Shown one piece after another: positions 1 to 64,000 of a DNA stretch of 64,000 bases. The translations under genes were made by a program, and so were the position numbers. Origin of the DNA: Pachysolen tannophilus NRRL Y-2460 (lineage: Eukaryota). The stretch is taken from positions 647,498-711,497 of the forward strand of contig KV454011.1 in assembly GCA_001661245.1 (NCBI GenBank), written 5' to 3'. Position 1 is the first letter of the stretch, and each line of letters starts with the position of its first letter. The notes beneath the pieces were generated by a model. It made no database searches. It was not told where the DNA came from and saw only the letters and a list, made by a program, of their open reading frames with translations.

Positions 1-1
1 A

Positions 2-331
2 GTTTCTAATGTTTTCTATATTCAACAATTGAATAACTTGGTACATTTAATTTTTAAATTTGTTATACTTTTTGAAGAATTTTATAACAATTCTCTTGAA
101 CTATTAACAGTATTAAACAACAAAGCTTTTAGCAATCAATCTTTTGAACATGAAAAGCTGGAAACTGATGAGTATATTACAATGATTGGAAGCAAATTAG
201 GCGTTTTAGAAAATAATTTATACAAAGATGTGTTGATAAATTTTAAAGGAGGTTTAGATTTTTTTGTTAAAGATTTGATTAGTGATGATGATTTGGATTT
301 AAAGTATTTAGGTCTGATGCTAGACGACTAG
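2..331 (+). CDS. 3' end of a gene entering from the left edge (product unknown)
   Basis: Frame is open from position 2 to TAG at 329-331; helical-looking sequence; followed by an A-rich 3' region. No recognisable motif. Confidence 0.6.
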   Translation, partial: VSNVFYIQQLNNLVHLIFKFVILFEEFYNNSLELLTVLNNKAFSNQSFEHEKLETDEYITMIGSKLGVLENNLYKDVLINFKGGLDFFVKDLISDDDLDLKYLGLMLDD

Positions 332-606
332 TTTTTTTATATAGGATAATTATAGAGTCCTACTACTATATTGTTAATAACAAATCTTTAATTGACAATA
401 TAAAAATTACGGTAAAACTAAAAATTTTAGAACAAATAAAAATAAAAATAAAAATAAAAAAAAAAAAAGAAACACGTCAAGCACGCGGAAACCTCCAATC
501 ACCAAATCTCAAACCTGTATATGACCAACTAACCACCACGAATTCAACCTTTAACCGTTAACCAAAAAAAAATAAAAAAATAAAAGAATATAAAAAAAAA
601 AAAAAG

Positions 607-1260
607 TTACATGTAATTATCATCACCTGCCTCACTTGCACTAGGTGTAACGTTTCCATCAGTGGTACTATAACCCCCGTCAGAATTAATTTCAACATAA
701 TCTAAAGACAATCCGTTCACTTGAGTTAAACTTTCATCATCATCATCGTTATCTTCGTCATTCGAGTACTCATCAACGTTGTTATTATTACCATTGATTC
801 CATTTTCACTAATAAGATTTGAAGAAGACAATCTGGAAAAATTAATATTTTTCCGATTTCTTAAATTTCTCCTTTTCTCATCTATATGAGATCCGTCCGC
901 TTTTAAAGTCTCGACCGAGGAGGTAACAAGCGGTGTATGATATAATTCTTCTTCATCTTCGTCTTCATCTTCATGATAATGATGATAACGGTACGGATCA
1001 GCCGAAGAAGATGACGCCTTTTCATCATCAAATCCATCACCTTCCTCATTCTCAGAATACTTCGACCTTGAATCTTTCTCCTTATCCTTAAAATCGTTAT
1101 TGAATTCATTCACTTTATTTTCAAATTCTTCTAAAAAGAATTCAAAATCTTGCCTTGTCTCATAGTACGCCTGCAAGATTTTATCTCTATTCATTATTAT
1201 AGCCGCAGTAATACCAACTGTAACGGCTGCTCCAAACACGAACGGTAAATGAGCAGGCAT
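607..1260 (-). CDS. Hypothetical protein with an N-terminal hydrophobic anchor and an acidic, disordered tail
   Basis: First ATG at 1260 (MPAHLPFVFGAAVTVGITAAIIM), then a short helical region and D/E/N-rich low complexity; 217 aa. Confidence 0.7.
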   Translation of the reverse strand: MPAHLPFVFGAAVTVGITAAIIMNRDKILQAYYETRQDFEFFLEEFENKVNEFNNDFKDKEKDSRSKYSENEEGDGFDDEKASSSSADPYRYHHYHEDEDEDEEELYHTPLVTSSVETLKADGSHIDEKRRNLRNRKNINFSRLSSSNLISENGINGNNNNVDEYSNDEDNDDDDESLTQVNGLSLDYVEINSDGGYSTTDGNVTPSASEAGDDNYM

Positions 1261-2305
1261 ATCCAAGTAATCAAAAAATCAAAAAATCAAACAATCAAAA
1301 TTCCAAAATCAAACCTTCTAACCTCTTCAAATTATAAACTTCTATACTTTTACCTCTTCTTCCTGAATTCATAATAAATATCATATATATTAAGACATTA
1401 CTAAAAAAGCAACACTAGCAGCAAATGGCTGAAAAACAACTTCCGTGTCACCAAAAAGGGGGAAACAAAATTCTGCCATCTGCCATTTTTAAAATACCCG
1501 CTAAAAAAACATTTGCGTTGTTTGACGTGTCATTAGCTAAAGCAGTTTTTTTAAATCTAAGGGCGGTTAAATATTGTCAAACATATATTTATATATATAT
1601 ATATATATATATATGTTTTTTTTTTTTTCAATTGATCCAGGATGTTATAGATTAATATATTGTGTCTATCTGTTTAGTCAATATAAATGCTTTGAATTGA
1701 TTACTTTCTTCTCTGTGTGGTTTATTATTATGTGTTTTTTTTTTTTTGAGCGCTGGGCTCCTTGTTAGGCGGAAAAGGGGTGATGTGCAGTGGTGTGCAG
1801 TGGTGTGCGGCGATAAGCGGCGATAAGCGGAGATGATGCTTTCGAGAATAGTTGGGAAAAAAAGGGATCATTTTCTGACCCTTTTCTTTTAAGGAATGGA
1901 CCACAAAAGGGACTTTTCTTGTCATATTAAATCTTCTTTATTAATTTTTCGTTGAGCCAAACAAAACCCAATGTTTAAGAAACTCTTAGTGATTTGCATT
2001 ATCTTCTATCTTATACTTGCTTAAAGGCCCTTCCCGGTTTTTCGTCGTTTACTTTACTAATATAATCGTTGAGTAATTCACCCTTGTTTTCTAGGGAGGT
2101 TTTTTAGTTTTTTTTTTTTTTTTTTTGTTTTTTTTTTTTTATTTTTGCTTTCTTGGTGTTGATAAACTAGTAGATAGTTTTTCAAGGAAAGGAAAGTAAA
2201 GAAATAAAGAAAAAAAAAAAAAAAAAAGAAGAAGAAGAGTGAAAGGGGAGAAAAAAGTGGGTTTTACAGGTCTTTGAGAAGTGCTATTTCACTTGAACTA
2301 TCATC

Positions 2306-3548
2306 ATGTCAGTTCATGATATATTGGTTTCAATTAGATCTTTTAGAGAAAAACAGTATTACGATAAGGATTTGAAAATTTCCTTGGATTTGGCATATAT
2401 TACTGATAATCTTATTGTTTGTTCAGGCCCAGTTGATGATTTTTTACACAAGAGATATCGTAATAATTTAGATCAAATAATTGATTTCTTGAATGCTAAT
2501 CATGGTTCAAATAATTGGAAATTTTTCAATTTAAGAGCTGAAAAATTGGGTTATACTTTGGCTGATGAGAATAGGATTGAGTATTTGCCATTCCTTGATC
2601 ATGAGGCTCCTCCTTTTTATTTAATCCATGAAATTGTTACTAAGATTACTGATTATTTGAATAGTGATACATCAAAAGTTGCTGTTATTCATTGTAAAGC
2701 TGGGAAGGGTAGAAGTGGTACCATTGCATGTTGTTATTTGATGTTCAAAAATCCTGAATTGATACCGAAAACTGCAGATGAAATTTTTGCTTCAAAAAGA
2801 TTTAAATATGTTAATAATCCTTTAAGTGGTGTCACAATTTTATCTCAAAGAAGATATATGAATTATTATTATCATTATTTAAGAAATGAAAAAATAAAAA
2901 AAATTAGTTGATGCATTATCAAGTAGTTGCCAATTTAAATTTCAAAATTTCACCATTGTTAATCCAATTAATGAGTTTACTTCTATTAAAATTAAAAATT
3001 ATGCAGATAATAATAGAGAATTAAAATTAGTTTATGAATTTGTTCATGATGACATAATTTTGAATTCCAAATCAACAATTGTATATGGCTTTAAAGATCA
3101 GGATGCATTTGTATTGAGCAAACCAGATGTAAGAGTGTCGTTTCATAATAACTTAATTGGAAGAAGCAGCAGTTCTTTCTTAAAAATCCCAATGTCTAGT
3201 GCACATTTTTGGTTTAATGGGATATTTGATTTATTTGGATCTGAAATGTTATTGTCAAATAGTGACTCTCTCGTTGACAATAACAGCCAGGCAAGCTTAA
3301 CTCCCCCACAATCTATGGATACACAAGATCTACAAATAATAACTAGAGAATCTCATAAGATTTTGAAGTGGGACGAGCTAGATGGATTCAAAGGAACTTA
3401 TAATAGAGGTATAAAACTTTTTGATTCTATCGAAGTCCATTATTCAATTAGTTTCAACAGTGACCTTGTTGCAGACTGCTATTCCAATACACCGCAAGAT
3501 AAAAGATTGTCAAATAGTAGAATCAGGAAACTTTTCAAGATGAGATGA
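2306..3548 (+). CDS. TEP1: PTEN-like phosphoinositide 3-phosphatase, split by a 1-nt frameshift in the A8 run at 2896-2903
   Basis: PTEN signature HCKAGKGR, plus LDLAYIT and SQRRY. Removing one A joins ORF 2306-2911 in frame (LVDALSSSCQFKF...) to ORF 3060-3548, which has the C2-like HFWFN...WDELDGFKG segment. Confidence 0.85.
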
Positions 3549-3784
3549 TAGCATAAATTCACATAAAGTAAAATTTTTTTTTTTTTTTTTTTTTTAACTA
3601 TTTAATATTTTTGATTTTGTTAATGAAAAAAATTATTCTTTTGATTTAAACCCATGTCTTTTTATTCGTTAAGATTTGTAATAGAAGAGCTCTAACCGTC
3701 TTATTTCAATCTAGATCGTAGTTAATTCTAGTCAGTCAAATTGGAGTTTCGGTAAGATTTGAAAAAGGGGAGATAATAATAAGA

Positions 3785-3810
3785 TTTCCTTTTTAGGAAA
3801 GGTATAAATA
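3785..3810 (+). promoter_or_regulatory. Composite Mcm1 + forkhead (CLB2-cluster-type) element upstream of the kinesin
   Basis: TTTCC-TTTTTA-GG-AAAGGT-ATAAATA: a CC(N6)GG box followed 6 nt later by RTAAAYA. Confidence 0.65.
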
Positions 3811-3937
3811 ATAGATGTATACCCTTACAAATATATTTATTATTAATTCAAATCAACAAGTTCAATAAGTTATACCAGTTTTTTCCTTTTTCTTTTTTCA
3901 TTTTCAGCAGATGCAATAAGTTTGTCTAAATAAGATA

Positions 3938-5779
3938 ATGGAGTTATATTTGAGATTGAAACCTTCTGGTTCAAGTGAGCAGAATGATAAGCCAAATTTT
4001 TTACAGAGATTAAACGATACAGATGTCAAGATATGTTATGGAAACCATGAGAACACGATTTATAAATTTGACAAGATTTTAGGAGAAGAAGCATCTCAAC
4101 AAGAGTTATTTGAAGCTGCGGTTCAGCCGGTATTGCACAATAAAATTTTTAAAAAAGAACAAGACTCATGTTTTTTCACAATAGGCCCATCTAATTCGGG
4201 GAAAAGTTATAGTATATTTGGTAATAAAAAGCCGGATGATTTTGATGGAGTAGTCAGCCGTTCCTTATATTATATTTTAAACAAGATTGGTGTTGAGAAC
4301 TTGGCTGACTTTAAAGTATTACAAAAACACTTGGGTTCTACTTTAGTTAATCCTGAGACAAACAAGGAGCATTCGAATCCTTCTGCAAAATATGGGTTGA
4401 CATTTTCAATGTTTGAGTTGTACGATGACTCTGTAAGAGATCTTTTGAGTAATACAGAAGCAAAGACAAAGAATATCATTACCACAGACTTAAATGATGG
4501 GAAATTGAAGCCAAGCAACTTGTCCCAGATATATTGCATTAATTTTGAAAAAGCCTTGGAGCTTTTAACTTCTGCATTGAGAAGAAGAAAAATATCGAAA
4601 ACCAATCTTAATCCATCTTCATCTAGATTTCATTGTTTCATATACATTAACGTCATCAAATTACATAATGGGAAATTTACTAATACTAGATTCACAATTG
4701 TAGACCTAGCCGGATTAGAAAGAATGAAAATTAATCAAACTCCGCGGACAAGATTAAAAGAATTTGGATTTAATAATAACTCTCTTCTTGAATTGAAGAA
4801 ATTTTTAGAATTGTTTAAACAGAAAAAATTTGATAGGTCAGTATTAAGAAGTAGTAAATTGAATAGATTACTTTTCACTGATATTTTACTGAAAAGTAAG
4901 ATAACTCATGATAGTAAATATATGATTAATGTTTTAACTACATTGGATCCAATCAGTGAAGAAAGCGCAATATTACAAACTTTCAATTACATCAATCCAA
5001 TCAAGATCATTTCCCCAAAGAAAAATCGGTACAATGCTAGTAGCAGAAATAATAGCAGTAGCAGTAGTAGCAGCAATAATAGCATCAGTAGTAGTAGCGG
5101 CAGTAGTAGCAGCAATAGTGGCAGTAGTATGGGCAGTAATAGTAGTGTTAATAGTGACCTGGAGAGGAATAATTTTTTGCTTTTAGAGATAGAAAAATTG
5201 AAAAAAGAAAACAACAGATTAAATGAGGAAATTATTGAAATTGAAGTTAGAACAAGAGAATCAGTAGCAAATCATTATGAGCAACTGATTGAAGAGATTA
5301 ATAAAAAGTATTTAGAAACTAGATTTCAAGATGACGAGAATAACCAATTAACAACAGATTTAAAATTAGATAATTTAGCAAAGTCTTATCAGGAAAAATT
5401 TAGAAAAATCGAAAATGAACATGAGGAAAAAGTTACAAAATTAAATGAAGAAATTATTTCATTAGGGAAGAAATTGAGCAGCTCACAAATTGAAAATAAT
5501 TTGTACAACGATATCAAACGTTACGGGTTAGAAAATGAAGTCCAAAAATTAATTGAGTCCAAATTAAATAAAGACCCATTTAAGAAACCATTATCGCCAT
5601 TAACAAGTAATATTATTAAGTCACCTTTAAAAGAGAAAAGTATTTCCCCACAAAAGAAAGATTCAGGAAGTTTCTTAATATTTTCCGACAATAAGATGAA
5701 ACCATCTCTTAAAAATAAAAGAAGAGTCTTAAGGAAAACCATTGTTTCTGATGATGACGATGGTGATATCGAAATGTAA
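3938..5779 (+). CDS. Divergent N-terminal kinesin motor protein, probably kinesin-6 (Klp9/MKLP)-like
   Basis: YLRLKP first strand, YKFDKI, P-loop GPSNSGKS, FELYDD, switch I SSRFH, switch II DLAGLE, then a poly-Ser linker and coiled coil (EVRTRESVA). Confidence 0.8.
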   Translation: MELYLRLKPSGSSEQNDKPNFLQRLNDTDVKICYGNHENTIYKFDKILGEEASQQELFEAAVQPVLHNKIFKKEQDSCFFTIGPSNSGKSYSIFGNKKPDDFDGVVSRSLYYILNKIGVENLADFKVLQKHLGSTLVNPETNKEHSNPSAKYGLTFSMFELYDDSVRDLLSNTEAKTKNIITTDLNDGKLKPSNLSQIYCINFEKALELLTSALRRRKISKTNLNPSSSRFHCFIYINVIKLHNGKFTNTRFTIVDLAGLERMKINQTPRTRLKEFGFNNNSLLELKKFLELFKQKKFDRSVLRSSKLNRLLFTDILLKSKITHDSKYMINVLTTLDPISEESAILQTFNYINPIKIISPKKNRYNASSRNNSSSSSSSNNSISSSSGSSSSNSGSSMGSNSSVNSDLERNNFLLLEIEKLKKENNRLNEEIIEIEVRTRESVANHYEQLIEEINKKYLETRFQDDENNQLTTDLKLDNLAKSYQEKFRKIENEHEEKVTKLNEEIISLGKKLSSSQIENNLYNDIKRYGLENEVQKLIESKLNKDPFKKPLSPLTSNIIKSPLKEKSISPQKKDSGSFLIFSDNKMKPSLKNKRRVLRKTIVSDDDDGDIEM

Positions 5780-5995
5780 CATAGCTTTGAAATTTTTAGC
5801 AAAAATTCTATATTTTTTTTTTTATATTTTGGAAAACTTTTCAAAAGTGTATACATATTTGAATAAATACAGAGAGTATTCTTAAGGAAAACGAAACTAA
5901 TAAGAAACAAAAAAAAAAATAAAAAAGAAAAGTAAAAAGTAAAAAAGGAAAAAAAGACAACAAATTAAACCATCTCGGCTAAAGTATAATTTTTT

Positions 5996-6451
5996 TCAAA
6001 CCGTATTTCTATCTGAGATATAACGTACAATTGGTCCGTTCCCTGTGATTTCAACTGTCTTATCAAACCAGGATAAAATAATACCACCTTGCTGCTGACC
6101 TATTTTACTACCCATTGCCTTGTATAAATATTTGACCAAAATATCTTGTTGGTCTATTGTCAACTGCTTAACAATTGAACTAATTTCAGATTGTTTCACG
6201 GCAGTCAATATATCAACAACAGACTTCAAATGTAATTCCTTTGTCTGCAGATCACCTCCAAATGGAGGCTCGTCAATTGCATAAGCCAATGCATCAATAA
6301 ACGAACCTTTTGATAATAACGACCTAATTTGTTGCGCTTTAATTTGAATTTCTTCAAGAGAAACAGGTTTGGCATAAGGCTTCAACTCCTCCTCCGATAT
6401 CCTACTTTCTGGATAATAAACATCAATATCTATTCTTCTCCAATCTTCCAT
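5996..6451 (-). CDS. ARC15: Arp2/3 complex subunit ARPC5/p16
   Basis: MEDWRRIDID start, D.LVKYLYKAM and G.IVRYISDR.TV end, all typical of Arc15. Confidence 0.95.
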   Translation of the reverse strand: MEDWRRIDIDVYYPESRISEEELKPYAKPVSLEEIQIKAQQIRSLLSKGSFIDALAYAIDEPPFGGDLQTKELHLKSVVDILTAVKQSEISSIVKQLTIDQQDILVKYLYKAMGSKIGQQQGGIILSWFDKTVEITGNGPIVRYISDRNTV

Positions 6452-6618
6452 CTTATAATTTAACTATATCTCTGATTTATTCCAATTGAAAAACAACTTT
6501 CGATATGATTTATAGATAAACTAATAGGACATTAATTTATTCATTTTGTAACTTGTTTTCTACCAAAAACAAATTGTGGCTTGAACTGATTTTTTTATTA
6601 AGTACCTTTTACCAGCCT

Positions 6619-6649
6619 CATGTAATTACCTAATATGGAAATGTACTGG
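6619..6649. promoter_or_regulatory. Mcm1 site with a CATGTAA flank resembling an alpha2-Mcm1 operator
   Basis: CATGTAATTACCTAATATGGAAATGTACTGG; core TTACC-TAATAT-GGAAA, about 175 bp upstream of ARC15. Confidence 0.55.
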
Positions 6650-6861
6650 GAGGTACATGTGGCGTGTGTGTATATGGTATGAAGAGAAGTGGAAACGACG
6701 TTAACATCGAGATGGAGCACAATGATAACGACGACTGGAGACAGAGATTTAGAAGATTAATAGTGCTATAGAGCCTACAATGAAGATATTTAGAGTTATA
6801 TTTGTGTTTATTTTATTTGTTAGCTTTACACAAGTAAGGCAAAGTTAAGTTAGAATCCCAT

Positions 6862-7182
6862 TTAATTAGGCCTATAAGCTTCAATAAACTTAGAAACTTC
6901 ATCTTTCAACTTGCGATTATCCACCAATACCACTATTAGCCCATCGCTACCAACATCATATTTAATATTTTTTTCATTCTTAAGGCAAATTTCCTCATCG
7001 AATGAATCAAAAAATTTATTCATTGCAGTAAAAGTGTTTATGTCCTGAAGAGTTAACTCTTCCATTTCACCTTCAGGTATGTCTTTAGATTGTACTACCA
7101 ACATGATTCTGAAATCATGGTCTAGCTGATCATTTTCTGGCTGATGAAGTTCCGGAGAGTCATCCAATTGTTCCGAGGACAT
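6862..7182 (-). CDS. YML108W-like small protein (DUF1892)
   Basis: N.FFD.FDEEIC..NE..IKYDVGSDGLIV resembles S. cerevisiae YML108W (recalled NTWFDKFDAEICIPNEGHIKYEISSDGLIV). Confidence 0.8.
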   Translation of the reverse strand: MSSEQLDDSPELHQPENDQLDHDFRIMLVVQSKDIPEGEMEELTLQDINTFTAMNKFFDSFDEEICLKNEKNIKYDVGSDGLIVVLVDNRKLKDEVSKFIEAYRPN

Positions 7183-7399
7183 TACGATCTAGTTTCCTTA
7201 TCAATATATATCTGAAATATTTTTGTTGAAAACCTTTTCTTTTTTAATATAAAAATTTTTTTTTATTTTATTTTCATGCATAAACGAGATGCCTTTTAAA
7301 ACTATCTAAAATTACTTTATAAAATGACAAATTAAATAAATAATAAAAAAAAAAAGAAAAACAAAAAATACACATTGTTAAATAAAAAAGAAACCAAAT

Positions 7400-10300
7400 C
7401 TAGTTTACAGCTTTTTGCTCGGGCACCATGAATTCAAAAATGCTACCCATATCGACATAACGTCGACCAGAATTATTCAAATACCTGTTGATAACACCAC
7501 GACAAATATCGAAAAAATCTCTATTTTGTTCACATAATGCATCCAACAGACCTTGTGTTATAGGCTTTACATTTTCCTTGTCTTCTTCACCTTGTTCTTC
7601 GTATAATGGTTTCAAACTTCTCTTCTTGGCCTTGTCGACGTCAAATATGGAATCAAAGAATAATAATTGATTGTATAATTGCTTATCTGAGTAACGGTAC
7701 CTCATAATACCTTTACAACCGTGAGCTTTACCACTATGTCCAATACAACGACGACCATAAACTGAGATTTGTCGAGTTACAATACCACATGTCACGTCAT
7801 CACAGTATAACCAGCCAGAATAATACAAGGAGATATTTGCTCGAATAATCTTCTCCAATTGACTAGTAACTCTTAAGTTAGAAAAATTTGTTGAACATCT
7901 ATTACATTGTACACCATGATGAGTTATCATGTAATCCTTCGAAGCCTGTATACCACCAAATTTAAAGCTTGAGCCACATGAACATTGAAGAGTTAAATAC
8001 TCTGAATTTTTAAATCTTTCCAGGTCAGATATCATGGATTCTAATGGTTGTAACTCATTTGATGCTGTCGATGATCTAGCTCTATGTTCATATTTCTTAG
8101 AATCTAAACCTAAAGATGTAGCAATCCTAACCAAATCTACACTATCAATTCTTTCAACCAATCTTTCAACAGGAGCATAGATTTGTTTTTCCAAGTAATA
8201 CTGAGCATCTGGTTTATATTCATTGGTGGATTTATTTGCCATAATCTCTTGTAAAGATCTTGCCCTTTCAGCTGCTGAAATACTTTCATCGCCTTCTGTA
8301 ATGACAAAAGTTATAACCGCTCCTGCTTTAATGACTTTACCTTGTTTTCTCAATCTTAAAGCAACTTGAACAGAAGGCATTGTTTTTCCTTGAGCATATT
8401 GCTTTGGATCTTTCGATAACCTAGTGTTGATGGCATATTTGTCAATTCTGATTTCATTGTTCTTGATTTTTGATGTGATTTCAGTTAAGTAATCGTAAAT
8501 TTCATTCAATGTCTGTTCTGAATCGTCATCTTCACCATTGCTACTCTTCGAAGATAATAATTTATTTAAAACGTAAGTTGAAACTTCTTTAGACAATTGA
8601 CAATATTCTCTTCTTCTCATGTCAAGTCCTTTAACTTCCAAATTCAAAACTTCTGTATTATTTTCAAAAGAAACAACATTCATTGCAGCATACTTCTTCT
8701 TAGCATGTAATAATATTTTCTTGAATACATTATCAACATCAATTTCTAAAAGTCTATACCGTTCATTGACCTTCAGTTTAAATTCAGATCCAATCAGTAA
8801 TGCTTCTTTATAGTCAATAGAACCGGTATCAATCATAACAGAATCTGTATCACCATAAATAACCCTTAAGCCCAAACTTTCAGCTAACTGTCTAGTGTCC
8901 ATCAAGATCTCCCTACCCTTGTTGGTAACTAACATTGCCAAAGGCTTGGCGTAAAATCTAGAATTAACATAACCCAAACAACCATACATGGAATTTGCAG
9001 TTAATTTCAAAGCCTGTTGCTTGATGTCATACTGAATCTTTTCTGCTTGAGTTGATTTTGAGTCTTTAAGTAATTTTTTGACTTCACGACGACGATTAAC
9101 TAAAGTTGCCAACAACCTTGGTAAGACACCTTGCTCTATACCTAAATCAGGCACTGATGGAATTTCATCCTGGTTTGATAGTGACCTATTAACAGTAGTA
9201 AAACAAATATTGAATTCTTGAATAATACTTGGATATAAAGAATTGAAATCCATAACTAATACGTAATTTTTGTGTAATCCTTTCTCGGGTTCAAAAACTA
9301 AACCACCTTGATATTTCGATTTCTTACTGGAAGTTGCAATTGCGTCATCATTTCTATCTTCATCGTTCATAGTTTTCAGTGCTCTGATTTCAGCATTTCT
9401 ATTGTATCGATTTTCCTTATCAGGAACTATGTAGCCATTTCTTGTAAATTCATGCAAAAGAATATATTCATTTCTTCCTGCTCTAGTTCCTCCTAAAGTA
9501 TGGGACCATGCATTTCCAGCTAGATTTGTCAATTGCTTTGATAATGATAATATCTGAATTCTAAAAGCTATTTCAGCAGAAATCAATGCATTTTTAAGAA
9601 TTTCTTTTAAATTGATCATTAAAGTATTTGCATCTTCCAAAATTTTTGGATTACTTAAATTGATTTCAAAATCAATAGAAGTTTTCTTGCACACAACTTG
9701 GTACATTTCTGACAAATCCCAAGATTGACATTTTGTTGTTAAAGATTGACCCATTTCATTAGCAATATCACATAAAAGTCTACCTTGGAAAATTTCTCTT
9801 ACTTGCAAATTATTTAATCCATTTTTGTTATTACTGCTGGAACCAAACCTATCAGGCCAACTTTTCCTATTTCTTCTACCAAAATTAGACCAAGTAGAGA
9901 TCTGTAAATCGTACATTCTGTGTACCAACGCGTCTAGTGAAATATTCTCTAACCTATGACCAACAAAAGTATCAGGATCATTTACCTTAATTAAAGCACA
10001 TAAACAATTCAATAAAGTCTTTTCATCTTTGAAAGTTCTTAAATTAAAATTTTGTTGCTTGGCTAAAGGTAATATTCCTGGAGGAAAAGCAATATTTCTA
10101 ACTAAAGTGACAGTATCATTTGGTTGTAAATTTTCATCAATTGGTAAATCCTGTGGTAAGTCTTTATAGACGGCTAATGAAACAGCAGCAATCTCCTGTT
10201 TGTTAGATTTTGAATTCATTGTAGTTTGGACAGAAATACTAACGACATTCAAAGGAGGAGACGGTAATTGATCCTTCATGACAACACATTCATTTGGTGA

Positions 10301-11980
10301 ATTAATAGAAACTTCAACTCTACAATGAGAAATGTTTTGTAAAGATTTGAAATCTCCATTTTTGAATTCCAACCAACAAGGACCCATAATATTTCTTTCT
10401 AGTACAAATGTTTCAAAAATTGAATTATTAGAACCAAATAAATGACTAAAAGTTTCACCTTCTAGTTCTGATGGTAACGTTAACCTTGAATTTTTAGGAG
10501 TATCATAAGGTAATAATACTTTCAAATATTCTGTTTCTTCTCTTGGTATATTTGGTAATTCAAAAGCATATTTTTTAACTTCTGGTTTGGCTCTTAGCGA
10601 ATCAAGACCATATTTCTCTAATAGTAAAGGCACTATTTCTTCATGAACATCTAATGCTGTAACCTTTTCATCTGTTAGTCCATCATCTGTTTGACGAAAT
10701 TTTCTTGGTAAGAAGTATAAATTTCTAGCTATATTATTAATTTGGACAACTCCTGAAACTAATTCATTATTTTTAGTTTTCATTTTACCAAACAATAAGA
10801 GAGAATTTCCAACTTCTGCATAGTCTAGCCAATACATCTTAAAAGAAGGGTTTTCCTCATCTTCATCTAATTCAATAATATCATCTGATGAAAGTTTTGT
10901 TACAGTGGAGGTCCTTGTTGGAGACGATGTCAATCCATTTGATGATAAATTAGTCAATGACCCTATTGGTGACGAGTTTAAATGAGTGCTTTTAACTGTA
11001 GGTAATTTTTTAGTAGCTGCAAGATTGACTGATCTATCAACTCTTGAAGTAGCAGCCCTTGGCCTTCTACTAACTATTATGTCATCATCATCATCATCAT
11101 CTTCTTCTTCTTCGTTATCATTATCATCATCCAATTTTTCAAGTTCAATTTCTTCTGTTTCCTTTATTAACGGTGATAGTGGATCTTTTCCACTAGTAAG
11201 ATTTTTGATTTTGCTTATATCCAGCATTCCAATATCACCATCCATCGTATCCTTTTTAAAAACTATAGGGGAAGAAGGTTGTTCAATGGTAAAACTATCA
11301 TCAACGTTATTATCTGAAGAGATCTTTAATTTCTTATGGGATGAAAAATCATCATTTTTAAATAATGAAAATGCATTTTCTCTTTTCAATGAGCTATTAT
11401 TTGGCGTAGAAAAAGTTTGTTTCTTTGCTGAACTGAAAATATCTTTTTTTTGAAGTCCAGATTTTAAAAAATTAAATGAAGAATTAGAAGTACTAGTTGT
11501 AGATTTTTTCACATCAAAATCGTTTAAGATATCATCAAAAGAGGTAATATCCAATTTTTTCTTACCTGAAATCAAATTAGAATTATTACCACTAGAATTA
11601 TTTTGATGATTCTTATTCAAAAATTCCGCTATAGTGGGATTTTTCTTCACTTTTCTTTTCCTTTTCTTAGCGCCTTTACCATCACCATTACCTTCACCTC
11701 CTTCACTACCATCATCACCTCCATTACTTTCTTCTTCACTATAATAGTTATGAGTGCGCGAATCCCATTCATCCACACCGTTATCCACATATCCCTCACC
11801 ATTATCTTGGACAACAAAATCATCTTTCAACAATTCATCCCTCTTATGCTTCCTATATTCATCTTCATCAACTTCATCATATAAATTATAATCTTCATCA
11901 TCATTATCGAAAACCGCCAAACTCGATTTAGCAGCCCTAGCAGCCTTGAACCTAGCAAACTTATCTGCTTTCTTAGCCAT
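7400..11980 (-). CDS. POL1: DNA polymerase alpha catalytic subunit
   Basis: Family-B motifs DFNSLYPSII, KLTANSMYGCLG, YGDTDSVM; N-terminal DDFVV.D.GEGY; C-terminal Cys zinc motifs. First ATG at 11980. Confidence 0.98.
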   Translation of the reverse strand: MAKKADKFARFKAARAAKSSLAVFDNDDEDYNLYDEVDEDEYRKHKRDELLKDDFVVQDNGEGYVDNGVDEWDSRTHNYYSEEESNGGDDGSEGGEGNGDGKGAKKRKRKVKKNPTIAEFLNKNHQNNSSGNNSNLISGKKKLDITSFDDILNDFDVKKSTTSTSNSSFNFLKSGLQKKDIFSSAKKQTFSTPNNSSLKRENAFSLFKNDDFSSHKKLKISSDNNVDDSFTIEQPSSPIVFKKDTMDGDIGMLDISKIKNLTSGKDPLSPLIKETEEIELEKLDDDNDNEEEEDDDDDDDIIVSRRPRAATSRVDRSVNLAATKKLPTVKSTHLNSSPIGSLTNLSSNGLTSSPTRTSTVTKLSSDDIIELDEDEENPSFKMYWLDYAEVGNSLLLFGKMKTKNNELVSGVVQINNIARNLYFLPRKFRQTDDGLTDEKVTALDVHEEIVPLLLEKYGLDSLRAKPEVKKYAFELPNIPREETEYLKVLLPYDTPKNSRLTLPSELEGETFSHLFGSNNSIFETFVLERNIMGPCWLEFKNGDFKSLQNISHCRVEVSINSPNECVVMKDQLPSPPLNVVSISVQTTMNSKSNKQEIAAVSLAVYKDLPQDLPIDENLQPNDTVTLVRNIAFPPGILPLAKQQNFNLRTFKDEKTLLNCLCALIKVNDPDTFVGHRLENISLDALVHRMYDLQISTWSNFGRRNRKSWPDRFGSSSNNKNGLNNLQVREIFQGRLLCDIANEMGQSLTTKCQSWDLSEMYQVVCKKTSIDFEINLSNPKILEDANTLMINLKEILKNALISAEIAFRIQILSLSKQLTNLAGNAWSHTLGGTRAGRNEYILLHEFTRNGYIVPDKENRYNRNAEIRALKTMNDEDRNDDAIATSSKKSKYQGGLVFEPEKGLHKNYVLVMDFNSLYPSIIQEFNICFTTVNRSLSNQDEIPSVPDLGIEQGVLPRLLATLVNRRREVKKLLKDSKSTQAEKIQYDIKQQALKLTANSMYGCLGYVNSRFYAKPLAMLVTNKGREILMDTRQLAESLGLRVIYGDTDSVMIDTGSIDYKEALLIGSEFKLKVNERYRLLEIDVDNVFKKILLHAKKKYAAMNVVSFENNTEVLNLEVKGLDMRRREYCQLSKEVSTYVLNKLLSSKSSNGEDDDSEQTLNEIYDYLTEITSKIKNNEIRIDKYAINTRLSKDPKQYAQGKTMPSVQVALRLRKQGKVIKAGAVITFVITEGDESISAAERARSLQEIMANKSTNEYKPDAQYYLEKQIYAPVERLVERIDSVDLVRIATSLGLDSKKYEHRARSSTASNELQPLESMISDLERFKNSEYLTLQCSCGSSFKFGGIQASKDYMITHHGVQCNRCSTNFSNLRVTSQLEKIIRANISLYYSGWLYCDDVTCGIVTRQISVYGRRCIGHSGKAHGCKGIMRYRYSDKQLYNQLLFFDSIFDVDKAKKRSLKPLYEEQGEEDKENVKPITQGLLDALCEQNRDFFDICRGVINRYLNNSGRRYVDMGSIFEFMVPEQKAVN

Positions 11981-12124
11981 ATCCACTCCACTTCGTGATA
12001 GCAAAAATTCAAATTCAAAGATAATATAACCTGCTATCTAATTAAAAGAAATTCATCATTAATTGAAATCAAACTAATATTTAAACACCATCTTGCAATT
12101 AATTATACAATAAAACAAACAAAA

Positions 12125-12233
12125 ACGCGTAACAAAAAAAAAAAAATACAAAAAATTGCCTAATCGGGAATATTTGTAATTATGAGCACTACTGTTTTAG
12201 AGTACGCATTTACTAAAATGTTAGCGTACGCGT
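12125..12233. promoter_or_regulatory. Two MCB elements (ACGCGT at 12125-12130 and 12228-12233) and an Mcm1-like site (12156-12170) upstream of POL1
   Basis: Exact MluI boxes upstream of a replication gene, the known MBF G1/S arrangement. Confidence 0.75.
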
Positions 12234-12497
12234 AATGCATACGCATAATAATTTTGCAAGTGCTGTACGCATTTGTGTCAATTAAAGTGGTCCGCATTAA
12301 GATGATTTAAAAGCGCGCATTGTGTAACTTTAACTGCGCGCGTTTTTGAGGAAAAAAGTGTGTGGTTTTTCTTTTCTCTGTCTCTTTTTTAATAAAGATA
12401 ATGAATAAATGGTACCATCTAGGTATAGTAAGTAGTAATAATAAAAGTATAAACTAAAAGTAATTAAAACCTCTAATCAAATATAACGAGGAGTGAT

Positions 12498-13355
12498 ATG
12501 TCATTTGCTAAGTTTGATATAGAGGCTCAACGAGAAGTTGGGTCTGGTGATAAGGATAATCAGATTAGTGATAATTGGAATCATTTATCTTTAGAATTGT
12601 CTGATTTTGCTAATAATTTACAAAAATTTGAAAAATTGGTATTACAATTGGGTTCCAAAAGAGATAATAAGAATTTAAGAACAAATATTTCTACAATATT
12701 TGAAAGTTTACAAAAATTGAGTGATTCTATAAATGATAAGTTGAATAATTTAATACTTCATAGTGAGAATGATCCACCAAATATTAGATTTACAAAGGAA
12801 AAATTGAAAAAAGAATTTAATAATTTAAATTCTACTTATCAAGTAATTAAAAATGATTATTTAGGAAAGTTACAAAATATAATAATAAATAATGAATTCA
12901 ATAATAATAATAATAATGATAATAATAATCTTATAATACAGGAAGAAGAAGAACTGCTGCTGCATGATAAAAGAGAAACAGACCCTTTACTAAATGGTGG
13001 AACTGGTCAGCGACAATTATATACACAACAACCACTGCAAGCTACAATAAACCAAACAGATTTAGAATTCCATTCGTACTTGGTGCAACAAAGATCACAA
13101 GATTTGTCCCAGTTGAATACTGGAGTACAAGAGCTTAATAGTATTTTTAAAGATTTGAATAGTTTGATACAACAACAGGGTAATAATATTGATAGAATTG
13201 AAGATAATTTAACTACTTATGCTGATAATCACCGTTCTGCAAATCAAGAACTAGTCAAGGCTGATAAGTACCAGCGAAAAAAAGGTAAATGGTGCCTATT
13301 GATATTGCTGGTATTGGTATTATTTTTAATTGTAATTGTATTGATAATATCTTAG
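12498..13355 (+). CDS. VAM3: Vacuolar/endosomal syntaxin (Qa-SNARE)
   Basis: Habc domain (LGSKRD..NLR), acidic dileucine ETDPLL, SNARE motif IFKDL..LIQQQG..IDRIEDN, C-terminal TM. Confidence 0.75.
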   Translation: MSFAKFDIEAQREVGSGDKDNQISDNWNHLSLELSDFANNLQKFEKLVLQLGSKRDNKNLRTNISTIFESLQKLSDSINDKLNNLILHSENDPPNIRFTKEKLKKEFNNLNSTYQVIKNDYLGKLQNIIINNEFNNNNNNDNNNLIIQEEEELLLHDKRETDPLLNGGTGQRQLYTQQPLQATINQTDLEFHSYLVQQRSQDLSQLNTGVQELNSIFKDLNSLIQQQGNNIDRIEDNLTTYADNHRSANQELVKADKYQRKKGKWCLLILLVLVLFLIVIVLIIS

Positions 13356-13483
13356 ATTTTGTGTAGCGAGAAAACAACAAAAAAAAAAAAAATTAATATA
13401 AAATAAATTAAATTGAAGGACAAGAAAAAAAAAATTGCCTGTTTAAAATAAATAAATACAAATTGTGAAAAGTAATATCGAGA

Positions 13484-14476
13484 ATGACGTCGTATTCACC
13501 GACGGCATCTGTCAAGTTTAATCCTGATGATTTGCCATATATAAATCCACGTTATGATAGAAGAGTATGTTTAATAACGGGAGCTAATTCTGGTATTGGG
13601 TGGTTTACTGCGTTACACCTTTATCTTCATGGTTATATTGTCTATATTGGAGGAAGGAATAAATTAAAAGTTGAAAGGGCTATTTCAGATATTACTAAAG
13701 AGGCTAAAAGAAGGAAACAAGAAAAGAGTTATATATATCTTGGGAAGTTAATTTTTTTAGAAATTGATTTGTTGGATTTAGATTCAGTTGAAAAATCAGC
13801 TGAAGAATTTAAGAAAAGAGAACCAAAATTGCATATATTAATTAATAATGCTGGAATTATGGCATTACCATTTAGTTATTCAAAGGATAATTTTGAAATT
13901 CAAGTTCAAACAAATTATATAAGTCCATTTTTATTAACTCAGAGGTTAATCCCATTGATGTCAACAGTGGAAAAATCAAGAATTTTATATGTATCTTCAA
14001 TAGGTCATAATTTATATTTTAAAAGATTCTCAATGGATTCGACATTTGATTATCATCCAAATATAATTTTTACTTGGCTTAGGTATGGGCTTTCAAAGAC
14101 ATCAGGTATTCATTATATTAAAAATCTTTCATTAAAATATCCAAATATTCTTTGTTTGGCGGTAAATCCAGGTTTTGTAATGAGTACAAATTTATTAAGT
14201 CATTGGACACGATTACCAATAGTTGGTTTATTTTTTTGGATTTTTTTCCAAATATTTGGATTTTTCTTTGGTGTTGATATTGAAACTGGTTGTTATTCTA
14301 CAATAAAATGTTGCCTTGATGAAAATTTAACTTCTGAGAAAGATAACGGTAAATATTTCTCTACATATGGTATTGAGCTGGAACCTAGTTCAATAGCTTC
14401 TAATATGGATTATGCTGCTGAAACATGGGTTTGGACTACTACTGAATTGAATAAAAGAGGTCACCCAATTGAGTGA
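13484..14476 (+). CDS. ENV9: Short-chain dehydrogenase/reductase, ENV9-like
   Basis: TGANSGIG, LINNAG, Y..SK motifs; C-terminal hydrophobic segment LPIVGLFFWIF; A.TW.WT..L..RG ending. Confidence 0.85.
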   Translation: MTSYSPTASVKFNPDDLPYINPRYDRRVCLITGANSGIGWFTALHLYLHGYIVYIGGRNKLKVERAISDITKEAKRRKQEKSYIYLGKLIFLEIDLLDLDSVEKSAEEFKKREPKLHILINNAGIMALPFSYSKDNFEIQVQTNYISPFLLTQRLIPLMSTVEKSRILYVSSIGHNLYFKRFSMDSTFDYHPNIIFTWLRYGLSKTSGIHYIKNLSLKYPNILCLAVNPGFVMSTNLLSHWTRLPIVGLFFWIFFQIFGFFFGVDIETGCYSTIKCCLDENLTSEKDNGKYFSTYGIELEPSSIASNMDYAAETWVWTTTELNKRGHPIE

Positions 14477-14808
14477 GATTTAAGCCATATGTAATAATTT
14501 TTTGTCTTTTTTTTTTTTTTTTTTATTTTTATTATTTTTTTGGTTGCTAAATTATTTAATTATTTTATTATAGAAAATGAAAATGAAAATAAAGAGAATC
14601 AGGTGTTTACTGTTAGCATTTATTATTTTATGGGTTTGTAGACAACCACGCGCATGCTACCTTATTGGGTAGCTCTAGACAGTTACTGATTTTAAATTCA
14701 TTCATTTGATTCAAATTCGTTACATGTAAGTTTATTTTTTTTTATATAAATTATAGACAACAACAATAACAACAACAAAAATAGTAGAAAAAAAGAAAAC
14801 AAAACATA

Positions 14809-17800
14809 CTAATTAGTTATAACTACACCAGGTTGACCAGGAATAGCTGCTTCTATGACTTTAGGACTAGCAACAATCTCGACTTTTTCACCAGTAATAA
14901 TATCTGTTCCAACTGTTTCACCACTAGCAAAAGAAATTGCTTGGATTTCTTGGCAGTTGAAAATTGATGTACTTCTTTTCAAAATGGCTAAAACTTTCTT
15001 GACTGTTTCTATCTCGTCAAATGAAAGTTTTCTATTGAAAACAACTTCTGCTGGCTCTGTAGTTAATCTTTGTTTCAAAAGTGAAATGAATGGCATAGCA
15101 CGCTTCATATCTTTACCATTGATTTTTTGCTTCAATTGACTGTTGTCATTCAAAGTATGGTTCTCAAAGCTTTCTCTAACCAATTCAATATATTGATCTT
15201 GCCAATCTGGGAAAGTGGATGAAATTAAGATTGTTAATTTGACAGGAGATTTGGAATCAACCTCTGCAGTCTTACTTCCCTTCTTCTTCTTTAAAATAGC
15301 ACCTTCTGTTTCTCTAATGGATCTTGATAAAGACCTAACATACTCTAAAGAATCAGCAATAGATTTAGAGACCGGTTTAGAACTCTTTGGGAAAGCAACA
15401 AATTGAGCAGATTTCTCCTTGTTTCCTAAGACTTCACGATAAATATATTCAGCAAAATGAGGAGCAATAGGTTGAAGCATTAATGATTGAGTTTCAATGT
15501 AACGAAGAGCTAAATCTTTGTGCATTCCTTCAACAATAACAGCTTCTCTGTAATAATCTCTAGAAACTTGATAGTCGAACAAACCGTGTTTCAAGGCAGA
15601 TTTGTAATTTGTCAAAGAATATTGTTTGTATGTTTCCTCAATTAATTGATTCATTTCATTTTCAAAAGCAATATCAAAATAGTTAAATTCTCCTGTTCTC
15701 AAATCACCAATGTTAGCCACAATCTGCTCCGACCAGTCTTTTAAAGTTGTCAATCTTAAAATCGCAGCATTAGCGTTGCTTTCATCAAAGTTTGCATCTT
15801 CAATACTATCACCTGCATCAGCCAACGCAATTCTTGATGCATCAGCACCAAATTTTTCTACAATTTGTTCTAATGTCATAAAGTTACCTGTAGACTTTGA
15901 CATCTTTGCATTGTTTAACAATAAATGACCATTGGATCTAATCGCCTTTGGATAGAATTTTTTTTGAAATAATGCTGTATGACAGTAAATGAAAAAAGTC
16001 AAATGGTTAGGAATTAAATCTTTTGCAGAAATAGATATATCCAATGGGTAAAAGTATTCAAATTCTCTTCTTAAAATATTCAATTTCTCTATTGGGATAT
16101 CTGACTTTATATCTTCTCTTCTGCAAAAAATATAATCAAATACTTCATCAGTCATCTGATCAGATGTAATACCTAATGGACCAATAACCTTTCCATAATA
16201 ATCTGTATGCAACAAATGATTAATGGTATAAAAAGCATGATAAACAGTTGAGTCTGAAAGGGATTCAACCAAATATTTAGGATCCCAAGGAATTTTTGAA
16301 CCTAAACCATAAGTTCTAGACAAAGCCCAACTCTTTAACCAATCAAAAACATTTTCAAATGCATGAGTAACTTCAGGAGTATAACAATTCATTTGATGCA
16401 AACATTCCAAAGATCTTTGTTTCCAATTTGGTTCACCATAATCAGTATACCATTGATCTTCCAAGGAAACAATACATTCGTCTCCTGATCTAGAAATAAC
16501 TAAAGATTCCGGTTCATTGTAAACAAATGCCAATTTTGAATCTATTAAATCTTGCTTGACTTTTGGTTTTGCAACTTCAACCTTCTCATTCTTATATTTA
16601 CCAGCAATCATAATACCATTATAAAAACCTTCTTTATAAGCCAATTCTTTTGCTTTTGCTAATTGAATTGAATCTTTTGGTGATTGAATTTTCAATTCAT
16701 TGACCAAAAATTCTGCACATTTTTCACCATATTTTTCTGTTTTAATAATAGGAACTAATTCAGGAGCAGCCCATTCTTTTTCAATACCATAATATTCAGG
16801 TTTATGGAAAAGTTCTTTTTGAGTAATGAAATCATCTGGAGAATCAGAAGGAACACAAGTAACAACACCTGTACCTTTTGAAGCCAATACAGTTTCCATA
16901 GGTAAAATTCTTAACTCTTTATGTACGGCCAATGGAGCATGAATCTTGGAACCAATCAAGGTCTTTCCATTAATATCAATAACAGATTTGAAATAACCTC
17001 TCTTTGGAGTCAATTTTTGATATGACATATTTTTAAAAGCACGTTCGGTACAAATGTAGTACTCATTATTTCCTGCATCAAAGATACCATAATCAATGTT
17101 TGGAGATACAAAACAACATGTTTGACCCAACATTGTTTCTGGTCTCAAAGTTGCTGCAACAAGGTATAACTTCTTACCAGCTGTGTCAAATTTATTTTCA
17201 TTAAAGAATTCTTTAGCAGATGGAGCAAATTCAACAACTTCAATCTTAATAGCTGTATATTCTTGAGGTAAAACAGCTTCACCTGATTGTCTATCATGAT
17301 CCATACATGGTTGACCATCTTTTACTGAGTATATTGTGTATCTTTCACCAAATTTTATCATACCCAATTCTTTCATTCTATTCATTTGCCATCTTACAAA
17401 AGCGTCATAATATGGGTTAACATCAGTGGTAATCATTGAACGTCTCCAATCAACTCTTCCTCCAAATGAAGTAACATCCTTTTCACATAATTGTGGGAAA
17501 TAATATAACCAATAAGTTGGGTCTGCAAATTTCGAAATTTCTTCCAATGGAATACCCAATTGCATCATGATTTCAAATTGATATTTACCTCTACCTTGTT
17601 TTGCTACAGCTTTTGATTTTTTTGCTGTGAATTTAGAAACATCTTCATGCTTTGTTGGCAGCTTTTTAGGTTCATCTGCTTCAGCTCCTTCCACCAGCTT
17701 TGGAGCACCAGAGAAATCAGGACCAAAATCTTTTACTTCTCTTATCAATTTATCAGCAGATGCCCTTATAGGCATACCAGTACAATGGAATCCAAGAGGA

Positions 17801-18226
17801 AAACAAGCTCTTTTACCATTCATTCTTTCAAACCCAGTAGCAAATTCGGCTTTTGATAAAGTAAAAGAGTGACCAGCATGAAGAACACCATTCATATATG
17901 GATAAGCCATTGTTGCAAAATGTTTTGGGTATTTTTCATGCAACTCTTCAAAAGAAGTACCAAATGGAACTTGCTCAAAATCTGGTGCATCTATTTCATT
18001 AATTTTTTCATCTTTCCAAATTTGTTGGTATTTTTTCTCAATCTCAATTAAAATATCTCTACGAGTGGTCTAAATCCAAATTGAATTGTTATTAAATGTT
18101 AGTAAAAAAAATTCTTCCATCTATCATTCAACTATTTTTTCTGTTTTCTTTTACACAGATAAATCATCATCACCATCATCATATACATACATTTTCAAGA
18201 ACGATGGTTTTATTTTCCGCACTCAT
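14809..18226 (-). CDS. CDC60: Cytosolic leucyl-tRNA synthetase; 2 exons (18226-18191, 18069-14809)
   Basis: HAGH and KMSKS motifs and CP1 editing domain (KGTGVVTCVPSDSPDD). Splicing restores the N-terminus MSAENKTIVLEN-TTRRDILIEIEKKYQ. Confidence 0.97.
18070..18190 (-). other. Spliceosomal intron of CDC60 (121 nt, phase 0)
   Basis: GTATGT donor at 18190, TACTAAC at 18104-18098, TAG acceptor ending at 18070; exon 2 is in frame with the tracked ORF. Confidence 0.95.
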
Positions 18227-18401
18227 TTTTTTTTTTTAAAAATACTAAAAAAATGATATAGATCACACCACTGATCAATTCAAAACAATAGATTTTATAT
18301 AAATATTTATATTACACACACATATATCTATATATATATATATATATATATATAACATATATTTAACATATATAACATTGAAGTTGATTCTTCCATACAA
18401 A

Positions 18402-18408
18402 TGAGTCA
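18402..18408. promoter_or_regulatory. Gcn4/AP-1 site upstream of LeuRS, with an RRPE-like TGAAAATTTTT nearby
   Basis: TGAGTCA about 175 bp upstream of the CDC60 ATG; synthetases are typical Gcn4 targets. Confidence 0.55.
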
Positions 18409-18595
18409 ATTTTGGTGAAAATTTTTAGAAAATGATGGTGCTTATTGACACTACAAAACCGGGCCGTTAAGAATATGGCAGAAAGAAGGTTGATAATACA
18501 ACAGGACAAGATACGAGTAGTAGCAATAACAGCAGCAATAGCATTAGCAGCAGCTATAGCAATAGCATTAGCAATAGCAATAGCGTTTGGAGTAA

Positions 18596-20002
18596 CTAAC
18601 GGGAGAAAAAATCTGTATCTCCAAACTCGTCTTCAAATTCTTCTTCGTCGTAGTCGTCATATTCATCTTCATCTTCCTCGGAGACACCTAGTTCATTTGG
18701 ACCAGTTTCTTCATTTTCATCACTTAATTCTCCATATAAGCTACCATAATCATCATCTTCATCTTCTAAGCCTTCCAATGAAGTTTGAATAATTGTTTCA
18801 CCTTTAGCTTGAGTACCTTTAAGAACTGTATAATTTGCTTCAATATTACAATTTGTTAATTTTGATTTAGTACTAATTACCACTTTTGCACCAACAATAC
18901 AATTTTCTAATAAGACTTCATCTTCTACAATAACATTATCCATTATTATACAACCTGTTAATCTGCAACGTTTACCAATATTACAATTATTACCAACTAC
19001 TGATCTTTTAACACTTGTTCTTTCAGAAATATTTGTATTTTCACCAATTTTAGAATCTGCACCTATTGTAGCTGCACCTTTTTCCTTGGGTACTATTGAA
19101 GGTTGAATTAATGATTTTAATTGTAATTTTAAATAATATCTATTTGCTTCAAGATAACTTGATAAATTATTACATCTTACAAACAGACATTGTTTTGGTA
19201 ATAAAAAAAATCCAATAGTTTCTCTTTCAGTTGAATGTTTCCAAGATCTTCTTGCTAAATCTCTCATTATCTTTGTACAAGATTTATTTGCTTTATTTTT
19301 GGAAAATTCTTCATGTACAATTGATAAAATTTTAAAAGAACAAAAAAAAATAAATGAATCTAATAATTTAGTTGATACAATTGATTTTGGATATCTCCAT
19401 ATCATTTGAGTTCTAACTTGTAATGCTTTTTGTAAATCAATAGATTCTTTTGAATATAAATCCAAAAAATTATCATGACCATCATCTTGAGATGAATATA
19501 TTGTATAATTTGATTTTAATAATTTTTTATCTATATTTTCAAATGAATTATGATAAAATATACCAAGACCCAAATCATCCAGAGATCTATTTCTATACGC
19601 CTCAATTAATACTTGAGGTGGTAAATCAGTAATAAAATCACATGGAAGTATAACAAAATCAGAAATAATACGATCTCGAAGAGAATTAACAATTTCACCA
19701 GTTGTAGTTAATAATTCACCATCAAATCCAATACAATTCATTTTACTAAATTTTAAAATATCCTTATCCCTCTTCAAATTGATATACGCATCAACAACTG
19801 GCTTTATCAGTACAAAATCATCATTATCACAAACCACTGTAACCTCTTTAAAAGGTGCTTGATCACACCATTCAAGAACATACTCAATCATAGCTTTATT
19901 AGCAATCGGTAAAAGTGCCTTCGGAACCCCACTGGCCCTCACAGACGAAAAGGGAGAAAGTAAATTCCCCTTACCACAAAATATTATAGCATGAAACTCC
20001 AT
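18596..20002 (-). CDS. GCD1: eIF2B gamma subunit
   Basis: MEFHAIIFCGKG, PKALLPIANK, ILPCDFITD, hexapeptide left-handed beta-helix repeats, acidic tail; RRPE TGAAAAATTTT at 20100-20110. Confidence 0.95.
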   Translation of the reverse strand: MEFHAIIFCGKGNLLSPFSSVRASGVPKALLPIANKAMIEYVLEWCDQAPFKEVTVVCDNDDFVLIKPVVDAYINLKRDKDILKFSKMNCIGFDGELLTTTGEIVNSLRDRIISDFVILPCDFITDLPPQVLIEAYRNRSLDDLGLGIFYHNSFENIDKKLLKSNYTIYSSQDDGHDNFLDLYSKESIDLQKALQVRTQMIWRYPKSIVSTKLLDSFIFFCSFKILSIVHEEFSKNKANKSCTKIMRDLARRSWKHSTERETIGFFLLPKQCLFVRCNNLSSYLEANRYYLKLQLKSLIQPSIVPKEKGAATIGADSKIGENTNISERTSVKRSVVGNNCNIGKRCRLTGCIIMDNVIVEDEVLLENCIVGAKVVISTKSKLTNCNIEANYTVLKGTQAKGETIIQTSLEGLEDEDDDYGSLYGELSDENEETGPNELGVSEEDEDEYDDYDEEEFEDEFGDTDFFSR

Positions 20003-20236
20003 ACCTATCTACCAATATCAATTTCTCTTTACTTATTTTACCAATTAAAACTAACTAACTAACTAAACTTCTTCAACCTGTCAATTTTATATTATACCTT
20101 GAAAAATTTTTGACTGAAAATTTATAATAGAAAGAATTCAAAGAAAGAATGAATTGAGAAAGAAAAGTGGTAGTGTGAAATTAACTCAAAAAAATTTGAT
20201 TTTTTTTTCTTCTTTTTGAGTTGAAAAGCTCAAAAA

Positions 20237-20244
20237 TTGCCACT
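20237..20244 (-). promoter_or_regulatory. Rpn4/PACE-like element AGTGGCAA upstream of RPT4
   Basis: TTGCCACT about 140 bp upstream of RPT4; the same 8-mer lies about 150 bp upstream of RPN11. Confidence 0.65.
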
Positions 20245-20385
20245 TTTTAATAAGACAACGATAATAATTGATGGATATAAATATATCAAGAGATAGATTT
20301 ATGATAGACTGGATTGAATAAGAGTAGAGTAAGTTTTGGAATTGAATTGAATTGAATTAAGTGTTTTGAAGCAGAGTATTGGAAT

Positions 20386-21708
20386 ATGAGTGAAGAGAAT
20401 GATCCGCTTTTGACTGCGTTAAGCGCTGATGATGAATCAAGAGTGAATGAGGGTGGTATTACCGCTGATGGTAGTGGTTCTGGTAGTGGTAGTGGTAGTG
20501 GTAGTGGTGGTGGTGGTGTAGGAGTTGTTGAAGATTCAGTTGATAGGGAAAGAGAAAGAGCTTTAACACAATTAAAGAATAAATTGATAGAACATAGACA
20601 ATGGGAGGCAAGGTTAAAGGATCTTAGGTTGAGTATACGAGGTTTGGAGAAGGATTATGATAAGACTGAAGATGATATTAAAGCTTTACAAAGTATTGGT
20701 CAAGTTATTGGTGAAATTTTAAAACAATTGGATGAAGAAAGATTTATAGTTAAGGCTTCAAGTGGACCAAGATATATTGTTGGTTGTAGGAGTACCATTA
20801 AGAGAGATTTATTGAAGCAAGGTGTTCGTGTTGCATTGGATATGACCACTTTAACTATAATGAGAATTTTACCAAGAGAAGTTGATCCATTGGTTTATAA
20901 TATGACAAGTTTTGAACCTGGTGAAATATCTTTTGCTGGAATTGGTGGGTTATCAGAACAAATTAGAGAATTACGTGAAGTTATTGAATTACCTTTGAAA
21001 AATCCAGAATTATTTTTAAGAGTGGGGATTAAACCTCCAAAAGGTGTATTGTTATATGGACCTCCAGGTACTGGTAAAACATTATTGGCTAAAGCTGTAG
21101 CTGCTACAATAGGTGCTAATTTCATTTTTTCTCCTGCTTCTGCAATTGTCGATAAATATATTGGTGAATCAGCAAGATTAATTAGAGAAATGTTTAGTTA
21201 TGCTAAAGAACATGAACCTTGCATTATATTTATGGATGAAGTTGATGCTATAGGTGGACGTAGATTTTCAGAAGGTACTTCAGCTGATAGAGAAATTCAA
21301 CGTACTTTAATGGAATTACTTAATCAAATGGATGGTTTTGAATATTTGGGTCAAACAAAAATCATCATGGCAACAAATAGACCAGATACTCTTGATCCTG
21401 CTTTATTAAGAGCAGGTAGATTGGATAGAAAAATTGAAATTCCATTACCAAATGAAGCTGGACGATTAGAAGTTTTCAAAATTCATAGTGCTAATGTTAG
21501 AAAACAAGGAGAATTTGATTTTGAAGCTGCAGTTAAAATGAGTGATGGGTTCAACGGTGCAGATATTAGAAATGTCATTACAGAAGCTGGTTTCTTTGCT
21601 ATCAGAGATGAAAGAGATTATATTCTTCAAAACGATTTAATGAAAGCTGTTAGAAAAGTTGTGGAATCCAAGAAATTGGAAGGAAAATTAGATTATGAAA
21701 AATTATAA
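20386..21708 (+). CDS. RPT4: 26S proteasome AAA ATPase Rpt4
   Basis: [43 protein letters not shown]-terminal [11 protein letters not shown]. Confidence 0.98.
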
Positions 21709-21908
21709 AAAAGCATTTTTATCCTATTTTTTTTTTTGTTGTTGTTGTTGTTGTTTGCCCATGTTAGTTTTTCCATCTCTTTTTAGTATTTAGTTTTTGA
21801 TATTTTTTTTTTTTTTATTTAAGAAAACAATAAAAAAAATAATTTTATATATCTATTGAAACAAGAAAAAAGTTTTTAAATAAAGACAAAAAATTACTAT
21901 ATACAAAT

Positions 21909-22835
21909 TCAAATATTGTCTCCAGAAACTTTTTCAATGTATGCCTTTATATGAGGATTATCATTTTTATTCAAATGATCTGCAACTTTTTTACCAATAA
22001 AATCTTCAATTTCTGGAGTAAGTTTTAAAGCTTTCTTATTTTTCAATAATTCTTTTTCTTCTCTCAATTTCCTTAAATGTTCAGGTATTGGCATATTTGG
22101 TTTAGTCAATCTCTTAATATCTGGACCTCTTAAATAATATTTATCATATTTGGATTTAGAAGATTTAGATAATGGTGGTCTTAAACTATCTTTTAAATCT
22201 GCTGGTAATTCAGATAAAACTATAGAAGTTGGAAAATAAGTTCTCTCCATAACTTTTGCCTCTGGAGTACAATATGCATCATCTTCTATTGGCTCTGGTT
22301 TTGGCCATGGAATTCTAATATCTTCTTTATTTTTAATACATCTATATGGTAACATTTTTTTATAATTTTCATCCCAATATTTACCTCTAAGAACAATATC
22401 ATTTGCTGCAATATATTTTTTTTGTTTTGTATTTGGATCTTCAACTGTTCCAAGTAATTTAAAATATGACCTATCAACAACTTTAGGATAATCCATAACA
22501 TGTGAATCTTGTGTTTGATTCCAATATTCTTTTGGAATAACTATTTTCTTTGTTGGACCATCTTCAAGGTAAAACCCATTTGACAGAGGTTGTAATTTAA
22601 CAATTTTAGTAATAGTCCCTTTAAGTTTCCCCTTCATTATTAATACTTGATCTCCAACTGCAAATTTCCAATCTTCCATTGTCTTTAATCTTTTATTCTC
22701 AGGTAAAGTTGGTAAATCACTTCTCATTGCTGGAATTTGACCTCTAAGTTGAAAATTTTCAAAAAACCTCCTCAAATTTGGAGGAAGTCTCTCCATATTC
22801 ACACCAAACCTCTTACTGGCTGCAGTCCAAGTCAT
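21909..22835 (-). CDS. MRPL40: Mitochondrial ribosomal protein uL24m
   Basis: KOW motif WKF.VGD.V.I..G..KG, plus YWDENYKKMLPYR and IPWPKP. Confidence 0.85.
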   Translation of the reverse strand: MTWTAASKRFGVNMERLPPNLRRFFENFQLRGQIPAMRSDLPTLPENKRLKTMEDWKFAVGDQVLIMKGKLKGTITKIVKLQPLSNGFYLEDGPTKKIVIPKEYWNQTQDSHVMDYPKVVDRSYFKLLGTVEDPNTKQKKYIAANDIVLRGKYWDENYKKMLPYRCIKNKEDIRIPWPKPEPIEDDAYCTPEAKVMERTYFPTSIVLSELPADLKDSLRPPLSKSSKSKYDKYYLRGPDIKRLTKPNMPIPEHLRKLREEKELLKNKKALKLTPEIEDFIGKKVADHLNKNDNPHIKAYIEKVSGDNI

Positions 22836-23184
22836 CTTCGCTACCTTTCTTCCTCACTATTCCAATGGTCCCTAATCTTTTTTTTCAAATTTTAGATTCA
22901 ATATTTAAAATTAATGCTACAAGTAATTCATTCAATTAAATTGATTGACCGTTCAAAACTTTTTTTTTGATTTTTTTTTTTCAAAATTTTTTAAAAAACA
23001 AAAAATTGCCTAATTCGGGTAGCTTTCCTAATAAAGTAATTAGCCAAATCTGGTAATTTATTGGGCTATATGGATTAACTAACTATAATGGATAACTAAA
23101 CACTATATATAAGGAAGAATCGGATCCACATAAGGTTCCAATGGTTTCAGTTGTTCCAATGGTTCTATTGTTCTATTATTCCGT

Positions 23185-24303
23185 TTAGTTGAGATTAAGA
23201 GATTTCCTGGGTGTAACTATTATTCTTTCATCTGCCTCCATGGTGTGAAGTATCTTATTGTCGATACATCCTTCAAGTGTATACTTATGTGTGATGGTTA
23301 AAGCAGTTTTCATGGGATCTATCATTCCACATTCAAGACTATGCAAGACATTTTGGAAATCTTTTGAGTTATAGCAAGCAGAATCCGGTGTATTATTTTT
23401 GTGATTACAATTATTTACAAGTTTTGGTGACCACATAGCAATACCACCGGGTCTTAATGAAGCAATTGCTGCGTCGAATGATGAAGGAAGTTCGGAACAA
23501 CCAAATACGGTATGGAATCCTTTTGCATCTGTAGAGAAATGTTTAATATACCTTAAATCATGATTCATGTAGTCAAATGTACAACAATCATTAAAACGAA
23601 GTGCTCTTCTTCTTTTATTTAAATCTGGATCTGCAAGATATAAATCTTCAGCACCCATTGCATCCAAGCATTGAAGAACACCAATCCCTGAGGGCCCACC
23701 ACCAATAACCAATGCTTCTTCTCCTTTTTTAAAATGTGATTTTTCAACGGCATGCCAGCACGCCGCTAAAGGTTGCATTAATGCAGCAATATCTAATGGA
23801 ATTTTATTTGAAATCTTAACAACATGATGAGCTTCGTAAACAACATACTCTGCAAGACCACCACCTTTAGAAACTGAATTAACACTAGAACAGCAACCAC
23901 ATGCATCAGAATTATTGCCATCAACAACAACTTTTGATAATTCTAAAGCTTTCATTGTATTATTTATATTTAAATTATCATGATCCATAAAGATCCCACA
24001 AAAATTAGATGAATCTATCACCACTCTATCCCCAATTTTAACATTAACAACTTTCTCTCCAATACTTTTAACAATTCCAGAAATTTCATGGCCAAGAAAC
24101 AATGAATAAGCTTTAAAAGTAGATGATAAATCGGAATTACAAGACAAATAATTATGCCCATCTTTAATTCTCTTCACATCACTACCACATATTCCACACC
24201 ACGCAACTTCTATCAAAACCTCATTATCATTTTCAATCTCAGGCACCGGAATATCAGTTTCCAAACGGATATCATTCTTACCATATAACTTAATTGCCTT
24301 CAT
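23185..24303 (-). CDS. Zinc-dependent medium-chain dehydrogenase, BDH/sorbitol-DH family (divergent)
   Basis: WCGICGSD, GHE, GGGLAEY, WHAV and Rossmann GGGPSG motifs; several conserved residues altered. Confidence 0.8.
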   Translation of the reverse strand: MKAIKLYGKNDIRLETDIPVPEIENDNEVLIEVAWCGICGSDVKRIKDGHNYLSCNSDLSSTFKAYSLFLGHEISGIVKSIGEKVVNVKIGDRVVIDSSNFCGIFMDHDNLNINNTMKALELSKVVVDGNNSDACGCCSSVNSVSKGGGLAEYVVYEAHHVVKISNKIPLDIAALMQPLAACWHAVEKSHFKKGEEALVIGGGPSGIGVLQCLDAMGAEDLYLADPDLNKRRRALRFNDCCTFDYMNHDLRYIKHFSTDAKGFHTVFGCSELPSSFDAAIASLRPGGIAMWSPKLVNNCNHKNNTPDSACYNSKDFQNVLHSLECGMIDPMKTALTITHKYTLEGCIDNKILHTMEADERIIVTPRKSLNLN

Positions 24304-24575
24304 CTCTTCACTATTACTTTACTATTCATAAATCTTATATTATATTTAAGTATCAAAGCCAATAATAAATTAATTTACCATTTCCTTTTTGGGCTGGTGC
24401 TACAAAATTTATATATCTAATTGTCAAAGTTAAAATAAGGTAAAGAAAGCAAAAGAACTATTAACTTTATCGATTAATCATATACAAAATATCAAAAGCT
24501 ATTTTAAAATTTATTCCCCTTATTAAAAAACTATTGAACTTTTATCTTTATATGGAGCAAAAAAAAAACCGGTTC

Positions 24576-25910
24576 TTATAAGTTTAAAGTACCTATATCT
24601 ATCTTTTCATGTTTGAAAACTTTTGAGCCACCACCACCAACATAATCTCCTACAACATGACCATCACCTCTTAGCTGATAGTAGTAACAAACTAATCCTT
24701 CAAGTCCAACTGGACCTCTAGCATGGATTTTATTTGTGGAAATTCCAACTTCAGTTCCAAATCCATACTTGAAACCATCAGCAAATCTTGATGAACAATT
24801 CCAATAAACTCCTGATGAGTCAATTCCTTTCAAAAAAATTTCAGCATTTTCCTTATTTTCTGTTATTATCACATCTGTATGTTTTGAGGAATGTGAATTT
24901 ATGTGATAAATAGCGTCTCTAGTGGAAGCTATAGGTTTAACTGCTAAATCATAACTTAAAAATTCCTTATGAAAATCTGCTTCTGTAGCTTCAATAAACT
25001 TTTTTGATTCCAACAATGATGAAGGAATTAAAGAAAGTAATTCTGGAACAAGATGTAAAGTCACATTTGCTTCAATCAATTTTTCAACAATTTGAAGAAA
25101 AGCTGATGTTTTAATTAATTTCTCATTTATCAACAAAGTTTCAGCTGCATTACAACCGGCAGGATAATTTGTCTTTGAATCAATAATTATCTTAATTGCC
25201 TTTTCTATATCGGCAAATTCATCAACATATATTGAACAAATACCATCAGCATGACCCAAGACAGGTATTTTAGTATTTGATTTAATATTTCTAACCAATT
25301 CATTTGAACCTCTTGGAATTACTAAATCGACATACTGATCTTGTTTCAATAATTCACCAACTTCTTCTCTAGTGGAAATTAATTGTATAGCATCTTTAGG
25401 AACAGCAGTTTTTTCGATCAAGATTTCATTAATAACATCAGACATGGCCTTAAAAGTATGGAAACTTTCTTTACCACCTTTAAGAATAGCAGAGTTACCT
25501 GATTTAATCGCTAACGCAGTGATGTTTGCTATCACTTCAGGTCTTGATTCAAATATAATCAATAAAACTCCAATAGGACATGTTAACCTGAATAAGTTTA
25601 AACCATCGTCTAATTTCGTAGCCAACGTAATTTTATTCAACGGATCTTCTAATGCAGCTACATCCAACACACCTTGACACATAGTATCAAACTTATCATT
25701 TATAGACAAATCTAATCTTTTAATTAACGAGGATGACAAGTTGTTCTTCACTGCTGATTCCATATCAAGCTCATTTGCTTTCAAAATAACAGATCTATTC
25801 AATCTCAACCCTTTATAAATCTCATCTAAAGCTTGCGACCTCTCATCATTTGACAAAGTCTTCAATACAGTAGATGCCAAATGCGCATTTCTTGCTATTT
25901 GCTCCGCCAT
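24576..25910 (-). CDS. PRO2: Gamma-glutamyl phosphate reductase
   Basis: PIGVLLIIFESRP, LKGGKE, IPRGS, YPAGCNAAETLL, SSRFADG, STNKIHARGPVGLEGL. Confidence 0.97.
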   Translation of the reverse strand: MAEQIARNAHLASTVLKTLSNDERSQALDEIYKGLRLNRSVILKANELDMESAVKNNLSSSLIKRLDLSINDKFDTMCQGVLDVAALEDPLNKITLATKLDDGLNLFRLTCPIGVLLIIFESRPEVIANITALAIKSGNSAILKGGKESFHTFKAMSDVINEILIEKTAVPKDAIQLISTREEVGELLKQDQYVDLVIPRGSNELVRNIKSNTKIPVLGHADGICSIYVDEFADIEKAIKIIIDSKTNYPAGCNAAETLLINEKLIKTSAFLQIVEKLIEANVTLHLVPELLSLIPSSLLESKKFIEATEADFHKEFLSYDLAVKPIASTRDAIYHINSHSSKHTDVIITENKENAEIFLKGIDSSGVYWNCSSRFADGFKYGFGTEVGISTNKIHARGPVGLEGLVCYYYQLRGDGHVVGDYVGGGGSKVFKHEKIDIGTLNL

Positions 25911-26380
25911 CTTCTCTTTTATCTTTCGTTTTTTTTTCCGCCTTTAACTTACTTGACAAAATTGAATAATACCTTTATTCTATTCTTTTTGTCCTCTTTT
26001 TTTTCACTTTTAGACTCATCGTTCATCCGTCTTAAGTGAGATCCAAAAAATTTGGTGGAAAGTTTGTTTGGATTTACACTACTTTTCGGATTAACCTCAA
26101 GCTTCCCATCATTCCATCATATCTTTACTACTAGTAAGGAAGTTGGTTGAACCATTAGGTGGTTGATAGAAGAGGTATATAAAGGTGTAAATTATCAGTT
26201 CTGTATAAATATTCTTATTAGTTTATAAATTTATAAAACAGAAAAGTTTTGTAATTAAAATGAAAAAAAAAAAAAAAAAAAAAATCTTCCCCTAGTTTCT
26301 GTCCCATATTCCCATTCCCATTCCCCTTCCTTCTTCCATTTCCATTTCCGCTTCCTTTCCATTTCCATTCAAGTTTCCAT

Positions 26381-27206
26381 TCACCAAAGATTTGCCATCG
26401 GAAAGTTTGAGTCGTAACCTCCATAAAATCCGCCTAAGCTCGATGGAGGTAAAGTCCTACCGAGTCTTGAATTTGCGGTATTACGATTTTTCTTATTTTC
26501 TTGTTCTCTTAGTACTAGCATCATGCATGATAATACCATTGTATCAAATTTGACGGATTTAACATTTTGATAGTCTTGATATACTTCATCCACATTATTT
26601 AAATTAACGGATTCGTAACATTGTAAATACCCTAACTTATTGATTTTTCTTGGGAAAAGATCTGCTGCTGCATCAGTAAAGTTTCCAAAAGGTGGTAAAG
26701 TAGAATTTCCATAAAGTTTATAGTTAATGGAAGAACCGGATAAATCAGCCAATGTAGTTTCACAATCAAGTAAAGGGTTTTCCAGACTTGGTTTATTATC
26801 TTCTGTTACATTATCTGCCAAAGATACAGCGTTTGGTTCATTCATCAACATTAGTTGAAAATTGCTGCTTCCAAATATCGATGTACAAACAGAAGTCCCA
26901 ACAAATCTGATTTTTGTATTTTTATATATGGCATCGGTAAAAGGTTTAAATCTATGCGTAAACATTGTTACTTCAAATGAATCATTTGGATTAAAAGGAT
27001 CTGGTGTGAATTCCAACACAAATCTTTTAACACCAGATTTAATAAATTTATCATAAACTTTACAAAAAACATACTTATCCAATTCTTCAATTGTATCCTT
27101 GTTATTGCTACTCGAATTACCATTAGTATGTTTATTATTGCTTTCCGGTAATATTAACTTCACTGTTGATCTCTTTAAATTCAAATTATTATTAATCGCA
27201 CCATTT

Positions 27207-27238
<32 letters not shown>

Positions 27239-28138
27239 GTTGTTGTTGCATTTAGATTTCATTATTCTAATTTCAGACTCTGTGTAGTATTTGCTTATGA
27301 TCATGTATGGACAATTCTTCCTAAACTGTGCCAATGTGGGTGTTGATATATAAAACAACGGTAAATTAGAATCTTCCTCATAAACAGCTTCCTCATGTTC
27401 TTCTTCTTCATCATCTTCTTCTAGATCTTCTTCCATATGGGATCCCAATGAGGTTTGTCCCAGTAAATTATGATGATCATTATTAACATGATTATTACTG
27501 GTAGGAGAAAAAGTCGATCCAATATCAAGTCCACCTTCTTCCGCTTCAAATAGCTTATTTTTTTTCAACTTCCATTTATAAGTTTTCCTAAAATAATCCA
27601 AAGATTGCTGAGAGGGAAACAATAACTGACCAGATTTAAAAGTAACCGATACTAAAGGCATATTTCTTTTTGAATTATAATCATCAACAGGTTTGCCAAA
27701 AATCTTATACGAATCAATATTATTATCCGGATCCATTGAAGTTACAGTATCATCACTATCATACCCTATACTATCTATTTCATTACTAATACTATCCAAT
27801 ATATGAGTAATAGGACCACCTCTATTATAAGTATCCCCATTATTACCATTATTTCCAACATTCCGTACTTCATTGTTACTATTCATTATATCTCTAATCA
27901 CAGTATTGATGGTCCTATTTATAGATGACAAGTTATGTGCTAGTTGCCCATAATGCTCTTGTGATGAATCATATCTATTGAAAACCAACGTATCTTGACT
28001 CGATTTTCTTCTTGGTTTCAAATAAACAGATTGGGAACGACTTGAACTTCCATGGTTCCTATTCACATTACTTGAAGAAGGAGTTGAATTAGATCTTCTC
28101 TGTTTCTTATTCCTCCGTATAGAAAATATACTATGCAT
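26381..28138 (-). CDS. Uncharacterised fungal protein with poly-Asn and acidic tracts
   Basis: 585-codon ORF from ATG at 28138; globular-looking C-terminal half; no motif recognised. Confidence 0.75.
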
Positions 28139-28583
28139 CGTCACCAAAAACCTATCTCTATATATCCAATATTAATTAATCTTCTTAACACAATTTTTTT
28201 TTTTATTTATTTATTACCAGACGTTTCCACCACAATTTATATGGCAATAAATTTATTACTATTATTATTATTATTATTATTTGAACTAGTCTGGATCGTG
28301 CAATATATCAAAATTCGGATAGAATAACCTCCAAATAAAAAGTTTCCCTTCCGGTATTTATTACATTCACTGCCAAATTCAAAAAAAGAAGTCTGTGGGA
28401 TTGCCTGTCGCTACAAATCATCTTCATCATCATTACCTTAGATAAAACATCTAGAACAATAACAAAGTATTATTCGTTTTATCATGATCTATATAATAAT
28501 AATGCGTTATGGATTTTAACTTTCTTATCTCCCATAGTAATGAAAGAGATAAAGCTTCAAATTTGTTTTCAAAATATTAATTG

Positions 28584-28655
28584 TCCGTGATAGTTTAGTG
28601 GCTAGAATTACCGCTTGTCGCGTGGTAGACCGGGGTTCAATTCCCCGTCGCGGAG
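28584..28655 (+). tRNA. tRNA-Asp(GTC)
   Basis: TCCGTGA...TCGCGGAG acceptor stem, anticodon loop with GTC, T-loop GGTTCAATTCC, downstream T-run Pol III terminator. Confidence 0.97.
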
Positions 28656-28780
28656 CTTTAATTTTTTTTTATTTTTTACCGTTACAATATTACAATTACA
28701 ATTACAATTACATACAAATGACATATATAAAAACTTATTATTCTTTGTACTATCTGGACTATCTGGACTATTTAGACTAT

Positions 28781-30778
28781 TTACAATTTTCTATAATAGA
28801 TTGCACTTGATTCATCACCAGCTACTAAAACTTGTTCGATATCTTTATTAATTTTTTTACCTTTCAAGTTTTTGAATTGAACAGAATTTTTTTGGTCAAC
28901 GTTTGATAATAACTGTAATCTGTCATTATTCATCTTTATGGTTTTCAGATATTTTTTGTTTTCCAGATTTTCAGTTGACTCGTTCAAAGGCTCTACAATT
29001 TTTGGAACTGTAGCAGGAGCGCCAACTTTAATTCTTTTACCATTTCCCAATTGTCCAAACTCATTACTTCCCCAGACAAGGACATCGTTATTATTCAAAG
29101 TCAATGCAGTATGAGTTTGGCCAGTGGACCAGTGCTTAATACCTATAGTTTCCATCACGTTTGTGTTCTCGTTGAAATCTTTTAGATCTGCCAAATTCTT
29201 GATCTTTAAAGGATCTGCCTGAGCATGGATGAAATGACCCACACCTAATTCACCATTTAATCCATGACCCCAAGATAAATAAAGTAATTTAAATTTTTGA
29301 TTTGAAGTTAAATTTTTCATATCAACCAATTTAGTTGGATCCAGAAGTGATTTTTGAAACAAGTTATAAATATCGGTAGAAGTGAATGTTGCAAAAGAAG
29401 AATCACCTCCTGCATGAATATCAATACATTGTGGTAACTCATTTCTTTTAAAATGATCATTAACTAAATCAATTTTAGATGGGAAAGGTATTATTTCAGT
29501 ATCATAATTGACATTTTTACCTAAAGATCCAAAAGTATTTTTACCCCATGCCCAAATTGATCCTAAATTATCCAATGCCAAAGAATGATTATCACCACAT
29601 GCAATTTGTTTAATAAATCTATTTTCAATTGTCTTTTCCCCAGTTGGAAGATGGGATTTAAAAGTGTTCAAATTTTTTAATTCAAAAACTTTATTTGGTG
29701 GTGGAACTGGATCAAATTGAGATAATGTTGGTAAACCAAATTGACCATAAGATTTATCTATTGGTTTAAACCCAGTTGCTAATGAGAAAACTCTACCTTT
29801 ATTTGTTAATAAAAGTAAATGTTGCAAACCACTTTGAAAATCAGTAATTTTTTCATCTTTGGCTATATTTGGTATTTGTAATTTAGAAAAATTTAAAATT
29901 GGTTTTGATTTGAAAAAACCAATTTTTTTAAATATTGAAGGATTTGAACTAATTTTTAATTGATTTTCAAATGATTCTGGTATATACAAGACTTCCCCTC
30001 TTTCTGTTAATAAATATAATGCTTGGTTACTTATGGTTACTTTGGATAATTTTTGATTTTGTAAAGTTATTCTTGGCTCAGTCAGATCATTATCAAAACC
30101 TTTCCCCCATTGGTATAAATTACCATTTTCATCAATGGCGGCACCACTTGTTTTAGAAATTTTTAAATCTTTTAAAAATTTGCCATCAAAGAAATCAAAC
30201 CTTTTAAACTTAGTAATCAGCTTAGTTTCCCTATCTTTTGGATCAAGTGTATAATATTCATTATTACCACAAACATATAATCCTGGAACTGAAGTATCAT
30301 TTTTATTAGTTACCATAAAAAATTCTTGTTTCTTAGATTTATTTTTCTTTCTTTGTAATTCCTCATAACTTTCTTTAAATGCTGATAAATCATATTCATG
30401 GAAAAGTAAATATTTTAATTGAGACCTATACTGATATGCTTGATAAATACCAATAACCCCACCAACACATACTATACCAAATATAAGCGCCTTCATCCTT
30501 TCAACTAATTCATATCGTTTATTAAATTCAGATTGAGAACTCTCATTCTTGGCACCAGAATCCTCAAATTGAGGAAACTTATACTGCTTTGCATTCTCTT
30601 CTAATAATGGATCCTCAACTTTTAATTTTAATTTTTGTCTAGATAGAGAATCATTTCCTGATTCTTGATTAGTTTTCGAATTTAACCAAAAAAATGATAA
30701 ATGGAAATATCTATTATTATTTGGTAAAAATGCTGACCTATATCCAACAAGTCTCCTAGCAGAACTTCTCCCTAACAT
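28781..30778 (-). CDS. FMP25: Mitochondrial RCC1-repeat protein (complex III assembly factor)
   Basis: Arg-rich presequence, one TM (ALIFGIVCVGGVIGIY), RCC1 repeats (IACGDNHSLALD, WGSNEFGQLG). Confidence 0.85.
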   Translation of the reverse strand: MLGRSSARRLVGYRSAFLPNNNRYFHLSFFWLNSKTNQESGNDSLSRQKLKLKVEDPLLEENAKQYKFPQFEDSGAKNESSQSEFNKRYELVERMKALIFGIVCVGGVIGIYQAYQYRSQLKYLLFHEYDLSAFKESYEELQRKKNKSKKQEFFMVTNKNDTSVPGLYVCGNNEYYTLDPKDRETKLITKFKRFDFFDGKFLKDLKISKTSGAAIDENGNLYQWGKGFDNDLTEPRITLQNQKLSKVTISNQALYLLTERGEVLYIPESFENQLKISSNPSIFKKIGFFKSKPILNFSKLQIPNIAKDEKITDFQSGLQHLLLLTNKGRVFSLATGFKPIDKSYGQFGLPTLSQFDPVPPPNKVFELKNLNTFKSHLPTGEKTIENRFIKQIACGDNHSLALDNLGSIWAWGKNTFGSLGKNVNYDTEIIPFPSKIDLVNDHFKRNELPQCIDIHAGGDSSFATFTSTDIYNLFQKSLLDPTKLVDMKNLTSNQKFKLLYLSWGHGLNGELGVGHFIHAQADPLKIKNLADLKDFNENTNVMETIGIKHWSTGQTHTALTLNNNDVLVWGSNEFGQLGNGKRIKVGAPATVPKIVEPLNESTENLENKKYLKTIKMNNDRLQLLSNVDQKNSVQFKNLKGKKINKDIEQVLVAGDESSAIYYRKL

Positions 30779-33529
30779 ATTTATTTATTTATTTTTTTTT
30801 ATTTATTTTTTTTTTTTAACTAATCAACTTTGAATCGACTATTGTCCCCTACTGTCTATCACTTAGCTCTTTTCCTCTCTTCTCCTTTACTCTAATTACC
30901 ACATGTCGTCTTCCTACCTGAAAATTTTTTGCTCTTTTAAATTTTTTTTTTTTTGTTTTTCTTTTTTTCGGTTTCCGCTTTGAGACATAGCTAAAGCCCC
31001 TAATTAGTGATTTCAAAAACGAGGACTCAAAAATGAGAGCTAGAACGAGGGCGCTTGGTATTTTGATATGGATTTCTAGTAGTAAAAGAAGCAGTATATT
31101 TGTCTTCTATGTCTTGAGAAAGAGAATATCTCGGTAGGTATTGGTATGTATCTCACGTTATCAAGTTTCCAAAACTTTTTAAAAACTGCCGAAAGTTAAT
31201 CTTCTTGCGAATTGTACAAAGAGTTTACGTAACTGCGATGCGTATATACAATCAATGACTGTAGTGGAGAGCAAGCACTTCGCTAAAAAAAAAAACTTCC
31301 CATTGCCTTTGAATTAAAAATATCTCCCATGTTTCTAATAGCTAAAAATAGGGTTACATCTAAGTTGGAAGTTGTATTTTTATCTTGTCGAATAAAGGAA
31401 ATTTGGAAATGGAAATGGAAATGTTAAAACCTAACTTACCTGCAGGGAACTTTTGAGACCTATTTTAAAAGAGAAAGGAATTCAAAAACAAAACGGAGAT
31501 TTTAATATCATTTGAGCCGATAATTTGCCCACTTTTATTTCAAGATCCACCCATGTGATGGAAAGGCTCTGTTGAAAAAGAGAGAGTAGTTATTCATTGA
31601 GAAAAAAAAAAAAAGGTTAAGTAATTACCTAAAAAAATGATTTAAATTACTTGCATATTTCTTGATGCAAGAATATGCATAACAATAGGTGCTTCTTATT
31701 ATAATTGTTGATTTAGATCAACAGTTTGCAGATATAAAGATCCTTAGTTTTCTAAAGGAATGGAGGTCATTTATGTTAGGTCTCAATTAGTGGGAGAGCA
31801 TAAAGATTTGAAGTAATTTATTGTTAAAGATTTAAGGAAATAATGAAATTAATTGGTACTTTTAATTTAAAAAAAAAAAAAGAAAACCAATTTTTGAAAA
31901 GGATTAATCCTCTTCCATATTCATGCATTAGTATTTAAAAATATATTGAGGACACAACTAATTACAGAAATGCAAGAAAGACTTTTTAACTTGAAAATAA
32001 GATTTAATAGTAGCGAGTAATAAGTTTACCCAATTGGGTTGATATCTACTACTGTGTCTATATTAGTTAGGATCTGGCTTATTTTTAAAATTAACCGCAT
32101 TAACCGCAATACTTGAAAAAAAAAGATAATTTAATAAACTTTAGCAAGATTCAAACAAACTAAATAGGCACTGATCAATGCCTTCATTTCCCTATTCTCT
32201 CTAATTAGCCAGGACACAGAGACGTATGTTTCCTAATTCAATTTGTTTTTGGTACAGAGAACGAGAGAGAGAGAGAGGGCGAGAGAGAGAAAAAAAAAAA
32301 AAAAAAAAAAGAACTTAATCGCTTGGCAATTTCTTATCCTAACTCAAGGTTTATTCGTAACTTCCAATTGCAGATTTATATAGTTCCTATTGGGGTAGGT
32401 GGGAGCAAGATGCTATGCTATTGCTCCATTGGAAGTAACTACATGAATGTAAATTCATTAGGATGTGGCAGTGACATAATGAAAATTTTTAAGAATGAAG
32501 TCTAATTAAAGAAGTTTTCAAACTAGCATACTTTGGTTTATAATTAAGATATTTTAATTCACATAGATCAACAGATTAAAGATATTCTTAATTTCCTGAA
32601 ATAGTTATAATTCTTCTCAAATGGATAAAACCTTTTTACTAAACTGCTTCTAGCAAGTGATTTTGTTTCTTAAAATCAATTCAAAAAAGATGGCTATTTA
32701 ACCAATAAAAATTTCGCTTATATAGATTGAATTTATAGACCAACAAAGCTGTAGATGACATGTAAATCGTCAAAACTATGAGAGGGGAAAGTTATGATGT
32801 TGAAGGCGACATTCAGCTCATGAATTTAATTTTTATTTTTTTTTAATCTTATGTTTTTCAAAATCCTTTATCGAAAAACCAAGAAATCCAAAATCTGGTA
32901 GATTTGAAAAAAGATACTTTTTACACCTTGATCACAAACCGACCAATTTTTTACTTTATTTTCACTTTCCACGTCCATTTTGTGATCCATGAGCCGTTTT
33001 TATCTCTCCACCAATTATTATTTAAGTCCTACAAATCCTTTCCATAAATAAATGAGTTTTTATTACCTCAACGTTTCCTTATATCTACATAGTCAACTTT
33101 AATTTTTCCTTTCTTTTTTTTTTTATTTTTAAAATTAGCTAAAATTTAGCTAGGCTCCTTAAACATTCTTAGTTGAATTAAATTTGCTCCTGACCAACTC
33201 ATAAAGGGAAACAATAGCCTTGCTTTGTCATATTATGATGGTTGATCTATCCTTAAAACTCGAAGGTCATCTTTACGTAAGAAATATGTTTTCCTTTTTT
33301 GAACATAAATTTCATGCATCATGCGGCTCGTAGACCATAAATATACAGCTTCACTTTTTATGACTTGATATTATAATATATTTACTTTTCTTAATCTGAA
33401 AGATTTTTATATCATTTGGTAATTTATGTTTGTGCTTGTGGATAATCTTTTTCTATTTCTGTCCGATTCCCTTTGATATTAGTACCATGAAGAACACGTC
33501 AATAATTCGAATAATTGACTCCTTCAAGG

Positions 33530-33537
33530 TATAAAAG
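33530..33537 (+). promoter_or_regulatory. TATA box of the repeat-peptide precursor gene
   Basis: TATAAAAG about 120 bp upstream of ATG 33649. Confidence 0.6.
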
Positions 33538-33648
33538 CTGGTTAAATTTCTTTCTCTAACTTGACACTTGATATATCTTTCTTGTTTTATCAAGCGATCA
33601 GTATTCCAAAGTGATTCTTTTAACTTCAACAACTCAACACTGAAAAAA

Positions 33649-36600
33649 ATGAGAATTTCAAACAGTGTGTTACTTTCATTAAGCGCAGCTCTGATAGTAG
33701 TTGCTTCACCAATACATCACGAGTATCTTAAGCATTATTATGCAAAAAGATACGCCGAACCAGAAGTAGTTACAATCTTTACCACTGTTACCGACTTTAT
33801 TACCGGAGAAAATTGTATAAATACAATTGGAGAAACAGCAACTGTTGGGGTTTCAGCCGGTGTCAGTTTAAGTGTCGATATCTCGGCAGGTGGGTCTATC
33901 ACCATTGTTGAAACTTCAACCGGAACTTCTATCGCTACTATTACCGAAACCGAATCATATCCTGGCTTCCCAGTTTCCACAGAAACTTTATCATCAATTG
34001 ATGTTTCTGTTACCACTTTAACTGAGACTGAGTCATGTACAGAGTACTTAACAACAACTGAATCTTCTAATACAATTCCTAGTCAAACTCAGACATACTC
34101 AGAATCTTCATCATCAACAACATTTTTATCTTTGACCCCAACTTCGAGTGCAATTGAATCAAGTTCTGAATCTTCATTATCTACAATACTTTCAAGTTCT
34201 GCTACTACTACTCCAGAAACCGAATCGTATTCTGAGTCCACCCCAACAACCACATTTTCATCTTCAGCAACAACTTCTAGTACAACAGAGTCAAGTTCAG
34301 AAAGTTCCTCATCAACCATATTTTCATCATCAACCACAACTTCTAGTGCAACAGAATCAAGTTCCGAATCTTCATCATCAACAGTACTTTCAAGCTCTGC
34401 TACTACTACTACAGAAACCGAATCATGCTCAGAGTCCACCCCAACAACTCCAGTACCATCTTCAGCAACTACCTCTAGTACAACTGAGTCAAGTTCAGAA
34501 AGTTCCTCATCAACCACAACTTCTAGTGCAACAGAATCAAGTTCTGAATCTTCATCATCAACAGTACTTTCAAGCTCTGCTACTACTACTACAGAAACCG
34601 AATCATGCTCAGAGTCCACCCCAACAACTCCAGTATCATCTTCAGCAACTACCTCTAGTACAACCGAGTCAAGTTCAGAAAGTTCCTCATCAACCATATT
34701 TTCATCATCAACCACAACTTCTAGTGCAACAGAGTCAAGTTCTGAATCTTCATCATCATCAACATATTCAGTCTCTGTTACAACTGCTACTGAAACTGAA
34801 TCCTGTTCCGAGTCTATGTCGATAGTTCCTCCTGAGACACCAGCTCCTTCCTCATCAACGACAACATCTCTTCTCTCAACAACTGCTATAACCTCTACCG
34901 CAAGTACATCTGGAATCGGATCTTGTGATGCAATTCCATCAGCTGCGGCAATAGCTGCGGCTATAGCTGCAGATGTTTCGGCAGGAGTCACTTTATCTGC
35001 TGGTGCTTTACTTAGTCTCGAGGCAGACGTAAGTGCCGACGTTGGATTACAAGCTAGATCACCATTGGTAATTGATGCTGATGTTGCCGCATGTGTTGAG
35101 GCATTAGTCGATCTTGATCTTAAGAAAAGATCTCCATTAGCAGTTGATGCTGATGTTGCTGCTGACGTTGATGCTTTGGTAGATGTTGGTCTTAAACGTA
35201 GATCTCCACTAGCAGTTGATGCTGATGTTGCTGCTGACGTTGACGCTTTGGTAGATGTTGGTCTTAAACGTAGATCTCCACTAGCAGTTGACGCTGATGT
35301 TGCTGCTGACGTTGATGCTTTGGTCGATGTTGGTCTTAAGAAAAGATCTCCATTAGCAGTTGATGCTGATGTTGCTGCTGACGTTGATGCTTTGGTAGAT
35401 GTTGGTCTTAAACGTAGATCTCCACTAGCAGTTGACGCTGACGTTGCTGCTGACGTTGATGCTTTGGTCGATGTTGGTCTTAAAAAAAGGTCCCCATTAG
35501 CAGTTGATGCCGATGTTGCTGCTGATGTTGACGCATTGGTTGATGTTGGTCTTAAAAAAAGGTCCCCATTAGCAGTTGATGCCGATGTGCTGCTGATGTT
35601 GACGCATTGGTTGATTGTGTCTTAAGAAAAGGTCTCCATTAGCAGTTGATGCTGATGTTGCTNNNNNNNNNNNNNNNNNNNNNNNNNNNNNNNNNNNNNN
35701 NNNNNNNNNNNNNNNNNNNNNNNNNNNNNNNNNNNNNNNNNNNNNNNNNNNNNNNNNNNNNNNNNNNNNNNNNNNNNNNNNNNNNNNNNNNNNNNNNNNN
35801 NNNNNNNNNNNNNNNNNNNNNNNNNNNNNNNNNNNNNNNNNNNNNNNNNNNNNNNNNNNNNNNNNNNNNNNNNNNNNNNNNNNNNNNNNNNNNNNNNNNN
35901 NNNNNNNNNNNNNNNNNNNNNNNNNNNNNNNNNNNNNNNNNNNNNNNNNNNNNNNNNNNNNNNNNNNNNNNNNNNNNNNNNNNNNNNNNNNNNNNNNNNN
36001 NNNNNNNNNNNNNNNNNNNNNNNNNNNNNNNNNNNNNNNNNNNNNNNNNNNNNNNNNNNNNNNNNNNNNNNNNNNNNNNNNNNNNNNNNNNNNNNNNNNN
36101 NNNNNNNNNNNNNNNNNNNNNNNNNNNNNNNNNNNNNNNNNNNNNNNNNNNNNNNNNNNNNNNNNNNNNNNNNNNNNNNNNNNNNNNNNNNNNNNNNNNN
36201 NNNNNNNNNNNNNNNNNNNNNNNNNNNNNNNNNNNNNNNNNNNNNNNNNNNNNNNNNNNNNNNNNNNNNNNNNNNNNNNNNNNNNNNNNNNNNNNNNNNN
36301 NNNNNNNNNNNNNNNNNNNNNNNNNNNNNNNNNNNNNNNNNNNNNNNNNNNNNNNNNNNNNNNNNNNNNNNNNNNNNNATTGGTTGATGTTGGTCTTAAA
36401 AAAAGGTCCCCATTAGCAGTTGATGCCGATGTTGCTGCTGACGTTGATGCTTTGGTAGATGTTGGTCTTAAACGTAGATCTCCACTAACAGTTGACGCTG
36501 ACGTTGCTGCTGACGTTGATGCTTTGGTCGATGTTGGTCTTAAGAAAAGATCTCCATTAGCAGTTGATGCTGATGTTGCTGCTGACGTTGACGCATTGGT

Positions 36601-36760
36601 TGATGTTGGTCTTAAACGTAGATCCCCATTAGCAGTTGACGCTGACGTTGCTGCTGACGTTGACGCTTTGGTAGATGTTGGTCTTAAACGTAGATCTCCA
36701 CTAGCAGTTGACGCTGATGTTGCTGCTGACGTTGATGCTTTGGTCGATGTTGGTCTTTAA
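33649..36760 (+). CDS. Secreted Kex2-processed repeat protein: signal peptide, Ser/Thr stalk and tandem SPLAVDADVAADVDALVDVGL peptides (spans an assembly gap)
   Basis: ATG 33649 in an A-rich context; MRISNSVLLSLSAALIVVA|SP signal; HHEYLKHYYAKR pro-region; identical peptides separated by KKR/KRR on both sides of the gap. Two apparent 1-nt losses near 35588-35620 lie at the contig end. Confidence 0.85.
34138..34830 (+). repeat. Degenerate roughly 180-200 nt tandem repeats encoding the Ser/Thr/Glu stalk
   Basis: About 3.5 copies of TTTSSATESSSESSSSTVLSSSATTTTETESCSESTPTTP.SSSATTSSTTESSSESSSS. Confidence 0.85.
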
Positions 36761-36810
36761 AAGAGATCTCCATTGGCAGTCGACGCTGACGTTGCTGCTA
36801 ACGTTGACGC
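35059..36810 (+). repeat. 72-nt tandem array (24 codons: K(K/R)R + 21-aa peptide)
   Basis: One degenerate lead unit (35059), 6 perfect units from 35131, 1 frameshifted and 1 partial unit, the gap, 1 partial and 5 complete units, then one relic unit after the TAA. Confidence 0.95.
35663..36378. other. Assembly gap (716 N) inside the repeat array
   Basis: N run flanked on both sides by the same 72-nt repeat. Confidence 0.99.
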
Positions 36811-37272
36811 AGGTGTTATTGTCAATTGGAAAGCTGGATCAGGTTTGTCTTCTCGCTCGCTAAACACTAAAGAATCTTCTATGATTCATTTCAACAATTT
36901 TTCAAAGTTTACTAAAATTTTACATCATAATCTGCATTGAAAACAACTTTCATGTTATTTCAAATGGACTATTGATATACATTCTTTTTTCCTTTCTTCC
37001 TTCTTTTATTATTAATTATATCTAATATCATTTATATTCTTCCACCTTTTTATTTTTTTTTCTTTAAAAAACTTTTAATTTTATTTCTAGTTCAAATCAA
37101 TAGTTAGTTGATAATCTTATAAATATTATATTTTTCTATAAACTATACTACTGGTATTGGAGCTTTGTTTCGAATAATAACAACCATGTCAAATATAGTG
37201 AAATCAATTTATTACTCATTACATAGACCATTTAAATTTTGAAATACCATAAACAGAAGTTGATGTAGCTTT

Positions 37273-38022
37273 TCAACCAAAGAACCTTAGAATAAGATAG
37301 AAACAAAAGAAAGTGACAACACATCCACCAACAAAGAACAACTTATCTTCTTTACATTTCCTTTCAATTTTTTTCAAAGTAACATTTGAAATTTTCAAAG
37401 TTCCTACCGATGATGATATCTTTCTTGACATATTTCTTAAATAATCATTTTGTTCAACCAAATTGTCCAAAGATCCCGATGCCATTTCAAGGAGGTGATC
37501 CAATTGTTGATTTCCCGTTTGAAGTGTATGTTTCTCTCTATATAAGCCTTCTTCATATCCAAGTTGCAGTTGCTGTTGTTGATCTGTAGGTGGGCTATTA
37601 TTTATATAAGGATTATCCGACGCACTATTAGCGAAGCTACCGTTATGGCCATGCCTTGTTCTTTCAAATAACTGTGTTCGTGATTGCTCCTGTAAATGCT
37701 CTTCTCTAAATTTTTTCAACCTGTTAAATTGTAATTTAAATTCATCAAGTTGATTATTTAAATTGTTCAACTTGTTCTCATTTTTCAAAAACTTTGTTTC
37801 ATTTTCCTTTTCTTGCTCCTTGGAAACACTAGATGATGATTGTCTTTGTTGTTTATTCAACGATATAGAATACTCATCTATTGTCTTTGCCAATTGTGTT
37901 AATGTTGTTGATATTTGACCTATCAATGAAAGTGGTGAATTCGTTATATTTGCTTCAAACGATTCCAAATCTCGTTTCAAAGACTGAGTTTGTTTAACAG
38001 CATGATTATAAATGGAATTCAT
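37273..38022 (-). CDS. BOS1: ER-Golgi Qb-SNARE
   Basis: MNSIYNHAVKQ start (ATG 38022), SNARE coil, EDK..F plus C-terminal TM. Confidence 0.9.
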   Translation of the reverse strand: MNSIYNHAVKQTQSLKRDLESFEANITNSPLSLIGQISTTLTQLAKTIDEYSISLNKQQRQSSSSVSKEQEKENETKFLKNENKLNNLNNQLDEFKLQFNRLKKFREEHLQEQSRTQLFERTRHGHNGSFANSASDNPYINNSPPTDQQQQLQLGYEEGLYREKHTLQTGNQQLDHLLEMASGSLDNLVEQNDYLRNMSRKISSSVGTLKISNVTLKKIERKCKEDKLFFVGGCVVTFFCFYLILRFFG

Positions 38023-38221
38023 GTCTTCTCCTTCCCTATTAGAAACTCCAAACAAGACAATCAAAAACAAAAATAATATTTATAATTATAAATATAATTT
38101 AATTCAAACTTTAATAATGGTGATGATAATTATAAAAACAAAAAAGCAAAAAAAAAGAAAATAATTGCATATTTCAATTAGTTAGTTATAATACAAATAT
38201 TTACAATTGAAATCGGGGAAG

Positions 38222-39553
38222 ATGACATCCTACAACATAGCTATGATATCAGATTTTTTCTATCCGCAACCAGGAGGTGTTGAATTGCATGTTTATCATT
38301 TGTCGCAGAAACTAATAGATTTGGGTCATAGTGTTATAATAATTACACATGATTACGGTAACAGAACAGGTGTTAGGTATTTGACGAATGGATTGAAGGT
38401 TTATTATTTACCATTCTTGGTACTTTATAGACAAGCATCGTTTCCCTCAGTGTTTTCTGCTTTTCCAATTTTGAGAAATATAATAATACGAGAACGTATT
38501 GATATTGTACATGGTCATGGTTCTTTTAGTTCGTTATGCCATGAAGCGATTTTCCATTCAAGAACGATGGGGTTGAAGACGGTTTTCACCGACCATTCAC
38601 TTTTCGGTTTTGCTGATGTTGGAAGTATATTGGGGAATAAATTGTTGAAGTTCACATTGAGTGATGTTGGCCATGTTATATGTGTCTCTCATACTTGTAA
38701 AGAAAATACAGTACTAAGAGCTTCTTTAGATCCATTAAATGTTTCAGTAATTCCAAATGCAGTGGTTTCTGAAGATTTTAAACCAGAAAAATCTAAGGCA
38801 AGACCTCAGTTAACAATTGTAGTGATATCACGGTTATTTCAAAATAAAGGAATTGATTTGTTGACTGCTATAATACCCAGAATATGTTCTCAGAATAAAA
38901 GTGTTAATTTTTTAATTGCTGGAGATGGACCAAAATTTATAGATTTAGACCAGATGAGAGAGAAATTTCAATTACAAGACCGGGTGGAACTAATTGGAAG
39001 TATTAAACATGAGGAAGTGAGAGATATCATGGTACAAGGTCATATTTATTTACATCCTTCTTTAACTGAAGCGTTTGGAACTGTATTAGTGGAAGCTGCA
39101 TCGTGTGGATTGCTTGTGGTGACAACCAGAGTTGGTGGTATTCCAGAAGTTTTACCAAGCCATATGACAGTATTTGCAGATCCAGAAGAAGATTCGTTGG
39201 TTGATTCCATAAATCGTGCAATAGATATTGTTAGAAAGAATAAGATAGATACTTCAAGATTTCATGATGAAGTGAAGGCCATGTATGACTGGTCTGATGT
39301 GGCTAGAAGAACGGAAAATGTTTACAATTCCATTGATGATGAAGATATCAATTTGAACTTGATCGATCGTTTAAAGAAATACTACAGTGGTGGACCTTGG
39401 GCAGGAAAACTATACGTCTTATGTGCAGTGGTTGATATATTTCTATATATCTTCTTGGAATGGTGGTTTCCAAGGGATAATATAGATGTTGTGAAAAAAT
39501 GGCCAAATGATCATGTAAATAATGAAAGTGATAGCGATTATGATATATATTGA
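38222..39553 (+). CDS. SPT14: GPI-GlcNAc transferase catalytic subunit (PIG-A/GPI3)
   Basis: [55 protein letters not shown]. Confidence 0.97.
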
Positions 39554-39578
39554 ATTCTTATTGCATATAGAGCTCAAC

Positions 39579-42578
39579 TTAAAATTTGAAATTATTTTTT
39601 TGAATCTCAAATTTATAATATTCATCTTTCATCGAACTAATATAATATTTTGGTATTAAAGATTTCGGTTGCCATTTGTGTGAGTCTGTTGGTGATTTAA
39701 TCGGTATTATGGAATAATTTTCATTCATATTCATCAATTGCTTGTACACTGATCTAATGTTATCACTGATATTATATTGTGATTTTCTGTTGTTGGTTAA
39801 AGGTCTCTTCAACCACTCAAGCTCCTCGCTAAAAGCAGGAGCAGAAGACTTCAAATGCTGGATACTCTTTCTCAAAGTATGGATTTCACTGATTAACGAA
39901 CATTGATCATTGAATTTTTTTTCTTCAAAAATATCAAAATCACCAATTAATTTCAAACTCTGTTTGGAACTTTTTAAATCATTTATTGTCTGCAATTGCT
40001 GATTATTTTGCAGAATTAAGTCGTTTAAGTTAGCGAGAAGTTTTTCATTTCCCTCTTTGTAAGAATTTAATTCATTTTTTAAAGATAAATAGTTAGCTTT
40101 ATAAATTTCATTACTGGTTAATTTTTGGTTTAAAACTGTTATTTTCAAAGTTAATTCTTCAATTAATCTATTTTTATCTTTGAAAACTTTGGAAAAACTC
40201 ATAACTTCTTGTTTTAATGAATCCAATTCTTTTAACCTCCTAAGATTTTCACTGTCATGATTTTTTAGATCTTTCAAATGTGAAACCCAAATAGGTTCGT
40301 TTGGGTCATATTTAATGATATCTTCTACTTCAAAATCAACTTTTTCTAAAATTTCTTTTAAATGGCTTAACTCGACTACTTTCTCCTCAAATGTTGAAGC
40401 CTTGTAGTCATTTTCCAAATCCAATTCTAAAGCTTCAACAACATCATTCAACTCGACTTCTGAACCAATAACACTGAATTCCCTTTCTAAATTTTCTGTA
40501 ATTTTTATGAAAAACTCATAAAATTCGTCTTGAATTTCCAGGAAATCTCTCTCAATTGCAATATCTTCATTTTCTGCTAAAGAGTTCAGTATTCTGTCAA
40601 TAAGTGCTTTTGCATGAGATATTTCTGTTATCAAAGTCTTAAGCACAGCAGTTGAATCGCTTAGCTCATCATAGTTCGGTATAAATGCATTTATAATTAC
40701 AAGAATAAGTTGTGATGAACAATCTAATGGAATTTTACAATCATTACCCAACTTTAAGATAAGTTTTTCTCTGGTAGTAAATTTTTTATCTTCCAATAAT
40801 TCATTATTATTAAATATTTCAATTAAATTACTCTGCAAATCTGTGAATTTTATGTACAATCCATTATCCAAATCCTGATCTTTTATGAAATTGATTGCAT
40901 CCTCAATTCTATTATTAAGAATGTTGTTAAAATAAATTAAGTCATCTAATTTTTTTGTATTATTGAAAGTAAGGACAATGCTAAAGTATTTCAAAAAATT
41001 CGAAATCTTTAAAAAAAGTGAATAATATTTAATGATCAGAACCACCGATTTTCCAATTTTCTTTGGGAAAGGTAAAAAATGATCAATTAAAATTTTTGAT
41101 AACATTAACAATATTTTTGAATTTTTCTGGAAACTGGTAACTAAAGTGATCAATTTTTCATCATTTTTCAAATCATGTTGTATGATTAAATCTTTCAATG
41201 TTTCAATATTATTCAAATATGCTGATTTTGTAATTGTATTTAATTTTTCATCAATCTCTAGCTGGAAATTTGAATTTCCAAGTTTGATTAGCTGTTGCTG
41301 CAATTCTATCATTTCTTCATTACTGTTATTGTTTTTATCATTCTTATCATTATTATTATTTATATTGCTTGATTCATGAAGTATTTCTGAATTGGGTATA
41401 TTCACAACAGATTCATGTCTGAAATTTGACAATTTTTTTTCCAAATACTGACTTTTCTCCTTTAATTCTTTAATAAGTAAATTATCTTGATTAATTTTTT
41501 GTTTCATAGAATCCAATTCTTTTTTCAACTCATTTTCAAGTTCCAGATGATTTTGTGCTAAATTTTCATCCAAATCTTGTAATTGTTCCAATTCAGCAAC
41601 TGTTTGATTCAAATTTTTAATTGTTTCACTTAAAGATATATTTTTTTCAGTTAAATTTTCAATTAATTTTTCAGTTTCTAAAGTTGAATCTATTTGAGAT
41701 TTCAATTGAGTTATAATAAGTTCTGCATTTGTTAATTTTTGCAAAGTTTCATTATATTTAATTTCTATATCGGTTAATCTTGACAATTCTGATTCTAATG
41801 ATGATATTTTTAATAAGAGTTCATTTTCCTTATCGGTGGAGACATTTTTCAAATTAAATAATGCAATTTCCATTAATTTATTTCTTTTATGTAATATATC
41901 AGTATTAGTATTATTATTTGAATCATCAGCAGCGGCTAAGATTTCATTTTCTATTTCTTGGTTCAATTTCAATTCTTCTTGTAATGCAGCAAAATCATCT
42001 TGTAAATCAAGATATTTTTTATTTAATTCTTCCATTTCAAAAATTAATAATTCATTTTTTTCATTAAATAATTCTTTATCAATTGTTAAACGTTCTAAAT
42101 TTTCTTCTGATTTAGTCAATAATTTTGTTAAATTAACCTTTTCATTATTCAATCTTTCAATATCTTCTTTCATCAATTTTAATTTATCTTGAAGTTTATA
42201 AATAATATTATGAAGTTTTTCAATTTCTTTATTATTGGATTTATTTAATTTAGTTTCCAGAATTTCACTTAAATATGTTGGTCTATTTAATTGAAATTCA
42301 TTTTGAATATAATTTTTTTCAATTCCTTGATTTTCATCATCAACAATTTCACAAGCACCCAGTCGAATAAAAATCCCATAATTATTTCCATCTTGTTTTT
42401 CTAATTCAAAATACTTTACATCATTAACACTCCCATTATTTTTACCAATTGAATCAATTAATTCTATCCCAATCCATTCCCCATTAGCAAACTCAGTCTC
42501 ACCAATATATCTAATAATCCCATATTCGCCTTTAACCTTTATCTTCTGGCCTACAAAAAGTGAAACACCATTAGACAT
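39579..42578 (-). CDS. NIP100: Dynactin p150Glued subunit
   Basis: N-terminal CAP-Gly (GEWIGIEL....GKNNGSV) followed by long coiled coils; first ATG at 42578. Confidence 0.85.
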   Translation of the reverse strand: MSNGVSLFVGQKIKVKGEYGIIRYIGETEFANGEWIGIELIDSIGKNNGSVNDVKYFELEKQDGNNYGIFIRLGACEIVDDENQGIEKNYIQNEFQLNRPTYLSEILETKLNKSNNKEIEKLHNIIYKLQDKLKLMKEDIERLNNEKVNLTKLLTKSEENLERLTIDKELFNEKNELLIFEMEELNKKYLDLQDDFAALQEELKLNQEIENEILAAADDSNNNTNTDILHKRNKLMEIALFNLKNVSTDKENELLLKISSLESELSRLTDIEIKYNETLQKLTNAELIITQLKSQIDSTLETEKLIENLTEKNISLSETIKNLNQTVAELEQLQDLDENLAQNHLELENELKKELDSMKQKINQDNLLIKELKEKSQYLEKKLSNFRHESVVNIPNSEILHESSNINNNNDKNDKNNNSNEEMIELQQQLIKLGNSNFQLEIDEKLNTITKSAYLNNIETLKDLIIQHDLKNDEKLITLVTSFQKNSKILLMLSKILIDHFLPFPKKIGKSVVLIIKYYSLFLKISNFLKYFSIVLTFNNTKKLDDLIYFNNILNNRIEDAINFIKDQDLDNGLYIKFTDLQSNLIEIFNNNELLEDKKFTTREKLILKLGNDCKIPLDCSSQLILVIINAFIPNYDELSDSTAVLKTLITEISHAKALIDRILNSLAENEDIAIERDFLEIQDEFYEFFIKITENLEREFSVIGSEVELNDVVEALELDLENDYKASTFEEKVVELSHLKEILEKVDFEVEDIIKYDPNEPIWVSHLKDLKNHDSENLRRLKELDSLKQEVMSFSKVFKDKNRLIEELTLKITVLNQKLTSNEIYKANYLSLKNELNSYKEGNEKLLANLNDLILQNNQQLQTINDLKSSKQSLKLIGDFDIFEEKKFNDQCSLISEIHTLRKSIQHLKSSAPAFSEELEWLKRPLTNNRKSQYNISDNIRSVYKQLMNMNENYSIIPIKSPTDSHKWQPKSLIPKYYISSMKDEYYKFEIQKNNFKF

Positions 42579-42722
42579 TGATTGATTTAATCCATAAACC
42601 CCTATTAATTCTTTTATTATATATATTATATATATATATATTTTATACAAAAACTGTTTGTGTTTGCAATATTTGATTTCTGTCACTCCAAAAAAAATAA
42701 AAAATAAAAATAAAGAAAAAAA

Positions 42723-42728
42723 ACGCGT
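42723..42728. promoter_or_regulatory. MCB element in the NIP100/CDC31 divergent promoter
   Basis: ACGCGT in a 264-bp AT-rich intergenic region between two spindle/SPB-related genes. Confidence 0.6.
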
Positions 42729-42842
42729 TTAAAAAATATAAAAAAGAGAATTTAAAATACAAAACCCATTAATTTATTATTTGTGATTAATCGAGTGAGT
42801 GATATAATATTTGATATAATTTTGAATTGTGTTTAGGTTGAG

Positions 42843-43442
42843 ATGAGCCATAGTTATAGCCAGCAAATGATGAGTGCTGTGAAGGGAGAATTATTGAATG
42901 AACAAAAGCAAGAAATCAAAGAAGCTTTTACATTATTTGATATGAATAATGATGGTTGTTTAGATTATCATGAATTAAAAGTTGCTTTAAAAGCCTTAGG
43001 GTTTGATATGTCCAAGAGACAAGTATTAGATATAATCCATGAGTTTGATACAGATGGTAGAAACTTGATAAATTATGATGATTTTTATAGATATGGTAAG
43101 CTTTTTTTTTTTTTTTTTTGGATTTCATTATTATTACTAATTTTTATTACCGTTTTAACTATTTTACTAACAGTTTTTTTTTTTGCAAAAAAAAAAATTG
43201 GATATTTAGTTGGAGAGAAAATACTACAGAGAGATCCTTTAGATGAAATTAAACGTGCTTTTAAACTATTTGATGATGATAATACTGGCAAAATCAGTCT
43301 TAGAAACTTGAGACGAGTCGCAAAAGAGTTGGGCGAAAATCTTTCTGACGATGAACTCCGGGCCATGATTGATGAATTCGATTTAGATGATGATGGAGAA
43401 ATTAACGAACAAGAATTTATCAATATATGTGTAGAAAACTGA
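42843..43442 (+). CDS. CDC31: Centrin; 2 exons (42843-43095, 43210-43442), 161 aa spliced
   Basis: Four EF-hands; splicing gives [24 protein letters not shown] and a centrin-sized product. Confidence 0.95.
43096..43209 (+). other. Spliceosomal intron of CDC31 (114 nt, in frame, stop-free)
   Basis: GTAAGC donor, TACTAAC at 43165-43171, TAG acceptor at 43207-43209. Confidence 0.92.
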
Positions 43443-44100
43443 AACAAATGTTATATAATAGTAATAGTAATAATAGTAAGTAAAGTGAAAGTAATAAAAC
43501 GTTAGTCGTGTATGAGAATACCGCATTTCCTAAAGAGGTAATTACACTTTTCTTTCCCTTGTTTAGACCGCCCCCAAATGCAGACCTCACGTAACCGGTT
43601 TTTATTTTTTCAAAAAAAAGCCTTTACTTATTATTATGACGTATCATCTTGAAAACCGTGCCACACTCAAACAAGCCGAAAAGCGCGCACACAACCATAC
43701 GCAAATATACGGTTTTGTGTGTGTTGTGTGCTCATCGTTCAACGGTTTACAAAGGGGTTGGAAGTAGTGTAACTGCAAGGCAAAAAAAAAAGGAAACACT
43801 TGTTTTTTAGTTTTTTTTTTGGGGGGACAAGTGTCCGGTTAAATCGGGTCTCTTTTTGCCCTTTTTTTTAATTTTTTTTTGTTTTTACCAGCACACTGAT
43901 AAATCTTAACAACGCATCTCTTGACCAAACAAAAGCAAAAAATAATCTTTGACGATTACTATTATTATTATATATATATATATATAATTAATTAATTTTT
44001 TTTTTTTTTGTCAATTCAGTATATCTGGTTTGGCTGATATATTTAAAATATATATCTAGGTCATAGTTATAGAGATTAGGGGGAAAAAAAACAAATCAAG

Positions 44101-45630
44101 ATGAAATTTGAGTGGTCTTTAAAAGAGTTTTCAAAAGTATTGGCTATTTTGTCAATTTTATCGCCTTTTGTTAATGCTGATGAATCAAATCCAGCTATTG
44201 CATCGGCGGATTCTGCTGTTGTTAAGTTAACTTCAAAAGATTTTGAATCTTTTATGAAGGAGAATCCTTTGGTTTTAACAGAATTTTTTGCTCCATGGTG
44301 TGGTCATTGTAAAAATTTAGGACCAGAATATCAAGAAGCAGCTGATAAATTAGTTGAAAGAAATATTAAATTGGCTCAAGTGGATTGTACTGAAGAAAAA
44401 GATTTATGTCAAAGTCATGGTATAAGGGGTTATCCAAGTTTAAAGATTTTTAAAGGTATTGATTCAGAACCTGAAGATTATGTTGGTGATAGAAAATCTG
44501 CTGCTATTGTTTCATATATGATTAAACAATCTTTACCAGCTGTTTTAGATGTTAATAGTAATGATGATTTTACTGAATTTATTGAAAATAGTGATGATCC
44601 AGTAGTTGTTCAAGTATTACCTACTAAGATTAAAGATAAATCAATTAATGAAACTTTTTATAATATTGCTGAATCATTAAGAAATAAATTTACATTTATT
44701 TCAACATCAAATGATGAAATTATTAAAAATTATAAAGTTGAATCTTCAAAACCAAAATATCTTCTTTTTAGACCAAATGAAGAATTATCACATTATTCAG
44801 AATTACCAAAAGATCTGAAACTTGATGAAGATACATTAAAAGAATTTATTCAAACAGAATCAAAACCTTTATTTGGTGAAATCACTGGTAATACTTTCCA
44901 AAGTTATGTTGAAGCAAAAGTTCCATTGGCTTATTATTTTTATTCAGATCCAAAGGAAAAAGAAGAAATTTCTAATTTGATTACTAATTTAGCTAAAGAA
45001 TATCGTGGTAAAATCAATTTTGTTGCATTAGATGCTTCTAAATATGGTGCTCATGCAAATAATTTAAATATGAAAGAAGAATTCCCATTATTTGTTATTC
45101 ATGATATTGAAAAAAATTTAAAATATGGTATTGATCAAGAAAAAAATTTTGAAAGTAAATCAATTGAACCTTTTTTGAAAAAATTTATTTCTGGTAAAAT
45201 TGAACCAATAGTTAAATCAGAACCAATCCCAACAAAAGAAGAAGCATCTCAACAAGCTGTAGTTAAACTTGTTGGAAAGACTCATGAAGATTATGTCAAT
45301 GATAAGAAAAAAATTACCTTGGTCAAATATTATGCACCATGGTGTGGTCATTGTAAAAAATTGGCTCCAGTTTTTGAAGAATTGGCTCAGTTGATTAAAG
45401 ATGATGATGCAAATAAAGATAAATATGTAATCGCTGATATCGATGCAACTTTAAACGATGTTCCAGTGGAAATTAGTGGTTACCCAACTTTAATCATGTA
45501 CAGTGACTCTGAACCTGTTGTCTATAAAGGTGCTAGAGATTTAGAAAGTTTAGCCAAATTTATTGGTTATGAAATCGTACCTAAGAGCGAAACAGAATCA
45601 AAGAAAGATTCTCCTCGTGATGAATTATGA
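44101..45630 (+). CDS. PDI1: Protein disulfide isomerase
   Basis: Signal peptide, two APWCGHCK active sites, C-terminal RDEL. Confidence 0.96.
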   Translation: MKFEWSLKEFSKVLAILSILSPFVNADESNPAIASADSAVVKLTSKDFESFMKENPLVLTEFFAPWCGHCKNLGPEYQEAADKLVERNIKLAQVDCTEEKDLCQSHGIRGYPSLKIFKGIDSEPEDYVGDRKSAAIVSYMIKQSLPAVLDVNSNDDFTEFIENSDDPVVVQVLPTKIKDKSINETFYNIAESLRNKFTFISTSNDEIIKNYKVESSKPKYLLFRPNEELSHYSELPKDLKLDEDTLKEFIQTESKPLFGEITGNTFQSYVEAKVPLAYYFYSDPKEKEEISNLITNLAKEYRGKINFVALDASKYGAHANNLNMKEEFPLFVIHDIEKNLKYGIDQEKNFESKSIEPFLKKFISGKIEPIVKSEPIPTKEEASQQAVVKLVGKTHEDYVNDKKKITLVKYYAPWCGHCKKLAPVFEELAQLIKDDDANKDKYVIADIDATLNDVPVEISGYPTLIMYSDSEPVVYKGARDLESLAKFIGYEIVPKSETESKKDSPRDEL

Positions 45631-46278
45631 GTGAGTCAACAAATTGTTAAGAGCTTTCCGGTTAAAATCTTAATTTTTTTTTTTTTTTTTTTGTTTGCTT
45701 TTTTTTATAATTATTTTAATCTTATTTTATAAGGGGATTTAGTTTTCTTTTCTTTTAAGATTACTGTCTGAAGAAGTAGAAGAAGAAGAAAATCATTTAA
45801 CTTATCTTGGATACTGTATAATCAAAGTATTTATTTTAAAAACTTCAATTGAATTTGTAGTGTAGTGAATAAATGAGTTTTTTAAAAATATCACTAAATG
45901 TACCTTAAAAATAGAATTTTTTGTTGATTCTTTGCTACTTTAATTCCTTTCAAATCGAAACAAGAAATACAAAATAGTGATTTTTTTTGCATATTGAATT
46001 GTTTTATATCTATTATCAAAGTGAATTTATTTGAAGCTAAGAAGACTGTGAATTGATTTATTGTGGAAGAAGTAAGCTGGAACAAGGCAAAAATCAAAAA
46101 TAAAAAAGAAAAAAGAAAAGAAAAGAAAAGAAAAAACCAACACACACACATAAAAACCTTGCTACTTTATTGGTGAATCATTTTAAAAAATAACATTATA
46201 TTATTAAAAGTTGCCTCTGAACAAAGAGGATTATTATTAATTTGATAGAAGAGGAAGAAATAAAAAAAAGAAAAAAGA

Positions 46279-47985
46279 ATGGCACCGATCAATGGATTAT
46301 CGGATTCTTCTGATTTATCATTGCAGTTGCGTTCAAATGAGAATAATAATTCTAAAATTACCCATCTGTTGGATAAAGAAGAAAAATATGGTCATTTTAA
46401 AAAATTAGAGATTTTACGATTGATAACTCAATGTTTGGATGATTTAAATTATAAGGAATTTTCTAGTCAATTGAAACAGATTGAAGGTAATTCAAATGAT
46501 AATAATGTTGAAATATTTATGAATTATATTAAAATTGGAAATTTCAAGGAAGCAGAAGTATTAGTTGAAAGTTTAAATTTAATTCATCTATCAAATCCTG
46601 GTGATATTATAATTGATATTCATGAAGAAGAAAAAAATCCAAATATATATAGTTATTTAAAATTGAAATATTTAATTAGAAAACAAATATTTTTAGAACT
46701 TTTATTAGGTTCAAATGATCATTCAACTGCTATTTCATTTTTAAGATCTCTGTTTCAAGATTTAAGATTACATCCAGATGAAATAAGAATACTATCTTCA
46801 TTAATGTTGTTGAATGAAAAGGATATTTTGAAATTAAATAAAATAGGTTGGTATGATAGTGTTGAAAATTCAAGAATTAAATTATGTGAAGAAATAAGTA
46901 AAATGATTTCTCCAGATACTTTATTACCTAGTAATAGATTATTGACTTTATTAGAACAATCAATTAATTATCAAAAATCCCAAAATTTGTATTATTTAAG
47001 AGATAAGCAGAAAGGTGAGGAGACTTATCCTTTATATCAAGATTTAAAATTTGATAAATCTAACTTTCCAACACGTTGTATACTGCAATTAAATTATCAT
47101 AATGATGAAGTATGGTTTGTCAAGTTTAGTTATAGTGGTCGATATCTTTGTTCAACTTCAAAAGATTCAAAAGTTATAATATACGATGTTATGAATGATT
47201 TTAGTATTAAACATGAATTATTAGGATCTACAAAATCCGTATTATATGCCTCATGGTCACCTGATGATAAAGTTTTATTAACTTGTGGTATGGACTTATA
47301 TTTTAGACTTTGGGATGTTGAATCAGGACAACAATTAAAAAAAATCAAATTTTATGAAACAGTTCGTGTTTGGTCATGTGAATGGTTACCGGATTCTAGT
47401 GGTTTTATAACTGCATCACCAGATAAAAAATTGGTTTGGTTTGAATTTAATAGTAAAACTAATGACTGTAAAGAACTTTATAATTGGGATTTATCTCAAA
47501 GAATTGAAGATTTATCAATTACTAAAGATGGTACAAAATTATTGACTATAACTTATAATCAAATGTTAGAAATTTATGATTTAAATACAAAATTGAAGAT
47601 TCAATCTATTAATATTGGTAAAAAATTAACATCAATAACAACTTCACAAGATTCAAAATATTGTATTATTAATGTTTCTCCGGAGGAAATTCAACTTTGG
47701 GACATTATAGAATTCAAATTAATTTCAAGATTTTTTGGTCAACAACAACAAAATTATGTCATTAGATCTTGTTTTGGAAATTGGGATGAAAGTTTTATAT
47801 TAAGTGGTTCTGAAGATGGTAGAATTTATATTTGGAACAGGCATTTTTGTAATTTGATCTTTGCATTGGATGGTCATAAGGGATTGGTCAATGGTGTTGA
47901 TTGGAACAAGAATGGAGAAGGTTATTACGGTAAAATCTTTGCAAGTGCTGGCGATGATAAAACCGTTAGGATATGGGGTGTTTGA
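46279..47985 (+). CDS. GID7: GID/CTLH complex WD40 subunit (WDR26-like)
   Basis: LisH (EILRLITQCL.DL.Y), CTLH, LP..RL.TLLEQ, then WD40 repeats (H.DEVWFVKFS, YVIRSCFG, SGSEDG.IYIW). Confidence 0.88.
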   Translation: MAPINGLSDSSDLSLQLRSNENNNSKITHLLDKEEKYGHFKKLEILRLITQCLDDLNYKEFSSQLKQIEGNSNDNNVEIFMNYIKIGNFKEAEVLVESLNLIHLSNPGDIIIDIHEEEKNPNIYSYLKLKYLIRKQIFLELLLGSNDHSTAISFLRSLFQDLRLHPDEIRILSSLMLLNEKDILKLNKIGWYDSVENSRIKLCEEISKMISPDTLLPSNRLLTLLEQSINYQKSQNLYYLRDKQKGEETYPLYQDLKFDKSNFPTRCILQLNYHNDEVWFVKFSYSGRYLCSTSKDSKVIIYDVMNDFSIKHELLGSTKSVLYASWSPDDKVLLTCGMDLYFRLWDVESGQQLKKIKFYETVRVWSCEWLPDSSGFITASPDKKLVWFEFNSKTNDCKELYNWDLSQRIEDLSITKDGTKLLTITYNQMLEIYDLNTKLKIQSINIGKKLTSITTSQDSKYCIINVSPEEIQLWDIIEFKLISRFFGQQQQNYVIRSCFGNWDESFILSGSEDGRIYIWNRHFCNLIFALDGHKGLVNGVDWNKNGEGYYGKIFASAGDDKTVRIWGV

Positions 47986-48720
47986 AAATCAATAATAATA
48001 AAGTAGGCATGATAAATGGGTAGATAGGTAGGTGGGTCAATTTGGTCAATTGGGTCGATTTCATCAGAAATCACTTGGTGTTTTTATCTTTTTTTTTTTT
48101 TTTTTTTTTACTTTTATTGATAGCTAATTTTACTTTTATTATTTTTATCATTATTATACATCTCTTTTTTATTTTTTTTTTATTATTACTGATAATTTAG
48201 CTGTTTGGCTTGGTCTATTTGTTTAATGAAGGTAACTTTTTTCTTATTTCATTTTTTTTAATTGATGTTTTTTCTGCAATTTATAACCTATAAATAAGTT
48301 AAATTTTTAGAAAAAAAAAGAAAAAATTACTAATTACTGAAAAAGTCTATATAATAATCTTATCCAATTTTCTTTCAGAAATACGTCTTATCAAATACAA
48401 TTGCAGTGAATCAATTCCAAGTAATTTAACAAAACTCTATGTTGTTCTCCATCTATCGATCTATCGATCTATCTATCGATCTACCCCAGGTTTAAAAAGA
48501 GTTTATTTTTGTCGTCTGCTACTATTTTTGGTTTTTGTTTTACCCAAATAGGATATGTCCTGTTTGGGAAATTAAATCTTGTTTTTTTTTTTTTGAAATT
48601 TTCCAAAAAAAATAATTTTGAGCATTTCAACACGACTTTATAAAAATCTTGGTCGTGTTTGTGAGCACAAAAATTTTGTTTTTTTTTTTATTTTTTTATT
48701 TTTGATTTTGGCTCTTAATG

Positions 48721-48728
48721 TTGCCACT
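48721..48728 (-). promoter_or_regulatory. Rpn4/PACE-like element AGTGGCAA upstream of RPN11
   Basis: TTGCCACT, identical to the 8-mer upstream of RPT4. Confidence 0.65.
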
Positions 48729-48874
48729 GCTGATTTTACCAAGTAAGTAAGGGAACCTGTGTTGAACAACGGAATAATTGTAATAATATTGATTGACACT
48801 GACGGCGGTAACAAATATATCAAAGAGATTATTAGTAGATTATTAGTGGATTGAAGAGATAATAGTGAGATATA

Positions 48875-49807
48875 ATGGATAGATTGCAACGGTTATTAGG
48901 ACAGGCTAATGGTCTTGGGGCTCCACCTCCAACAGATGGACCTGCAATTGATAACGCTGAAACGGTTTATATATCTTCTTTGGCTTTATTGAAGATGTTG
49001 AAGCATGGTAGAGCTGGGGTTCCGATGGAGGTCATGGGGTTGATGTTGGGTGAATTTGTGGATGATTATACTGTTCATGTTATAGATGTATTTGCAATGC
49101 CTCAGTCGGGTACTGGTGTTTCTGTTGAAGCTGTTGATGATGTTTTCCAGACCAGAATGATGGATATGTTGAAACAGACTGGAAGAGATCAAATGGTTGT
49201 TGGTTGGTACCATTCACATCCTGGGTTTGGGTGTTGGTTGTCATCTGTTGATGTTAATACTCAACAGTCTTTTGAACAATTGAATAAAAGAGCAGTGGCG
49301 GTTGTTGTTGATCCAATTCAATCTGTTAAAGGTAAAGTTGTTATTGATGCTTTTAGATTGATCAATTCTACAACTTTAATGATGGGACAAGAACCAAGAC
49401 AGACAACTTCGAATGTTGGGCATTTGAACAAACCATCAATTACTGCTTTAATTCATGGATTAAATCGTCATTATTATTCTTTAAATATTGATTATAGAAA
49501 AACACCAAATGAAATTGGAATGTTATTAAATTTACATAAGAAAGAATGGCAATCCGGATTACAATTAAACGATTATGAAGAAAAGGAAAAATCAAATATT
49601 GAAGCAACAAGAAAAATGGTGAAAATAGCAGAACAATATGTTCAAAGAATTCAAGAAGAAAAAGAATTGTCAGAAGAACAATTGAAAACTCGTTATGTCG
49701 GTAAACAAGATCCAAAGAAACATTTGACCGAAACAGCAGAGAGTAGGTTAGAAGAAAATATAGTTTCAATTGTATCAGGTAATGTGGATTCGTTAGCAAT
49801 CCAGTAG
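48875..49807 (+). CDS. RPN11: Proteasome lid JAMM deubiquitinase
   Basis: [15 protein letters not shown] and [17 protein letters not shown] (JAMM motif). Confidence 0.98.
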
Positions 49808-49940
49808 ATGTGGAGTTTTTATACCCTCCTCTTCTCTCTTTTTTTTTCTTTTTTGTTTTGTTTTGTCCTTACTGTTGTTTAAAAGTTCATATTGTTAATT
49901 TCATGAAAATTCATCTATATAAATATTATTATTATTATTA

Positions 49941-51383
49941 TTACATTTTCTCCCAAATTAAAATATAGCTTTCATTTAAAAAAAGTAATTCTTTTTCTAT
50001 TTCTCTTATTTTTAAATTATGAATTTCCAACCAGCTGTTTCTAACTTGATCCAATAATTGAATTTTCCAAGAGTTTTTATCATTATTTTTTTCTTCATCA
50101 GTTGTATTTGAAGAAGGTATCAATTCATATATTACATTTCCAATAAGTTTATAATTTATAGGCAGAATTGGATCTTGCAGATTATTTGAAATATATTTTG
50201 ACATATCCAACATCAATGGGAACTTAACAACAGTTGGATTTCTATTACTACCACTAATTCCAGTAATCTTGGAATCCAGATTATCAAATCTATTAATTGA
50301 TAATATTAAATATTGGGGTAACTGCAATATTTTAAATCTCTTGCCTTGAAAAAATTCATTATTAAATTTATTATTTAATAAAGTCAATAACGAGACTTGA
50401 GGTACTTCAGTTAAACCTGCACCATCTTTAAATAATGAAGAATGAGGTAGATCTAATGAAATTAACCAAAATTTTGAAATTTTGGAATCTATTTTCTCAT
50501 TTTCATTGGACTCAATTTGAACTTTACCTTGAAATAACTTACTTATAATCTTTGAATTTTTATTTTTAAAAAAACTCTGGTTCAAATTATTCAATAACCA
50601 AATTAAAAAATCTTTTGGATCTTTTTGTTTTGCAAGTGTAAAAATTCCATTTGATTTCTTGGAAATAAATTGTAGTAATTCATGTGGTGAAATGTGAGAT
50701 TTAAACAATTTTGATGACCATATTTTCTTCACTGTTAAGGAAAACTGTCTTATTAATTCATCATCACTATCTTGATCTTTAAACAATAACAAATAGTCTC
50801 TCAATTTATTTGCATGGCTTAATGCTTGTATTATAACGTTTGAATAATCATTACAATTAATATTATTTATTCCAATAAAACCTGGTCTATATTTATTGTG
50901 ATTTAAATCACTAGCTAATTCTTTTGATGAGTACAATTGCTTAATCTTCCCACCATCATAATATGGTTCTATTTGATATTTAATATCTTCCAATTGACTT
51001 GTATCTTTTACCTCATAATTCTCAGGTAATATATAAAATTTCAAAGTCTTTAAATTAATAAATACATGATGATTATCATTTATAGAATGGAAAAAAGCAT
51101 GCGATGAATCATGCCTTCCTTGGAAATATTTACCACAACATAAGCAGCTATACACATTGACATTTGAAAGAGAAATAGAACATATTTTCTCAAAATCAAA
51201 ATCTAACTTGAATCTGTTGATGGTCTCCAAATACAGATCTTCAATTGAATTCACATTAGAACCGTGATCATTGATGTTTTCTTTTTCTTCTGATGAGGAA
51301 GAAAGTTCGCTTAAATCTTCAATTTTTTGCCTCTTACGACGCTGTTCATCATGATCTTGGTGATGATTACTAACCGAAACCAT
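49941..51383 (-). CDS. SAD1: Tri-snRNP pseudo-deubiquitinase (USP39)
   Basis: YLETINR..LDFDFEKICS, CL.CGKYFQGR, YILPENYEV; USP fold lacking the catalytic Cys (NDY). Confidence 0.93.
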   Translation of the reverse strand: MVSVSNHHQDHDEQRRKRQKIEDLSELSSSSEEKENINDHGSNVNSIEDLYLETINRFKLDFDFEKICSISLSNVNVYSCLCCGKYFQGRHDSSHAFFHSINDNHHVFINLKTLKFYILPENYEVKDTSQLEDIKYQIEPYYDGGKIKQLYSSKELASDLNHNKYRPGFIGINNINCNDYSNVIIQALSHANKLRDYLLLFKDQDSDDELIRQFSLTVKKIWSSKLFKSHISPHELLQFISKKSNGIFTLAKQKDPKDFLIWLLNNLNQSFFKNKNSKIISKLFQGKVQIESNENEKIDSKISKFWLISLDLPHSSLFKDGAGLTEVPQVSLLTLLNNKFNNEFFQGKRFKILQLPQYLILSINRFDNLDSKITGISGSNRNPTVVKFPLMLDMSKYISNNLQDPILPINYKLIGNVIYELIPSSNTTDEEKNNDKNSWKIQLLDQVRNSWLEIHNLKIREIEKELLFLNESYILIWEKM

Positions 51384-51790
51384 AACTAAGTTTCAACAAT
51401 TTTCTATCTATATCCTGAAAGTCTTTCTTCCTTTGGTTCGACTTGGTTTATAGTTTTAAATACTTTATGAAATATACAAGAGAAAAAAAAATTAAAGAAA
51501 AAAACAAAAAAACAAAAAAGAAAAAGAAGACAAAAAGATTATTCAATATCAGTTGAACATTAAAACCTCATATCTACAGAAATAAGTGATCTTGATCTTT
51601 TTAGATGCAAAATATCAAGATTTTAGATATAACATTACTATAACTTTTCTTATTACTTTACTTTAGCCAAAAAAATAAACCTGTTAACTTTTATTGTACA
51701 AAAGGGTAATCTTTTTTAAACAATTTTACAAAACAGTGATGATTTTCCAGATTTTCCAGACTCTATCATCACACTATTCGGATTTTGAAT

Positions 51791-52699
51791 TCAATATGCT
51801 TTATATGACCTCTCAGGTCCATTCCTGGGATCAGAATCTCCTCTTCTTTCCCTGTATCTGCCGGAATCAGGTACATGTCTGGAACCGTATGATCTTGTGG
51901 ATGATTTTTGATATCCGTTATAACCTCCACTTGTTCCACCTGCTCCTCCTACTCCTCCTCCTCTTCTTCCGCTGTTATGACTAAACCTATCATTATTATA
52001 TCTAGGACGATCATTGTTAATATTTCTACTAAAATGTGTACTATTATATCCACTGCTAGGCCCTGTCGGGAGATTTGATACTTTCTTGGTATAATGTCTA
52101 CCACCTAATCCGCCACCTAAACGTCTTGGTTTCCAATTTTTCATTATTCTCGATCTCTCAATGTCTACCACAATCGATCTATCATTTAATTTTAACCCAT
52201 TACATTCTTTATAGCATTTTCTTGCATCTCTTTCATTTTCATATACTATAAATGCATAACCTTTTGATTTTGAAGTTATCTTATCTTTTACAACTCTTAT
52301 CTTTGAAATATTACCATATTTAGCAAAAGTCTTTTGCAATTCCAATTCTGTTATCGAATAATCTAATCTTCCAATGAAAAGAGTCTTGTATGGATCAGAA
52401 CCAGCTATATGAGGATCTTTAGAAGGATCCCAATTAATTAAATCATTTTGTACTTTCTGTTGTTGTATCAGTTTCTTCTCCTTCTTCAATCTCTGATCTT
52501 TCTGCTGAACACCTTCAGTTGGATTATATCTTATTTCTTCATTGTATTTTGTCACTTCATCAAAGAAAGATGATATTGTCGATATATTTGGTAATCTTCT
52601 TTTTTCTAACGGATAATCAGTTGGTTCCAAGTATTTCACCGGTTGTTTGGGTTCAAATAACTTGTTTATCTTTGCTGGATACGTTGGAGTATCCGACAT
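51791..52699 (-). CDS. SNP1: U1 snRNP 70K
   Basis: WDP..DP....DPYKTLFIGRL, RRM RNP1 KGYAFIVY, WKPRRLGGGLGG; first ATG at 52699. Confidence 0.93.
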   Translation of the reverse strand: MSDTPTYPAKINKLFEPKQPVKYLEPTDYPLEKRRLPNISTISSFFDEVTKYNEEIRYNPTEGVQQKDQRLKKEKKLIQQQKVQNDLINWDPSKDPHIAGSDPYKTLFIGRLDYSITELELQKTFAKYGNISKIRVVKDKITSKSKGYAFIVYENERDARKCYKECNGLKLNDRSIVVDIERSRIMKNWKPRRLGGGLGGRHYTKKVSNLPTGPSSGYNSTHFSRNINNDRPRYNNDRFSHNSGRRGGGVGGAGGTSGGYNGYQKSSTRSYGSRHVPDSGRYRERRGDSDPRNGPERSYKAY

Positions 52700-53032
52700 T
52701 ATTCCAAGAATTATAGAATTATATAGATAAAACAAACAAAGATTCAATCAATTAATGAATCCACATTTATAAAATGTTATTTTGTTATTCGTTAAAAGAT
52801 AAATTTTTTATTACAATATTTTTTACAATTTTTTACAATTTTTTATTTTTTTTTTTCACTAACAATTTATTAGTACAAATTAATTAACTTAAATCTTTAT
52901 ATTAAAAGAAACTAGATAAGATGTAACCAAACCAAAGATCAAAAGTATGACAAGGAAGACTAAAGATACCAGTCAGTGGATGTCATTAAGAAGAATACCA
53001 AGAAAGTAACATAGAATAGCATAGAAGCATCA

Positions 53033-55202
53033 TTAGGCAACAATTTTCTTGCCGCTCAATAAGTGATTTAACAATTCACTGCTAGCACCTATTTGAGGAT
53101 CAATGTTGTTATTGCTAACATTGTTGTGGCCGATATTAACATTAGCCCTTTGTGCATTGTTGAACAATCCTGGTGGAGGTGGAGTAGCTGTACCTCCTTG
53201 ATTCATCTTTAATAAAGTTTCTTTGTGACTTTGTTGCTGCTGGGAAAGTAGTTGTTGTTGATACAATTGCTGTTGGTGTTGCAATAATGCCAATTCCTGT
53301 GGTGTACGGGCTTGCTGCTGTTGTTGTTGTTGCTGTTGTTGCTGGTTGTTGTTAACCAATTCAGCAACTGTACTGAATGGAGTAACACTTTGTTGTTGAT
53401 GTTGCGGAATTGGTTGTACTCTTTGAGGTTGTGGTTGCATATATCTTTCTTGTGACTGTTGTGGTGGTTGTTGATGTGGTTGTTGCTGTGGTGGTTGTGA
53501 ATGTTGTTGTTGTTGTGGTTGTTGTTGGGACTGCTGAGAGAGATTAGAATTTTCCTCAGAGTCAAGTTTGTTAGAAAGTAAAGAATCAACTGAATTTCTA
53601 ACTATTGCATCAAGTTCTTCAGTGGTGTAAGTACTTCTTTTTTGCTTATTATTGTATCTAAATAAAGCTGGAAGTGAATTATAATAAGTTTCATCCAACA
53701 TGGAATTTTTAAATCTTAAATTCAAATTATTGAAATCCAACGAATTTAAATATTTTAATGATTCTTCGATAAATGCAGATACAGTGACAGCATAAAGATT
53801 TGAATCAAAGTATTCATTCAATATATCATCTGAAGAAGATAATAAACCTTTGTGCTTTTCTCTCTTTTTGTTGTACTCCCTAAAGCTACCAGAACCTTGC
53901 TGAGATTGTACAGCTTCTACTAAAGTTGGGAATGATGATAATTCTGGTGTTTCGCCACCATTTCCTCCACCGTTCATCAGGTGTAAATTAGTACTGGACC
54001 CTGCCTTACCCCAAGCAGCTGTGGCAGGTAATGTTGATGTATTGTTTTCATCATCTTCAGGCATCATACCGTAATTCCCACCATTAGAAATATTATTATT
54101 ATTATTGCTCGTATCAAAAATCATACTATTATTATTATTATTAGTAGTAGTAGTAGTAGTAGGAGTAGTAGGAGTATTATGAGCACCGTTCAAGTTTGTA
54201 GATGACAGGATACTGTGTAACCTTGTTGTTGGGCTTGAACCATTTACTGGAGTTGTTGAAGCTGGGATCAATCCATGAACTGCAGATCTTGCTTGAGCTA
54301 TATTTATTCTTCTTGAAGATAATCCTTCTCTTGTATAACTATCAGCTTCTTCACCTGGTTCATGTAAAAACATACAATTTGGATTTGGACAAGGTTGACC
54401 TCTTAAATATGAAGAACAATATTTTGTGGTACCATGAGCAGCTTTTAAAACTCTTCCATCACTTATTGAACCATCTACCAGCTGAATACATTTCAAAGCA
54501 TCCTCTTTTTTAACAAATGTAACATAAACACTTAAACCAGGATTTGAATGTGGATTTGCAGGATTTGGTTGTTTTCTATTTATGACAATTTTTGAAATCT
54601 TTCCATATTGACCAAAATAAGAATCTGATCTTAATAATGCATGTAAATCTTCAGGATTACCAGGAGGATTTAAACCAACAACATAAACCAAATTTTTTTG
54701 TATAACCCTCATACCAGCCAAATGTTTCTTTGAAGCTTGCTCTGCATCTTTTCTTTCCTTTTCCTTTTGCTTTCTTTTTCTTTCTTTTTCAAGTTGTTTT
54801 AATTTTAACAGATTTAATTCCTCTGGTGATAAAACTTTATATTCAACAGTATCTTTACTGTATATCCGACGACACAGAGGACATCTATGATTTAAATCTG
54901 GATTTGAAATGATATTGTTATAACAAAATTGACATATCTGATATCCACAAGGACAAGGTTTAAAATTCTTGTCACTTAAATCCATTTCTTCCACACATAA
55001 AGGACTGATTAATAAAGTAAAAAAAAAAAAAGAAAAAGGTTTAATTGTTAGTACATAATCATATATAACAAATAGCAAAAAAGAATAGAAGAAGAACAAA
55101 AGAAAAAAAATATAAATTTTTAAAATTAAAATTAAAAAAAAAAAAGACTTACCATAAATCCTCTTCTTCATCAGAGATGAAAGTATCATTTACCTCTGCC
55201 AT
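53033..55202 (-). CDS. NOT4: CCR4-NOT RING E3 ligase; 2 exons (55202-55153, 55004-53033)
   Basis: Splicing restores MAEVNDTFISDEEEDL-CPLCVEEMD (C4C4 RING); RRM (RVIQKNLVYVVGL, GTTKYC); CCCH finger; poly-Gln tail. Confidence 0.95.
55005..55152 (-). other. Spliceosomal intron of NOT4 (148 nt, splits the first RING Cys codon)
   Basis: GTAAGT donor at 55152, TACTAAC at 55053-55047, CAG acceptor ending at 55005. Confidence 0.93.
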
Positions 55203-55393
55203 TTTATCAAACTTTTTTAAATCAATAATTATATCTAAACTTTTAATTAAAAAAAAAAATAATTTTATTATTATTATATATATATATATATTATAGTATT
55301 AATTATATAATTTAATACTAATAATCATTACACTATTAGTTTTGCTTCTTTTTTTTTTTTTTTTTATTTTTTTTTTTTTTTCAAAAAACGTTT

Positions 55394-56356
55394 NNNNNNN
55401 NNNNNNNNNNNNNNNNNNNNNNNNNNNNNNNNNNNNNNNNNNNNNNNNNNNNNNNNNNNNNNNNNNNNNNNNNNNNNNNNNNNNNNNNNNNNNNNNNNNN
55501 NNNNNNNNNNNNNNNNNNNNNNNNNNNNNNNNNNNNNNNNNNNNNNNNNNNNNNNNNNNNNNNNNNNNNNNNNNNNNNNNNNNNNNNNNNNNNNNNNNNN
55601 NNNNNNNNNNNNNNNNNNNNNNNNNNNNNNNNNNNNNNNNNNNNNNNNNNNNNNNNNNNNNNNNNNNNNNNNNNNNNNNNNNNNNNNNNNNNNNNNNNNN
55701 NNNNNNNNNNNNNNNNNNNNNNNNNNNNNNNNNNNNNNNNNNNNNNNNNNNNNNNNNNNNNNNNNNNNNNNNNNNNNNNNNNNNNNNNNNNNNNNNNNNN
55801 NNNNNNNNNNNNNNNNNNNNNNNNNNNNNNNNNNNNNNNNNNNNNNNNNNNNNNNNNNNNNNNNNNNNNNNNNNNNNNNNNNNNNNNNNNNNNNNNNNNN
55901 NNNNNNNNNNNNNNNNNNNNNNNNNNNNNNNNNNNNNNNNNNNNNNNNNNNNNNNNNNNNNNNNNNNNNNNNNNNNNNNNNNNNNNNNNNNNNNNNNNNN
56001 NNNNNNNNNNNNNNNNNNNNNNNNNNNNNNNNNNNNNNNNNNNNNNNNNNNNNNNNNNNNNNNNNNNNNNNNNNNNNNNNNNNNNNNNNNNNNNNNNNNN
56101 NNNNNNNNNNNNNNNNNNNNNNNNNNNNNNNNNNNNNNNNNNNNNNNNNNNNNNNNNNNNNNNNNNNNNNNNNNNNNNNNNNNNNNNNNNNNNNNNNNNN
56201 NNNNNNNNNNNNNNNNNNNNNNNNNNNNNNNNNNNNNNNNNNNNNNNNNNNNNNNNNNNNNNNNNNNNNNNNNNNNNNNNNNNNNNNNNNNNNNNNNNNN
56301 NNNNNNNNNNNNNNNNNNNNNNNNNNNNNNNNNNNNNNNNNNNNNNNNNNNNNNNN
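55394..56356. other. Assembly gap (963 N)
   Basis: N run between poly-T tracts. Confidence 0.99.
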
Positions 56357-56432
56357 CTTTTTATTCATTTTCTTTGTTCTGTAATTTTTTTTTTTCTGCA
56401 AGGTATTGAAAAATTATAATTACAGAAATTAT

Positions 56433-57737
56433 TTAGTACATGGCTAATTGTTCATCTGACATTTCGTACTTAATCCAGTTTGCCATACAGTTTTCCTTTA
56501 CACCTGAAGCAATACCGCAAAATTCCGCTGGAGTACAATCACCACATTGATCACTATTTGGACAATTGATATATGGACTATGTTGATAACCTATATCTCT
56601 AAACCAATGAATTTTGGATTTATCTTCAAACAAGGCTAAACCCATTGAATGGACTGGAGCATCTCCCCATCTTTCATAGTAAAAACCTCCTGCTTTATCA
56701 AGATGTTCAAACCATTGAGAATATTGTTCACCTCTGAAAAAATCCAAATTTGCAATTTCAAAATTTGACCAGAAATGACAAGTTGAATAACCTTTTGTCA
56801 ACTTTGCCTTAATTGGATATTGCAAATCTTCTAATAACCAATCATAAGCTCCTTCTGGATGTAAATATTGAGGATGTTCTTTTAAGAAATCTAATGTTGT
56901 TGTCCATAAAGTTTCAATTGTTTCTTGAACATCATAAACATTAATATTAAAACCATATGTCTTATTATGATCTTCCATAAATTTGAAAACATCATAATTA
57001 ATATGACAATAATAACGTGTGTCAGGTTCAATTCTCCAATACCATTTGAATTGTTTCATATGTGGAATATTATAAAAAGTACCAGAATTAAATCTACACA
57101 TATTATGATAAGAATCTTTATCAGCATATGGAACACCAGCTTCTTGTAATTTCTTAATACCTTTCTTTTCCTTTTCAGGATCAATATGTGATGGTTTATT
57201 CCAATATTCTTTTGGAATAACTTCGAAAAAACAATTAGATTTTGTATGTTTTAAAACTTCAGTTTTAAAATCATCAGTAAATGGTTCATCATTTAAAAAA
57301 GTCCATGGATAATGAAATTTATTATTAAATTTTTCTTCAATTTGAATAATAACTGGAACAATACCTTTTAATTCAGAATTTCTAACTAATGAAAATAAAG
57401 TAGCATTTGCTAATTGATAATTTTCTGTTGGTCTTTTTAAATCATTAACTTTTGGTTCAGAAATCTTCTTTTCCATAACTTTTGTATAAATTTCAATATT
57501 TCTTTCAATTGCTTCAGGCACAGTAATATTCTCTTCAAATCTAAATTTGAAAAAAGCCAAATTTAATTCACCAGTAGATGTTAAAAATGGATATTTTAAA
57601 TTATTAAAAACACTTGGAAAATATTTTTCACTAACATTTTTAATATGGTGAGAATTATGGTAAAGTACCAATATTTGAACAAATAATATCAAAATCACCA
57701 AATACCGAACAATTCTTTTCCTTCCTATATGTATCAT
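56433..57737 (-). CDS. KRE2/KTR family (GT15) Golgi mannosyltransferase
   Basis: Type II TM, NAT..SLVRNSEL, SYHNMCRFNSG, YWRIEP, CHFWSNFEI, YERWGDAPVHS. Confidence 0.93.
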   Translation of the reverse strand: MIHIGRKRIVRYLVILILFVQILVLYHNSHHIKNVSEKYFPSVFNNLKYPFLTSTGELNLAFFKFRFEENITVPEAIERNIEIYTKVMEKKISEPKVNDLKRPTENYQLANATLFSLVRNSELKGIVPVIIQIEEKFNNKFHYPWTFLNDEPFTDDFKTEVLKHTKSNCFFEVIPKEYWNKPSHIDPEKEKKGIKKLQEAGVPYADKDSYHNMCRFNSGTFYNIPHMKQFKWYWRIEPDTRYYCHINYDVFKFMEDHNKTYGFNINVYDVQETIETLWTTTLDFLKEHPQYLHPEGAYDWLLEDLQYPIKAKLTKGYSTCHFWSNFEIANLDFFRGEQYSQWFEHLDKAGGFYYERWGDAPVHSMGLALFEDKSKIHWFRDIGYQHSPYINCPNSDQCGDCTPAEFCGIASGVKENCMANWIKYEMSDEQLAMY

Positions 57738-58269
57738 CTTAGCCAGTAATGATTGCAACGTCAATGTCAACTTTTCAATAAGAAAAAAGGAACAAGATCA
57801 AAAAAAAAGAAAAAAAAAAAAAAATAGAAAAAGCAAAAAAAAGATGGAAAAAACAAAAAAGAAAAAAGATAAATTTATTTATTTGATCTTTTTTTCTTTT
57901 CTTCCCCTTTAACTAAATGAAACTTATTAAACTTATTTTTAGTGAAATAAATAAGATTATATATTTATAGTCCAAAGATAAGAGTTTCAGAAGAATAAAA
58001 AAAAAAATAAAATAAAAAAAAAAAAAGACTTAAAAGATAAACTGTTAGCTATATTTTAGAAACTGCAGTTTATGGATAACATGAAATTTCATATATTAAA
58101 AAAAAGAGTCGTTCACTGGAAAAAACGTGTTTTTGAAATTTGCAACGACGCGCGCGTACAAAGTCAAAGATAAAGATAAAGATAAAGACAAAGACAAACT
58201 AATTAAGTTAAGAAGAAGTACTAATGTAATATTGCTATATCTGCTATCTACATATATGTAAGATGTATG

Positions 58270-59913
58270 TTAGATTTTAATATCGACATCAAACTTGAAT
58301 TTTAACGATTTGATGCGGCTATCAAATCCACCATTGAAGTCTCTAAATCTGGCAGTGAGACGTTGTTTTTCCAATTTTTGTTTTTCAGCAGATTCATTTT
58401 CCAATTTTTCTATTGTCAATTCACCTGCATCGTTATTGATTATATTTGATGAACCATCTGCAGCGTAAAAGATTCTTGTGTTTGTCTTCAATCTACTAAA
58501 TGGATCGCTACTTGTATTATTATTTTTCAATTTTTCTTCCACAGCTCTTAATTCAGCTTCTCTAATTAATTCTTGATTCAATTTTTTATTTTTTTCATTA
58601 ACTTTTGATAAGATTGAATCTGAAGAAGATTCTACAGTTCTTTGCTTTGCAGCATATTTCTGTTCTAAATCATTAATTTCTTGTTCAATTTTTTCAACTT
58701 TTACTAAATCTCCATTTTCAAGAGCAATCAGTCTTTCCAGTTGTAAATTTGTCTTTCTCATAATGGCATTGACGCCAGCCACATCTTGTTGGATAGTTTG
58801 TTTCTTGACAATCATCTCGTTAATTTCCTTATCCGTTAACGATCTAGTACTCATATCTCTTAATTCATGATATTTCCTGTCAACAGTTTTGATGGTGGCA
58901 AATTTTAATCCATCTTGTTGAATTCTTTTCATATATATATCAAATTCATATTTTGTTATATGATTATCTGAAAAAATATTTAAAGGAACTTTTCTAGTAT
59001 TTTTACCAATTGAAACAATTAAATATAAGTTTGTCTTATGATTAGTTAATAAATAAACTTTATCTTTCATCTCAACAACATCATTAATTTTAACCATTCT
59101 ATATTCATTTTGCCCCGTGGTACGGTTGAAACCAACATTCATTCTAGCATAACAATCAACAACAACATCGGTAAACTCTGGGTAATAACAAAATTTGTTA
59201 AATTGAGTCCTACCAATTCTAATTTTATTTATATCTGATAATGTAGCTTCTTTATCTTGTATAGATGAAGAGGATTTCGTGGCCCATTCCACTCTTTCTT
59301 CATCATCTTCAACAAAATCGTCTTCATCACCATAATCTGCCTCCTCATCTTCTTCATCTTCTTCTTCTACATCTTCTTCTTCATCATCTTCATAATCGCC
59401 TCCACGACGTCTAGTTTCAATCTTTCTTCTTTGAGCCTTCAACTGTTCCCTCTTATCAGCCTTAGTACTATCTTTACCCTTCCGCTTAGATCTCAATCTA
59501 CCTTGCTCTGCAATCTTATCTCTCTCAGCTCTAAGCGCCAAATATTTACTCTCATTATATCTTTCCATCTCTTGACCTCTCTCGAATAAAATTTGTTCTC
59601 TTTGCATTTCATCCATCGCTAATAATTCATCCTTATCCTTTTCATTTTTATATTTTCCCTCCAAAGGATACGGATTCTCATTTGCATCACGCCTTACATC
59701 ATCCTCATAATTCTCCTCGTCTTCATCATCATCCTGATCTAAAAAAGCTTTTCTAGTTTTTTTATTCTTTGTCGATAACGAAGGCGCCTTACGTTTTTTA
59801 GAATCATCTAATGAAGGCTCATAAAAATCAGATTCCTCTTCTTCAACATCATCCACTTCATCGGCAGATCCAGCACCTGCCAAAGCCAACAAATCCTCAT
59901 CAATATCAGACAT
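58270..59913 (-). CDS. RTF1: Paf1 complex subunit Rtf1
   Basis: MSDIDEDLLALAG, PYPLEGKYK, RE.ILFER, Plus3 domain, DPFSRLKT. Confidence 0.95.
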   Translation of the reverse strand: MSDIDEDLLALAGAGSADEVDDVEEEESDFYEPSLDDSKKRKAPSLSTKNKKTRKAFLDQDDDEDEENYEDDVRRDANENPYPLEGKYKNEKDKDELLAMDEMQREQILFERGQEMERYNESKYLALRAERDKIAEQGRLRSKRKGKDSTKADKREQLKAQRRKIETRRRGGDYEDDEEEDVEEEDEEDEEADYGDEDDFVEDDEERVEWATKSSSSIQDKEATLSDINKIRIGRTQFNKFCYYPEFTDVVVDCYARMNVGFNRTTGQNEYRMVKINDVVEMKDKVYLLTNHKTNLYLIVSIGKNTRKVPLNIFSDNHITKYEFDIYMKRIQQDGLKFATIKTVDRKYHELRDMSTRSLTDKEINEMIVKKQTIQQDVAGVNAIMRKTNLQLERLIALENGDLVKVEKIEQEINDLEQKYAAKQRTVESSSDSILSKVNEKNKKLNQELIREAELRAVEEKLKNNNTSSDPFSRLKTNTRIFYAADGSSNIINNDAGELTIEKLENESAEKQKLEKQRLTARFRDFNGGFDSRIKSLKFKFDVDIKI

Positions 59914-60206
59914 ATTATCCTAACCGCCAATTGAATTAAAACTAATCACTAATTATTAATGTCCACTTTTAACAACCTTTTTTTTTTTTTTTATTTTTTC
60001 TTTCTTTCTCTCTCTCTTTTTGCTGCTTTGTTGGGTTGATGATGATATTTTTTTGTATTTGTGCACTACTTTTCTAAATGAAGTATTTTTCTTTCTTTCT
60101 TTTTTTTTGTTAGCAAAACATTGAGTTTTCTCTTGTCTTGTTCTTCTTCATTGATTATATAAAAGCAGTGAGCGGGTTCTGTTTTTTTTGAATATTCTGG
60201 TTAAGA

Positions 60207-62318
60207 ATGTCCTCTTCAAACTCGGAGAGTAAGAAACAGCTACAGAATGATATCATACTGCGGCAGAAAAAGCAAAATAAGAGACCTACTGCCAAGAGAT
60301 CACCTTCGATATTGGTAACTGATGTTAGACATAATTTGAATACTGCACAGAGAAGTTCAGCGCCATTTGCTGGTCATAAATATAACAGTCTGCAAAAGAA
60401 GACAGATGGTGCTAATAAGCTTAATAAGATATCGGTGTCGAATATAATAAGTGATATTAGTGATATACCATCAGCTAGGAAAAGACAAGAACCACCTAAT
60501 TATGGGTCTATTGTTAATTCGATGCAAACAGGTACAAGGAGATTAACAAAGAGAAATATACCTACATTATCGCAGCCGTTACCCTCTAGAACTTCGAAGA
60601 CTTCCCAAAAATTGGTATTAATTCCTTATGACGAAGATGAGAATCAATATTATGAGGAACCTCCTCATCCTCAATTTCTGCCTCAACCTCAAGTGGCTAT
60701 TGATCCTAAGCGGTTAAGAAGTTATCAGCGTTCTAGAGCAGAGAACATGACAAAAGAGCAAAGAGCGGATGAATATTCAAGAGTAACGGCTTATTTAATA
60801 GCTCAAGGTATGAACTTGAAGTTAACTTCCCATTTTCTTAAAAAAAATCATTTAGTATTGCCTAGATTATACGATGAAGTCTTATATGTACCTTATTCAT
60901 TACCTTTATTACCGGGACCAAATGGGTATAGGGTTCAATCAAATAATTCTGCAAAAGTGTTAAATTCCAAAAAATTGATGGAAAATTTTATTGATAATTC
61001 GGAATTGAAAGATCATCATTTTGAATATTTTAGCGGAGTTGATGCTAGTGGTAATGATAATTTGGTTTTAAATGAAAATAGTGATATATCCAAATTTAAT
61101 CAAAATACCAATAGACCAATTGATTTGGGAAAATCTGATTTGATGAATAGTGGTAATAATAATAATAATAATGGTAATGATTTTGATAATAATAACAATG
61201 GAGGTTTTGATCCTAGTGAGCCACAGTTTTTCCCCAGTCCAAATAATTCTCCATCTAATGAATTTCATCCTCCTCCTTCATCATCATCATCACATGACTC
61301 TCAAATTGTACAAGATAATAATAAAGATAACGGTGATGGGGAAAATTCTGAAATTCATGATGTTGGTAATCTTTCAATAGAAAGTAGTGAAAATGGAGAA
61401 AGCGATAGCAGTGGAAGCGGCAATGGCAATGGCAATGGTAATAATGACAACAATTCACAAAAATTACCTGATTTAACTAAACATGCTGAGCTTTTTATTT
61501 TCAACTATGGTGTCGTTGTATTTTGGAATTTTAGTGAAATTCATGAGAAAAATATATTGGCGGATTTAGCTTTTGCAAAATTGGATCCGCATGAAATAAC
61601 TGATGAGGACGATGATTATGATGACGATGAGGAAGAAGATAATGAAAATGATAATGAAAATGATGGGGCTGATGGGTCCGAGGAAGAAATGCTTTCTTTA
61701 TTAAGAAAGCCAATTCATGAACAGGATATAGAAACTGAAGAATTCCATTTTGAATATAGGAAAGAAATATCAACTCCTAGAATCTACAATGATATGATTA
61801 CTTTAAAATCTGGAGATCATTTAATCAAGTTGACTATATCTCACTCAATAGCACAATCAACAAAATTATGTTATTATGAATCAAGGATGTCACACATTTT
61901 AAGTTCAATTTCAAAATTACCAAAGATGTTAGCACTTACAGGAAAATTAGAAACTATCAAGACAAGAAAAAAATTATTGACTAAGACGGCAAGGTTAATT
62001 CAATTAAGAAATGAAATAAATTTAATATCAAATGTTTTGGACACACCTGAATTCTTCTGGTCATTTGAACCTTCCTTACATCCATTATATAATGCCATTA
62101 GAGATTATTTGGAAATTGATCAAAGAGTTGAAGTTTTAAACGATAGATGTCAAATTTTCTTGGACTTCTTTGACGTTATAAGTGATTCCATAGCAGAGAC
62201 AAATATGAACAGGATAACTAAAATGATTATTTATGTCTTGTTGGTTATGATTGTTGTTAGTTGTGTGGAGATTTTAATAAGGTATTTGATTATCAAGAGA
62301 GATCATTTGAAATTTTAA
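60207..62318 (+). CDS. RMD8: RMD1/Sif2 family (DUF155) protein
   Basis: PSRTSKTSQKLVLIP, RVTAY, FIFNYGVVVFWNF, SHSIAQSTKL, LDTPEFFW, YLEIDQRVEVLN, C-terminal hydrophobic helix. Confidence 0.85.
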   Translation: MSSSNSESKKQLQNDIILRQKKQNKRPTAKRSPSILVTDVRHNLNTAQRSSAPFAGHKYNSLQKKTDGANKLNKISVSNIISDISDIPSARKRQEPPNYGSIVNSMQTGTRRLTKRNIPTLSQPLPSRTSKTSQKLVLIPYDEDENQYYEEPPHPQFLPQPQVAIDPKRLRSYQRSRAENMTKEQRADEYSRVTAYLIAQGMNLKLTSHFLKKNHLVLPRLYDEVLYVPYSLPLLPGPNGYRVQSNNSAKVLNSKKLMENFIDNSELKDHHFEYFSGVDASGNDNLVLNENSDISKFNQNTNRPIDLGKSDLMNSGNNNNNNGNDFDNNNNGGFDPSEPQFFPSPNNSPSNEFHPPPSSSSSHDSQIVQDNNKDNGDGENSEIHDVGNLSIESSENGESDSSGSGNGNGNGNNDNNSQKLPDLTKHAELFIFNYGVVVFWNFSEIHEKNILADLAFAKLDPHEITDEDDDYDDDEEEDNENDNENDGADGSEEEMLSLLRKPIHEQDIETEEFHFEYRKEISTPRIYNDMITLKSGDHLIKLTISHSIAQSTKLCYYESRMSHILSSISKLPKMLALTGKLETIKTRKKLLTKTARLIQLRNEINLISNVLDTPEFFWSFEPSLHPLYNAIRDYLEIDQRVEVLNDRCQIFLDFFDVISDSIAETNMNRITKMIIYVLLVMIVVSCVEILIRYLIIKRDHLKF

Positions 62319-62547
62319 GCAAGTGGTAATGCTCTAGCTGTTGTACTTAATTTATATAGCCCTTTTATTTAATTATTAATATATTGCATCAAAATAATAC
62401 ATAAGAGTGCATGTCGTACTAGTAGTAGTAATAGTAGTAGTAATAGGGTATCATCATCAAAAGTAATGGAAACTCGTTACTTTCATAAAGACGATGAAAC
62501 CGATGGTACGTAAATATGCATTTATTACAGTTTATAGTAAAGCTTCG

Positions 62548-62641
62548 TTCCTCATGGCCCAATGGTCACGGCGTCTGGCTACGATTTGCGTTAGTCACTT
62601 CTGGAACCAGAAGATTCCAGGTTCGACTCCTGGTGGGGAAG
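62548..62641 (+). tRNA. tRNA-Arg(ACG) with a 21-nt intron (62585-62605)
   Basis: TTCCTCATGGCCCAATGGTCACGGCGTCTGGCT-ACG-A [intron] ACCAGAAGATTCCAGGTTCGACTCCTGGTGGGGAAG; T-run terminator follows. Confidence 0.95.
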
Positions 62642-63360
62642 TTTTTAATTTTTTTTTTTTTTTTATTTTATTTATTTATTATGTATGTATTTCAAACCTT
62701 TAAATTAAAAAAAATGAAAGAACCGTTTTTCCCTTTTCAATCAATCAAAATCCATTAGCCTAGCGTTAAAATAGGCTAACGTAATGGCTAATGTAATTGC
62801 TGATGTAAATGTATAAGAACTTGTTCTATAAAAAGATAGTAGGTTGCCACAGAGGACGAGTTTTTCATTCTTAGATTTATAGTTTATGTAAAGACACAAC
62901 GCACTCACTATAGTTTTAAAACTTATTCATGAACTCATGAATACGACTCAAAAAGATAGCAAGCAAATTAGCAAATTTTCTTTCAAGTTTTTTTAAATAA
63001 AAAAACTAAAATGAATAAAATAATTCCAAAAATTCCTTTATAGACCAGAAACAGACAATGCTGTTTAGTCTATAAAGAGCAGTCAATGGTTAAAAAGTTT
63101 TCAACCAGCAAAAACATGATCTCGGACGAATCCTCACTGATACACGTAATGCCCGAGCATAAGGACGGTGAAGAAAGGAAAAAAAAAAAAAAATTAAACT
63201 ATGAAAAACAGCGAAAAAATTCGCATTTATATCAGATTTTTCGAAAGGAAAAAAAAATTATCATCAAGAAAATATTCCCTTTTAGGACTACTCGGGCTGC
63301 TTCAGTTAACACCTTTAAAATAATGGTCAAAATTGGGGCTGCGGTCCTGGCTATTGCCTG

Positions 63361-63386
63361 TGTTTACACATTGCCTAATGAGGTTA
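63361..63386 (-). promoter_or_regulatory. Composite Mcm1 + forkhead (CLB2-cluster-type) element
   Basis: Minus strand reads TAACC-TCATTA-GG-CAATGT-GTAAACA: CC(N6)GG, 6 nt, then GTAAACA. Confidence 0.65.
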
Positions 63387-63631
63387 TATAATCATAGAAA
63401 ACATCTCTAACCATGCATAAGGTATATGCTTTTATTTACAATTTTTCCAAAGTAAAATTGAGTGAAGGTATTTGATTTAATTTTGACTTGTCTTGTCTTG
63501 TCATGTCTTTATTTTTATTTTTATTTTAAAAAGTTTCTTTTTTTTTTTTTTTTTTTTTTTTTTGTTTTTGCTTGCTGTTATTTGAAATAACGACTGGAAT
63601 CCGATTATATTTCATAGGAAAACTTTGAGCC

Positions 63632-64000
63632 ATGTCTGATCCATTCAAAGATCAAAACTCTAATGGTGAAAAGCATAACCCATTCCGTAATGAGTTTGAA
63701 GCATCTGGTATTTCAAGGCCAAGTAGTATATATTCCAATAGTACTTCCCCAAGACGTTATGCCAACGAATTGTACAATGAAAGCAATTGTAAGTTAAAGT
63801 TTTACTGAATAAAATTTTCAACTGAAAAAAAAAAAAAAAAAAAAAGATGAAATTACTAATAAATTTTCGAAAATTTTGATAACTAGCTGACCAAGTCCAT
63901 GGGTTCCCTACCCAAAACCAATATAGTCCAAATAAGAAAACAGCTAAATATTCTCCTGCGGTTTTCAGTAGATCGAGAGAAGGCAGAAATAATGATGACA
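63632..64000 (+). CDS. 5' part of an intron-containing gene running off the window (exon 1 63632-63788, intron 63789-63886, exon 2 from 63887)
   Basis: MSDPFKDQNSNGEKHNPFRNEF...; GTAAGT donor, TACTAAT at 63854-63860, TAG acceptor at 63884-63886; the spliced frame stays open to 64000. Confidence 0.75.

Follow-up and report, generated by a model that had tools for sequence, protein, structure and literature searches.

A candidate orphan Kex2-processed repeat protein with near-identical acidic peptides in a budding yeast

The stretch of DNA analysed here (64,000 nt, hereafter the window) carries on its + strand a precursor ORF, starting with the ATG at 33649, whose best reading is that of an orphan Kex2-processed repeat protein (KEP), a class already described. 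The locus is very probably a real gene, and it is reasonably likely that the precursor is cut into peptides. The whole statement, KEP processing followed by release of a self-assembling or surface-active extracellular peptide, is put forward tentatively. The precursor begins with a signal peptide and a KR pro-site, followed by a Ser/Thr segment of ~360 residues and a series of 72-nt units. The ORF lies between an RCC1-like gene (28781-30778) and a V-SNARE/SPT14 pair (37273-39553). The features of the locus are the following:

33530..33537, + strand: TATA-like box TATAAAAG, ~112 nt 5' of the ATG (motif by sequence only)
33649..33705, + strand: signal peptide MRISNSVLLSLSAALIVVA, residues 1-19, called by inspection
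33706..33750, + strand: short His/Tyr-rich pro-peptide, residues 20-34, with C-terminal KR at residues 33-34
33751..33915, + strand: N-terminal segment free of repeats (residues 35-89), containing a single Cys and an alternating V/S/A/G/D stretch
33916..34998, + strand: Ser/Thr-rich mucin-like segment built from 66/198-nt repeats
34999..35058, + strand: degenerate Ala/Val/Asp/Ser stretch ahead of the repeats; its final residues, QAR, form no dibasic site
35059..35130, + strand: first unit, diverged, SPLVIDADVAACVEALVDLDL + KKR
35131..35562, + strand: six clean 72-nt units, SPLAVDADVAADVDALVDVGL + KRR/KKR
35563..35662, + strand: a unit that lacks 1 nt in two places, followed by a partial unit of 10 codons adjoining the gap
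35663..36378, no strand: assembly gap of 716 N, space for ~10 units, out of phase with its flanks
36379..36757, + strand: unit tail LVDVGL + KKR, then five clean units (clean part 36407-36757)
36758..36760, + strand: stop TAA at the site of the linker's first Lys codon in other units
36761..36940, + strand: in-frame continuation, consisting of KR, one degenerate unit and a non-repeat tail

The earlier note had described a signal peptide, a pro-peptide ending in KR and a Ser/Thr stalk in a budding yeast, and all of these were borne out, the signal peptide by inspection. The ATG lies in A-rich surroundings (AAAAAAATGA). The signal peptide has an Arg at position 2, a hydrophobic core of 13 residues (Kyte-Doolittle mean 2.78) and, just ahead of the probable cleavage point, V-V-A, which puts V/A at -3/-1; on this inspection the precursor has the N-terminal ER signal peptide expected of a KEP. 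Ser and Thr make up 61% of residues 90-450, which also hold 35 Glu and 5 Cys and in which no N-x-S/T sequon was found. A minus-strand ORF at 34089-34991 was rejected as a gene, being the mirror image of the Ser/Thr repeats. The placement of the host among budding yeasts is upheld by the neighbouring PDI1, whose best matches are Pichiaceae-type yeasts (53-56% identity). The gene has one CTG codon 5' of the stop, at residue 15 in the signal peptide, and in a comparison of Pol1 with yeast Pol1, meant to show how CTG is read, both of the CTG codons covered (positions 253 and 868, of six in the gene) fell in variable stretches.

Each clean unit consists of the 21-residue peptide SPLAVDADVAADVDALVDVGL followed by KKR or KRR, encoded by 72 nt. 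Eleven are visible, ten identical and one, 3' of the gap, with the change A4T, in agreement with the near-identical KKR/KRR-bounded copies noted before; the final unit runs straight into the TAA, without a linker. The array far exceeds chance expectation: a degenerate 21-nt unit pattern gave 19 matches compared to 0 in 100 shuffles, and TRF scored the repeats at 630-834. The unit at 35563 carries two 1-nt deletions that break the frame in the assembly, and these are probably assembly errors: the breaks are located where a contig ends, and the A-runs at 35482 and 35554 are each 1 nt short in contigs of run X1, which indicates read errors. If the 716-N gap is correctly sized, the array holds ~22-24 units in total. 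The estimate of ~22-23 copies made in the earlier note thus agrees with the computed 22.6-23.6, though matching points on either side of the gap are 17.75 units apart, so the phases of the flanks disagree, the length of the N run is estimated and the assembly does not fix the copy number. Contigs of the sequencing runs leave 34516-34639 and the gap uncovered and none crosses the whole array; contig depth over the array is not usable as a copy number.

Each of the 12 in-frame linkers spells KKR or KRR, with varying codons (AAA CGT AGA, AAG AAA AGA, AAA AAA AGG). In the 638 residues 5' of the gap, dibasic [KR]R sites are found solely at residues 33-34 and at unit borders, and tribasic sites are confined to unit borders. 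The precursor thus has the near-identical sequences between dibasic Kex2 sites that characterize KEPs. The distance from KR34 to the first KKR (residues 493-495) is ~459 residues and exceeds the filter of Umemura 2020, which, in the passages available, admits separated stretches of up to 100 residues (PMC7329392); the KEP definition of Le Marquer et al., as given in part of their text, carries no 100-residue limit (PMC6339444). The N-termini of the units read S-P then L-A in 10 of the 11 clean units, the remaining one having L-T instead of L-A; X-Pro and X-Ala dipeptides thus follow the Kex2 sites. According to sections of the same paper, this STE13 signature is described for alpha-factor-like KEPs, is taken as a mark of hormone-like peptides and is absent from Rep1 (PMC6339444).

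The peptide sequence and the basic linkers are under selection. At the DNA level the 11 clean cores fall into 9 different sequences, at the peptide level into 2, and 10 variant alleles are synonymous versus 1 non-synonymous, where 73% non-synonymous would be expected (binomial P=1.7e-5). Codon use in the repeats is skewed relative to 28 further ORFs in the window (GAC 0.40 vs 0.10, GGT 1.00 vs 0.57, CGT 0.38 vs 0.10), the repeat counts being drawn from repeated copies and hence not independent. In yeasts, such a codon skew accompanies high expression.

The alternating hydrophobic/Asp pattern of the peptide is real and of beta type. As the earlier note reported, every odd position from 3 to 21 holds an aliphatic residue and Asp is found five times, at positions 6, 8, 12, 14 and 18; the hydrophobic moment at 180 degrees (0.51) was equalled in 56 of 20,000 shuffles. 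Since aliphatic residues alternate with Asp or small ones, a beta-strand would have one greasy and one acidic face. The helical moment (0.14) is unremarkable, being equalled in 10,539 of 20,000 shuffles. The peptide has a net charge of -5 and contains no aromatic, basic or Cys residue.

The position of the TAA coincides exactly with the end of a peptide. It is identical in a 7174-nt contig (run X3) and a 3836-nt contig (run X5) from two studies, each of which spans 36728-37100 with 0 differences. Beyond it the frame stays open for 59 codons, to a TGA at 36938-36940; a random 60-codon frame stayed open in 141 of 20,000 trials. The protein ends in ...VDVGL and has no GPI-type hydrophobic tail, the end of the read-through tail is not GPI-like either (KD -0.29 over 20 characters, 19 of them residues and one the stop), and no Pir-type DGQ motif was found in the protein. 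It therefore shows neither the GPI signal nor the Pir repeat of covalently bound yeast wall proteins.

From these elements we infer a series of processing steps, secretion, assembly and a role. The signal peptide would direct the precursor into the ER, where the Ser/Thr-rich segment would be O-mannosylated. In the late Golgi, Kex2 would cleave after KR34 and after each K-[K/R]-R, Kex1 would remove the leftover basic residues from the C-termini of the peptides, and a Ste13-type dipeptidyl aminopeptidase may strip S-P and L-A from their N-termini. The final copy would need no C-terminal trimming because the stop directly adjoins it. The expected products of each precursor are a large glycosylated N-terminal fragment and a minimum of 13, probably ~22, copies of an acidic peptide that is 21 or 17 residues long. 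The peptide may serve as bulk self-assembling or surface-active extracellular material, stacking being blocked by charge at neutral pH and promoted by acid or Ca2+; a self-assembling surface peptide is plausible. As a counterpoint to assembly, a net charge of -5 without aromatics may keep the peptide soluble. The most far-reaching form of the proposal is speculative and on balance unlikely: Kex2, Kex1 and Ste13 would cut a mucin-carried polyprotein into ~20 copies of a Val/Ala/Asp peptide of 17-21 residues, and a charge switch driven by acid or Ca2+ would convert a soluble polyanion into an amphipathic cross-beta layer. This layer would be sited on the wall or at an air-water surface and would be convergent with the Ustilago repellents. 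Hydrophobins are not known from budding yeasts, and in this scenario the lineage would have evolved a surface-active material of its own.

Searches of libraries without close relatives of the host yeast, and of the literature, brought up no described relative, Pfam family or paper for the gene, which the earlier note had likewise not recognised as a described one. In a Pfam scan (E <= 0.01) the single match was LED_rpt (PF20854), at 27.7 and 34.1 bits, below the gathering cut-off of 59 bits; neither MF_alpha (PF04648) nor MF_alpha_N (PF05436) was matched at this threshold. An exhaustive phmmer search with the array detected no close relative and no sequence relation to Rep1. It gave 70 matches at E <= 0.001 (best identity 33%), the best of which were leucine-rich-repeat proteins with a 24-residue period and other repeat proteins. 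Among four matches examined in full, P0006 is a leucine-rich-repeat protein; judged from a composition table, none of the 70 is a KR-bounded repeat protein save P0045. Word-based searches returned nothing at E <= 0.01, either with residues 1-150 against proteins 354-1129 residues long or with residues 1-223 against those of 122-391. The best score in the ESM Atlas (0.82) was under the useful range, and of 3 proteins of the window none had an exact match in the protein collection. The peptide motifs were absent from the searched supplements of both published KEP catalogues (PMC6339444, PMC7329392), the comparison proposed in the earlier note. They were likewise not found in a literature search, and the literature on alternating Asp peptides yielded general reviews only.

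The same repeats could belong to an un- or partly cut surface glycoprotein in which a mucin-like stalk carries a C-terminal beta-solenoid, with one 24-residue unit per turn and a basic stripe paired with the Asp face; this is a doubtful alternative, though one with structural arguments in its favour. For each of two uncut arrays, AlphaFold2 predicted a regular beta-solenoid to which every unit supplies two strands, but at middling confidence, which counts against it (best-model pLDDT 63.5 and 68.9 in two runs, mean pLDDT >= 60 in just 3 of 10 models over both). The model places K-K within a strand and R-S-P in the turn, and such a fold could shield the linkers from Kex2. It resembles parallel beta-helices (9h78_B, Z 16.9, rmsd 3.5, 203 residues aligned), with SufD-type helices among the fold matches at Z 15-17. 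Foldseek with the array model returned nothing from the PDB at E <= 0.001. A predicted solenoid fits cross-beta stacking and equally an uncleaved structural protein. Ser/Thr-rich stalks are common in yeast wall proteins, and the top phmmer matches, with their 24-residue period, would also suit an uncut repeat protein. Conversely, a secretory protein with K-[KR]-R-S at its unit borders alone meets Kex2 in the Golgi, neither the real end nor the read-through end is of GPI type, Pir-type DGQ is lacking, and the stop took away an old C-terminal tail with no other visible decay. A decaying pseudogene or partial assembly artefact, to which the two 1-nt deletions beside the gap, the in-frame TAA followed by 59 open codons and the 716-N gap within the array might point, is very improbable. 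The TAA and its flanks are unchanged in contigs from two studies, the frame breaks at a contig end and the A-run losses of run X1 point to read errors, and neither the TATA-like box nor the A-rich surroundings of the ATG are disrupted; nearly all differences between copies are synonymous, which a dead gene would not keep.

Alternatively, the precursor would be processed in the same way and the peptide would be a diffusible bioactive, either a self-sensed signal or a factor acting on other microbes; we regard this as unlikely. It would account for the STE13 signature, a hormone-like mark that Rep1 is reported to be without (passages of PMC6339444), and for the strict identity of the peptides, as a ligand would need; KEPs of Saccharomycetes are also mostly alpha-factors in the portion of the survey available (PMC7329392). 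Against it, perfect alternation over 19 residues is not an obvious requirement of a ligand, and aromatic, basic and Cys residues are all lacking from the peptide. The very high copy number and the 440-residue mucin-like pro-region are unlike pheromone precursors as these are described in parts of the two catalogues (PMC7329392, PMC6339444). The earlier note had set a pheromone aside: the absence of aromatics and of any MF_alpha or MF_alpha_N match agrees with this, while the STE13 signature does not.

If this reading is true, the existence in a yeast of a high-copy KEP other than a pheromone would imply a broader use of yeast secretory processing. Should the peptide self-assemble, it would be the first repellent-like system in Saccharomycotina among the searches made, and would provide a short, genetically encoded beta-sheet material switchable by pH or Ca. 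Such genes would be overlooked by catalogues that drop proteins with long non-repeat parts and by short-read assemblies that collapse arrays.

Compared with known systems, the uncut array model resembles the bacterial, uncut beta-solenoids CsgA and FapC in stacking one strand-turn-strand unit per rung; the fold match to CsgA (8c50_A) has Z 14.5 but an rmsd of 8.9, FapC was weakly matched in Foldseek, and no sequence relation was found to either. KAF9910061.1 (P0045), a hypothetical, uncharacterised protein of the early-diverging fungus Linnemannia zychae, has a signal-like N-terminus, tandem repeats with V-D-A-x-V and L-V-D, and half-units that end in KR or PR (BLASTP 32% identity over 173 columns, pair E 5e-10; 1.7e-5 in the library search). 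It differs in its 44-residue period, its Asn/His/Gln-rich composition and its hydrophobic GPI-like tail, and the likeness may be compositional. Candidalysin, from Ece1 of Candida albicans, is a cationic helix, whereas the present peptide carries strong negative charge and its helical moment is low. Ece1 is likewise a secreted yeast polyprotein, cut by Kex2 and Kex1 according to parts of two papers (PMC6339444, PMC2515848), but its peptides are described as non-identical with a single active one (PMC6339444). KEPs are common in filamentous fungi and rare in budding yeasts, averaging 1.35 per strain in Saccharomycetes, where most are alpha-factors, as summarized in part of one catalogue (PMC7329392). 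The present peptide, acidic and without aromatics, is unrelated to any of those catalogued, as judged by its motifs in the searched supplements. It shares with KEPs and alpha-factor the X-Pro/X-Ala dipeptides after each site, and a DUF3328-type cyclisation context is not expected in Saccharomycetes (passages of PMC6339444 and PMC7329392); its copies are far above the two to four quoted for alpha-factor (PMC6339444). Rep1 of the basidiomycete Ustilago maydis, as described in part of its report, has a signal peptide and 12 repeats. Cleavage at its KEX2 sites releases one large fragment, of 229 residues, together with 10 small amphipathic peptides, and these peptides form amphipathic amyloid fibrils on the cell surface (PMC3133707). 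The peptides differ in length, 21 residues here compared to 34-53 in the same account (PMC3133707). The repellent-like character proposed in the earlier note is retained as regards precursor layout and beta pattern and weakened by the STE13 signature, present here and reported absent from Rep1 in the passages available (PMC6339444). Like Rep1, and judged from sequence alone, the precursor would yield many amphipathic units together with one large fragment.

The plus-strand ORF read from 33649 has the layout that the earlier note had claimed, with a signal peptide, a pro-peptide ending in KR, a Ser/Thr stalk and tandem repeats.

Features of the precursor gene (plus strand) and other features of the window
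28584-28656, plus strand: tRNA-Asp (GTC) gene, the only tRNA of the window
33530: TATA-like box upstream of the start
33649: start ATG
Residues 1-19: signal peptide
Residues 33-34: KR at the end of the His/Tyr-rich pro-peptide
After this KR: short unique segment
About 360 residues: Ser/Thr segment (61% Ser+Thr), made of 66/198-nt repeats
Before the 72-nt unit array: degenerate Ala/Val/Asp stretch terminating in QAR
35059: one diverged unit
35131-35562: six clean units
35563: unit with two 1-nt deletions
Between the 35563 unit and 36407: partial unit, 716-N gap (35663-36378), second partial unit
36407-36757: five clean units
36758-36760: stop TAA
55394-56356: second assembly gap (963 N) within a poly-T/AT-rich intergenic stretch

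No N-glycosylation sequon is present in the Ser/Thr segment. Antisense to its repeats, a 300-residue minus-strand ORF (34089-34991, Asp/Glu/Val-rich) was set aside as an unlikely gene, being a mirror effect of repeat composition.

The eleven clean copies counted from the sequence were all found, six left and five right of the gap; ten encode an identical 21-residue core and the remaining one carries A4T. A sub-period of 12 nt (4 residues) is visible within the unit, and a degenerate 21-nt unit pattern gave 19 matches, all inside the gene, and none in 100 shuffles. The total of 22-23 copies stands in part: 22.6-23.6 units are accommodated provided the gap size is correct, but matching points on either side of it are separated by 17.75 units, which is out of phase, and the N run is therefore only an estimate. 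The frame is broken in the gap-adjacent unit (35563), which the earlier note did not mention. At two linkers (A7 runs at 35482 and 35554), one A is missing in some contigs of sequencing run X1 and present in those of X3 and X5, which looks like homopolymer read error; because X1 contigs lose 1 nt in these nearby A-runs, we infer that the frame breaks beside the gap are read errors as well.

The eleven cores comprise nine distinct DNA sequences and only two peptide sequences. Counted by alleles and not by pairs, because gene conversion can spread variants, the variation is 10 synonymous versus 1 non-synonymous, against an expected non-synonymous share of 73% (P=1.7e-5). Codons of the linker vary and its middle position is K or R, yet it is tribasic throughout, and [KR]R is confined to residues 33-34 and the unit borders over the 638 residues that could be read before the gap. 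Together, allele counts, constant tribasic linkers and [KR]R placement argue for a precursor whose peptide and cutting sites are both under selection. The earlier note overlooked two further points. The units open with S-P and L-A dipeptides (one unit being A4T), an X-Pro, X-Ala pair that is the STE13 signature according to Le Marquer et al. (PMC6339444). In addition, the stop TAA stands where the first Lys codon of the linker would be, and the protein therefore terminates exactly at a peptide end. In-frame sequence past the TAA runs on for 59 codons, made up of KR, a further degenerate unit and a tail; a random 60-codon frame remains open in 141 of 20,000 trials. The TAA is not a local error, since 36728-37100 is covered without difference by a 7174-nt X3 contig and a 3836-nt X5 contig from two studies, one of which may be the window's own source. 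A dying gene is very improbable.

At peptide positions 3-21, aliphatic residues alternate with Asp or small residues. The proposed pattern of a two-faced beta-strand is upheld by a 180-degree moment of 0.51, reached by 56 of 20,000 shuffles, while the helical moment is unremarkable. AlphaFold2, run without alignment on two array pieces, modelled a parallel beta-helix, with best pLDDT of 63.5 for the left 215 residues (other four models 36-49) and 68.9 and 64.2, then 39-52, for the right 126 residues. Both pieces have two strands per unit (L3-V13 and L16-K23) and turns at D14-A15 and R-S-P. VIA-align matched the model to 9h78_B (Z 16.9), SufD (15.3) and tailspikes, and to curli CsgA with Z 14.5 but rmsd 8.9; Foldseek with the array model gave no significant match. 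The models thus show a strong beta-stacking tendency, which supports two readings to the same degree, a cross-beta assembly formed by released peptides and an uncut protein folded as a solenoid. It is fairly probable that the protein is cut into peptides, and an uncut solenoid surface protein is rather unlikely. A self-assembling surface material made of the peptide is, overall, a tentative reading. A diffusible bioactive peptide is unlikely; no alpha-factor Pfam family matches the protein.

The window is AT-rich (30% G+C) and carries the housekeeping genes POL1, leucyl-tRNA synthetase, RPT4, SPT14/PIGA, PDI1 and RPN11. Top library matches of PDI1 are from Candida boidinii, Kuraishia, Ogataea, Komagataella, Ascoidea and Wickerhamomyces, with identities of only 53-56%, which places the host among the budding yeasts. 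CTG is scarce (57 among the 14,127 codons of 28 ORFs window-wide): it is absent from the highly conserved RPT4 (20386-21708), RPN11 (48875-49807) and SPT14 (38222-39553), lies only at variable positions in POL1, CDC60, PDI1 and ARC15, and occurs once in the repeat gene, inside the signal peptide. Such scarcity would be compatible with reassignment of CUG in this lineage. For two minus-strand ORFs (607-1260, 217 residues; 26381-28138, 585 residues) the Pfam scan gave nothing at E <= 0.01, and a 334-codon "ORF" across the 55394-56356 gap was rejected as composed of N.

As the earlier note had supposed, the searches turned up no described relative. The Pfam scan gave only a sub-threshold LED_rpt, N-terminal searches against protein libraries found no match, and the best Atlas score was 0.82. 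At E <= 0.001, exhaustive phmmer returned 70 hits, none above 33% identity; judged from the composition of all 70 and four full sequences, these seem to be long repeat proteins or proteins of biased composition. The peptide motif is absent from the searched supplements of both catalogues that list KEX2-processed repeat proteins (KEPs) and from the literature searched. Exact look-up found none of three window proteins in the protein collection, and every such no-homologue result refers to libraries that hold neither the host proteome nor those of close relatives. "Orphan" accordingly means only that no relative is visible in the libraries searched, because these lack close relatives and the array interrupts short-read contigs. 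Among the hits, one hypothetical protein of Linnemannia zychae (Mortierellomycota), KAF9910061.1, is built with repeats of 44 residues, each half-unit closing with KR or PR, and V-D-A-x-V / L-V-D motifs are common to these repeats and the yeast unit. The protein is secreted-looking, with a hydrophobic GPI-like tail. The likeness may reflect convergence or shared composition, and the protein may be KEP-like in its own right.

Combined, these results bear out and extend the original observation. The most likely reading of the gene is a real, orphan polyprotein of KEP type. The class is already known, and the gene is no categorical novelty. According to PMC7329392, a signal peptide and repeats separated by Kex2 sites define a KEP; 7878 are catalogued, 2560 without homologue, and in Saccharomycetes the number is only 1.35 per strain, most of them alpha-factors. 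The gene has both core features as well as the STE13 signature (PMC6339444); it fails the 100-residue filter of Umemura (PMC7329392). The repellent likeness that the earlier note proposed would be one of function. Rep1, the Ustilago maydis repellent precursor, showed no sequence likeness to the protein in the exhaustive search and has no STE13 signature (PMC6339444), unlike the present units. It is the closest functional analogy, as its KEX2-cut amphipathic peptides are described as forming surface amyloid, besides a large fragment (PMC3133707); the same analogy was drawn earlier by Bader et al. (PMC2515848) for C. albicans Ece1 and CA0365.
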